From contig OZ024747.1 of assembly GCA_964016885.1 (NCBI GenBank), forward strand, positions 45,570,001 through 45,634,000: a stretch of 64,000 nt of DNA. Direction: 5' to 3'. The notes below the pieces were generated by a model that had not been told where the DNA came from, made no database searches, and worked only from the letters and a program-made list of their open reading frames with translations. The translations under genes were made by a program, and so were the position numbers. Position 1 is the stretch's first letter. Every line of letters begins with the position of its first letter. This DNA comes from Eledone cirrhosa. Its lineage: Eukaryota. Shown here piece after piece: positions 1 through 64,000 of the stretch.

Positions 1-123
1 AATAGCTTTTTCATTTCAATTAGATATTAAACAAAATTGACATAGTTTGCATAGACCAATTCAAAGGCACGGAAAACGAAAATAAAATAAACTAAAATAT
101 GAAAAAATTAAATGAGGAATCAT

Positions 124-357
<234 letters not shown>

Positions 358-536
358 CATGTATGTATTCATTTATATAGTTATATTAATTTTATCAGAT
401 CCTTTGGGGAGTTAATATCATTTCTAAGTTCAATCTCATATAATAAAAATGTCTGTTATTGATTTAGAAAACTAATTGATACACTGATACACATAAACAT
501 ATATGCAATATGAACATATATGTATGTATGTATGTA

Positions 537-575
<39 letters not shown>

Positions 576-1932
576 ATGTATATATGTCTCTCTCTTTCTA
601 TATATATGTATATGTGTGTGTGTGTGTGTGTATATATATAAATATATATATATATATATTATTTAATAGTTGAGAAGCTATATGAGTAACCGAAGAGCCT
701 AAAGTTCCATGCCAAAGCACTTATCAAACAACGAATTGAATGAATATATATTTGTGTGTGTGTGTGTGTGTGAGCGTACGTATGTGTGTATGTGCATGCG
801 CGCATACGCGTGTGTGTGTGTGTGTGTGTGTGTGTTTGTATGTGCGTGTACAAGTGTGAGTCATTAATTATCCTTAATGTACTTAAAATTTTTTCCTATT
901 GGCAGCAAAAATAGTTCCATGTGTATCAATAATCTGGGTTTCTGTTTTGTCACTAGGGTACAGATTAAAACTTAGAATGTCAATTAGGACTTCATTGTTA
1001 CTACTTTAACCATGGTTGCTCCAAGGAAGATCAGTATTCAATGACCCACTTTATATTCCATTAGTGACATCCAGCTTCAGTGATCCTACCAATTATCTTT
1101 AACATCCCCCCACCCCCACCACCACTGCCACTGCCCAATAGATTAATGGCCAAGTACTTCATTAGAATTATATATGACAACTCAAATATGCACACCTGAA
1201 AAATTAACTGTTAAGATTTTGAGCCAACGAAGGACAATTTTTACTGTGAATGAACTAGTGAGAAATAATAACCAAATTTCTCTCAAACTATGCCTTACCA
1301 TATTATAAAAGGAGGATTCAATTTAAAAAGTACTCCTGAATGCATTGTCTAAAAAATAGGCGGACACACTGAATAATGTGGTCTAAGACAGGCATAGGAA
1401 ATTGAGGGTCCCCCAAGGACCACATGGGTCACATATATCTTGTGTGAAGGCCATACATGACAACTAATTGCGCACATTACAACTAATATTGTAATATAAG
1501 AGATATAATATTTTTTTATTTTATATTATAGTCATATTTTAGTCATAAACATTTTATTGCAATTTTAAATGTTGATCTATACACATTTTAATCTTATTTA
1601 CAACTATTCCTACCACTGGTATATAATAAATCAAGCAAGGTTAATTATTTGTATTTAATTGACTCTGGTGACTTACTGGAATCAACTCTTTATTTTCGTT
1701 TGTTTAGCAAAACATTATAGGTCTATCAAATTCTTAAATGATATACATATATATATATATCTGTATATATATATGATTTATGTTAGGCTGTTTACCAGTG
1801 GGTAAACCTTATTGTACCATAGATCATCTCAAATATGCTTTATACAGGCTAAAATCTGTATTTTATGGAGCAATATTTATTCAAAATTTTATTTAGGTAC
1901 AATACTAAAGTATATTATTATCAAGAACATAG

Positions 1933-2120
1933 TGGATTGGCAGTATTGGTAGAGGGTCTCAAGCCATGCTTTGCAGCAAAGTATTACGGCCCTTTATGGT
2001 TTGAGTTCAAATCCCGCTGAGGTTAACTTTGCCTTTCATCCTTACGGGGTCGATAAAATAAAGCACCAGTAATACACTGGGATAATTGCTGGCCTTGTGC
2101 CAAAAGTAGAAACATTTATT
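1933..2120 (+). mobile_element. SINE-A (tRNA-derived head, MetaSINE-like core, ATT tail)
   Basis: A-box-like TGGCAGTATTGG, B-box GAGTTCAAATCC, core GCCTTTCATCCTTACGGGGTCGATAAAAT, tail GGCCTTGTGCCAAAAGTAGAAAC; TSD TTATTATCAAGAACATAG at 1915-1932 and 2116-2133. The Meta-domain assignment is from recall. Confidence 0.9.
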
Positions 2121-2230
2121 ATCAAGAACATAGCATACAAAAAATATAATTTTACCTGCGTAATATATATATATGTGTGTGATTGTGTGTGTGTATGTGT
2201 GTGTGTGAATGTGCATGTGTGTCTATATAC

Positions 2231-2340
2231 AATCCCGCCGAGGTTCACTTTGCCTTTCATCCTTACGGGCTCGATAAAATAAAGTACCAGTAATGTACTG
2301 GGTAATTGCTGGCCTTGTGCCAAAAGTAGAAACAATTATT
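2231..2340 (+). mobile_element. SINE-A, 5'-truncated
   Basis: Core and tail near-identical to the 1933-2120 copy. Confidence 0.88.
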
Positions 2341-3383
2341 AAGACAATCTATAGACAACTTTGCATATCTATACTATTTGTTTAAGGCTTCTTTTGAGAA
2401 TATTTATTTTCTCGCATGTAATCTATTAAAAATGTAGCTTTAGGGAGATTTTCAATTTGTGTTTGTTTTAATGAAAGAACATGGTTTAGATCAAAATATA
2501 TATTTGCCAAATGCTTTTATTCAGAGTTGTATAAAAAGAGATATAATAATACAATGCTTACAGAATGAAAGCGCAAACAAATATAATATAGAGGAAAGGA
2601 AGAGGGGAAACAGAAAAAAAGAGAAAGGAAAAGAAAGAGAAAAGAAAATAAAGAAAAGAAGATAAAAGAAAAGAAAAAAAACCCCAAAACCGCATACAAC
2701 AAAATGCAAACGAAAGGGGTGGACAACCGAGCCACTAACAGAGTAAAAGATAACAGTATTGCGAGGAGCACTGGGAAACCTCTCTAATGATTTTTTAGGC
2801 AAGCCAGCACGCTCACAGCATTACCTCAGGTGATGGCGAGGCTGATGCACTAGAACAGCCAAACGCCCTCACGAGATTCACCCTTTACCTCTGTTAAGCG
2901 AGCTGCCAGTGAAGATAGGAATCTCGCAGTCAGTAACTTGACTATATTTGAAAAATATTTACAAGAATTTATAAGCAGATCATGATGAAAAAATGTTCTT
3001 TGAAAGATATTTAGCTTTAAATCAATGGGTTTTTTTTTTGGGGGGGGGGGTTAGATGAGTGGGGTGGTTGGTGGTCAGGAAGGTAAGTAATATTTTCATG
3101 AATAGCATTAGAGACCTTGTTGGGTTGAAAAGAGAGGATTTCTTTTCATCATTTTCAAGGGATATTTTTCTATCAAAACTTATTAGAGATATATTGAGAA
3201 TGGCAACAGTTCACAACATTTCAATTTAGTAATAGAGTAAATTTTGTCAAATAAATCTTTTAAATTCTCAAGGGAAATAATAAAATATGAAATTTTAAAT
3301 ACTCTCACTCATAATTTAAATATCACTTAAATTAGTCTTTTTTTTTTGTTTTCATCCTCTCAATTTTAGAAATATATAATAAA

Positions 3384-3418
3384 ACTACTACTCCTACTAC
3401 TACTACTACTACTACTAC

Positions 3419-3455
<37 letters not shown>
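3384..3455. repeat. (ACT)n(AAT)n tract; (ATT)n tail/target of Tx1 copy 1
   Basis: Direct reading; abuts the element 3' end. Confidence 0.95.
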
Positions 3456-3457
<2 letters not shown>

Positions 3458-3705
3458 TTTCTTTATTAACCACAAGGGTTTACATAAAGTAGACATTAAG
3501 GACAGTACAGGACAATACAGGACGGTACAAATGGGCATTTCTGCGTGTAAAAAACAAAAACAGAGGATGTAACAAAAAATAACAATGAAAAATTCCCCAA
3601 TAGGGGGGAGACTTCGGAGGGACATTTGTGGAGAAAGCCCAGTAAAAAGCCACAATGACCCTGACCACCAAGGCAAGTGCCCTCTCCCAGTTTTCCACCT
3701 TTAAT

Positions 3706-6700
3706 TTACAGATATATGCTCAGAGTAGGCCCATTCACTCGGGCCATTCTTGCTTCTCTCACCCATCTTTCAACAAAATGCTGGGAAGAGAGCACTTCCC
3801 TCTCTACTCTGATTTTCCTTTTCAAATGAAATTTGAAAAAGTCAATCAGAGCATCACCGAAGAGGTAAGTGCTCGTCTTCAGCCCTTTCAAACGTGTCCA
3901 CCATACTATCTCTTTCGCCATGGCCACCAGGCAGATAAAAACTGCCTGCCCTTCCCGGCTAAAGGAGGAGGGCGGGGCAATCCTCACGATGGACTCAGAT
4001 GATAGCCGGATCCGTCCTAAACGCGACAGCAGGTGTTCGACATAAACCCACAAGTCAGCAATTTTCGGACACTGGACGAGTGCGTGCAGGACGGTTTCGT
4101 CGCCCTGCGCGCATCTCGGACATGCCCGGCTAACGGCACCTCCATGCCTGTAGAGTTTATCCCGAACTGGCAAGGCTCCTCGGTAGCACTGCCAGGCCAG
4201 AGATTTCTGGAAGTTGTCCATAGGCCCTGGCCCGAAAGTCCTTCCGAAGAGATTGGCTAGTTGATTTTCGTCGACGCCTAGAGTTTCCCCAAGTACGTCG
4301 TCGCTCTTCCCCTCCACTAATCCTCTATAGAACGCCGAGGTGGAGTTTCCACCGATCACATTGCCCGATTGGTCGAGGGCTGTGAGCGCCTGAAGACATT
4401 CCAGTCTCCAGGCGCTCCCTCTCGGTCTTCGCTTGACCCAGGACTGCAGCTCCGTCAAGGAAACGAGCTGGGGAAACACGCGTCTAGCAAACGGCGACCA
4501 CACCTGATCACCGTCGAGGAAGAGGTGGAGATGTCGTAGCCTGAGCGCGTGCCTGCGCATCATCAGCCACGGCATGCCCAGCCCTCCACGTAGCGGGTGT
4601 TGACAACAGATGGACCGCCTGACCATCGGAGCGCGTCCCTTCCACAAAAAGCGAAAGAGCAAACGCTCCAGCACAGTCAGGCGAGGCTTAGGACAAGGTA
4701 CGACGGTCAGGCGGTAGCAGATGACGGACGCGATGTACGCGTTAGCCACCTCCGCTCGACCTTTCAGGGATAGCTTCCTCTCGGCCCATTTCTGGGTGAG
4801 AGAAGCCACCCTGCTCGTCACCTCCTCCCAGTTTTTGTCCGTCTGGAGGTCCGGACCGAACCAGACCCCTAGCAATTTAACCGGTCCGTCCGTCCAGCGT
4901 CCGACGACGCTGTTGGACGGCATGGACCTGCCTCTCCAGGTGCCGAGCTGCAGGCCCACTGACTTTTCCTGGTTGATCATTGCTCCTGTCACCGCTTCGT
5001 ATTCTCTTAGTGTAGTGCCGATCGCCTCCATGTGTTTGGCGTTCGACACCACTACGGTGACATCGTCCGCATATGCTGATACGGATCTTCCGCATCCTAG
5101 TTCGCGCGGGACCCCCCTCAACGTCTCCAGTTTGTGCAGTAATGGCTCGAGAGTCAATACGTACAAGAGGGACGAGAGGGGACATCCTTGGCGGACCGAG
5201 CGCATGATGTTGAACGGTTCCGACAGGTGACCGTTCACTCTCACCACAGAGCAGATGTCGCTGTGCATGGCAGCGATCCAGCCTCTGAAGACGGGCCCAA
5301 AGCCAGCCGCCCTCAGGACTGCCGCTAGGTAACGATGGTCGACCCTATCGAAAGCTTTCGACTGATCTAAATTGATCAAGGACCCACCCGTGCCAGGTTC
5401 CCTAGCTACCCTCTCTACGATGTATCGCATGAGGTGGAGGTTGTCGTGGATGGATCTGTCGGGAATGGCGTATGTCTGCGCCTCTCCCACCAGACCACCA
5501 ACGACAAGCGCCAACCTCTTTGCTAGCACCTTGGCCAAAATCTTAAACTCTGTGTTTAGCAGAGTTATGGGCCGGAAATTTTCTATGTTATCCCCCTTGT
5601 TCGGATCCTTTCTCAGCAGTGCCACCGCTCCTCGGCTCACAGAACTGGGAATTCTCCCGTTCTGTTGCCAGTTGCAGTAGACGTCTGCCAAGAGGCCTCC
5701 GAACAAGTCTGGCATCTGTACGTAAAGTTCATAGGGCAGACCATCCAAACCAGGCGATTTACCCCTTGTGCAGCCAGTCATTGCCTCCCTTACTTCAGCG
5801 GCTGTTATCGGCTTTTCGCAACACTTCGCCTCAGTGGGCGAGAGCCGCGGCAGTCCGTCGAGGTAGACACTAAAGTCCATCCCTCTACCCGGCCCACCGC
5901 TGCCCCCGAACAGCTGAGCGAAGTGTCGCTGAAAAGCTTCACACATTTGCCCGGGATCGAGTAGCATGCGCCCGTCGTGGTCCACCAAAGACCGGATCGT
6001 GGCTTTGTTGCCACGACGCGCCTCCGCCACTCGGGCCCATTGAACGGCTTTCGTCCCCTCGTGTCTGAGAGCACGCACCCTTGCTCTGACAACGCAGCCT
6101 TCGTGCTTTGCATTGAAGAATTGGTCAAGGGCCAATTTCGCCGCAAGCACGTCGGTCGCAATGCCTTTGCTAAGCGCCTCGTCTAATTTTCTAACTAGTT
6201 CTCCCTCTGCTCTATTTTTCTCTATTGCTAAAGCCTTACTAAACCTAATCGATTCTATTCTAATCGCTCTTTTCAGAGCAAACCACCACTTGTTGTTGAC
6301 GATGGCCCCCGTCAACGCCCGCTTAACTAGTTCGCTAATCCGGTCTCTGTAGGCCTTGCGCGCTGGTAAGGACGCGTTTAGCTTCCAGTAGCCGGGTCCT
6401 CGTCTATGAAGCCTATCTAAGTCAAGCACACAGATCACGAATTTGTGGTCCGTGTAGCTGACTATCTTGAATTGTGGACAGCCTATGCTAGACCTATCTA
6501 TTTCCCTACAAAATACTCTATCTAGATATGATCTGGATGACCCTATGCGGTTTGTCCAAGTCCACATTGGCACATTCGGGAAATCCAATCGGTACCTGTC
6601 AGACAGTTCAAAACGCCTGAGCAGGTTGGTGAGGCTCTTGCACCCTCCACCCCTATCCGCTAATCCCACACAGTCCCAGCGTGCATCTAAGATGCCGTTC

Positions 6701-7125
6701 CAGTCGCCCACTAACACTAAAGAGCGGGACGTTCCAAGAAAGGTCTCCAGACGCCGGAAGAAATCAGGCCGCCCTGCTCCTGTCGGGGCATAGACGGCCA
6801 CTAGCCTGAAAGCTTGCCCGTCTCCGCTGGTCACGTCCAGCACCACCAGCTTACCCTCTGGGTCCAGGAAGATGGCCCGTATGGCGAGATCCAAACCTCT
6901 CCGAAAAAGTACAGCAACTCCTCCACCGGATCCAGGACGGCTGGGAGATGCGTACACATCGTAGCCGCCGAAGATCGGTGCGAAGGCCCGTGCTTCGGAG
7001 ATTCTGGTCTCGCTGATGGCCACTACATCTATGTTTAGTGACCTGAGGTCGTTGAGCAGGTGACCCTGCTTCCATGACGACCCCAAGCCACGCGCATTTA
7101 TGCTGCCTATTCTGAGTGAGGTCAT
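3706..7125 (-). CDS. Tx1 ORF2: AP-like endonuclease, reverse transcriptase and C-terminal Zn motif (1139 aa, open)
   Basis: APE motifs SINARGL, ISET, VYAP, GDWN, SYLDRVF, TDH; RT motifs PGLDG, FRPITLLN, DQSKAFD, RQGCPLS, YADD; CPRC-x8-H-x4-C. Confidence 0.97.
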   Translation of the reverse strand: MTSLRIGSINARGLGSSWKQGHLLNDLRSLNIDVVAISETRISEARAFAPIFGGYDVYASPSRPGSGGGVAVLFRRGLDLAIRAIFLDPEGKLVVLDVTSGDGQAFRLVAVYAPTGAGRPDFFRRLETFLGTSRSLVLVGDWNGILDARWDCVGLADRGGGCKSLTNLLRRFELSDRYRLDFPNVPMWTWTNRIGSSRSYLDRVFCREIDRSSIGCPQFKIVSYTDHKFVICVLDLDRLHRRGPGYWKLNASLPARKAYRDRISELVKRALTGAIVNNKWWFALKRAIRIESIRFSKALAIEKNRAEGELVRKLDEALSKGIATDVLAAKLALDQFFNAKHEGCVVRARVRALRHEGTKAVQWARVAEARRGNKATIRSLVDHDGRMLLDPGQMCEAFQRHFAQLFGGSGGPGRGMDFSVYLDGLPRLSPTEAKCCEKPITAAEVREAMTGCTRGKSPGLDGLPYELYVQMPDLFGGLLADVYCNWQQNGRIPSSVSRGAVALLRKDPNKGDNIENFRPITLLNTEFKILAKVLAKRLALVVGGLVGEAQTYAIPDRSIHDNLHLMRYIVERVAREPGTGGSLINLDQSKAFDRVDHRYLAAVLRAAGFGPVFRGWIAAMHSDICSVVRVNGHLSEPFNIMRSVRQGCPLSSLLYVLTLEPLLHKLETLRGVPRELGCGRSVSAYADDVTVVVSNAKHMEAIGTTLREYEAVTGAMINQEKSVGLQLGTWRGRSMPSNSVVGRWTDGPVKLLGVWFGPDLQTDKNWEEVTSRVASLTQKWAERKLSLKGRAEVANAYIASVICYRLTVVPCPKPRLTVLERLLFRFLWKGRAPMVRRSICCQHPLRGGLGMPWLMMRRHALRLRHLHLFLDGDQVWSPFARRVFPQLVSLTELQSWVKRRPRGSAWRLECLQALTALDQSGNVIGGNSTSAFYRGLVEGKSDDVLGETLGVDENQLANLFGRTFGPGPMDNFQKSLAWQCYRGALPVRDKLYRHGGAVSRACPRCAQGDETVLHALVQCPKIADLWVYVEHLLSRLGRIRLSSESIVRIAPPSSFSREGQAVFICLVAMAKEIVWWTRLKGLKTSTYLFGDALIDFFKFHLKRKIRVEREVLSSQHFVERWVREARMARVNGPTLSIYL

Positions 7126-7160
7126 GTTTAAAATAGAGTGGAAAAGATGGGAAAGACCAC

Positions 7161-9257
7161 TTACCGTACTTTTGGTAGAGGAGGGATGGTTTTTACATCC
7201 CTTTTCACTTGATCGTCTGGTGAAGGGACCGTTGAATCGTCCCTTCGGCTGGTCGTCGGCTCTTCTAAGAGAATGTCTGAGTATACTCTTCGATTGATGG
7301 TTCCTCCTAGGTCCCTGAAATCACCAACTGCGTCTGGGAATTTCGTTTTAATATTTGTGTATTGTTTCTGTGCTATTTTTAGCAGTCTTATGTTAGTTGG
7401 CGTTTTGATTGGTGCTGGTATTATGTAGTCCTGTTGTGAAATGTCTGTGTGTTCAATTATGTAAGTCATTAGTTTCTTGTTGTGTGTATTTATTGCCGTG
7501 CATTTGTTTTTCTGGGGGTGGGGTGTGGTTCTGCTATTTTCTTGTCGTTGTTGCTGGGTGTGTGTGTTTTGTTGTTGTGTTTGCGATGTTGGTGCTTGTG
7601 GTGGTGGTGTTGAAGGTGTTGTTGGCGGTGGGGTTGTCGCCGGTGGTGATGGTGGCGCTAGTGTGGGTGGTGATGGTGTTGGTGTTGTTGCTGCTGTGGG
7701 TCTCTTTGCAGTAGACTTTACCCTTTTCTCATTTCTTTCCTCCCTTTTCAAAGGCGACGATGCGCTGTTTCTGCGTTTGTGCCTTCTTACGACCTTTTGC
7801 CATCTCTCTCCCACCTCACACTCCATGTCTGATTCTGTGAGGTCGGGGAGGGGTACCAGCTCCACTCTTTCACTTGTTGTTGTTGGTGATGTTTGCACTG
7901 GAGTCTCTGTTGCAGCTGCATTTGGTATTGCTGTTGTTGTTGTTAGTATTTCCACTGCTGCTGCTGTTTTTGATTTCCGTGGAGTGGGTATGGGTGCCAC
8001 GGGCCTATCGTTCCTGGTTGCCGCTTGTCCTGTTGCTGGTAGCCGTGGAGCCGGATTCGGAAGGAGGGGGGTTTTCTCCTTTCTCAGGGTCTTCTCGTTG
8101 CAGAAGGCCCTGAGGTGAGTCTTCGATCCACAGCGAAAGCATTTCGGGCGTTTGCCCTCAACACTTATGGGCAGTTGAGTGCCGTTATCGAAGTCTATCA
8201 CATCCGGGATAGCTTCGATGCACTCCTGGTTGGTTTGGATTAGCATCTCAATGGAGGAGCCGACCCAATCTTCTCTTACTTTTTTCTGTACTTGCAGTAC
8301 AGTTGTTTTGTCCTCGATTCCGACGAGGACAGACGCGGCCAGCCAAGAAGGGGTCATTCCGGGGGGGACGTGGGTCAGTTTGACCCTCACAATTTTTTGC
8401 CCACAGTAGGAGGGCACCAACACCATTTCCTCGCTCCTTAGGGTCACTACTGATTGGGCCTTTGCCTCCTGGGGTGTGGCAAAAAGTACGTCTACGGTGG
8501 CATATTTTTTGCCTCGGGTGATGTGCGTTTTCCGCTGCCACACAGACCCCAAGGCTTTTTGTATTTGGGCCTCTGTGGCTCTTTCCACCCTACGGGATTT
8601 TGTACTTACTGTACGGTACGTGACCGTACAGTGCTCTTGGGTTTCGAAAAATTTTTCCGCTGCCTTGCAGATTGCTCGGTGTCCGTTCTTTGTCACCATC
8701 TTCTTCGCTTCCTCTAATTCCTCATTTGTTATGAGGATTGTTTCCAAGTTTTTCGCAATACCTGCAAATGAGATTGGTTTTTCTCTGCTGTTGTTGTTGT
8801 CGTCAGAGCTGCTGGTACTTTTGTTGTTGCTGCAGGTACTACGACTACTGCCTCCGCCGCTGTTGCTGTGGTTGTTGTTGGTGTTGCTGCTGCTAATGCT
8901 GTTGTTGTTTATGCTGCTGGTGATGCTGTTGCGGCTGCTACTGTTGTTTTCATTGTCACTGTTGCTGTTGTTATTACGGCTGCTACTGCTATTATTCCTG
9001 ACGTCAGACGAATGAACTGGGTTTTCGTATTTCCCGCACACCTGTTTCGTCGCTGTCGTCGTCGTCGTGGAGAAACCTTGCACGCTTTGCACGAGACTTT
9101 TCTTTTCTTTCGTCACTTGCGAAAGAGAAGGGAGGGAGAGAGACACATTTAAAGAAGGGAGGGAGAGAGACAATCTTCTCTCTGCTGTAGTGATGATTGA
9201 GGAAGAAGAAGACGGAATGAGTGGGAGTGACGTATGAAATTCCTTTTTCGTAGCCAT
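7161..9257 (-). CDS. Tx1 ORF1 nucleic-acid-binding protein (698 aa, open)
   Basis: CCHC knuckle CFRCGSKTHLRAFC, N/S-rich and P/T-rich low-complexity regions, RRM-like segment; 35 nt upstream of ORF2; CAAC-ATG-G start context. Confidence 0.92.
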   Translation of the reverse strand: MATKKEFHTSLPLIPSSSSSIITTAERRLSLSLPSLNVSLSLPSLSQVTKEKKSLVQSVQGFSTTTTTATKQVCGKYENPVHSSDVRNNSSSSRNNNSNSDNENNSSSRNSITSSINNNSISSSNTNNNHSNSGGGSSRSTCSNNKSTSSSDDNNNSREKPISFAGIAKNLETILITNEELEEAKKMVTKNGHRAICKAAEKFFETQEHCTVTYRTVSTKSRRVERATEAQIQKALGSVWQRKTHITRGKKYATVDVLFATPQEAKAQSVVTLRSEEMVLVPSYCGQKIVRVKLTHVPPGMTPSWLAASVLVGIEDKTTVLQVQKKVREDWVGSSIEMLIQTNQECIEAIPDVIDFDNGTQLPISVEGKRPKCFRCGSKTHLRAFCNEKTLRKEKTPLLPNPAPRLPATGQAATRNDRPVAPIPTPRKSKTAAAVEILTTTTAIPNAAATETPVQTSPTTTSERVELVPLPDLTESDMECEVGERWQKVVRRHKRRNSASSPLKREERNEKRVKSTAKRPTAATTPTPSPPTLAPPSPPATTPPPTTPSTPPPQAPTSQTQQQNTHTQQQRQENSRTTPHPQKNKCTAINTHNKKLMTYIIEHTDISQQDYIIPAPIKTPTNIRLLKIAQKQYTNIKTKFPDAVGDFRDLGGTINRRVYSDILLEEPTTSRRDDSTVPSPDDQVKRDVKTIPPLPKVR

Positions 9258-9472
9258 GTTGTTTTTTTGTTTAAAATGAATATTGGGTACAAAACCCCAA
9301 TAACTGGTTATTTAACCCCGAAGGGCCAAATAACGGACAGAAAGACCCCTCTCACGAGGAGGAGGGTGTCTTTATCAACAATTTGGTTCAAGTTTTAAAC
9401 AATTTACAATTGTTTTAACGGTTAAAAATTACTATACCTTACAGAGCCGAGCCTCCGTCAACCATGGCATTC
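9258..9472 (-). promoter_or_regulatory. Structured 5' UTR of Tx1 copy 1 (three hairpins)
   Basis: AAAGAC..GTCTTT stem; GTTATTTGGCCC-TTCG-GGGTTAAATAAC (cUUCGg loop); TATTGGG..CCCAATA just before the ATG. Confidence 0.6.
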
Positions 9473-9526
9473 AATAATAATAATAATAATAATAATAATA
9501 ATTGTTTCTACTTTTGGCACAAGGCC
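9473..9526 (-). mobile_element. Isolated SINE-A 3' tail plus (ATT)n linking Tx1 copy 2 to copy 1
   Basis: Minus strand GGCCTTGTGCCAAAAGTAGAAACA(ATT)n. Confidence 0.85.
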
Positions 9527-9527
9527 A

Positions 9528-11176
9528 TAACCACAAGGGTTGACACAAAGTATAACATTAAGGACAATACAAATGGGCATTTCTGCATGTAAAAAAAACA
9601 AAAACAGAGTGTGATAAAAGGAAACAATGAAACGTTCCCAAAAGGAGGGTGACCTCCGAGGGTTGCTCGTGTAGAAAGCTCACAAGATAAGCCATGGTTA
9701 CCCTGACCGCTAGGAAAATGCTCTCTTCCAGTTTTCCTCCTACAATGCTACAGGCACACGATCAGGGTAGACCCATTCACACCAGCCATTCTTGCCTCTC
9801 TCACCCACCTTTCAACAAACTGGCTGGAGGTCAGCACTTCCCTCTCCACCCTGATTTTCCTCTTCAGGTGAAACCTGAAAAAGTTAATAAGGGCGTCACC
9901 GAAGAGGAAAGTACTGATCTTCAACCCTTTCAGACGTGTCCACCATACAATCTCTTTTACCATGGCCACAAGGCAGATAAAAACTGTCTGCCCTTCTCGG
10001 CTAAAAGAAGGCAGCGGGGCTATCTTCACGATGGATTCAGCTGATAGCCGGATCCGTTCTACACGTGACAGCAGGTGTTCGGCATAAACCCACAAATCAG
10101 TAATGCTTGGACACTGGACGAGTGCGTGCAGGACAGTTTCATCGCCCTGTGCGCATCTAGGACAGGTTCGGCTGATGGCACTTCCATGCTTGTAGAGTCT
10201 ATCCCGAACTGGCAAGGGTCCTCGGTAGCACTGCCAGGCCAGGGATTACTGGAAGTTATCCATGGGCCCCGGCCCGAAAGTTCTCTCGAAGAGATTGGCG
10301 AGTTGGTTTTCGTCGATGCCTACATTCTCCCCAAGGATGTCGTTGCTCTTTCCTTCCACTAATCCTCTATAGAAAGCCAAGGCGGAGTTTCCAGCGATTG
10401 TATTGCTCAACTGGTCGAGGGCTGTAAGCGCCTGAAGACATTCTAGTCTCCAAGCGCTTCCTCTCAGTCTTCGCTTGACCCAGGACTGCAGCTCTGCCAA
10501 GGAGACAAGCTGGGGAAACATGTGTCTAGCAAAGGGCGACCACACCTGATCATCGTCGAGGAAGCGGTGGAGATGCCGTAGCCTCAGCGCATGTCTGCAC
10601 ATCTTCAGCCACGGCATGTCCAGCTCTCCGCATAGCGGGTGTTGACAGCAGATGGACTGCCTGACCATCGGAGCCCGTCCCTTCCACAAAAAAGAGAAAG
10701 AGCAAATGCTCCAGTGCAGTCAGGTGAGGCTTAGGACAAGGCACGTCGGTCAGGCGGTAGTAGATGACGGACACGATGTACGCATTCGCCACCCCCGCTC
10801 GACCTTTAAGGGATAGCTTCCTCTCGGCCCATTTCTGGGTGAGAGAAAACACCTTGCTCGTGAAAACACCTCGCTCGTGACCTCCTCCCAGTTTTTGTCT
10901 GTCTGGAGGTCCGGACCAAACCAGACCCCTAGCAATTTAACCGGTCTGTCCGTCGAGCGCCCGACTTCACTGTTAGGCAGCATGGACCTGCCTCTCCAAG
11001 TGCCGAGTTGCAGGCCTACTGATTTTTCCTGGTTGATCATTGCTCCTGGCAGTACCTCATATTCTCTTAGTGTGGTGCCGATTGCCTCGATGTGTTTGGT
11101 GTTCTACACCACTACGGTGATGTCGTCTGCATAAGCTGACACTGTTCTTCCGCATCCTAGTTCACGTGGGATCCCT
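9528..11176 (-). mobile_element. Tx1 copy 2, 5'-truncated and frameshifted (YADD region to 3' UTR)
   Basis: ORF fragments 9748-10215, 10246-10689, 10550-10852 and 10750-11040 match the copy 1 ORF2 C-terminus. Confidence 0.95.
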
Positions 11177-11182
11177 AAAAAA

Positions 11183-11735
11183 AATAATTTCTAGTATAGG
11201 CACAAGGCCAGTAATTTACAGAGATGGGAAAGTCAAATAAATTGAGACCAGTGCATTACTGCTACTTTATTTTACCGACCCCATAAGGATGAAAATCAAA
11301 ATTAACCTCGGCGGGATTTGAACTCAGATCATAAAGGGCCGCAACTCTATGCTGTGATGCAAAGTCTCCAACACTCTACCGATAATGATAATAATTGTTT
11401 CTTATATAGGCACAAGGCCAGCAATTTTGAGGGAGGGGAAAGTCGATCAAATCGACCCCAGTGCGTGACTGGTACTTTATTTTATCGACCCCGTAAGGAT
11501 GAAAGGCAAAGTTACCCTCAGCGGGATTTGAACTCAGATCATAAAGGGCCGTAACTCTATGCTGCGAAGCATGGCATCCGACCCTCTACCGATAATGATA
11601 ATAATAATTGTTTCTACGTTTAGGCACAAGGCCAGCAATTACCCAGTGCATTACTGGTACTTTATTTTATCGACCCCGTAAGGATGAAAGGCAAAGTTAA
11701 CCTCGGCGGGATTTGAACTCAGAATGACAAGGGCC
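11183..11735 (-). mobile_element. Three tandem SINE-A copies (about 11183-11384, 11393-11594, 11605-11735)
   Basis: Each has core and tail; junction CCGATAATGATAATAAT occurs three times. Confidence 0.9.
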
Positions 11736-13710
11736 GATAATGATAATAATAATAATAATAAAAATAAATTCCATATATATTTATATACACACACATACAC
11801 ACAATCACACGCTCACCCTCTGTCTCTCTCACACACACAAGCACACTCTCAGTCTCTCTCTCACACACATACACACACATATATACATATTTGAAAAAAT
11901 TAATCAAGGTAAAAATCTATTTTATAGTGAGATGATAATATAATTCAGGGCGATCAAATATTGCTTGCAGAATTCTAAATATTTCTGAAAAAATATATAG
12001 TTCATCTTTTTAATGTATTTATTGGGATGTTTGTTGAATTAGTATTAATTTAAAAAAATCCCTTGCAACTGTGATCTGATGGCGTAGTACTTTTGATACT
12101 TAATTTTCAATAACTGGTTTGGATTTACCAGCTTGTTCTTTGTTAAATTTAGTTCATCTTTTTTTTATAAAATGACAAAAATTAAAAAAGATAAATATAT
12201 TTGTAAGAGTTCCTGTTGCATGATTTAGTAAGTTTGAATAAATAATGGTTTATTTCTTATCAGTTCCACTGTAGAATATCAAATGTTAAAATACAGTTCA
12301 ATCTAGCAAGTTGTAAATAGATTATTATTGTTGTCATTTATCACCAGATAAGCCTGATTGTGTATACCTGTGATCAAAGGTATTCAAACTATGGCTATTA
12401 CATCTGTTTGGGTATAAGGGACTAAACAGACAAATGTGTTCTTAATATTTTTAAGATTGTACGAGTGATTTCAGGTAAATTTGACTGATGACTCGAGCAA
12501 GTCAAGTGATCATATCAAGTACCAATAGAAGGTAATATTCATTGCTATAAGCAACGAGGTAGCAATACATAATTAACAACTGTTTAGGTAGCAGAATGAC
12601 AAGAATACAATCATAATCCACTCTACTGTGCCATTCTTTTGAATATATAACCAAAGATCAAGGCTTCAGTTACACCCTAATGACTCAATGGATTACAGAC
12701 TTCCCTAAACGCAAATATGATTTATTTGATTATTTGACTGAATGGATCCCAAACTTTGGCATGCATTTAATTTGATTTACAATATGATTGGTGTTATAAT
12801 AAAGAAATTAATACATTACATATGACATTAAGGAATAGGTGCAGATATGAACGAATTATGAACTATGTTTATTAGGTATAACTTATATTCCATATTTCAT
12901 GATATATTCTGTAAACTGTAAACAAAGTGCCAAATGTATTAGTGTTTGGTCTTCTGTGGGAGCCAGTATTTGAAAGTGAGATAGATAGGCATATTCTCTG
13001 TATCATGGTAAACTGGTATATTATGTAAGTTGAAATAGATTGATACACTTCTTTTACAATTTAATAGATTTCTTCCATAAAATCGTGCCTCAGGAAGGAG
13101 CCCCATGAGGCAAAGTGGCTAATGCATCTGGTGTCATTGGCTGTTCTTCATGGTGTCTGCAAGATGTAGCTGAGATATACCACATTGACTGGTGCACTAT
13201 TCAATGTAAATATTTCTTTCTCCTTTTTTCAAATATACAAACGTTGATGAGTTGTAAATTTAATACTTCATAAGAAGAGATAGCTTTCTGTATGAGATAA
13301 CTCAATAGAAGATAATCTAGATAGTTTGACCAGCCTCACTATGGTATCATTAACTAGATGAGAGACAAATCATTTTCTTGGTTATCCACGTGTGTTGCAC
13401 TCTATAATGTCACCAATTTAGTAATGCAGCAAGTTATTATACTATATTCTTATAGCACAATGAAATCTCTATGTGGTGATACATTCTGCTAGATATGGCA
13501 GCTAAATTTCCCTTAAGTTATACCCTACTGTTTTGAAAGTTATGGACACACTGGATAATTATTCTTGCGATACAATATGTGAGAGATGTAATTATCGTGG
13601 CTGAATGGTTAATGCTTTTCACCATGTTTGCTTATTCAGCACTGCCTGAAGCTAAACAACAACACTAAACTGACAGTTAAATTAACTAAGTCATTGAATT
13701 GTTAATTGAC

Positions 13711-13995
13711 TTGGTCATGGATACAACACAGCTTTGATGACAAAATACATACTGTCAAATTCTTGTCCATGGAAACAGCATAGCTCGGATGACAAAATAC
13801 ACACTGTCAAAGTCTTGGTAATGGAATCAGCACAGCTTTGGTGACATAATACACACTGTCAAAGTCTTGATGATAAAATACATGTCAACATCTTGGTCAT
13901 GGACACAGCACAGCTTTGGTGACAAAATACATCCTGTCAACTTCTTGGTCATGGACACAGCACAGATTTGATGACAAAATACATATTGTCTACTT
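13711..13995. repeat. About 52-bp minisatellite, 5-6 degenerate units
   Basis: Unit TTGGTCATGGACACAGCACAGCTTTGATGACAAAATACATACTGTCAAA(G/T)TC. Confidence 0.9.
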
Positions 13996-14531
13996 CCTTA
14001 TAGATGATTGACTTGATTATTTATTGTATGCTCATTAATTGTCATTAATTTCCAAATATAAATGTTTAAATGTTGAAACAAAAGAGCTGTTACTGAAGAA
14101 AAGACACTAAAAGTTAAAAATAAAGGAATGGAATTTCTTTTTTTTTGTGTGTGTGTGGGAAGATTCTTACTTTGATGAATTTGCACATGAAGATAAGTAT
14201 CAAAAATTGAATTTTGATTGCAAAAGAACATACTAACACTGATAAATTATGAAAATTGTCCCCTTGAGCTAAAACGAAAGCTAAATGTACAGTTTACAGA
14301 ATTTGAAATTGTTTGTGTTAAGCAAATATGTTTTATTATGCTACTTGATCTTGCATTTGTGTGATCAAATTTTACAGATTCTTCTTTTTTTTTCTTTTGT
14401 AACTTCAATTTTTTCTCTTTGATGTTTGATTTTTTTTTAACATTAATGAAATTCTACCAATTCTACCAGCGAGCAATTATAAAGTTTGGAACATTTTAAA
14501 ACATTATTAGTTTTGCTCATTTTATTAAATA

Positions 14532-15086
14532 CTAGCAGAATGGCCCGGCGTTGCTCGGGATTCTAAACATAGATTGGTATGTTTATCCCTCCTTTCTGAA
14601 ACAGTTTCGTCGTATGTTCACCAATTGATGCAGAAGTCTTAATAAAAACCTTAATAAAGTCTTAATGAAAACCTTAATAAAGTCGCCTTGGCTGAATAGG
14701 TAAATAATTTTCCATTAAGATTTTTCAACAGCATGTAATTGCGTTCCCTCTCTTTTTTGTTGTTGTTTTTGCTGCTGTCGAGCCTCGTGAAATAAATACG
14801 TTTGTTTATATTTTGTTATTGTGTATGCAAAAATATCTGTACATCATCATCTCATCATCTTCGTTTAACGTCCATTTTCCACGCTAGCATGGGTTAGACG
14901 GTACTAACTTCTGATTAATATGTAGGGGTGCTGTAGTTACATACAGTATGTCTTAGGAAGAATAAACCTGGTGGAGTCGATTTTTACTCCAGGTCTGAAC
15001 ACAGCTGATTTTATCAAGAAAAGGAGAGAAAGGGATAGAGATGAAGTGTGAAAGAGATATAGACATAATCCACACCAATATTTGAC

Positions 15087-15134
<48 letters not shown>

Positions 15135-15569
15135 TAGCAGATTAAAGTTTAAGCGAAGAATCGCTGCTTTCACCCTTAAAGGGATCTTCTGAAACTAAAA
15201 AAATCAATCTGTGAACGCAGAAGTAAATATTTCGAAAAACGTTACACACTATATATACATATACACACACACACACACACAGCATCATAATGTCGAAATG
15301 CAGACAGCCAAACATACAGACAGATATTATAAGGGTGCGACGTTGTAGCTATGTATCAATCTAAAAAGACAGACTAAGAATTATAGAGAGATCGCTAAAC
15401 GGCGCCTAATGCGGTCCCTAGGGCATTGAAAATTTGAAATATGTTTTGCTCAAAACACTCACAAAACCATAAGTATTACATGTGTAAAGTTTGAAAAAAA
15501 TCGGTTGGGTGGTTCTCGAGTTTTAGGGAGTCAGACAGACACAGACATTCTGTGTTTTAGATATATAGA
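14532..15569 (-). mobile_element. Non-autonomous Helitron-like element, composite interior
   Basis: Minus strand A|TCTATATATCTAAAAC...CCCGAGCAACGCCGGGCCATTCTGCTAG|T (TC start, subterminal GC hairpin, CTAG end, AT target); 5' module shared with 51830-52445. Confidence 0.75.
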
Positions 15570-15571
15570 TT

Positions 15572-16498
15572 AAACGGAAAAAATGAAACGGAATTTCATT
15601 TCCCACTCTTAGTACGGCTGTTACTTCAATATAAGTATGTATACGTACATACATATATGTATACAGACGTACAGTAGTATCTATATATATATATATACAT
15701 ACATGCACACACATATATATATGTACGTATGGATTCACCAAACATTTATTATAATGCTCGGTGTGTTTGTAAACAAACATCCTGAATTAAGCCGTAGTGT
15801 CTAGCAACCATCGTTGCTCATTTGTTCAACACTGACAAAGGAACGCTGTACTAGTTTCAAGCTTATTAGCTATCGTCAGCAACGTATACCTTCCTGCCAG
15901 ATGGTTGAACGTCTGAAAGTATATACTTTCCTTATGCATATTAACGGGTGAGCAGCCTATTATTATAATAAATGTTCGGTGAATCCATGCGTATATATAT
16001 ATATGTGTGCATGTATGTATATATATATACATACTACTGTACGTCTGTATACATATATGTATGTACGTATACATACTTATATTTAAGTAACAGCCGTACT
16101 AAGAGTGGGAAATGAAATTTCGTTTCATTTCCGTTTATCGTTTTCGTTACCCCGGCCAATTAACTCACTCGATATGCAAATTAGGCTGCTCAGCCATTAA
16201 TATGTATAAGGAAAGTATATACTTTCAGAAGTTCAACCATCTGGCAGGAAGGTATACGTTGCAGACGATAGCTAATAAGCTTGAAACTAATACAGCGTTC
16301 CTTTGTCAGTGTTGAACAAATGAGCAACGATGGTTGCTAGACACTGTACGGCTTAATACGGGATGTTTGTTTACAAACACACCGAGCATTATAATAAATG
16401 TTCGGTGAATCCATACGTATATATATGTGTGCATGTATGTATATATATATACATACTACTGTACGTCTGTATACATATATTTATGTACGTATACATAC
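15572..16498. repeat. Nested inverted repeat A-B-A'-spacer-B'-A'
   Basis: 15572-15755 inverted at 15961-16136 and 16388-16498; 15756-15959 inverted at 16182-16388. Confidence 0.9.
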
Positions 16499-18008
16499 TG
16501 ATATATAGATTGTTGTTTACAAATATGATGTAACAATCTTCACATTGACTTTCAGCTACTTCCATTAAGAAAAGCAATCTATATTATGATATTTATAAGG
16601 ACATAATTGCAGTGAACTGACAGAGTAATTAGATTGTCATATAGAATGTGTTGTGGTGTTCATTCTGAATTTCTGTGCACTGGTTCAGAACTCACTGAAT
16701 CGAGGTCAGTAAAAGCGTACTGGTCAAGTATTGGTGTGGATTATATCTATAACTCTTTCTCACTTCATCTCTATCCCTTTCTCTCCTTTTCTTGATGAAA
16801 TCATCTGTGTTCAAACCTGGAGAAAAAATCGACTCTACCAGGTTTATTCTTCCCAAGACATACTGTATGTAACTACAGCACCCCTACATATTAATCAGAA
16901 GTTATTGGTCCACACATACCTACATAGCTATATAGATTTGCATTAATTATTGGTATGTCTGAGTCCCCAGGAATGGAATTAAAATGCCTATAATGTACAG
17001 CTGCTGAAAGGAAAGATGAAAGGGAAAAAAACAATGTGGATGAATAAAGAAAAGAGAAAAAGCAGAGAGGAGAATGAAAAGGAAGTGTGAGAATTTATTT
17101 TATTCTTACCCAATATTTGCAATTCAAATGATGATGATACACATAAATATAAGTATATATATATATATATTTTGTTAGCAATTGTAATTATATTTCCATC
17201 ATTTAAATTTGAAACAACTGCATTTCAAATGTTTGCAATGTGAAACAATATTGAACTTAAATCTTTCATTGTTGAACATGTTTGACATACCTTATTATTC
17301 TCATGTACAATAGAATCTTAAGTCTGTTAGTATTATGTATTTATATTGAAACTAATAACTTCTCATTGTAGTAATTTTATTCTCTTCTATTGTGCCATTG
17401 TTGGAACTATACGAAAGGTATCATTTTATTATTTCCTGAAAATGTGAAAGGATATTATAAAAATTATTAAACAGGATCCCGCACAGTAATATGGTCTAAA
17501 ATGTCAAAATACAACTAATCGATTCTTTCAAAATAACTACTGTTACATAAATCTGGTTAAATAACTTGAGACTAAGAATTGATATTTATAGATGACATCT
17601 TTAAAAAAATGTTGTTTGATTTAATGTAATTTCCTGGGAATGTATGCAGTATATAGAAATTCCATTTTACAAATTACTTTTAACTTTAAAAAATAAAATG
17701 ATGATTGTAAATTTTGCAATATTTCAGCAATATTGTAAAGTTTAAAATGAATCAAATAAATGTATTATAAATATTAGAGAAATATTTCCAATATGAAAAC
17801 AAATGTAATGAAAAAAAAACAAATGCATTTGGGACTGAGAAAGTGTGTGGAAATCAAAACCTTATAATTTATCAAATCTTTGTTTTATATTTTAGAATGT
17901 ACTGTTTCATTGAAAAAACAAACAAAAGAAAACATAATATACAGACTTAATTTAAAATGACAGATATTTCACAGTAAACACTAATGTGTATGTGTATATA
18001 TATATATA

Positions 18009-18057
<49 letters not shown>

Positions 18058-18809
18058 ATTAAATATTAATTAGTCTCTAATAATATACTCTCATGAATAG
18101 AGTTCTTTAACTTAAAATTTACATGAGATCCATAATTAAAGAGTTTAATACTGAAGTCAATTCATCTTCTATTTTTCTCTCTCTTCTTCTCTGATGAAGA
18201 AATTGGCTATGTTCAGACATGGAAAGAAATAGGCTTTGCCAGGTTTAAACTTCTAAAGCAGTGGTACTCTTCAGAAGATCAGAGCCCATGGATGTCTAGA
18301 TTATTCTCTGCTAACATCCGAAAATTCCTCTTTGTGTAATTAAACATTTAATTGAATAATTAGACATGACATTGTGTGTATATATACCTTTCACTGAATT
18401 AGCCTCAGCAGAGAGAAACATTTTACACAGGAACTGTCTTCTGCACTTGTCAATTTACAAAATATATGATATTAAACATCACCTGATATAATGTTTCTTT
18501 TACCACATATCTGATTTTACTGTGAAACATTTACTTTGATATATCTTGAACTGTATCTGAACTATTCTGATAAGAGGTATGTAAACAAGAACAATGAAAA
18601 CTATAAAAATCAAGTAAAACGACAAGCAAAGAATAAAACAATATGGACCATGATAGTATAAACAAATAAATCTCACTAATACATAAAAAAAAAACTAGCA
18701 GTTGATTTCCAGTCAATGCAGTGCACTTGTATCAATCTCCAGGTCAGAGATACTCAGCAGTATATTTTTTACTCTTTATAGTAACAAAATAAAACCAAAA
18801 CGAATGTTT

Positions 18810-18846
18810 CAGGTTCTGTGTGTTCCTAAATGACTAATATAATATG

Positions 18847-18912
<66 letters not shown>

Positions 18913-19065
18913 TGTATATATATATATATATACACAAACACACACACAAACACACACACTCACTCACACACACACTCACACATACACACACACACACATA
19001 TATATATATATGTAGATATAGATATATACATATTATATTAGTCATTTATGAACACACAGAAACTG
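18810..19065. repeat. Quasi-palindrome centred on TA/TG/CA microsatellite
   Basis: 18810-18853 is the reverse complement of 19022-19065 (2 mismatches); (TG)n is mirrored by (CA)n inside. Confidence 0.9.
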
Positions 19066-19167
19066 GTACATGATGAAGGACCGTGACAAGTGGAGAGATG
19101 CTGTGCTGAATAGGACCCGTCCCACCCTTGCAAGCAGGGAAAAGCAGACGTAAAATGATGATGATGA

Positions 19168-19257
<90 letters not shown>

Positions 19258-20451
19258 GGAATTTAGATAGATAGAATGCTAGATGTGTAAAAGTCTCTGC
19301 AATTATTTTGGCTTTGTTGTCCACATCTGCTTGATGATAACATGTGTGAAAAATTGTATCAGAGCAAACCCATAAATCGAGTAACAATATCCAAATAGAA
19401 CATAACAAGGCATGGCATTAAATATTTTAAGATTTGTAGTGATAATGTGTTGCAGATTATAAGGCATCCAAGAAATCTATGTATAAGTTTATTACTGAAA
19501 AAACCTTTAACAGCAGAATAAGTCTATACTGTTGATGAAATATTGTTGTTCAACTGACATCATTGCCTCAGGAAAACATTTGTAATAGATGATAGATCGA
19601 CTTCAGGAATTAAGGATGTCAAAAATGTATTAACTGTGCTATGATATGCTAATGCAATAGGTATCCATAACTTGTGTTAGGCAAATGTTTGCATCTTCAC
19701 TGTTTTAAAAGTATGAATATGTTATTAGTTCATTACTATGCTAACAAAAATGTATGTATCACCAGGGACAATGTTTTCTAATTAGCTAAACAAATGTTTT
19801 GTTCTAGTGTTTCATTCTCATTGCAGTGAAATATCAGAATGGATGCCAAGTGCAAGATTTTACTATTACTGATTACTGGACAAATGTATTGTACATTCTT
19901 CAGTTGAATTTCTGGTAAATAATACAGTTTATGCACTATATTTTATCCAAAATGTGATGTAATTAATCATTGAAGACTAAATTTAAAGCCACTTTCTTGA
20001 ATGACATGCTGGTAGCAGTGGACAGAGGTCACTGGATGTGGAAAGCTTGCAAAAGGAATTTATTGGTAAGTGTCTTATATACAGTTGCAAATGCCTGAGA
20101 TCAGGTAATTACAGATCCCATTGGCCCAGGCTCTATGCTAGAAATATAATCAATGACCCTGTTGAACAAATGTCAATATTTCCTAATGTCAAGTGAAAAA
20201 ATATTATATTAGATGCCTTTATATATGGAAGAAGTAATCCACCACAATCCATCTGTAAACTGGATGTTGAAAAACTAAAGTGACTCCAAGCATTCATTGC
20301 ATTACAGTAGGTGGAATAACTGAAATGACTTTATAATATTAGATATAGATGACATGGTTAACACTGTAAAAATGGTGTCCATAGATAGGGTGAAGATGTG
20401 GGATAAACTTAATGAAAATTAGAGCTGTGTGCATTTCTGGCAAAACAAGAA

Positions 20452-20668
20452 ATAATTGTTTCCATTTTGGGGACACGGCTAGCAATTTGAAGGGAAGGGG
20501 AAAGTCAATTAAATTGACCTAAGTGCATTACTCATACTTTATTTCATCAAAACTGTTCTAAGGATGAAAGGCAAAGCTAATCACAGCAGAATTTCAACTT
20601 ACGAGCACTAACTATATGCTTCAAATCATGTTGTCTGAAGCTTTATTGATATTGTTAACCCACCACCC
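20452..20668 (-). mobile_element. SINE-A, diverged
   Basis: Recognisable tail and AAGGATGAAAGGCAAAG core. Confidence 0.75.
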
Positions 20669-20696
20669 TAGAACAAGAAATAATAGTGTATAACGT

Positions 20697-21099
20697 GGAG
20701 GCACATGGCTTAGTGGTTAGAGCATGGGGCTTGCAATCGAAAGGTTGTGAGTTCAATTCTCAGACCGGGTGATGTGTTGTTTCCTTGAGCAAGACACTTT
20801 ATTTCACATTGCTCCAGTTCACTCAGCTGTAGAAATGAGATGATAGGGACTGGGGTCCGAGGTCCATATCATTCCACTGCAAAGTGGTCGTGGAGGTGCC
20901 ATGGCAAAAAAGCACTCAGCCCACACTGTAAAGTGGATGTGTAGGCACCACGGAAAAAAAGCATCCATCACTCACTGTAAATGAGGTTGATGTTAGGAAG
21001 GGCATCCGGCTGTAGAAATCAAGCCAGAATCAGTTGCCGCCCCACTCTTGCAAGCAGGGAAAAGAGGACATAAAATGATGATGATGAGGATGATGATGA
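20697..21099 (+). mobile_element. SINE-B (tRNA head, CORE-like domain, RTE-type (GAT)n tail)
   Basis: TGGCTTAGTGG A-box, GAGTTCAATTCT B-box, CCTTGAGCAAGACACTT CORE-like motif, AGGAAGGGCATCC segment shared with RTE 3' ends in this window. Confidence 0.85.
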
Positions 21100-21508
21100 A
21101 CTCCAATGACAGACTGCTAAGAGGAAAACCCTTGTTAATAATGGAGATATCACTTGAAAATTTATTTAAAAATTCCAAAACTTGTAGTGTTTGGTGCTGT
21201 ATTTATCTTTGTTTTGCAAACACTGATCATCATATATTTTGATGTAAATGCATTAAGTAGTGTACAAAATAATATTTTTACATTAACTCTGAATTTCACC
21301 TCTATATATTTAAATATAAATTTTATGAAGAATTTGGCTTTTAAAAATATCAACAAGTAGAAAATATGCACTGTTCACTCCTTTATATCTCATTGTTTTA
21401 TAAATGTTTCAATCACATTTCAACTATCAAGATGCATAACATACCACTTTAACTTTCATAAAAGTGATTTTCACATGTAATTATTATTCAATATTACAAA
21501 AGTCTTTG

Positions 21509-21730
21509 AGGGTGGTGGATTGGCAGTATCGGTAGAGAGTCGGACGCCATACTTTGCAGCAAAGAGTTACGGCCCTTTACGATCTGAGTTCAAATCCCGC
21601 CGAGGTTAACTTTGCCTTTCATCCTCACGGGGTCGATAAAATAAAGTACCAGTCACGCACTGGGGTCGATTTAATCGACTTTCCCCTCCCCCATAATCAC
21701 TGGCCTTGTGCCTATATAAGAAACCAATAT
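21509..21730 (+). mobile_element. SINE-A full-length (long form)
   Basis: TSD CAATATTACAAAAGTCTTTG at 21489-21508 and 21725-21744. Confidence 0.92.
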
Positions 21731-22003
21731 TACAAAAGTCTTTGGTTTCACAGGTAGAGGAATGAGAGGGAGAGTGGGTGGAAAGATATCTGATTTCCAT
21801 GAATATATATATTTATCTTGTATATAGTTATTATATATTAACTATATATATATATATTATATATGACCAAAAGTTAAACAAGGTTCATTGATTAATCAAT
21901 GAATATAGTTTTACAATAGATTAGAAGCACTCAACAGGAGGTTTTCTGGAGTTATTACTATTAATTCAAAATATTAATAAATGTAGACATTCACTTAATC
22001 AAA

Positions 22004-22075
22004 ATATATTTTATTATATATATTTCGGAGGTACTGTGCTGTTTTTTCAGTACGTCCTTATCAGACAAAATACAT
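22004..22075 (-). ncRNA. Minimal type I hammerhead ribozyme-like motif (core variant CUGAUAA)
   Basis: AUGUAUUUUGU-CUGAUAA-GGACGUACUG-loop-CAGUACCUCC-GAAA-UAUAUA-UA-AUAAAAUAUAU. Confidence 0.65.
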
Positions 22076-22130
22076 AAATTGATGTATGACATACCTCAAC
22101 TGTGCTGATGGTTCAATTCCAGTCTTGGCA

Positions 22131-22195
<65 letters not shown>

Positions 22196-22439
22196 ATATA
22201 TTATATATATATATTATATATATAAGATTACACCTTACCTTTCAGTTTCAATGAAATTCCCTTTTAACAAACCATTTAGTCTCCAGACCTTCTAGTTTCA
22301 TATGTGTGGGCTCTACAAATTTACATATCCAAATTTACATGTCAAATTCCATTTAGTGTATAGAATTAATAATTTTATTTATGGAATATATCATGTAAAT
22401 ACAGTTTAATAGAAAAAGAAAAAGAAAGAAAATTTAGAT

Positions 22440-23585
22440 TGTGAAGAATGGAATGTAAATTAGGAGAATATAGAGAAAAAAGATGATCTGACACTCATAG
22501 CCGAATCTATGGTAGAATTCAAGAAGAAATTCTAGACCAAGTAGCATAAATTTGGATCAAAGGACCTTGAAGTGAATTTGGCAAGGACTAATATCCTAGT
22601 AAGTAGAAAGGAAAACAAGGCCCTGATCTTTTCAGAGAACTGGCCTTGCTCAGTGTGCAGGAAAAAGTGGGTAGAAATTTCATTCTGTTTTACAAATGCA
22701 AACTATTGATACACAAGAGATGTAGCAGGATCTCAGACAGGCTAACAAAGACCTTAGATTTTATATGTGGTTGATGCACAGGAACAGTAAGCATCAAGTG
22801 CTCACAGGAAACAAGCTCTTTCAAATGCTCAAAGTGCCCCACTGAAGTGGTTGACAATTAGCAGTGAAGGTGGGTGTTCTGAAAGTACAGTAGCCAGAGT
22901 GAGAATGGGCTGGAAGTAGTTTGGGGAGCCACTACTGTTGCTAGCTACAAAATTGTTTTTCTCAAAATAAAAGGTAGATTGTATGATGCTTGTGTGAACA
23001 GCAATGCTGCATGGAAATGTCAGCTGGATACTGTGTGCAGAGGAGCTATGAAGATTGGAAAAAGATTAGGCTTACATGATCTAATGGATGTGTACCAGCT
23101 AAGTATCTCATCTCAGACCTCCCTCACTCAACTCCCTCTTCCGCATACATGTTCCAGAGTCTTTCCCAACCTATGCTTTCTACACTCCCTGATACCCCTC
23201 TCCTGTCCAATCCATGAATAAAACCATGGAAAGCTGAAAACAGTCCACAATGGCTCTGCCAGAGTGCATCTGCTACCATGACAAAAATTTAAAAAAGCAC
23301 TTGGTCTATCTTGTAAAGTGGTTGTGTTGGCAACACAACAATAAAGGTACCCATTTCATGCTGTAATGTGGTAGGTCATGCTGGTGAAAGGACAAAAAGC
23401 ACCCTATCCATGCTGTAATATGGTTGGTGTCAGGAAGGGCATCCAGTCATAGAAACCAAGTCAGAAACAGTTCTGTATGAGCAAGACATAGCCAACTAAC
23501 CTGACTTAACTCACATGACAACTTGTCTAACCCATGCAAGCATGCAAAATAAATATTGAATGGTGATGGTAATGAGGCTGATGAT
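22440..23585 (+). mobile_element. RTE-clade LINE 3' fragment, decayed
   Basis: Broken translation WPCSVCRK, IHKRCS, SEGGCSES..ARVRMGW, KGRLYDACV; RTE-type 3' tail. Confidence 0.8.
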
Positions 23586-23771
23586 ATATACACACACACA
23601 CACTCACACACACTCATATGTATATGAATAAAAATAGACCAAGAGATTAAATGTCCTCATCAGTAGTCTACTGATTATCATTGGTATTTCTTCGCATTAA
23701 AGACTAGATACCTAAAATCAGTGCGAGCGATAACTCAATTAAGTTATCGGGACAGTGGGAAAACAGAGGGT

Positions 23772-24118
23772 CATCATCATCATCATCATTTCATTTTACG
23801 TCCGCTTTTTTCCTGCTTGCAAGGGTGGGACGGGAACTGATGCTGGCTTGATTTCTACAGCTGGATGCCCTTCCTAACATCAACCTCATTTACAGTGAGT
23901 ACTGGGTGCTTTTTTGCCGTGGCACCTCCACGACCACTTTGCAGTGGAATGATATGGACCTCAGTCCCTATCATCTCATTTCTACAGCTGAGTAAACTGG
24001 AGCAATGTGAAATAAAGTGTCTTGCTCAAGGAAACAACACATCACCCGGTCTGAGAATTGAACTCACAACCTTTTGATTGCAAGGCCAATGCTCTAACCA
24101 CTAAGCCATGTGCCTCCA
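23772..24118 (-). mobile_element. SINE-B, second copy (inverted relative to 20697)
   Basis: Reverse complement of most of 20697-21099. Confidence 0.85.
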
Positions 24119-24120
24119 TA

Positions 24121-24520
24121 TGTATATATATTAAATATAGAAATGACTTCTACAGGACTAGAACTATTTCATTCTAAGGAAATCATCAGGAAAGCCAACT
24201 GTCAATGTGATATGGTGGTATTTATACATTTTCTGTTGGTAGGGAAAGGTGGTGTTTGGGATGGGTGGAGGTCATTAATGGATTTAAAGAATGGGGATTC
24301 TTTGAAAAAACTATATTTAGAGAAAAATACATAATTATACAGAATGCAGGCTCTTCTAAATTTCAAGATTCATTTATTCTAAGCAGACAAAGGGTTCTCA
24401 TTAAGTGTGTGTATTAACATGTTCTGTTAAAGGATGGTGAAGTTGGCTTTCCTGATGATTTCCTTCAAATGAAACAGTTCTAGTCCTGTAGAGGCCATTT
24501 CTATATTAAATATTTATACA
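24121..24520. mobile_element. MITE/foldback with about 70-80 bp inverted arms
   Basis: 24134-24200 is the reverse complement of 24441-24507 with a few mismatches. Confidence 0.65.
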
Positions 24521-25509
24521 CTGCTATGTATTGAGTACCTTACTTCCTGTGGTTACCCCCAATTGAACACCCGGGATACTCACACACATAACCCCCCATA
24601 TATATATATAAGGACTAAATGGTTTTGTAGCCAGCTAAGCTACTGACTGCCTACCACTTGGTATTGACTATCTTCAGATCTTTACAAAGAGGACATAAAT
24701 ATCTTATTTATATTTGTATTTTAAAGCATTAATACAAATTTTATCCAAAGGGTTTATTCAATTTATTTATGTTTTGTACATATCTTGTATAAAGAAATTT
24801 TAAATCATATTTAGAAGCATTTCAAAAACATGTAGATAATACCTAACAAATCACATCGACATTCTTTATGCAGAAAAAGTTCATGTAAAATCTATAATAT
24901 TTTAAAAAAAATAAATGTACAAGCTGTAAATTCTGTGTGGTCTGATATTACATTCACCAATGTAAGATTCTTTCTTTGCATCTGTTTACTTCAGTATTGA
25001 AAATTTACATAATCATTCTAATAAAAACAAATCAAGAATGTATAAAGATGAAAATAAGTAAAAACATTTATAAGAATAACAAAAACAAATATTGTATTTA
25101 TCTCAGTTGACATTTTAAAAATGGTAATAGGAATCTAAAAAAAAAAACCCACACATACCAGTTGTAAACATTCAAGTTCAAGCCTTTTAATTCCTTGGAG
25201 CTGTTTATTTCAACAGCTGAAATCATTTCTAAAACGAGTGTTGAGTTGAAAGGAAACCATATAAAGATATTCACTAAAGAATAAGCTGCATTCCTACATA
25301 TTAATCTTTCCAATAAATACTGTTTTTTAACATGATCTTTACTTTTTAAATAAATGGCACATTTTGTAAATAAGACAACTTAATAAATCTGATATATATT
25401 TTCGTTCTCTAGATTGTTTTCTCATTTATACATGGAACGTTTTTCATATTTCTAAATACAGTAAATATTCAGAAGGATGTACAAATATAGGACAGAATAG
25501 AATTGATAA

Positions 25510-25650
25510 TTTAATTTCTGATACTGGCACAAGGCTACAAAGTAGAAAATGACAGTTGCATCAATTCCAGTACCACATGATTGCTACTTATTTTGCTAGT
25601 CCTGGGGAGATGAAATACATTGACATCACTGGCCAGATTTCAACTCAATA
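25510..25650 (-). mobile_element. SINE-A, old diverged copy
   Basis: GGCACAAGGC tail, TACTTTATTTT and GATGAAA core remnants. Confidence 0.55.
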
Positions 25651-28054
25651 CTAGAAAGGTATATATTCTGAGGATAAATGCAAATACTAAGGCAATCTAC
25701 TAATGAGACCTGACATTACTGTGCCATGTTATTTCAGAATTATTATTCTGTCATTACAGTGCAACACCAATACTGAGAGCAGGCTATTAGAGAACTAGAA
25801 AACTATAAATATCTACAACTGATCACACACAAACCTGGATATAATGCATGCACAGCCCAAATACACAGAGAAAGTGAGAGAGGGATTACAAATATTGACA
25901 ATACGGCATGACTGAGGCAAAAATATCAGGAACAGAATGCTGCATAGTGTGACATATTTAATTTTGATTCTAATACAATTGTAGTAAGCTTCAAACTTAG
26001 TGTGTTATTAGAGAGCTAAGTCAAATGTATCACTGAACAATGTAAAATGATAAATAGTTTTATCAGTTTTATGTTACATGTGTTATTTTTCTTTTAGCAA
26101 CTTGCATGGTATCATTGTTATTACCTATGTGAATAAAACTGTTCACATTTGCATTAGAGAGTTCAACATGAATTTTAATTTAGTCCAATTAGAGAACAAT
26201 TCGACAGAAATAATAGCTTTAAATGTTTTTGATAAAAATATAAAAAATAAAGCATTTTAAAAAATTTCAGAAAAAATGAACTTTTAAATATTTTATTATG
26301 AAATAACAAAAACATATAATCATTAAATAAAACAAGGTAAATTTTAAAATGTTTAATTATTATTGTTGTTGTTGTTGTTATTATTATTGTTACTATTATT
26401 ATCATTATTATTTAATGGGGAAAATCTGTCTGGAAGTTTTGCAAATAGCTTTGACTTAAGTTTATCATTAGCTTCTATATCAATGTTTATATTTATTTAC
26501 TTATATACATGATTATTATTTGTAATGTTTGCTTTTTTGTTGATTTTGTAATTTTTATTCCTTCTTCACTTGCATGCTAGTGAGCTTAGATATTCAATCA
26601 GTGTCCTGGGAATCAAACTTAAGTTTGTCATGATCTCAAAGCAAGGGAAAATTATTCTTGTGTACTGGAATCATTATTTTTCCTCTGGGGAAATGTAAAA
26701 TGCATAATGATGTTTGTGCATAACTTCTGGTCAGAAGAAATAGAAACAAAAACAGCAACAACAACAACAACAACAAATAAACAAATAAATAAATAAATAA
26801 CTAAATAAATAAAACTTAAATGCTCACACAAACACTCACATACATACATATATTAATACAAACACATGCATACACTTTTTCAGTCAAAAGTGGAAAAGGA
26901 AACAGTATTTATTGTTTTATTTTCATTTTTTTTCTAAACCAAAAAGTAAAAGAATCAAGAAAAAAGAACAAAATACAAATCGATAAATAAATAAATCAAC
27001 AATGCAATTCTTCATTTTGCAGTAAATGACTAATCACTCTCATCATTTTGATGTTATGACAGAAATAAGAAAGAAATTATTAGAAGTTTTATTTTTTAAT
27101 GTGCAGAAGACATATCCACATATTTTTCCCTATCATGCTGCTGTCATATCAATAAGAAAATATCTACATTCGCCATTTTTTAATCAGCATTTTCTATGAC
27201 AACAATAGCAACAACAAGATGTTATATGTATATGTACTGTTGAATGATAGCTCACATATTTCTAGGTCTGACAATGTATTTCTCACCGTCTTCTTACAAA
27301 TGCTAATATTTCTCCATAAAGTTTGTCACTTAGAAATTATTTCAGTTCATATTTTCCATTTATTTTTCATGCAATACTATTTTTTTCATTTTCTTGGAGA
27401 GTTTTCTTTCTCATTTGTCTTTCTTTCTTTCTTTTTTATCACATATGTGGACCATATGGTAGTTTCTAGTTAAATATCTCTAGGGATACATTACATTGAG
27501 TGTCAACAAATACTTGAAGCCCTTATATCAATGGCATGAGGGAATGTTATACAACATAATAAGCTTCAGTGTTACAACTCAACAGAAGACATATTTACCA
27601 AGTTTAGATAGATAGAATGTGTAATTAAACATATATTTTGAAACCCAGAGGGAACCAGACACGTTTTTCAATTCAGTTGACTCTGCTAAGTAGAGACAAT
27701 TATGATTATAAATACATAAAGTAATTATTTATTGTTGAACATATAAATAAGTAAAACATATATGCATATAAGTCTTCTTGATAGGAAATTGATTGGGTGG
27801 GAAGAATAAATGTAAAAGAACATCTAAAATATTTAAAGACAAAAATAGATGACAAAATTAGATATCTTAGATAGCTAGATAACATCTACTGGTAAGCTAT
27901 AAGGAATTAAACCCACACTGAGTTCTAAACATACAGGGAAACTTTTAGAAAATGTTCCTTACCCTATTGTTGCTTATGTCATTAATAATAAAACTGACTG
28001 ATCATAATTTTCTTTTCAGACATATTTGTTTAGAATAATAGGGTTTGATTTGAA

Positions 28055-28425
28055 AGCCAGGGACAAATACAAACAGCCAAAATGGGATTCCTCCAAAGAG
28101 TCTTTGGAGTAACATTACTCAATAAAGTGTGTAACTCAGAGATCAGGTAGAGCCATTACTTCTTCGATACTATCGGAATATGGTTAGAATGTCTCAGGCA
28201 AGAATTGCCGGATAGATTTTACTGGCAAGACCAACTAGCAAGAAACCCAGAGTTCAACCCCGAGCAAGATGGTTGGATAACATCCATGAACTTGGCCGGT
28301 CACACTTAGGGATCCAGCCAGATCAGTTGGAGACAGTTGCTTCTGACAGGACCCACTGGGAGGTGTGTTTGAGGAATCTTCCCCCACTACCCTCTCAAGA
28401 ATAAGTGAGCAAAGAAGAAGAAAGA
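28055..28425 (+). mobile_element. RTE-like LINE 3' fragment with (GAA)n tail
   Basis: Homologous to 47706-48149; TSD AGGGTTTGATTTGAA at 28040-28054 and 28426-28440. Confidence 0.8.
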
Positions 28426-28585
28426 AGGGTTTGATTTGAAGGAGATTTAACTGCTACCTCTAACAGAATCAAGCAAGACATAAAGAAACCTTTGTTATCT
28501 TGAATTATTCTTCACCAGTCTTTCCTGTAATGGTAGTTAAACTTTTCAAGGCAAAACTATTTCTCCTTGTTGTAATATGATTTAA

Positions 28586-28793
28586 CCCTTTAGCATTTAA
28601 ACTGGCTATATCTGGCTAGAATTCTCTCACCTCTTTCTGTTCACACCGGATGTAGCTGGCCACTCAAACTGATGTTAATGTATTGTTCTCAAAATAGATA
28701 ATATCAAAGTCTAGTAGATTTGATATTATGTGAGGTAAAGCGTTTACTGTGAAAATACAATAGATTATATAGAGTAATGTAAATGCTAATGGG
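28586..28793. mobile_element. piggyBac-type MITE
   Basis: TTAA|CCCTTTAGCATTTA ... TAAATGCTAATGGG|TTAA: TTAA TSD and 14-bp TIR with one mismatch. Confidence 0.85.
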
Positions 28794-30697
28794 TTAAGGA
28801 AAACTTGACTACTATCTTTCACACATGGAATCATCACATATAGACTCCCTCATGAAATGTTGTATTCTAAAGTTGATTTAATTTTAGTCATAGGATAATT
28901 TTAAGAAAACGAGACAGATAAATCATGGTTGGGTAAAACAGACACTGGTTAAAGTATGGCATTTAAATCTTGTCTCTGGTAATGGATTGTCTTTGTAAAC
29001 TTCTACTTCTAGACTCAATGCCTTGATTCTTCTTTGTTGCAAAATAATAAATTGTTAATATTATGAACAAAATATAATAATGAAATACTGCTTCCGAAAC
29101 TAATGCAAATATCAAATCTATACAACAAATGCATGACTGGGAGTAACACTGTACAATTTATACTAAATATAAATGTCTAGAGTCGAGGAAACCAATTATT
29201 CAAGGTTTCAATGTTTCTTCTTGTTGATAAATCAAACTGGATTCCTAATAATATATGATTTATTTACTTTCATTTTACTTATCTGTTTACTTTTAAACAA
29301 TTCCTGTTATCATTTGAAATGACTAGAACTATCAGTTAGTTAGAGCTGCTTTTTCACTAAAGTGCTAAAGTTCTAACAACAAACATTGGAGAATTATCAT
29401 TTGAATAAATATATTCTTTTTTATAAGAGGTAAATTCTATTGTTGTCCACATGAACAACTTGCCACAATTGAATAAATAAAAATATATATAAAAGTGAAA
29501 AAAGAAATAATGCATAATTTTTCATTGACTATCTCTATGATAGTCCAAATGGTCATTGACTGTGCTTGTATGATTATGTAGCTTATTGAAATGTTCCATG
29601 AAACATGATATCTTTTATTTGGAAAGTTTAGCATCTCCTCCATTGTGAATCAGTAATATTCAAGATTCATAATCTCTGAAAGTTTATTATGTTATCGGAT
29701 TATAAAGCGAAAGCATCTGAGAGAAGTTAGCTTCATATCTATTTTCCATATCGCAGCATCTAACTTGAAAATAGATGCACTCTAAAGCCTAATGTTTATA
29801 GATATACTTCATTCCCTTTTATTTTATATGCACTTTTAGAGATGAAAAAACTTCCAGTAAATAAATAATACAAATAAAATGATTAGAATTTTATCACACT
29901 GATTATAACGTTATTGCTGAAAAGGTGCCTAAGGAAAGACAGAATTAATATTGTAGTTGAGGCATATGGAAACTGAAAGAAGTTTACAGCAGTGCCGCAA
30001 TATGATGAATAGAAACTAACTTGAACATTTTGGAAAAATGTAAATTCATAACTATGGTAATTTACAAGATATACCACAAAATTGGCATCAGGTCTAATTT
30101 AAACTGTGAATATAATGCTTAAACACTATTACTGATGGCCAATACACATAACATGGTGAGGAGACAAAACATGCGTAGGCTACTATAAGTGGTTTAGCAG
30201 GCTCATTAAAATATTTTCTCTGTTTTCTGCTATAGCAAAATATCACACTTAGATAAGTTTCTATAGTCAAGAGTTGGGAGTATACTGTGAAAGACATTAA
30301 TTACCGACAAAACAGTCTGCTGTTTCATAATAACCATTTGTGTTGTTTTCAATTTGAGTATATTTTCCCTTTTATATATTTATTCAGAGTATAAATCAAC
30401 ACATTTTTCTAAAGTTTCTGACATGTACTTTCATAGAAATCATCTCAAATAAGTGCCTATTTCTATTTCAAAGTAGAGGAAGACATCTTCATTTAGTACT
30501 ATATAGATTAAGTTTTATTTTTTTTTATATCAGTTGTCCATTATCAGTGAATCATTATATCTGATGACAAGTCACATCTTGAAATCTAAAATTTCGCTTC
30601 GAATTTCTGCTTTCAACTTCATTGAAAAATATTTGTCGCAACCAATATGAAACCTGAAACTGTGACTCAGTCTCTTGATATATCAGCAGGAAAACGT

Positions 30698-30912
30698 GTG
30701 GTGGATTGGCAGAATTGGTAGAGCGTCATATCAAATGCTATTGTGGTATTTGTTCTGGTTCTTTACATTCTGAGTTCAAACTCCACTGAGGTTAACTTTC
30801 CCTTTCATCATTCTGGGGTCAATAACATAAAGTACCACTCAGGTACTGGGGATCAATTTATTCATTGTTGCCATTCTCTCAAATATGCTGGTATTGTCCC
30901 TTAATAAGAAAT
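30698..30912 (+). mobile_element. SINE-A, diverged
   Basis: GGTGGATTGGCAGAATTGG head, GAGTTCAAAC B-box, core. Confidence 0.75.
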
Positions 30913-30969
30913 CCCTATATCAGCAAGAAAGTGAGCAAAGAGTAAGAAATAATTTCCTCTCTTAAAGTG

Positions 30970-31182
30970 GACGTGTAAAGGACACGGCAAAAAGCACCCA
31001 GCACACATTGTCAAAGGGGTTGGCGTTGGGAAGGGCATCCAGCCGTAGAAAACCAGCCAGAAACTCTCCTATATGAATGAGACATGGTCACCCAACCCAA
31101 CTTTCCACTAATTGGGACAAACATGTCTAACCCATGCCAGCGTGGAAGATAGATGTTAATTGATGACAGTGATGATGAAGAT
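30970..31182 (+). mobile_element. RTE/SINE-B shared 3' tail fragment
   Basis: AAAAGCACCCAG..GGAAGGGCATCCAGCCGTAGAAA..CTAACCCATGC..(GAT)n. Confidence 0.75.
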
Positions 31183-31515
31183 GAGATGTGACCATAAATT
31201 TGAAGTTGTGTTATTTCACTACCCACTTGTGACATTGACTACTGAGGCCAATATGATCGATTTTACCCTCTTCCAAAACTACTATCTTTCTGCCTAAATT
31301 TAAAATCATAATTAAGTTGGTGTCTAGAACTAAGGTTCTTACATGAAGTTTTAGTGGAAAGCATTTAAATAGATATAAATACTTTAAAGTCTTGTATGAT
31401 AAAGCCATTGCTCTATCAAAAGAATTAGTCATCTATCCTCCTAGGGCACATGGTATTCATCCTGCATGAAATTCTCAATTAACACAGAATTTGTTTCATC
31501 GTCTTTTAGGATAAG

Positions 31516-32130
31516 CATCAAATCATGCAAGTGATCTTAGGTTCAGCATCATATTGTGCAAGTGATCTTAGGTTCAAACATCAAATCATGCAAGTGATCT
31601 TAGATTCAGCATCAAATCATGCAAGTGATCTTAGTTTCAGCATCATATGGTGCAAGTGATCTTAGTTTCAGCATCAAATCATGCAAGTGATTTTAGGTTC
31701 AGCATCATATCATGCAAGTGATCTTAGGTTCAGCATCAAATCATGCAAGTGATTTTAGGTTCAGCATCATATCATGCAAGTGATCTTAGGTTCAGCATCA
31801 AATCGTGCAAGTGATATTAGGTTCAGCATCATATCATCCAAGTGATCTTAGGTTCAGCATCATATCATCCAAGTGATCTTAGGTTCAGCATCATATCATA
31901 CAAGTGATCTTAGGTTCAGCATCATATCGTGGAAGTGATCTTAGGTTCAGCATCAAATAATGCAAGTGATCTTAGGTTCAGCATCATATCGTGGAAGTGA
32001 TCTTAGTTTCAGCATCATATCATGGAAGTGATCTTAGGTTCAGCATCATATCATGGAAGTGATCTTAGGTTCAGCATCATATCGTGGAAGTGATCTTAGT
32101 TTCAGCATCATATCATGCAAGTGATCTTAG
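31516..32130. repeat. 31-bp minisatellite, about 20 units
   Basis: Unit GCAAGTGATCTTAGGTTCAGCATCATATCAT; period 31 (e.g. 31683 to 31714); no spacers. Confidence 0.96.
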
Positions 32131-35099
32131 TGATCGATTTCCTGCCTGTTATTTGTCATAAATGTGAGTTCATTAATTTTTGCTCTTGCTTATGGTTTTC
32201 CGCCTTTTACTAAACTTCTCACAGTTGCTGATTCTGTACTAGAGAAGAAGACCTCTCACCTCTCACCTTCATAGTATTCTAACTCATTGGTCCATGATGC
32301 TGGTGACCAACAGTATGAAATGATGTGTTTGCTTTATGCTATCCTTCGTCTGTTTGCTTTATATTATCCTCAGAGTGGTTACTAGAGGTTCAGTGAGAAT
32401 AGTGACTGCAACAGCTGCATTTATTGTCTTCACCTTAAGAGTCATGCTGTTTTCACTGCCTTTGCTGCTATCTGCCACCTACAACATTTATTTTGCTTTT
32501 CATCTTTTTCTGAGCAGAAGACTCTCAAGTAGCAACAAGTTCTGCTTTCATGCCAACAAATATGATTAACTTTTCTTCTTTTCACACTTTTGGAAATAAC
32601 TCAGGGTAGTCTTGTAACTTTCGACAATAGCCAGGACCTGAATGTTTATGTAAACTGCACCTGTTCACATGTTACTGCATGTCACCTCCACACTCATTAC
32701 CAGCCTGTATTGTGCAGCAAAATTGTTATACAGTCCCAACTTCAGCATCCATACCAATATATCTGGCCATGATCACAGTGTTTCCCCTGCCAATGTAACA
32801 TGGTACCATCCTGTGTGCAGGTGTGTAGTGCATAAGCATCACTTGTTTTGCTACCTGAGCTAAACATTCGTCCCTCCTCGTAATGTCCACATCAAACAAT
32901 TCCACTGTTTTTGCAGCTTTTACTGCGAATGTAATTTTGTTGTTGATATTGTCATTGTTATCGTTGTTGCTGTTACTGTTGTGGTCATTGTTGTTGCTGT
33001 TTTTGTTGTTGTCATTGTCGCTGTTGTTGCTGTTGTAATAAATACTAATGACAACAATACTAAAGTTCCCCAATGTAAGGGGATAGCAGGTTGGGGTAAT
33101 TCCAGGGAAAACTCCACATAAATCCCTTGATTACTGTGTCACATTAAAGATATTAACAATAATATCAATAATAAAGCTTTTTTAATGACAAAAAATTAGG
33201 TCATATAAATGCAATTTTATCTGAGCACTTTTGTATGAAATTAAGCAATTAGTGATAATCAGAAATTTGAATAATTGATAAAAGCAAAACTGACAAATAG
33301 TGGAATACGTCACTTTATCTGGTTTAATACCATATGGTTCTGAGGTCAAATACTGCTAGAATATGCCTTACTAGTTATCCCTTCAATTTTTAAATATATT
33401 GAAATCAATTCCCTAAATTAACTCTTACACACTTTTACAAAATTTGTTTTACTTTCTTCTAGCAATAAAAATAAATCAACAATTAATTTAATTAAGAGTG
33501 TTCAAAATATGATTCTCCTAACAATCTGGTCTGTTAAAACTTTACTTATTATGAAAATAGTGAAGGTTGGAATTAAAAAAACAAACAAATATTTGTATTC
33601 ATTGAACAATTGAACCTGATACTCTTGTTATGAATAAAAAATATGCTCGCTACTCTTCCCAGTAAAAAAGCCTCTAAGTAGCCTTCTGACCAGATAGAAG
33701 ATGTGATCAAACACCATTGAAATAAACTTAGAAGAAATAAAGACACTGTGAACAATGTGATCCACACTAAAGAAAGCAACTGAATATTCTCGATAGGAAT
33801 AGATTTGATCATAAGTTTGCTCAATCATTTCTGACATGAAGCTAAAGAGCAATTAGATATAAAACCTGCTTTAATATTATCAACAAACCGAAAATTGGTG
33901 CACATGTTTTAAACATCCCTGTATCATATTCCAAATAATATTATTGATTAAATATTTCCAACCTTATTTTCCATGATAAAAAATTTGTGTAAATTTCTGA
34001 ATTAATATTTTATTTCCTTCTTTCTTTTGTTGTTCACACATTATTCTCATTACAATATATTAACTACTTTGAATGGTGAAATGATATTAATCATATACTG
34101 TGCAGTTGGTATAGTAACAAATTACTCTAATATTGTTTCTAATTAGAATAATACATTATAGCATCTGTACAGCAAATAGTTTGTATCATATTCCCATTGT
34201 AGAAATTAATATAGTAGTTAATACATGACTCTAATATGAAGTCAAATATGTACAAATATTATACAACGTTGTAAAGAGTTAGAGTTGACTGAGAAAATGA
34301 AACTAAATGCATTAGAATATTGGTGCTGTGGGAATTGTATTACACTTTGTTGTACAACATAACAGATTGTACTCAGACTTCACCTACACAAGGAAACAAC
34401 AAAGAACAAAAAAAAGTAACTAAAAATGAAAAAACACTTGAAAATTAAAGTGATAGAGTTTGTAATCTTAGCAAATTTGAACACTCACAATTTCAACCAA
34501 AACATAAATTCACCTCCTAACATCCAGACACTTATTTAAAAAAATCCTAAAATATTACTACGAGATCATAAAATAAGTATCCTTCTCATTTATGCCAGAC
34601 AAACAACAAAACACATATATGTATAAAAGCTGCAGGTTAGATTTTGTCTCACTAGGTTGTGAGTTCAAATTCTAGTGTGGTTATAAATTGCATCACTTTC
34701 ACCATTACTTCTCTATATCAACACCCTGAGGCTGAATTGCAGATGATATCACATTATCATCCTTATCATCATTGTTTATTTTTCATGCTTTTTCGACTGA
34801 GATGAAGTCTTTGAGAACATTCACATCTATTTTTCAAAATTATATAATTTGAAATAGTTTGCTTTTGTTTTGGGCTGAAACTTGTTTGTATTTAATTCGT
34901 ACACGTATTTTTTAAAGATTTTTTTAAAGATTGTAACATAACTGGATTTGGCCCAGTAATCAGTAGTTTATTGAAAAATGGAAAAATAGAGTAGGGGCGT
35001 TTCGTGATTTCGAGGGGGCAAAAGGGGACATTTGGCTGAAATGGGTTGAGAACCTGTGCTGTAAACACAGTGTAAGATGGTAATGGGGACATAAACAAG

Positions 35100-35257
35100 A
35101 GAAGAAAAGTAACCCTTCATCAGCTGTTTACTGTGGATCATAGATGTTTCGGCACTTAAAACAGGACATCGATCGGCAGAAGAAAAGTAACCCTTCATCA
35201 GCTGTTTACTGTGGATCATAGATGTTTCGGCACTTAAAACAGGACATCGATCGGCAG
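35100..35257. repeat. Perfect 78-bp tandem duplication
   Basis: AGAAGAAAAGTAACCC...GATCGGC at 35100 and 35178. Confidence 0.95.
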
Positions 35258-35279
35258 CGTGCCCGAGGCCTTTATATAT

Positions 35280-35343
35280 AGAAGCAGTACTGTGATGCCT
35301 TATATATATATATATATATATAAGGCATCACAGTACTGCTTCT
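35280..35343. repeat. Perfect 64-bp palindrome centred on (TA)n
   Basis: AGAAGCAGTACTGTGATGCCT(TA)11AGGCATCACAGTACTGCTTCT. Confidence 0.96.
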
Positions 35344-35399
35344 TGCTGGCATAGAGACAAAGTGCATCTCATCAAGATTAATTCAGTATCGAATTGTTT

Positions 35400-36200
35400 T
35401 GCCATCACTCTTTCTAGTAACCTTTTTTAACCTGATCAACTAATTTGATGTTTCTGTAACTGCTTCTGGGTATGACATGTTCCTGTATTACTTGGTTTAC
35501 TATATAAGTGATTGCCTGTGTTCTGCTCCACCAAATTATATAAATATTTCTGCGGTAATTCCTGAAGGGCCATGTTCTCTCCTTAATGTCTCAACTTTAA
35601 TTGCCTTAACTACCATATTGCAGCCAAACTTCATGGCTGGGCTCTCAGTTGGGTCAATTTGGGGTAGACTCTTACTATCCTATGCCTTTTCCTTCTTCAG
35701 CAACCTCCTATAATAGCATTTCGATGCATAGTGCTTTTCAGCATCAGTGAAAGTAAATGAGGCATTGTCATTCCATACACACCTCTCCCCAATGACGCCT
35801 TGGTATTGTTTTGACATCTGATATGCTTATCACCTCTGACTCTCATGTTGTCGAACAATGGCAAACGTCTTACATTCTACCTCAACTTGTGCTACATAAA
35901 CCTGAAGTTTAACTTCTATTCTAGCCAATGATTATTATTCTTGGTTACTCGTTGCCTTCCAGGCTATCCAAGCATATCTCTTAGATTTTATGGCTCTATG
36001 TGCAGTATTTTTTAACCATTGTGTCACCTTCCACTGAGCTGGTCCTTTGCCCCAGTCACAAAGTCTCACCTGCAGCTCTCAATAGGTTGTCTCATATAAG
36101 TTTCCAGTTGCCTTCAATGTTATAGGATTCTAAGTCAACAGCTTCATCTAGTATGTCTCTAAACTATAGCTGTTTGTTGGCTTTATAAGTTTCGATTTCC
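35400..36200 (-). mobile_element. RTE-like internal fragment (region before RT), decayed
   Basis: Broken translation includes GPSGITAEIF, the RT-proximal GPSGIxAE motif. Confidence 0.55.
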
Positions 36201-37419
36201 TTCTTCTCCAGACTATATAACCCTCTATGTACATATAGCTCATACTCGTAAGTCACAAGGCAGTAAATTCTTTTTGGTGGTGCATTTGTATGCCAAGGCT
36301 CATTATATTTAATGTAGAATTTGAAGCCTCAATATATAAAACTATGTAATCAAAAATAATCTAATGTGGATAGAATAGATAGTTACATCGTGATGAGAAG
36401 ACAATCATCTCTGAAATGCACAAAGATAATCTCATGTTTTTCTGTGTGCATAGGAAATAGTAAAAAGTGATTATACACCATTCCTTTCACAGCAAGGTTT
36501 GAAATAAAAAATCTGTAGTTATATTTACATTAAATTTATATATATATATAACAAAGAAGGTGTGGTAAGATACCAGGTGGACCATAACATACCAGAGTAC
36601 TCAGTACTTAGGGTAGTAGAGTGGGTAATATGAAAAGAGTCAAGACCCCGACGGCTGAGCTCTGCCCGTTTCAACAGCTAAATCCGAACTAAGCCACCAG
36701 TATTAGAACAGTGTGAATCTAGCTGAACTTATCAAGGGCCACAGTCCATGTATCAAGGAGTACAGTCTGTGTATGAGGCACCCTTCCTGGGCCTCAGAGT
36801 AATTGATAACTAAATTTCTTCTTCAGGAGCTGAATTAGTAATAAAATATAAATGCTTGGCTTTTTAGCCAAGTGTTAGTTTAAGCATAATGTACGCTACC
36901 CTCTTTGATTCATACACACTGAAAATATATTCTTCTCTCATTTTTTTCTTTTTTTATCCCTTTGATGTTTACTGTTTCTACAGATTATAGATAGTTGTAT
37001 AGGATAAAATCTCTCTTAATGCCATGAGTGCATGCCTGACTGGCTTGGCATCCTCAGGTCAGTCAGCCTTCTTACCCTTTCCCCCTTGTATTTCGGCATG
37101 TTTAGCCCCACGCCACTATGAAGTAATTTAACTATGTACATGACAATCCAGATTACTGACCACTCCCCATGACAGACAAGAAAAACAACAATCTTTTAGG
37201 ATTCTTTGCTTAGATTTTTTTTTCTTTTTTATTCTTTGACTGCATGCCCATATATGGACTGTATCCCTTGATAAGTTCAGCTAGATTCTCACTGTTCAAA
37301 TACTGGTGGCTTAGTTCGGATCTAGCTGTCAAAACGACTAGAGCTCTACCATTGGGGTCCTGACTCTTTTCATATATCACAGGTAAGCTATCTAAGACTT
37401 TAGATTTTATATGTGGCCG

Positions 37420-38346
37420 ATGTTCAGGTGCAGTAAGTAGCAAGGACCCACTGGATGCTATCTCCTTCAACTGCCCAGATGGTTCTATAGAAATAGTAGA
37501 CACTTTCTGTTACCTGGGTGACAAAATCAACAGTGGAAGAGGGTGCTCTGAAAGTGTAGTAGCCAGAGTTGGAACAGGATGGAAAAAGTTCAGAGAGCCA
37601 ATACCGCTGTTGGCCACAAAGGGTTTTTCTCTAAAAGTGAAAGGCAGATTGCATGATGCTTGTATACGAATGGCGATATTACATAGTAGACCTTGGTGTT
37701 GTGTGCTGAAGAGTTGCATAGATTAGAAACAAATGAAGCTTGCATGCTCCGATGGATGTGTAATAGTAATGTGCGCGAATGGCAAAGCATAAACGAATTG
37801 AGGGAGAGACTAAGCATAAGAGGTATCAAATATTGTGTTCTGGAGAGGCGATTGCATTGGTATGGCCATGTGATGTGTATGAAGTATGACAGCTGTATAA
37901 AAAAGTGCAGAGCAATGAAAATTGATGGAAGCTACTGAGTGTGTAAACCAAGATAAACCTGGGATGAGGTGATAAACACTGACCTTGCTCACTTACACCT
38001 CTCTAAGACAATGTCACTGGATCGAGATCTTTGGCGCCATGCAATTGTACAGAAGACCCGCCTTCCCTTGCATACAAACCTACAGTCAGTAGACACCTCT
38101 TAACCCAATATACACCCCACCCCACACACCCTAGTCCATACACTGTGTCGGTGACACAATAAAAGGCTCCCAGTCCACACTGTAAATGTTGTTGGTGTTA
38201 GGAAGGGGATCCAGCCATAGAAAACCTGCCAGAGACACTTCCGCATGAGCGAGACAAGGTTTCCCAACCAATCCCGCATCAAATGGTACAAAACCGTCTA
38301 ACCCATGCTAGCATGGAAGATGGATATTAAACGATGATGATGATGA
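37420..38346 (+). mobile_element. RTE-clade LINE 3' fragment
   Basis: FCYLG, SESVVARVGTGWKKFRE, RLETNEACMLRWMC, RRLHWYGHV; (GAT)n tail. Confidence 0.88.
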
Positions 38347-38609
38347 TATATATATGGATGTTGTGTTTGTGTGTATACAATTGAGTTATTCTTCCATTTT
38401 TTCATAGTAGCTGAAATAAACAACTCAGCAAAGAAAATACTTAATTAGAAACCTTGTAGATCACCAAGGGAGAGAAATCAATTTCCTCTACATGATTATT
38501 TCCTTACTTCTGCTTTCCAATTGGAGTTTATTTGTGTAATTTCCCTGCAGTCTCATTAAAAATTTGATATTAAATGGACAAAACTACCAAACTACAAAAG
38601 GCCCTGCCC

Positions 38610-38651
<42 letters not shown>

Positions 38652-38670
38652 TATATATATATAAATTTAT

Positions 38671-38703
<33 letters not shown>

Positions 38704-38934
38704 ATGTATATATGTGTGTGTGTGTTATATTTATATACACATATATATAATGGATATATACATATATGTATATATATGTATATATATATATATAATTGTG
38801 TGAGTATGCATCTATGTACATACATTAATGAAACATAGGGTCTATCACACACGCATACACACAAACACAGTGTTGGAACAGGATGGAGAAAGTTCAGAGA
38901 GCTATATATATATATATATAAATATATAAATGTA

Positions 38935-39070
38935 AATGGAATAGAATGAAACAAAATTTCATTTCTCACTCTTAGTATGGCACGTACTTAAATGTATATA
39001 CTTAAATATATATACATACTACTGTACGTCTGTATACATATATGTATGTATGTATACATACATGCATACT
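38935..39070. repeat. Further rearranged copy of the 'A' module of 15572-16498
   Basis: AATTTCATTTCTCACTCTTAGTA and CATACTACTGTACGTCTGTATAC shared. Confidence 0.75.
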
Positions 39071-39073
39071 TAC

Positions 39074-39160
<87 letters not shown>

Positions 39161-39458
39161 CCCTGTTTATAATTGGCTTTATACCTGTCTTTCTAAAAAT
39201 AATATTTTCACTTTCGCAGTTATGTGCAACTTTCGACAACAATAGTCGTAACCTGATTAAAATAAACTATAACAAATCCCTTGACATTTGACTTCTGATC
39301 ATATGTCTGTCAGATTATTTTGTTAAGTCATCAATTCAGTGCTTCAACAATAATCTATTCCTATGTGTAATGACTTCAACATTCATAGCAATAGGATAAG
39401 TAAGGAATTAGGGCAGTAAACTGCTTTGTTGGGCCATATCATTTATAAGATTGGTAGA

Positions 39459-39643
39459 AATAATTGTTTCTACTTTTTGGCATAAGGCCAGCAATTATCC
39501 CAGTGTATTACTGGTACTTTATTTTATCGACCCTGTAAGGATGAAAGGCAAAGTTAACCTCGGCGGGATTTGAACTCAGTCGGTAAAGGGATGTAACTGT
39601 GCTACAAAGCATGGCGTTCGACCCTCTACCGATACTGCCAATT
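39459..39643 (-). mobile_element. SINE-A
   Basis: Head, core and tail all match. Confidence 0.9.
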
Positions 39644-40352
39644 CAAATGATATTAGATATAACTAAGTATTTGAGACAGAAATGAGCAATAGATATACTG
39701 ATGAGACTAGAACCATATTTCTAATCCTTACAAAGTAACCAAGTGACCAAGTAAACAAGTATACCATAGAGCAGCAGTCGCCAACCTTTCAAACCTCCTC
39801 ATCATTAAACATACATTTTCCCTACTAACAAGGAGTACAAGGTTTCGACAGATCAATCTGTACTCAAATGGCAGCACCGTCCTCTCAGATGGATCAGGGC
39901 TTGTATTTTGTTCACTTACAGGGCCACACTAAACCGGCTGCATGTGTGAGCTGGTTGCACAAATCTCACATACAAAATCGTTTCTACACACTTCTGAATG
40001 CACTTATATTTATATTGGCACCAACTTAGAGAGCTTTTCATGGCTGTGAACAGCTGAAGGCTCCTATCCCAACTACTTAATAGAATATACTTGGGGCGTT
40101 TCTTATGTACATCATCAACACAAGTGAGGTATACATGTTTTTGACAAATATTTCTATTATTGATTCAATTCAAGAGCCATCAATACCCTAGTGGGGAGGG
40201 TTTATGACTGTTATATTAGGATTTGCGACGGGATAGGAGGTTAAGAATGGTGCGTTAGGATTATAGGGCTGGGGGTAATCCTGGGTAGTGTGATGGACCT
40301 GAATAAAGTGTAGTTGTTAAGATGTGATGACCTCCAGAAACGTGGGAGGTTA

Positions 40353-40770
40353 CATTTTATACTAGTTGCTGTGTCTTCATCAATATAGCATGTCACCACT
40401 GCTCATGATCCTTTGTCATCCCCAGGGTGAGATTAAGCTTTTGATGGTCAGTCCATTTTATACTAGTTGGTGTGTCTTCATCAATATAGCATGTCACCAC
40501 TGTGTTGATCCTTTGTCATCCCTGGGGTGAGATTCAGCTTTTGATGGTCAATCCTCACTAGCTTATCATTTTTCCTGGGCCTGGCTTCTCCATGATTCCC
40601 ATCCACTAATATTTCTATACACTTGGACATTACATGTCCATACCATCACAGTCTTCTTTTATGCATGCTACATCCAATTCCTCTTTTGCAAAGATTTTTT
40701 ATCAGCTTGCTTATGCTCCAACATTCATGTACACAGTGATTACTCATCCATAAGAGCATACCTGCTTCAT
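40353..40770 (-). mobile_element. RTE 3' fragment with about 100-bp internal tandem duplication
   Basis: KRRL*WYGHV motif; 40353-40450 repeated at 40454-40550. Confidence 0.7.
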
Positions 40771-40824
40771 TTTTTTTATTTTTAAGCTTAAAAAGAATTT
40801 ATTATATAAAATAAACCAAAAATA

Positions 40825-40995
40825 AAATATAGAAACAAGGCCGTTGCTTGTAAGGATGAAAGGAACAGTTAACCTTGGTGGGATTTGAAATCAGAACATA
40901 TTGACAAGACACTGGTATAAACAATATATTGAGAAGACACTATAACTATATACTGTGAAGCAAGATGTCCGACGTTCTACCGATATCTGCCAACG
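40825..40995 (-). mobile_element. SINE-A, diverged/rearranged
   Basis: GTAAGGATGAAAGG..GTTAACCTTGGTGGGATTTGAA and TCTACCGATA segments. Confidence 0.7.
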
Positions 40996-41409
40996 GCTGC
41001 CCTTACTTGGGACTAACAACAACAATAACAACAAGAGACTGTTGATATTAGAGAAAAGCAATGAAGAATGACATGATGCTGAATGAAAATAAAAGTAATA
41101 TATATAAACATACACATACCGACCATACCATAATTAAATATGGAATGATATGCGATGCCCCCCCCCCCTCTCACAGCCCTGGCGCTCAGAATGGAGAAGG
41201 CGTTTCCCTGAGCTTTTGTAGGTTTTCTGCATTCTAAGCCCTTGTTTCACTGCCATGGAGCATGTGTGTGTGTGTATCCTGAAACTTAGGGGTTCGAATA
41301 AATGGCATTAATAAAATAAATATGTCTGACTAAATTCCTCGGTGGTGCCAATTCATGGGAACAGTATAATAAACTGAAGCCAGTAAACAATAAAAGAAAA
41401 GGAATACAA

Positions 41410-41850
<441 letters not shown>

Positions 41851-43799
41851 TAGTAAGAGAACGAGAAGGATCGATAGATAGAAATATAGAACAGTAAAAC
41901 CCAGTGGCAAACGTGTTGCATCCCCCACCCTAGAGAAAAGAAGAAATAACAACTAAAACACTTCCTACAGAATTTCGACTAAGATGGAATCTGTTGTTAT
42001 CTACTGATAATCCACTCACAGTCAGATTTTCTATACAATGACCACAATCCTCATAGGATTTCGTCATGGAATTTCTTTAGTTTGTTTTAAAATCACTAGC
42101 TGCACTGGCGAACTACAAACATTCCTAGCTGATTATTTTCAAGTTTTAATCACCTATAACTCTCAAACGACAACGCCTTATCATTTTAGTAACCATTAAA
42201 GTAAGGAGGATTAAAAATAGTTGCAAATTTATTACTGTAATTTGGTCTGCAAGGAGAATCTTTGATGAAGTCGTGTTTGTTTGTATACTTTTTTATGTAG
42301 TGTCGCAAGCGAAGACCAAGAAAAGATAAAGAAACCTTTTAAAGTTCTCTCAATTAGGTTTAGGAAGAGATTAAGTCAATAAATTTAGAAGTAACGACTC
42401 TTACTTTACCGAATTAATTAGGAAAGATAATGGATTTAAAGGAAGGAAAGGAGAGAAAAAACAGCTACTTCATAAAAGGCTTAATTCCTGAAGTTGTGTG
42501 CAGATACAAACGTATGCAATTATAATTGTTATTGTTGTTGTTATTATTACAATTATTGTTATCATCATCATCACCATCGTCATCCTTACAAATCCCCTCT
42601 TCATCATTATCAACATTATCATAATCATCATTCTTTTGTTGTTTGTTTTTGTGAACACACACGCCTTCAGATTTCCTGTTTAAAAAGTGAATTCTTCTAG
42701 GAATGTGATGAAAAAAAAAGAGATATTTTTCTTGTTAGTAATGACCACAAAAGCTATCAGAATAGAACATTATTTGACATTTGTATTGGTTGTTAAATTG
42801 GTTTACAATGGCATCAGTGGTAGCACAAGGAATTGTTAGCTAAACTGGGGCTAGGAGTCAATATACCTTCAGAACATTTGCAAACACAAACTCAGACTTT
42901 AAAAGACTCAGAATCAGAAAACATGACAAATGAACAAATGCCCATTCAAACAAAAATATTTAAAATCACAATTTGATCCTGTTTCCTCAAGTGCTGAAAT
43001 ATCAACATACATGACAAAAATAATCTAAATACACAATAGTGACAATAGTAACTCATCATTTATTAGCATCAAGGGTCAACGAATGTAATAGATATGCATC
43101 AGTTTCAGACAAAAGAAAAAAAGTGTTATATCACGAAACACTGCTTTTTTTGTGTGAAGATTGTATCCAAGAAGGAATATAACATTCATATTAAACAAAT
43201 GGATCAGAGTTTCCATATACTTTTTAAATAGGAGAGAGAGTCAAAGATACTGGTACTGAAAGAACCTTAGCTCATCGTCTCTTTGCAGTACAATAGTAAC
43301 AGGTGGTGAGTATTGCGGTGAAACGTATCAACATCTAATCAAGTTCTGTTTGCATGGATAACCATATTCTGATGAACTGCAAATGCCATAATGTTATTTT
43401 TGGGAGTTATGCCTAATTGTAGTATTTAAGCGGAAGTCAATTACACAGCTGGAGCAAGATGAAAGCCATGTTGTTATACATCTATATATACTACTAAAAT
43501 TCTGTGATTGCTTGCTTGCTTGTCTGTAATGTAATACAGCAAAAGGGCGCATAATGGGAAAATACTTTGAAAGAAAGTTGCCCCTGAAATGGAAATGCAA
43601 ATGGAATAAAACAAGTTTCGTGTAAATCGGACCACGGGTTCCCGAGATAAGGGGCTTTTCTGGGTACCTTCATAAATAGAGAGATAGAATGATAGAGAAA
43701 AAGAGATCGTGGTTGTGAGAGAGTAGTTTGAAAGAGAGACATAGAGAGGGAGAGAGAAGGAAAATGGAAGAGAAAGAGAGAGAGAGCTGTTGGTGTTCT

Positions 43800-43839
<40 letters not shown>

Positions 43840-43928
43840 TGTGTGTGTGTATATATGTGTGTGTATGTGTTTGTGTGTGTCTATGACCAGTGTATATAGA
43901 TCACAGACACCCACATATACATATGTAT

Positions 43929-43969
<41 letters not shown>

Positions 43970-43996
43970 TGTATATGTATATAAATATGTGTGTAT

Positions 43997-44060
<64 letters not shown>

Positions 44061-44108
44061 ATGTATACACACATATTTATATATATATACATACACACGT
44101 ATATATAT
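43800..44108. repeat. TA/TG/CA compound microsatellite
   Basis: Direct reading. Confidence 0.92.
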
Positions 44109-44201
44109 GGGCCTTCCGGTTTCATTTCACATTATATATATGTCCGTGAATATTTTAATTATTTAAGAATTATTTCTCAGTGAACACGATTTAAAAATAT
44201 T

Positions 44202-44388
44202 TGGATTGGCAGTATCGGTAGAGAGTCGGACGCCATGCTTTGACGCATAGAGTTACGGCCCTTGCCATTCTCAGTTCAAATCCCGCCGAGGTTAACTTTG
44301 CCTTTCATCCTTACGGGGTCGATAAAATAAAGTACCAGTAATGCACTGCGTATTTGCTGGTCTTGTGCCAAAAGTGGAAACAATTATT
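44202..44388 (+). mobile_element. SINE-A
   Basis: Head, core and tail all match. Confidence 0.9.
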
Positions 44389-44875
44389 TTGAAGTGAACG
44401 TGACCCAACGGGTCATCGATGGTCTAGTAAGATAATAAAGGCTGCTTGAAAACATTTTGATCTAAAGCTTACTAAAAAAGGGAGGCAGACATCACCCACT
44501 AATGCTGAAGATCTTGTGTTGGCTCCCTAGTGCCACCAGGTCTAGCTCGGAGCATCATCATGTTGACAGTGCCATCTGCTCCCAACTGATGAGGTAAAGA
44601 ACCCGGAAGATTAGGAGACTTTTCCATCAGCAGAGAACCGACCAGAAATTATGAGGCATATTTCTGATCAATTGTCTTGAGTGATGGGTAGGAAATGGAA
44701 ACTAGTGGGAAATGGCCAGCCCACCTCGTGAGGTTCCTGTCACAAAAAGAGGCATTCCGAAGTATTGTGTTTGTAACATATGTAGTAAGTAAAAACGAAT
44801 ATGTCGCATCAGGATATGAAGCCTCAAGTAGCCATGTAAATCGATAGTTACTATTTACTCTATACACCCCCCCCC

Positions 44876-45446
<571 letters not shown>

Positions 45447-45480
45447 TAATAAATGGACACTATATTTATAAAACCATAAT

Positions 45481-45546
45481 TATTTTATTATATATATTTC
45501 AAGGGCGACCAAGGTAAATTATGGTGCGCTTTCATCAGATAAACTA
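45481..45546 (-). ncRNA. Minimal type I hammerhead ribozyme motif (intact core)
   Basis: UAGUUUAU-CUGAUGA-AAGCGCACCA-loop-UGGUCGCCCUU-GAAA-UAUAUA-UA-AUAAAAUA; lies within inverted repeat 45440-45485/45628-45673. Confidence 0.7.
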
Positions 45547-45765
45547 CAGATTTGTTTTATAAATAAATATTGACATACCCGGAAAAAAGACAATCTCAAC
45601 GGTTGAAATTCGCTAGATAGTATAATGAAATAATTATGGTTTTATAAATATAGTTTCCATTTATTAATATATTGTATATTTTTACTCCACTAAATTGTTG
45701 AGTGCTTTATATCAGTTATAAAATTTTTTAAGCTTGTTGAATCCCAACAAATTAAATATAACCTC

Positions 45766-45901
<136 letters not shown>

Positions 45902-46631
45902 TATATATGTATATGTAGATTCCTGTGGCTATCTTATGGTCAGACCAACAAAATACACACACTCCACTTTTCCCTTCACAGCTCTGTATATATACACACA
46001 CAGACACACCCTTATATTAATATACTTTTGCTCATAGATTTGTACTTACAAACACACACACTCTTTTACTTGCATATACACACACACATTCTCTTAACTT
46101 CGTACGGACGTATAATAACCCCCCCCCCCACACACACACACACAAGTATAGTTCTTTATACAAAACGTTTTTTTTTCCATTTCAGGTAGACGCGCTCCAT
46201 CATCCACTTTTCTAAAAAAATATATCATACACAAAACGCCAGCATCAAGAGTTTTTCAAGAGATGGCAACATGAATGGGCCTGTTATTTTTCTCGAAAAA
46301 CGTTTTTTACAATTCCACCCCGCCCGTCCCTTCAAGCTTTCTAATTTCTCATTCTTTCTTTTGATGAAAGACTAGCGTCCAAAACGTTAAGACCCTCTTA
46401 CTGCTATTTCAATCGTTAACCTAATATATTCTTTCTACATGCTGTACGGTTTGTGTTGTTATTTCTGTTTACCTTTTACACACACATACACACACACACA
46501 TTTTTGTGTATATATATATATATACTCAGGGAGTGTAACATGAAGTTACTGTAGGGTCCCCCAGGTGACCACTCACTCGATGTTTAGGTACACGTCAGTA
46601 GCGAGGTGTAGAGCTATATAAAGTGTAATAT

Positions 46632-46822
46632 AATAATTGTTTCTACTTTTGGCACAAGGCCACCAATTACCCAGTACATTACTGGTACTTTATTTTATCG
46701 ACCCCGTAAGGATGAAAGGCAAAGTTAACCTCGGCGGGATTTGAACTCAGATCATAAAGGGACGTAACTCTATGCTTCAAAGCATGGTGTCCGACTCTCT
46801 ACCGATACTACCAATCCACACC
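46632..46822 (-). mobile_element. SINE-A
   Basis: Head, core and tail all match. Confidence 0.9.
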
Positions 46823-47705
46823 AGGTCGATTTGTTAAACCTTCATTACGTTTATTGATTGGTGACGCGCGTTTCGCTATTGATCAGCTCAAGGTTCGATC
46901 AGTATCGATCTGGCCCGACTCTGAAATCAAAAGCTCGTCGGACCTCTGTTGTAGTAATGACAGGATGAATATACATTCTGTATATTATAATATATATATG
47001 TGTGTGGGGGGTATGTATATATATTTATATATGTATATATATATATATGTATATATACATGTATATGTATATATATATATATGTGTGTATGTATGTATGT
47101 ATATATATATATATATGTGTGTGTGTATGGGGGGGTATGCATGTATATTTATATATGTATATATACATACATATATATGTGTATGTATATATATATATAT
47201 AAGTATGTGTGTGTGTAGTGAAGAAGTTAAGAAGGAAAGTTATAAGTTTGTGTAGGAATTAGGATTTAATACGAACATTATTTAAAATCTCATGTATGAT
47301 AAACGATATTCTAATCAAAAGAAGAGAAAATATCACAATGTTTTCTCACCAGAATTATTCATAAACTATATTGCAACAAAAAGAAAAATAGATTTAATTT
47401 ATAATGTGCACTGTCATAAAATACTTTTCAATAGGCCATTCATTATGTGAAGCGATGTTTTACACTTTTAATCATTTTTAAATAATTTCCATTCTATTTT
47501 TCATCCGATTGTTTACCATAGAATAAATAATGTAATATGCTCGAGCTTATTTGAATTCATGTTATTTAGTAATTGAGATATAACTCATCATGGTTATAAT
47601 TTTACTATATTACATTGTATTATATCAGGAGTGTAATTATATTTCATATGGTAGAGCACTCGTATAGAGGAGTTGATATCGAACGTAGTTGAATGATTTC
47701 GTAGC

Positions 47706-48149
47706 TTCGTCGTCGTCTTCTTCTTCGCTCACTTATTTCTGAGAGGGTCATGGGCGCAGAGTTCTCAAACACTCCTTCCAATGGGTCCTGTCAGAAGCAA
47801 CTCTCTCCAACTGATTCGGATGGATCCCCAAGCGTGACCAGCCAAGCTCATAACTGTTATCCAACCAACTTGCTCGGGATCTACCCCTGGGTCTCGTGCC
47901 AGTTGGTTTTGTCTGTAAAATCTGTCCAGCGATTCTTTCCAGAGACATTCTAACCACATGTCCATAGTAGCGGAGCTGTGATCTCTCAATTCAGATAAGT
48001 AGTGGCTCTACCTGGAGTGACTCCTCGATCTCCGAGCTGCGCACTTTGTCGAGTAATGTTACTCCAAAGACCCTTTGGAGGAGATCCCATTTCAGTCGCT
48101 TTTATTCGGGATCCTATATTCTTTCGGTCATTACTTAAGATTCATGATC
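47706..48149 (-). mobile_element. RTE-like LINE 3' fragment
   Basis: ORF 47748-47957 HVVRMSLERIAGQILQTKPTGTRPRGRSRASWLD; TSD ATGATTTCGTAGC at 47693-47705 and 48150-48162. Confidence 0.85.
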
Positions 48150-49927
48150 ATGATTTCGTAGCATTGTGCAATAACAGACACTTCCCAAACATACAGTGTA
48201 TCTCCAGTTTGATATGTTAAACTACATTTCTCCATGTAGAACAGGCTGGTCACCTTTTCAGAAACAGAGGTTTCTTTGACAACAATAGAGCATATCACCT
48301 CTTGACATGGTCAAATATAACATTATGGAAACTGGTAGCCTTCTGCATGGGCAAAATTTATACTTTAGAAGTTGTGATTTTTGATAAGTTTGTATTCCGT
48401 GTGAAGAAATGTATACTGAGGCTTTGGTCCTAATACTTCACCCAAGGAAAGACGAAATGTTTTTCAGAAGAGTTCTAAGAAGGGAATAACTGAAAAATAG
48501 TTCAGGAAAAAATCATTTTCTCTTTGATATGATATGAAAGGTTGGTTCTGAAACATCAGTATGGATTTCTCCTCGCAGCATATGGCTATATTCAAAGCCA
48601 TGATTTTCATTGTAACATTATGATACTTGTGTTTTCACAGAACATGTTGCATGAGGATCAGAAGAATAAACTAAGTTCTGTGATTTGTCACATGATACTA
48701 TGTCACCCTTTGTGAGTAACTTAGATGAAATTCAATGTTTTCTAGAGCATGTATTGAAATTTGGGTTTTTCTCAGTGAGTTATATATGTTACAGGAAAGA
48801 CTGGGATGTAATTGAGCTCTAGCTAATAAAGAAGTCACTCAATGCATTATTATAAATTTAGATTATATGATGATAGTCATCTAGCACAGAACTAAATTGC
48901 ATATTTACTCGGTTAATTAGAATTTTCTGGAAAAGTTAATTACCATATACAAATATTCGTATACATGTACAGATGCAATATCTTATTCATTTAAGGCAAC
49001 AGAAATTAGTGTTAAACACAAGATATTTGCATCACCATGATATGTGAAAGGAGTAATTAATACACATTTGCAATTCTAAATATTCTGTCTGTCTACTTTT
49101 CTGGATTTGAAGTATTTGGATCAATAATAAATATTTAATATACTTTGGAAAATTATTCTGAAACTTGGAGTTATCCTCAGCAACTCTGTAGCTACCTACC
49201 TCTTTCAGGTAATGGATACAAATAATTTTAAGTTCACTAGCTTTGTTTAAGATTTTTATTCAGTCACATTGGAGGAATTGTACTGTATGGTAGAGGATTG
49301 GGGCATTTCTAATATATTTTTAAATATATATACTATTGAGATATAATCTTTGAATACAATTATTAGTTTATCATTAGTGAAGCTAAAATTAATTTTGTTG
49401 TCAGTATTGAACATATAATTAGGGCTGCATATGGCGATGATACAGTGTCAGGCAATAACTTGTTTAAACATAAAACAGACACACAGTCACACAAATCACA
49501 TTTTAGGCTTACAATTATCATCTGCTGTTCACTTTCATTATGGATAGCTTCTTAATGAATGAAATTTCCATAAGAACTATAAGACACTTAAAACGTTTGA
49601 TACAATATTGCCTCCGGAGTTATGTCTTTGATGATCAGCTGCTTAGAATAAAGTAGAGATTCAGACGTATCGACATTAAAACAACTAATTAATTAAAATA
49701 TATATATATACGTTCATCTATATCAACTCTCTATATAATCATATCAATACTAATAGACGAAATATAAAAAAAAGCTGGACTAGCATTGTTATTTTCTTGT
49801 TCTTCTATTATCTATATCCATATTTAGATTAAATATATAAATATATTCAACATAAATAACCTTAAACATTAGAAAATGTTAAACAAGAAATTAAGTTGAC
49901 AGAAATTCAATAATTAAAGTCAAAAGG

Positions 49928-50110
49928 GTTATGGATTGGCAGAAGCGACAGCACTTTGAACCAAACGTGTCACAGTATTTGGTTACCTTTTGAGTTCAAT
50001 TCCTGAAGAGGTCAACTTTATATTTCTTCTTTCCATAGTCAAGTGTCAATATATTTGACTATACTCCCCACAAAAAAATGTGTGGCTTTCTGCTTATCGA
50101 ACAAATAAAT
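49928..50110 (+). mobile_element. SINE-A, old diverged copy
   Basis: GGATTGGCAG head, GAGTTCAATTCC..GAGGTCAACTTT. Confidence 0.6.
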
Positions 50111-50339
50111 AATTAAATGCAAGAATTTTTTTTCCACATTTGCGTATAACCTTTTAAAAAAATATAGGACATATAAAATTGATTGTAAACTAAATCAAAC
50201 CCTATTGACCCTTTAATGAGCATTGTCCTGAAACCCAAATTCCAACAATTATAAATTGTATTGTATAATTGTTTGATTTTCATATTTCGGCCATTAAGTG
50301 GCAGCATAAGCAGTTTCAGCTACGGGCATTGTCGTTGTC

Positions 50340-50436
50340 TACTACTACTGCTGCTGCTGTTGCTGCTACTGCTACTGGTGCTGCTGCTGCTGTTGCTGCT
50401 ACTGCTACTGCTGCTGCTGCTGCTACTACTACTACA
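50340..50436. repeat. (CTA)/(CTG) trinucleotide tract
   Basis: Direct reading. Confidence 0.9.
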
Positions 50437-50759
50437 GTGAATATATGAACTTTACAGACGCCATCAAATAAGCTCGTTTTCTCTGGCTTGATGCTAGTAG
50501 ACGAGTCAACAAAGAGGCCTCTAAATTTTTATTTGGTATTCTAGAAATAACAGACAAATCTACGGTAATATGTACCATATCGTCTTGAAAAGTGGTGAGC
50601 AATTAGTAATGCAGTCCTGAGTACGAAATAGCCGCAAGGTATATTAGAGTTCCATACAAATAATGGTAATGATGGTGATGATGAGCATAATGATGATCAG
50701 GGGGTGGGCATGAAACTGAGGGTAAGAACACGTTAAAAATGACATTTTAGTTGAGGTAT

Positions 50760-50949
50760 AATTGTTTTTACTTTTGGCACAAGGCCAGCAATTATCCCAG
50801 TGCATTACTGGTACTTTATTTTATCGACCTTGTAAGGATGAGAGGCAAAGTTAACCTCGGCGGGATTTGATCTCAGACCAGGGCCGTAACTCTTTGCTGC
50901 AAAGCATGGCGTCCGATCCTCTACCGATACTGCCAATCCACCGCCCTTT
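50760..50949 (-). mobile_element. SINE-A full-length
   Basis: TSD GTTGAGGTATAAT at 50750-50762 and 50950-50962. Confidence 0.92.
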
Positions 50950-51472
50950 GTTGAGGTATAATAACCCTGAAACATGTCCTGGAGTTGTCACCATATTTGA
51001 AAACAATCAGACTCACTCTCAATGCATCTATCCTTAATGAATTATAATTAAGGTTAGTTAGTGTCTTTCCAGGCCAGAGTTGATTAATCATTAAGATATT
51101 TCTTTTTTCCCTTCTACATCAGTAACTTTTTTTATTAATTACTATTTCGTTGTTCCTCACACTAATATAATATGGATTTATTACCACATCCCCATTTTTT
51201 CCCTGAAAAATATTATACTACTTAGCCCTGTCAAATCACCCCGTCCGGCGGGGATATCTCCCACACATTTTGGGGTGGATGAGGGATGTCTTCTCTTGTG
51301 AAAATGGGTGTAGCTTTCATTATGTAAAATCTCCCCATTTTGCTTCATTTCTCCCCATTTGGGGGCACTTTTTGCATGATACTCACCGTTTGGATTTTTA
51401 GAGGGTGGCAGGTCTGACCACGATTCTGGGAGTACAAACAAAAGCAAGTTGTGTCGAAAAAAATAACATCAT

Positions 51473-52114
51473 CTCCTTATAATATATAACCAGCAATTTC
51501 TCTGTCTGTCTGTCTGTCCGACAGTGGAAACACGTGCGCGCGTGCGAATGTCTTTTGCGCACGCGTAGAGAGAGAGTGAGAGTAAAAGAAAGAGACAGAC
51601 TACGAGAGGGGGATAACGGGAGGGAGAGAGGGAGAGAGAGAGAGTGAATAGACGCTAAAACACGTGCGTGCGTGCGAATGTTTTTTGCGCACGCGTAGAG
51701 AGAGTGAGAGTGAAAGAAAGAGACAGACTACAAGAGGGGGATAGCGTGAGGGAGAGAGAGAGACGCTGGAAGAGGGGAAGGAAAGCTATGTCTTGCTGTC
51801 TGCATTACGATACATATATATATACACACACTGAGCGCGTCATAATGACGTAATACAGACAGATATTATAAGGGCGCAACGTTATATCTATGTATCTATC
51901 TAAAAAGAAAGACTAAGAATTATATAGAGAGAACGGTAAATCGCCTAATGCGCTCCCTAGGGCATTGAAAATTTGAAATAATATTTTCTCAAAACACTCA
52001 TAGGACCATAAGTATTACATGTCTAAAGTTTGAAAACAATCGGTTGGATGGTTCTCAAGTTTTAGTGAGCTGACAGACAGAACAGACAGACATTCTCTGT
52101 CTTAGATATATAGA
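51473..52114 (-). mobile_element. Helitron-like 5' module, left arm of inverted dimer (composite)
   Basis: Minus strand begins TCTATATATCTAAGACAGAGAATGTCTGTCTG; 51830-52114 matches 15270-15569. Confidence 0.7.
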
Positions 52115-52151
52115 CTAGCAGAAAACCGGCCCACGTGTGGTTTTCTGCTAG

Positions 52152-53019
52152 TCTATATATATAAAACTGAGGATGTCTGTCTGTGTGTGTGTGAGTTTGA
52201 ATCCCTAAACCTCGAGAACCACCCAACCGACTGTTTTCAAACTTTACACATGTAATACTTATGTTTCGGGGAGTGTTCTGAGCAAAAAGAATTTCAAATT
52301 TTCAATGTCCTAAGGACCGCATTAGGCGATTTAGCGATCTCTCTCTATAATTCTTAGTCTTTCTCTTTTTAGATAGATATATACATATAACGTCGCGCCC
52401 TTATAATATCTGTCTGTATGTCTGGCTGGCTGTCTGCATTACGTCATTTCCTTGAGCATGTGTGTGTGTGTCTGTCTGTCTGTCAGTTTGAATCCCTAAA
52501 ACTCGAGAAGTACCCAACCGATTTTTTCAAACTTTACATGTGTATTACTAATGTTTCAAGGAGTGTTATGCACATACAAAATTCAACTTGTTCATCTCTT
52601 AGGTGAAAAAATGGTTTTTAAAGCTTTTTCGGGTTTTTTGAGGCGTTACGTCAGACCGATTTCCTTGAAATTGTAACTATGCATTAGTCAGTCTCTTCTT
52701 CATACTGTGAGCAAAGAAAATCCAAGATTTTTATGGCTTATGGCTCGCAGTAGGTGAAAAACTTCATTCTTTCAGCTTTTTAGGGCTTTTTTGAGGCGTT
52801 ACGTCTAGCCGATTTTCCCGAAATTTCAAGGCATATTAGGTGAAAACCTGCATTTTTCCTGCTTCACCGAGGAAAATCTTAAAGATTATCCAGCCATCAG
52901 AGTATTCGGTTTATTTCCTTTACATATTGTCCAGGCTTGCAGTTTTTCCACGATTAGGTCTGTTGGCGGCCCGCGTTCCAAAATACCTTATTCCATGCAA
53001 CGCCGGGTACCACTGCTAG
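52152..53019 (+). mobile_element. Non-autonomous Helitron
   Basis: TCTATATATATAAAACTGAGGATGTCTGTCTG ... CCATGCAACGCCGGGTACCACTGCTAG|T; internal duplication of the 5' module. Confidence 0.82.
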
Positions 53020-54169
53020 TATATTATAAAAACCTTTCAATCTTTCTCACTTTCTACTCTAGAGCCCTTGTGGGAGACTTTTTGTAGTTGCTTCGCCAGC
53101 TAAAAATAGCTTCTAGATCTCTCTTAAATCTCATTTTACCGTCTTCAAAAAGAGAAGAACGTTGGCTGATGTAGTTTGATCTAAATTTTATCTGAATAGA
53201 TTGAATAGTCACTTTCAAGCATAGTTTCCATCTATTCAACATGTGTTGGCCAGTAACTAAACAATACAATCTCATACACCCCCTCTTTTCTTTTTCTCAA
53301 CCCCTCTGTTTACAAATAAAGAAAAGATAAATAAAATAAAAGAAGTAAAGCTTTCTTCTTTTTACTTTCATCTGGTTAAAAGAAAAGGTGATATCTCAAT
53401 AAGTAGGCAGCTGATAGAGCCGTTTCTATATTGAGTATCGTTAAACTTTTAATGAATATGACAACAGATTTGCAGTATAAATTTTACACAAATATCTTCT
53501 GTAATTACTTTGTATCCTAATCCGAGAGCATTTCTTTCTAATTGAACATTTATCAAGCAATGTACAATTGAACCTTAGTAATTCATTAACTTTTAGGATT
53601 AACATTGGAATTTATCTATCATAAATGATAATTAATAATATAATTTATTTTCGTTTTGTTTTAAACAAAACAATAACAAATTCAAACAATTATTTGAAGA
53701 AATAAATGATTTATATGTCTGGCTAGAAACGGATCTTTATCTTGAATATTTGAATCAAAATCTTCTAAGAAATGCATCCATAGTAACATATTCCCATTAA
53801 ATACACTTGTAGTTGAATACCAGTCAAAGAGTCATTTGAATAATCTCAAAAAAGTCTTAACAAGATTTGTATCTAGTTAACTAGCTTTATTAAGGTGGTG
53901 TTTATATATAGCTTTCTGGGGTAAATCAATTTAATTTCTTGTGAGATGTAAAGTACTGCTTGATATATCATTTGAAATACTCAAACAAACTGGATTTGAT
54001 AGAGAGCTAAAGAGATTCTTTGTAATGTAATACAAAATCGTTTATTTATTGTTTAGTACAAATTTTGAAAAGCAAGCATTCATTAAAAATCACAAACCTT
54101 TTTTGAATTTCATATTGTACATGTGTTCAATAATATAATTATAATTGAGTATTATATATTTTGTATAAG

Positions 54170-55000
54170 ATGTCTTTGACTTGCGGAGTGATCTCCGCTT
54201 TGTGAGTCTGCAGTGAAATGCGTCTAAAATCACTGTTCTCCTCTTAATTGCTTCTCTAGCCTCTGCCGGGACGGTTAAGTTCGCCAAGGTTAGCTCTTGT
54301 TTAATGAGCTTCCATGCCTGGGTCAACTTTTTATCGTTTTGTCTAAGGTCCATCATAAAGCATTCCCTTAGTTTTACTGCTGCAGCAACGAAATAATTCT
54401 TGTTGTCGGTGCTGCTGTTGCCGATGCTGTTACTGGTCACATTGTTGTTGTTTTTGTTGTTAGTGTCGCTGCTGCTTTCTTCAAGTTGCTCTTCTTGTTG
54501 TAACTGTTGTAGTTGGTGTTGTTTTTTGTGCAGTTGTTGTTGTTGTTGTTGTAGTTGCTGTTGTATTAATTACGTTGTTGTTTCCGTTGTTTTTTTCACT
54601 TGTTTTGTTGTTGCTGTTGATACTGTCGTTGTTCATATTGTTGGTGTTGCTAATTTTGTGTTGCATGTTGTGTTTATAATAATGTTTTTTATTTTTTGTG
54701 TACCCATAATGGTACTTGTTGTTGTGTCCCTTCTCTCAACCTTTAGGCCGCTATCACGAGGCGGCAGACATAATGTTGGAAGGTGTCTTGTCCATTTTTT
54801 TTTAAATAAGCAAAAAAATATATGAAGTTCAAATATTTGGGCCCAAAAGCCCAATTATTATAAAGTTCCCCTTCACAGGGCAAAGACGGAAATGTTACCA
54901 GCCTTTTGCAAAAGATATAGTAAATAATACAAGTAAAAAAAATCTTGAAATCCACTACCTTGCAGAGCTTACAAAAACACGTCTTCATTGTCTGACAGCC
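54170..55000 (-). mobile_element. Tx1-like copy 4: 5' UTR and ORF1 N-terminal fragment of a divergent family, 3' part lost
   Basis: Starts right after (ATT)n; UTR shares GCTCTG(T/C)AAGGTA with copy 1; hairpins then ATG at 54795; N/T-rich low complexity then FVAAAVKL (cf. FAGIAKNL). Confidence 0.6.
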
Positions 55001-55044
<44 letters not shown>

Positions 55045-55330
55045 TTTCTTTATTGGCCACAAGTGCTGACATCAAGAAAAACATCACAGACTGAACAGGA
55101 CGGTACGATGTGGGTTTTGTGCGTGTAAATATTTTTATTATTTATATAAGAAAAGAAAAAAGACATAAAACATATATATATATAAACAATAAAATGAAAA
55201 TTGAAACAAGGAAAAATTCCCCAATAGGGGGAAACCTCCGAGGGTTACTCGTGGCGAAAACCACACAAAAGACCACAGCCACCCTGACTACCAGGGCAAG
55301 CGCCCTCTCTCAATTTTTCCATCTCTCAAA

Positions 55331-58300
55331 CTACAGACGTATATTCACTCGGACCATTCTCGCTACATTCACCCACCTTTCAACAAACTTGCTAGAAAGC
55401 AGCACTTGCCTCTCCACCCGGATTTTCCTCTTCAAGTGAAACTTGAAAAAGTTAATTAGGGATTCGCCGAAGAGGAAAGTGTTTGTCTTTAATCCTTTTA
55501 ACCTTGTCCACCACACAATCTCTTTCGCCATGGCCACCAGGCAGATGAAAACCGCCTGCCCTTCCTACTCAAAGCAAGACGGTGAGACCATCTGCACAAT
55601 GGACTCAGTCGACAACCGGATCAGTCCTACACGTGACAGCAACTGTTCGACATAGCTCCACAAGTCAGCAATGCTCGGGCACTGAACGAGTGCGTGCACA
55701 ACGGTTTCGTCGCTATGCGCGCATCTCGGACAGGCTCTGCTGACGGCACTTCTGTGCCTGTAGAGCTTATCTCGAACCGGCAGCGCTCCCCGGTAGCACT
55801 GCCAGGCCAGGGATTTTTGGAAGTTATCCATAGGCCCCGGGCTGAAAGTTCTCCGGAAGACAGCAAGCAGCTGATCTTCTTCGACGCCCAGGATCTCTCC
55901 GAGAACGTCGTCGGTCTTCCCCTCCACTCGTCCTCTATAGAACGCCGAGGTGGATGTTCCACCGATACTGGTGCCCAACTGGGAGAGGGCAGTGAGCGCC
56001 TGGAGACATTCCAGTTTCCAAGCGCTATCCCTCGGTCTTTTTCTGACCCAGGACTGCAGCTCCGTCAAGGAGACGAGTTGTGGGAAAATGTGCTTGGCGA
56101 ACGGCGACCACACCCGTTCACCATCAAGGAAGCACCAGAGATGTCGCAGCCTCAGCGCATGTTTGCGCATCATCAGCCATGGCATGCCAAGTCTTCCACG
56201 CAACGGTTGTTGACAGCAGATGGATCGTCTGACCATGGGAGCGCGTCCCTTCCACAAAAAGCGGAAGAGGAGGCGCTCCATTTTGGTGAGAGTTGGGCTG
56301 GAGCAAGGGACGACGGCGAGGCGGTAGCAGATGATCGATGCGATGTACGCATTCGCCACGTCCGCCCGGCCTTTCAGGGACAGCTTCCTCTCAGCCCATT
56401 TCTGGGTGAGGGAGGCCACCCTGCTCGTCACCTCGTTCCAGTTTTTCTCCATCTGGAGGTCCTGTCCGAACCAGACCCCGAGCAATTTAACCGGTCCGTC
56501 GGTCCAACGCCCCACGACGCTGTCGGACGGCATGGAATTGCCTCTCCAGGTGCCTAGCTGCAAGCCCACCGACTTTTCCTGGTTTATCTTTGCTCCTGTC
56601 ACCGCTTCGTATTCCTTGAGAGCGGTGCCGAGCATCTGGACGTGTCTGGTGCTCGACACCACCACGGTGACGTCGTCAGCGTAAGCCGACTCGGATTTCC
56701 CGCATCCTAGTTCGCGCGGGACGCCCCTCATCGCCCCCAGTTTGTGCAGTAACGGCTCGAGAGCCAATACGTACAAGAGGGACGAGAGGGGACAACCCTG
56801 GCGAACTGAGCGCATGATGCTGAACGGCTGCGACAGGTGACCGTTCACCCTCACAACTGAGCAGATGTCGCTGTACATTGCTGCGATCCAACGCCTGAAA
56901 ACGGGCCCGAAACCAGCTGCCTCGAGGACCGCCGCCAGGTACCGATGGTCGACCCTATCGAATGCTTTGGATTGATCCAAGTTGATCAGAGCCCCACCCT
57001 TGCCAGGTTCCTTAACCACCCTCTCTATGATGTATCGCATGAGGTGGAGGTTGTCGTGTATGGATCTGTCCGGGATGGCGCATGTCTTCGCCTCTCCCAC
57101 CAGACCATTGACGACAAGCGCCAACCTCGTTGCTAACACCTTGGCCAAAATCTTGAACTCTGCGTTTAGCAGGGTTATGGGCCTGAAATTATCAATAACA
57201 TCCCCCTTGTTTGGGTCTTTTCTCAGCAGCGCCACTACTCCCCGGCTCACAAAACTAGGAATGCTCCCGTTCTGCTGCCAGATGCAGTAGACGTCTGCCA
57301 AGAGGTCACCGAACAAGTCTGGCATAAATGCATAAAGCTCGTAAGGCAGACCATCTAAACCTGGCGATTTACCTCTTGTGCAGTTAGCCATCGCTTCCCG
57401 TATTTCACCGGCTGTTATTGGCTTTTCGCAACACTGTGCTGCGGTCGTCGAGAGCCGAGACAGTCCGTCGAGGTATGCACTGAAGTCCATGCTCCGATCC
57501 GGGCCGCCGCCGCTCCCGAACAGTTCAGCAAAGTGCTGCTGAAAAGGTTCACACATCCGCTCGGGTTCGAGCATCACGCACCCGTTTTGGTCAGACAAAG
57601 ACCGAATTGTGGCTTTATTGCCACGTCGCGCCTCTGCCACCCGGGCCCATTGGACGGCTTTTGTCCCCTCGTGTTTCAGAGCACGCGCTCTAGCTATGAC
57701 AACGCAGCCTTCGTGTTTTGCGTTGAAGAATTGGTCGAGTGCCAATCTCGCCGCAAGCACGTCGGTTGCGATGACTGTCCTAAACGCCTCTTCTAGCTTT
57801 CTGACTAGCTCTGCCTCTACTCTATTTTCCTCTATCACTACTCCTTTGCTAAACCTAATCGACTCTACTTTAATTGCCCTTTTCAGGGCGAACCACCACC
57901 TGTTGTTGACGTCAACGCCCACTTAACTAATACGTTAATCCGGCCCCTGTAGGCCTTGCGCGCCGGGAAGGACGCGTTCAGCTTCCAGTAACCAGGCCCT
58001 TGTCTATGAAGTCTGTCTATGTCGATCTCACAGATCACACATTTGTGGTCTGTGTAGTCGAATATTTTAAATGGTGGACAACTTATACTACCCTTATCTA
58101 GTTCCCTGCAGATTACCCTATCTAGATACGATCTGGATGACCCGATGCGGTTTGTCCATGTCCACATTGGCACATTCGGGTGATCCAGTCGATACCTGTC
58201 AGACAGTTCAAAACGTCTGAGCAGGTTGGTGAGGCTCTTGCACCCTCCTCCTCTATTCACTGGCCCCACACGATCCCAGCGTACATCCAAGATACCGTTC

Positions 58301-58725
58301 CAGTCGCCCACTAACACGAAAGAGCGGGACGTTCAAAGAAAGGTCTCTAGACGTCTGAAGAAATCTGGCCGTCCTGCCCCTGTTGGGGGCGTAGACGGCT
58401 ACTAGCCTGAAAGCATTGTCTTCGCTGCCGGTGACGTCCAGCACCACCGACTTACCTTCTGGGTCCAGGAAGATGGCCCGTATCGCGAGAACCAAGCCTC
58501 TCCGAAAAAGGACGGCAACCCCTCCCCCGATCCTGGACGGCTGGGAGATGCGTATACATCGTAGCCGCCGAAGATCGGTGCGAAGGCCCGTACCTCGGAG
58601 ATTCTGGTTTCACTGACGGCCACCACATCTATGTTTAGTGACCTGAGGTCATTGAGCAGGTGACCCTGCTTCCAAGATGACCCCAGGCCACGTGCATTTA
58701 TACTGCCTATTCTGAGTACAGCCAT
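55331..58725 (-). pseudogene. Tx1 ORF2, frameshifted
   Basis: Fragments 58402-58725, 58253-58495, 57883-58317, 55565-57922 and 55331-55537 tile copy 1 ORF2. Confidence 0.95.
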
Positions 58726-58757
58726 GTTGGATGAGAAACGGGGCAAATGAGAAAGGG

Positions 58758-59952
58758 TCACTTACCTTGTTCGTGTGGTGAAGGGACAGTAGAACCGTCC
58801 CTTTCGCTGGTCATGAGTATTTCCAAGAGGATGTCAGTGTATATCCTCTTGGTAACCGTCCCTCTGAAGTCTCCAACTGCGTTGGGGAATTTTTGTTTTA
58901 AAGGTTTGTATTGTTTTATTGAGATTTCGATGATGCTTATGTTTGTCGGGAGAGTTCTTGGTGTTGGTGGGGTGTAGTAGTTTTTTTCCGTGATGTCTGT
59001 GTGCTGCTTTATATATTTTATGAGTTCTTTTTTTGCTATATTTATGGCTGTGTACATTTTGGCCCTCACAATTTTCTGCCCGCAGTAGGAGGGCACCAAG
59101 ACTAACTCCTCACTCTTTAAGGTTTCCAAAGAGTGAGACTTTGCTTCCTGGGGGGGGGGGAGTACGTCTACTGTGGCGTACTTTCTGCCTCGGGTGATGG
59201 GGGTTTTGCGTGCCCAGACGCACCCCAAGGCCTTTTGGATTTGAGCCTCCGTGGCTTTCTCCACTCGATGTGAGATTTTGCTTACGGTGCGGTAAGTCAC
59301 CGTTCGTAGCTGCTGGTCCTTGAAAAAAATCGGGTGGAGGTTTCAGGAAAACTATTTGCGCTTCTTGTCACCATGGCCCTTGCGACTGCCATCTCCTCCT
59401 CTGTGACTAACACTGTCTCGATATTTCGGGCGACACCTGCAAAAGAAGTGGTCCCTTTTTCAGCAGCACCACTATTGCTGCTGCTACTGGTCTTACTGGT
59501 GGTGCTGAGGTCGTTATTACAGGTATCGGTGTCATTGTTGTTCTTTTCGCTGGTACAGTTGTTGGTGTTGTTTTCGTTGATACTGTTGCTGCTGTTGCTG
59601 TTATTGTGGCTGTTGTTATTAATGTTGTTTTTGTTGATACTGTTCCTACTATTATTGTTGTTGTGGCTGTTGTAATTGTCATTGTTATTGTCGTTCTCGA
59701 CCTTACCGCTGTTATTTTTGTTATTGTCGTTCTCGACTTTACCGCTGTTATTTTTGGTGTTGTTGTTGGTGATGTTGTTGGTGTTATTGTTGGTGTTGTT
59801 TGTGTTAGAAATATTTGTTAACTTTAAATCTGTAACAATCTTTTTTTCCTTTGTAATACCTCCGCTGGAACGCTATCTTGTTGACATGCTGATAAAGTCT
59901 CCCTTTCTCTGTGTTGTCTGACAGCGCTCTCTCTCTTTTTTATGTTATCCAT
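58758..59952 (-). pseudogene. Tx1 ORF1, frameshifted and internally deleted
   Basis: TYRTVS..KATEAQIQKALG..LVPSYCGQKIVR fused to the C-terminal domain TAIN..FPNAVGDFR. Confidence 0.88.
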
Positions 59953-60349
59953 GTTGAAATTTTTCAAAAAATACTTTTACACAAATACGAATACGACACC
60001 CCGTAAAGGGGTGCCGTATTATTTACTAGTGAACCCCTGTATTAGGTGGGTCACTTCTTCTAAACTTTTATCAAATTTAAAACTTGAATAAAAGGTTTAG
60101 AACGGTTGAAAAAGAGGTAAAACGTTGAAAAAGACTGGAGGCGATAAGAAGCGTGGCTTCGCCAACCAATAATAATAATAATAATAATAATGAGAAGAAG
60201 AAGAAGAAGAATACACTTACGGCTAGAAAAATTATGCTGGAAAAATTACATGCATAAAGATGAAATTATAGAAATAATTAAGTTAGTAAAGGCTAATAAC
60301 TGAAACATGAAATGCAGAATGTAAAGAAAGAGAATATATATATATATAC

Positions 60350-60388
<39 letters not shown>

Positions 60389-61460
60389 AAAGTGAGAGTG
60401 GTGAAAGAGAGAGAGAAAATGAAATTAAAATAAAAAGCTTAAAATAAACAATCCAAAAGACTGCAACAAAAAGATTATGTGGCGTTTTTGGTCACAAGAA
60501 TATATTTAAAAAAATACAAGAAATAATAATTGTTTCTACGTTAGGCACAAATGGTAATTTGTATTTTGATGGACATAAGAGATAATGAGAAGTGAGGACT
60601 GATGGCTGAAATCGTTGGACCTATATGGAAAAATCTTTTCGTCATTAATTCATATTATCTTACAGTGCTAACGACCTTATTTTGTTTGTCTTATGCTAAT
60701 TCAGGAACTGATACATTCCGTCTAAACACCACTCTTCTTTTGCTAAGAAAAAGTGATGAGTGACAAAAATAAAATATATAAATAAAAATAATATATGAAG
60801 AAAAAAAACATGAAAAACAAAATGAATAACAGCAAATGAAAATGCAAAAACGTAATGAATAACAGAAATGAAATAACTAATAGAAAAGCAAAGAAAGCAA
60901 CGAAAGAACGTATTCTAGAATATTCATTCACTCAACGTGTGTATTTATTTTAGATTCCTGCTGGAATGGTGGCGTTGGATTTGGTGTTGGTGGTTTATTG
61001 GAGATGATAATGTAGAGTAAGTGAGTTTATTTGTCTGGGTGTTTTAAATTCATTCAGAAACAAGACAAAAAATAGTTTTAAATAGTTTTGGTTTCTTCGA
61101 CAGACTCTCTATATATATGTCTAAATGGTTATTTAATCAATTCGATTAAAGTTTCATATGTGGGGAAAAAGAAAAAAAAAACAGCCAAAATAGCAACAAA
61201 ATAAATATACAGTATAGTTTTCTTTCTTTGTCTTCAACTTGAATTATTTTTATTTGTATAATAAGATGCAAATTATATATGTCAAACGTTATTTAGTATT
61301 TATTTCGTTTTTTTCTTTTAGTATTTTTATTGACTTTCGTTAACCATTTGGGTATTTATTAATTGTGTTTTAAAATATTTCTTAAGATAATTAAACTTTT
61401 CTTAAATCAGTGTATATATATATATATATATACATGCACACACACACATGCATACATATA

Positions 61461-61495
<35 letters not shown>

Positions 61496-61581
61496 AATAT
61501 AAGAATAAACGTGGTGCGTGGTTGCTAATGGGTTACATATAAATAAAGTTAGTCCTATATATATAGTAAATTAATAAATTT

Positions 61582-62090
<509 letters not shown>

Positions 62091-62110
<20 letters not shown>

Positions 62111-63666
62111 TCTTCTGAAACTAAAAAAAAAAACAATCTGTGAACGCAGAAGTAAATATTTCGAAAAACGTTGCAACTGAAGGAAAACAGGAAGACGATA
62201 CATTGTTTCGTGAACGGAAAAAAGTGAAGATAATACGTCGTTATGTGGTCCGATGAGAACAAATACATGCAAAGACAAAACCACGTTTATGGTGTCAACG
62301 AAGTCATAGACTAATATTCTATTTAGGAAACAGAATGATTCTTGGCTTCGGAGTTAAGAATAATTGTTTCTACTTTTTGGGACAAGGCCAGCAATTACTA
62401 GTGTATTACTGGTTCTTTATTTTATCGACCCAGAAAGGATGAACGGTAAAGTTAATCTCGGCGCGATTTGAACTCAGAATGGCAAGGGCCATAACCCTAT
62501 GTATCAAAACATGGTGCCCAACCCTCTACCGATACTGCCAATCCACCGCCCTTTGGAGTTAAGAATAATTGTTTCTACTTTTTGGGACAAGGCCAGATTT
62601 TACCCAGTGTATTACTGGTACTTTATTTTATCGACCCCGTAAGGATCAAAGGCAAAGTTAACCTCGGCGGGATTTGAACTCACAATGGCCAGGAGTTAAG
62701 AATAATGTAAATAAATTAGTAGAACTTACGTCGTAATGTGGTAGCTAAGTATATTTTATGTTTATACTATTACTTATTTGAATATGTAAGTATACCTTAC
62801 CCGTATGCTTTGTGGAGGTACGTATACTTTCTCGTACGTATATATGCTTGTATTTGTTTAGGTGTATGTATTATATATACTGGTATATGTGCATATGGTT
62901 ATGTGTATATGTGTATTTTGAGTTTGTGTGTGTGTATGCATGTTTGTACGTATGTAAGGTGCGTATATGTGTACATTGAGTTTTGGTATACGTACGTTTG
63001 GTGTATTTACCTGTAGGTTTGCGTGTGTGTGCGTTATATACGTATTTATGTGTGTATATTTATATACCTTTATATAATTATATGTATACACACACACATA
63101 TTTTTTATGTGTATTTGGTGTACAGGTTCGTATGTGTGCAGGGACATGTGTCACGCGGATTTATGTACGTGTGCGCGTGTTTATGTGTACGTGCCTGTAT
63201 ATGCCTGCATGGTGGGTGTTTTCGCGTATGCACGTGTATGTATGTATATAGATGTGTGTATGTAAATTTTAGTTATTATTACTTTTATGATTTTAATAAC
63301 CTCTTTCATTTTCGTTCTACTAATTTATTTACATTATTCTTAACACCGAAGCCGAGCATCATTCCTAAATAGTTTCCTAAATAGAATATTGGTCTAATGA
63401 CTCTATTTATACCATAAACGTGGTTTTGCCTTTGTGTGTATTTGTTCTCATCGCCCCACATAACGACGTATTATCTTCGCTTTTTTCCGTTCATTGCCAG
63501 GGAACGTCTTCACGAACCAAATTATCGTCTTCCTCTTTTCCTTCGGTTGCAACGTTTTTCGAAATATTTACTTCTGCGTTCACAGATTGATTTTCTTTAG
63601 TTTCAGAAGATCCCGTTAAGGGTGAAAGCAGCAATTATTTGCTTAAACTTTAACCTGTTATTTTAA
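62091..63666. mobile_element. Long-TIR foldback/MITE-like element
   Basis: 62091-62331 is the reverse complement of 63372-63666 (with indels); same family at 15128-15243. Confidence 0.7.
62361..62691 (-). mobile_element. Two tandem SINE-A copies with triplicated target site
   Basis: GGAGTTAAGAATAAT at 62350-62364, 62555-62569 and 62692-62706. Confidence 0.92.
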
Positions 63667-64000
63667 TATATATATATATTAAAACAACAGGTTAAACTAA
63701 GAATATCAGTTGCTTTAATTTGAACGTAAATACATCCAGATCAAATCAAAGACAACGACAAAGTCAAGCACACCTAAACCATGCTCTTACATTCAACCTT
63801 ATTCCATAAACTTACGCCGCTCAAAGAGGAGTTAAATCACACACGTCCTTTAAAATTATTTTCCAGCTCTTCCTGCAAAACAACTAGTGACCTGAGCTAA
63901 TTACTGGCCTAAGGATGGTGGACATCATCAGATTGCTGTTCTCGTGTTACATAGATTCTATATAACACACACATTGATATGTATGGATGTATATGCATAA

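Follow-up and report, generated by a model that had tools for sequence, protein, structure and literature searches.

A conserved splice-donor motif on the ORF1 stop codon of an L1/Tx1-type LINE in Eledone cirrhosa and a predicted RNA clamp that may mask it

An intact LINE in the window, the 64,000-nucleotide stretch of Eledone cirrhosa DNA analysed here, carries a 5′ splice-site motif on the stop codon of its first open reading frame (ORF1). The favoured reading, to which we give a probability of roughly 45%, is that this donor binds U1 snRNP and that a clamp formed by RNA lying just past ORF2 masks the donor, so that the full-length RNA stays unspliced. Directly visible in the DNA are the conservation of the donor, a lineage-matched complementarity between the donor region and the post-ORF2 strand, an acceptor restricted to one clade, and an absence of spliced DNA copies from the genome searches. 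LINEs are usually held to avoid splicing, since the RNA that is copied must remain whole. If the favoured reading is true, a non-LTR element would have, in a selected donor and a co-evolving long-range masking strand, a level of RNA control resembling that of retroviruses.

The element and its relatives

3455..9472, minus strand: copy 1, a full-length L1/Tx1-type LINE of family A, with (ATT)n flanks on both sides
9257-7161, minus strand: ORF1, 698 aa, with a CX2CX4HX4C knuckle; its TAA stop lies inside the donor
7125-3706, minus strand: ORF2, 1139 aa, with APE endonuclease (EN), RT and zf-RVT
3595..3607, minus strand: C-run/TATT/G-run motif, hairpin-like by sequence, shared by the 3′ UTRs of every lineage in the alignment
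3462..3467, minus strand: AATAAA, ahead of the (ATT)n tail
9528..11175, minus strand: copy 2, D-type, 5′-truncated, with an acceptor AG ending at 9583
55028..60167, minus strand: copy 3, C-type, decayed, with a donor GT at 58765-58764 and AC in place of AG at 55120-55119

Copy 1 is intact and young, and its family runs to thousands of copies; in a 301-nt comparison it is 100% identical to 40 of 40 scored matches. Its ORF2 has the APE endonuclease, the RT and the C-terminal zinc motif of the L1/Tx1 clade (Pfam Exo_endo_phos, RVT_1 and zf-RVT), and its best match among solved structures is human L1 ORF2p (E = 1e-52; R2 at 7e-22). As in that clade, ORF1 is a separate upstream frame with a nucleic-acid-binding motif. 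Homologues of ORF1 are present in octopods; no Pfam profile matches it above the cut-off of its family, and a word-index search with ORF1 returned zero matches. ATT repeats flank copy 1 on each side and border most of the printed loci, as expected of a Tx1-type target preference, the repeats at the loci being seen in print and not counted against a control. We infer the Tx1 label for the element.

Genome searches with distant proteins gave this one LINE lineage at every inspected locus, and a scan of metagenomes yielded 9 loci, 27-29% identical and none with a usable junction. Among the representatives compared, that of family D has lost a large part of ORF2, F and E0 are one old copy each, and E3 is a young family with at least 314 exact copies. 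Silent-site identity between family A and E/F is 57-58%, which is below saturation.

The donor motif and the predicted clamp

7159..7167, minus strand: conserved 5′ splice-site motif ACG/GTAAGT (GT at 7164-7163), in 4,021 A/B copies
7137..7165, minus strand: predicted 5′ strand of the clamp, comprising the donor and the pyrimidine-rich ORF1–ORF2 spacer
3672..3700, minus strand: predicted 3′ strand of the clamp, immediately past the ORF2 stop; 3679-3672 is the segment that pairs with the donor

As the preliminary description stated, CG/GTAAGT overlaps the ORF1 stop of copy 1, with the TAA within the motif, and copy 3 has AAG/GTAAGTGA at its own GT. Position −2 in copy 1 is C rather than A, so that this donor, which had been called perfect, is strong but short of perfect. 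Its conservation exceeds chance. The motif is maintained in 9 of 9 lineages, all within this one LINE lineage, and in two reading phases (xR-stop and GK-stop), including positions outside any codon. Columns −2 to +6 show 2 base changes across these lineages versus 1.35 per silent column (P = 0.005, with 7 random silent columns as the yardstick), which supports nucleotide-level constraint on the donor. The adjoining columns +7 and +8 change 3 times each between lineages. The young E3 family has a perfect donor, yet lacks an AG at the position homologous to 3541.

The ORF1–ORF2 spacer, together with the donor, has its complement in the first ~45 nt past the ORF2 stop. Eight of the 10 representatives have a cognate duplex that outscores every other window of the element; shuffles reach it 0 times in 150 in six of the ten, and 2, 3, 5 and 30 times in 150 in the four E representatives. 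The pairing is lineage-matched, with the cognate preference equalled in 1/120 and 4/362,880 permutations, and between lineages the donor is fixed while its partner strand varies. In the computed folds, 9 of 10 representatives have the donor paired with the 3′ strand; in E1, the representative with 30/150 shuffles, the clamp is weak and the donor is unpaired with that strand. The predicted duplex has an energy of −35 to −53 kcal/mol, and competing local donor hairpins are weak (−6 to −15 kcal/mol). By computation, RNA structure could thus occlude the donor. The helix starts a few bases from the ORF2 ATG and from the ORF2 stop, with the ORF1 stop inside it. The anti-donor strand precedes the 3541 AG by ~130 nt and AATAAA by ~210 nt; by prediction, the donor would be clamped while the acceptor is still untranscribed.

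Acceptors, the ORF1-only product and genome searches

3541..3562, minus strand: candidate 3′ UTR acceptor, T tract and CAG, in the A/B/D clade only (7,199 copies)
7207..7208, minus strand: chimera joint, where a parent-family ORF1 that ends at its own donor meets a CAG near the end of the family-B ORF1

ORF2 had been proposed to lie inside a spliceosomal intron whose removal leaves an ORF1-only mRNA, and the coordinates of this proposal are borne out in copy 1. The acceptor ...TTTTTTACACGCAG ends at 3541 (in copy 2, ...ACATGCAG ends at 9583), and the join takes out 3624 nt and yields an in-frame 717-aa ORF1 that finishes LNVYFM-stop; the last nucleotide of this stop is 3480, 13 nt ahead of AATAAA. 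The interval 7164-3541 has a GT donor, a pyrimidine tract (16/20) and a YAG; the motif at 3595..3607 falls inside the span that would be excised. Conservation across lineages does not extend to both sites: in contrast to the donor, the 3541 AG occurs in three of the 10 representatives, those of A, B and D. Its conservation is at chance level (P = 0.48 that 2 sites stay unchanged in the A/B/D subtree), and by this comparison the acceptor was acquired within a single clade. The sequence ACACGCAC in copy 3 had been ascribed to decay; the AG is absent there in every printed C-type 3′ UTR, which makes its absence a family trait.

Joining the donor to some downstream AG nevertheless gives a terminated ORF1 in 9 of 10 lineage representatives. 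The AG that does so is the 3541 site in A/B, where the ORF2 stop is TAA, the TAG is lost and a stop follows the distal AG after 20 codons, and it is the TAG of ORF2 itself in C, E and F, where the join stops within 1-4 codons (C1, C2, E0-E3 and F). Family D has a non-stop ORF1 from both joins, and at all 3 AGs scored. The TAG sites have just 12-15 pyrimidines in 20. No strong acceptor is common to all lineages within ORF2 (of the 46 AG columns that they share, none exceeds 13 pyrimidines in each copy) or shared upstream of the donor, which leaves back-splicing and exon capture unsupported.

The proposal of an ORF1-only mRNA stands in part: donor constraint and the terminated ORF1 favour it, and the clade-limited 3541 site, the non-stop frame of D, the lack of processed copies and the predicted pairing of the donor count against it. 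A bicistronic LINE such as human L1 yields excess ORF1 without splicing, which makes the analogy with copia weaker here.

The genome search for retrotransposed copies with the exact junction found 0, against 4,021 unspliced A/B donors, and the joins tested in families C and E gave no spliced genomic copy. Filters in part of these searches catch joins without T at +2 and +6 only (~56% of arbitrary joins), and the joins at the ORF2 stop that they would miss, in C1 and E, were searched directly. Other joint searches gave 9 and 18 matches, all of them indels, truncations, an inversion or microhomology deletions. In contigs of runs X1, X2, X5 and X7 over the whole element, the 3540/7165 joint is absent among the 15 joints listed (1,153 further; run kind unrecorded), and in runs X6, X3, X4 and X2 over 7120-7260 no spliced loose end is among those listed (20 further; run kind unrecorded). 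A survey of internal deletions in 40 loci, partly picked for short spacing, gave 35 gaps, of which 9 are a 43-nt family difference and were dropped; the remaining 26 are all distinct, mostly with 0-5-nt microhomology, and 1 of them (L193) is compatible with GT..AG. The family-A chimera joint suggests that the donor was used at least once.

Mechanism, alternatives and known systems

In the favoured reading, U1 would sit on the open donor during transcription of the 3.4-kb ORF2 and guard the RNA against premature 3′-end formation. The anti-donor strand, once made, would displace U1, and the clamp would close before the acceptor is transcribed, thereby blocking removal of ORF2 and freeing the true poly(A) site; removal of ORF2 would be a minor leak product. 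A more elaborate version, a co-transcriptional timer, is less probable: the U1 site would be open during ORF2 and then shut by the co-evolving strand, choosing between full-length and ORF1-only mRNA, and leak splicing between tandem copies would have built the successful chimeric family A.

Some observations run against the U1 and clamp reading. The clamp is a computed fold, weak in E1, and the ORF2 of family A contains no A(A/T)TAAA to suppress. The terminated ORF1 in 9 of 10 representatives fits real splicing, as does the joint that points to donor use, and DNA copies could be missing even so if the spliced RNA is rare and lacks both ORF2 and the 3′ UTR motifs. Hexamers lie at most 350 nt upstream of the donor in 11 of 13 copies, as we estimate would be expected from A-richness.

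The main rival, a real possibility, holds that ORF2 is a regulated, partly retained intron, with ORF1-only mRNA made via the 3541 AG (A/B) or the ORF2 TAG (C, E and F) and the clamp tuning the rate. The conserved donor, the matching of each usable AG to a nearby stop, and the position of the family-A joint at the parent-family donor and a CAG speak for it, and the spliced form is the minor RNA in Arabidopsis EVD (PMC5580714). Against it, spliced retrocopies are lacking for either acceptor, though TAG-spliced RNA keeps the whole 3′ UTR; D is non-stop, the TAG sites are poor in pyrimidines, and the chimera, if made by splicing, bypassed the TAG of the parent. The early-stop pattern was also noticed post hoc, in ~3-4 independent lineages. 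It is improbable that the clamp is instead a structural or translational device uniting the ORF2 start and stop (re-initiation, or cis-binding of ORF2p), with the likeness to a donor a by-product of a stop codon in the helix. The placement of the helix at both ends of ORF2 and around the ORF1 stop agrees with such a device, whereas the donor columns hold while the neighbouring helix columns and the partner strand change.

Chance or unselected inheritance of the donor and acceptor motifs is very improbable given the donor P value and the lineage-matched complementarity, even with silent sites unsaturated, acceptor conservation at chance level and a second donor-like motif ~300 nt downstream in several copies. 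Hardly credible is a 28-54-nt spacer intron fusing ORF1 to ORF2. It would be in frame for A/B at an AG 53/52 nt downstream, and the homologous 53 nt are missing from a single E copy (L181); in the phase-1 families the same AG breaks the frame, the nearest AG in E1, E3 and F is 30-44 nt away, which is too short for an animal intron, and the L181 gap has a 3-nt microhomology, as other deletions do. An RT made by such a fusion would be expected to copy the RNA that encodes it, and the 0 fused copies in A/B contradict this intron.

Kibi and Koshi are microsatellite-targeting L1/Tx1-clade non-LTR retrotransposons (PMC4494074), and L1-Tx1 is listed among recently active elements in Octopus vulgaris (PMC13282606). 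The present LINE resembles Kibi and Koshi in its two ORFs, its APE-RT-zinc ORF2 and its microsatellite flanks, and differs in targeting (ATT)n. The literature searched, with Repbase entries and subscription Tx1 papers outside it, yielded neither a conserved donor or spacer/3′ UTR clamp in L1/Tx1 elements nor a non-LTR element controlled by a donor and masking strand of this kind.

In foamy virus, donor-bound U1 suppresses polyadenylation and RNA structure blocks U1, and the HIV-1 major splice donor likewise controls polyadenylation (PMC3694450); the MLV donor is attenuated by structure (PMC2794156). A splicing-independent role of U1 at the donor and a structure limiting its access would be shared, here by prediction only; these are LTR retroviruses with local structures, whereas the masking strand predicted here lies 3.5 kb away, past ORF2. 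In Arabidopsis EVD, too, donor-bound U1 suppresses polyadenylation and RNA structure blocks U1, and Ty1/copia elements make a subgenomic gag mRNA, in EVD and in Drosophila copia with its ~3-kb intron (PMC5580714). As in copia and EVD, a conserved donor ends the structural-protein gene, and U1 may have a dual role. Copia has one gag-pol ORF, conserved donor and acceptor, and junction reads, whereas this LINE has separate ORFs and an unconserved acceptor. Among human L1s, 131 of 6,609 full-length copies are spliced DNA copies, or SpIREs (PMC5860796). The likeness is an L1-type RNA with splice sites able to leave spliced DNA copies; SpIREs differ in having their donor in the 5′ UTR and in retaining ORF2, and here 0 spliced copies were found for the 4,021 donors. 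HAL1 elements are ORF1-only L1 derivatives, and HAL1-like DNA is the expected product of the proposed splice; no ORF1-only copy with the joint was found here. A similar 3′ tail is carried by a SINE-like element present in 78,055 exact copies, and RNAs bearing such a tail may be copied in trans, with this LINE as the presumed partner.

A constrained donor at the end of ORF1

Re-examination of the window sequence confirmed all coordinates and motifs of the preliminary description. The reference element is:

9472-3455, minus strand: copy 1, an intact LINE with two ORFs

Its ORF2 contains endonuclease, RT and zinc domains and has human L1 ORF2p as its nearest solved structure. As a LINE it is of the ordinary L1/Tx1 type, with the Tx1 label putative as to phylogeny. 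Ten proteins were looked up, and all six that are named come from Octopus or Argonauta, which makes an octopod host likely. About 60 amino acids of a 'tectonic-3-like' model of Octopus sinensis (P0005) match the ORF2 endonuclease at 64%, and this model is probably an annotation chimera or an exonised LINE. Two runs coded as two other organisms (X5 and X7) contain long contigs with about 99% identity to copy 1 (window 3300-9500), at depth 6-10; they may reflect a related species, a mixed sample or horizontal transfer.

The LINE lineage is large and young, with 5,793 ORF2 starts and an acceptor 27-mer that is present 7,199 times across the 3.0-Gb host animal genome, and it forms tandem arrays within (ATT)n. 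Genome sampling yielded families A (copy 1), B, C1 and C2 (copy 3), D (copy 2) and the more distant E0-E3 and F, with 68-96% nucleotide identity to A. The 5' UTR and the ORF1 N-terminus differ between families A, B, C and E1-E3 atop related ORF2s; judged by these comparisons, the 5' module is one that has been swapped repeatedly among them.

The donor, a GTAAGT-type 5' splice-site motif on the ORF1 stop (GT at 7164-7163 in copy 1), retains its GT in 29 of 30 unselected loci. Scoring of its conservation, as had been proposed, found it constrained: columns -2 to +6 have changed twice over 9 lineages, four-fold sites average 1.35 each, and only 0.5% of draws of 7 random silent columns have as few changes. 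Because the ORF1 stop sits inside the motif in every lineage in two phases, xR* (A, B, D, F) and GK* (C, E), codon use does not explain it. Of two outside ORF1 homologues, one ends in DQGK* and the other, from Argonauta hians, in EGKS*; both termini fit the same motif at the protein level. The family D donor is weaker. Some B, C and E1 copies carry a second donor-like motif in the PEGK codons of ORF2, about 300 nt from its start (window ~6860).

Non-conserved acceptor and absence of spliced copies

The preliminary description placed the end of an ORF2-removing intron (7164-3541) at a 3' UTR AG at 3541 and expected this acceptor to be conserved. The AG is restricted to A, B and D, a single clade in the ORF2 tree, and its retention within them is at chance level (P 0.48). 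The AC of copy 3, previously taken as decay, proved to be a family trait of C. The equivalent place in E and F lacks an AG, and E3 is young, with at least 314 exact copies. The 3' UTR features common to all lineages are a C-run/G-run motif, a T tract and the final 30 nt. ORF2's own TAG is a possible second acceptor. A join from the donor to this TAG terminates ORF1 within 1-4 codons in C1, C2, E0-E3 and F; A and B have TAA in place of TAG and reach a stop 20 codons past the 3541 site, and D yields a non-stop product with either join. This pattern, though post hoc and drawn from few independent lineages, keeps the idea of an ORF1-only mRNA alive.

Retrotransposed copies with the spliced junction, a search for which had also been proposed, were not found genome-wide: exact, gapped and degenerate searches for the A/B junctions gave 0 matches versus 4,021 unspliced A/B donors, and the donor-to-TAG joins of E and C gave 0. 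Donor-side scans of the genome returned 9, 5 and 5 matches and an acceptor-side scan 18. Locus L181, with a single loss of 53 nt, is compatible with splicing or deletion; every other match was explained by indels, truncations, one inversion or microhomology deletions. For human L1, the cited text describes about 2% of full-length copies as spliced, with ORF2 retained in them (PMC5860796). Because an ORF2-less RNA depends on trans help, the missing copies argue only against a spliced RNA that is abundant in the germline. A SINE-like element tail similar to the LINE tail has 78,055 exact copies, which suggests that trans copying works, with a putative partner. At window 9538-9500 (minus strand), the 3' end of copy 2 runs into such a tail at a shared CCTTGTG motif, and this junction together with the tail likeness is suggestive of a LINE-SINE pair.

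Family A is, by sequence comparison, chimeric. The ORF1 of family A has about 92% identity with that of a parent family, which carries a donor of its own at the position corresponding to window 7208. The parent family is represented by 34 exact pattern matches and 102 with one mismatch, some of them A-type variants. Past that donor position, the sequence of family A agrees with that of family B (96-97% identity in ORF2), beginning after a CAG without a pyrimidine tract. The joint, a single event and a possible fossil of donor use, fits a splice between neighbouring tandem copies and also a deletion with 2-nt microhomology.

Lineage-matched complementarity and its readings

In 10/10 representatives, the spacer from the donor to the ORF2 ATG is predicted to pair with the first ~45 nt that follow ORF2's stop codon, with energies of -35 to -53 kcal/mol, forming a clamp that would cover the donor. 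This duplex outscores every other window of its own element in 8/10 representatives, and the donor is computed to be paired with the 3' strand in nine of the ten. In copy 1, the anti-donor lies at 3679-3672, which places it in the proposed intron, about 130 nt ahead of that intron's AG. Over 37 copies, spacers favour the 3' strand of their own lineage (permutation 1/120 for 5 lineages and 4/362,880 for 9 groups). Shuffles reach the duplex in 0/150 cases in A, B, C1, C2, D and F and in 2-30/150 in E. In 10/10, the sense pairing is computed to be more stable than its antisense counterpart, by less than 2 kcal/mol in four, and weaker local hairpins are also predicted over the donor.

We tentatively favour, with a probability of about 0.45, a U1 site that is shut by the clamp: U1 would occupy the donor during ORF2 transcription and be displaced before the acceptor and the poly(A) signal emerge. 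This would resemble foamy virus and HIV-1, where the cited text has the donor controlling polyadenylation (PMC3694450), and EVD, for which a dual role of U1 is described (PMC5580714). Regulated removal of ORF2, a serious if doubtful contender, shares the U1 site and the clamp with the U1-occupancy reading, and the two differ in the amount of spliced RNA; the stop pattern speaks for removal, and the missing genomic copies speak against an abundant germline product. A clamp with a purely structural or translational role is unlikely, chance is a very improbable explanation, and fusion through a short intron is the least credible reading. Our literature search found no published LINE with a conserved donor at the ORF1 end or a spacer/3' UTR clamp; introns are reported in L1, Tad, Penelope and TART antisense RNA, their importance being given as unknown in the text cited (PMC1636488).

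Array structure and deletions

Full-length copies are arrayed head-to-tail with (ATT)n joins (G000:C1:423365564-423418122 and L009-L011), E3 copies (n=10) at ~5.84 kb spacing and family A copies at ~6.06 kb. At L204 (G000:C1:45777125-45777941), the 3' UTR acceptor motif occurs three times at 395-nt spacing, a tandemly repeated LINE 3' end. The A/B/D 3' ends (7,199) and ORF2 starts (5,793) come from two patterns covering not exactly the same families; by such start and end counts, 5' truncation is unusually scarce for a LINE. Internal deletions, each unique and with short microhomology, are frequent, at about 14 of 52 start/end pairs by hand count (L185-L199, L091-L108). An old E-type element, a 5' fragment, lies directly past the ATT tail of copy 3 (window 54999-54170, minus strand).
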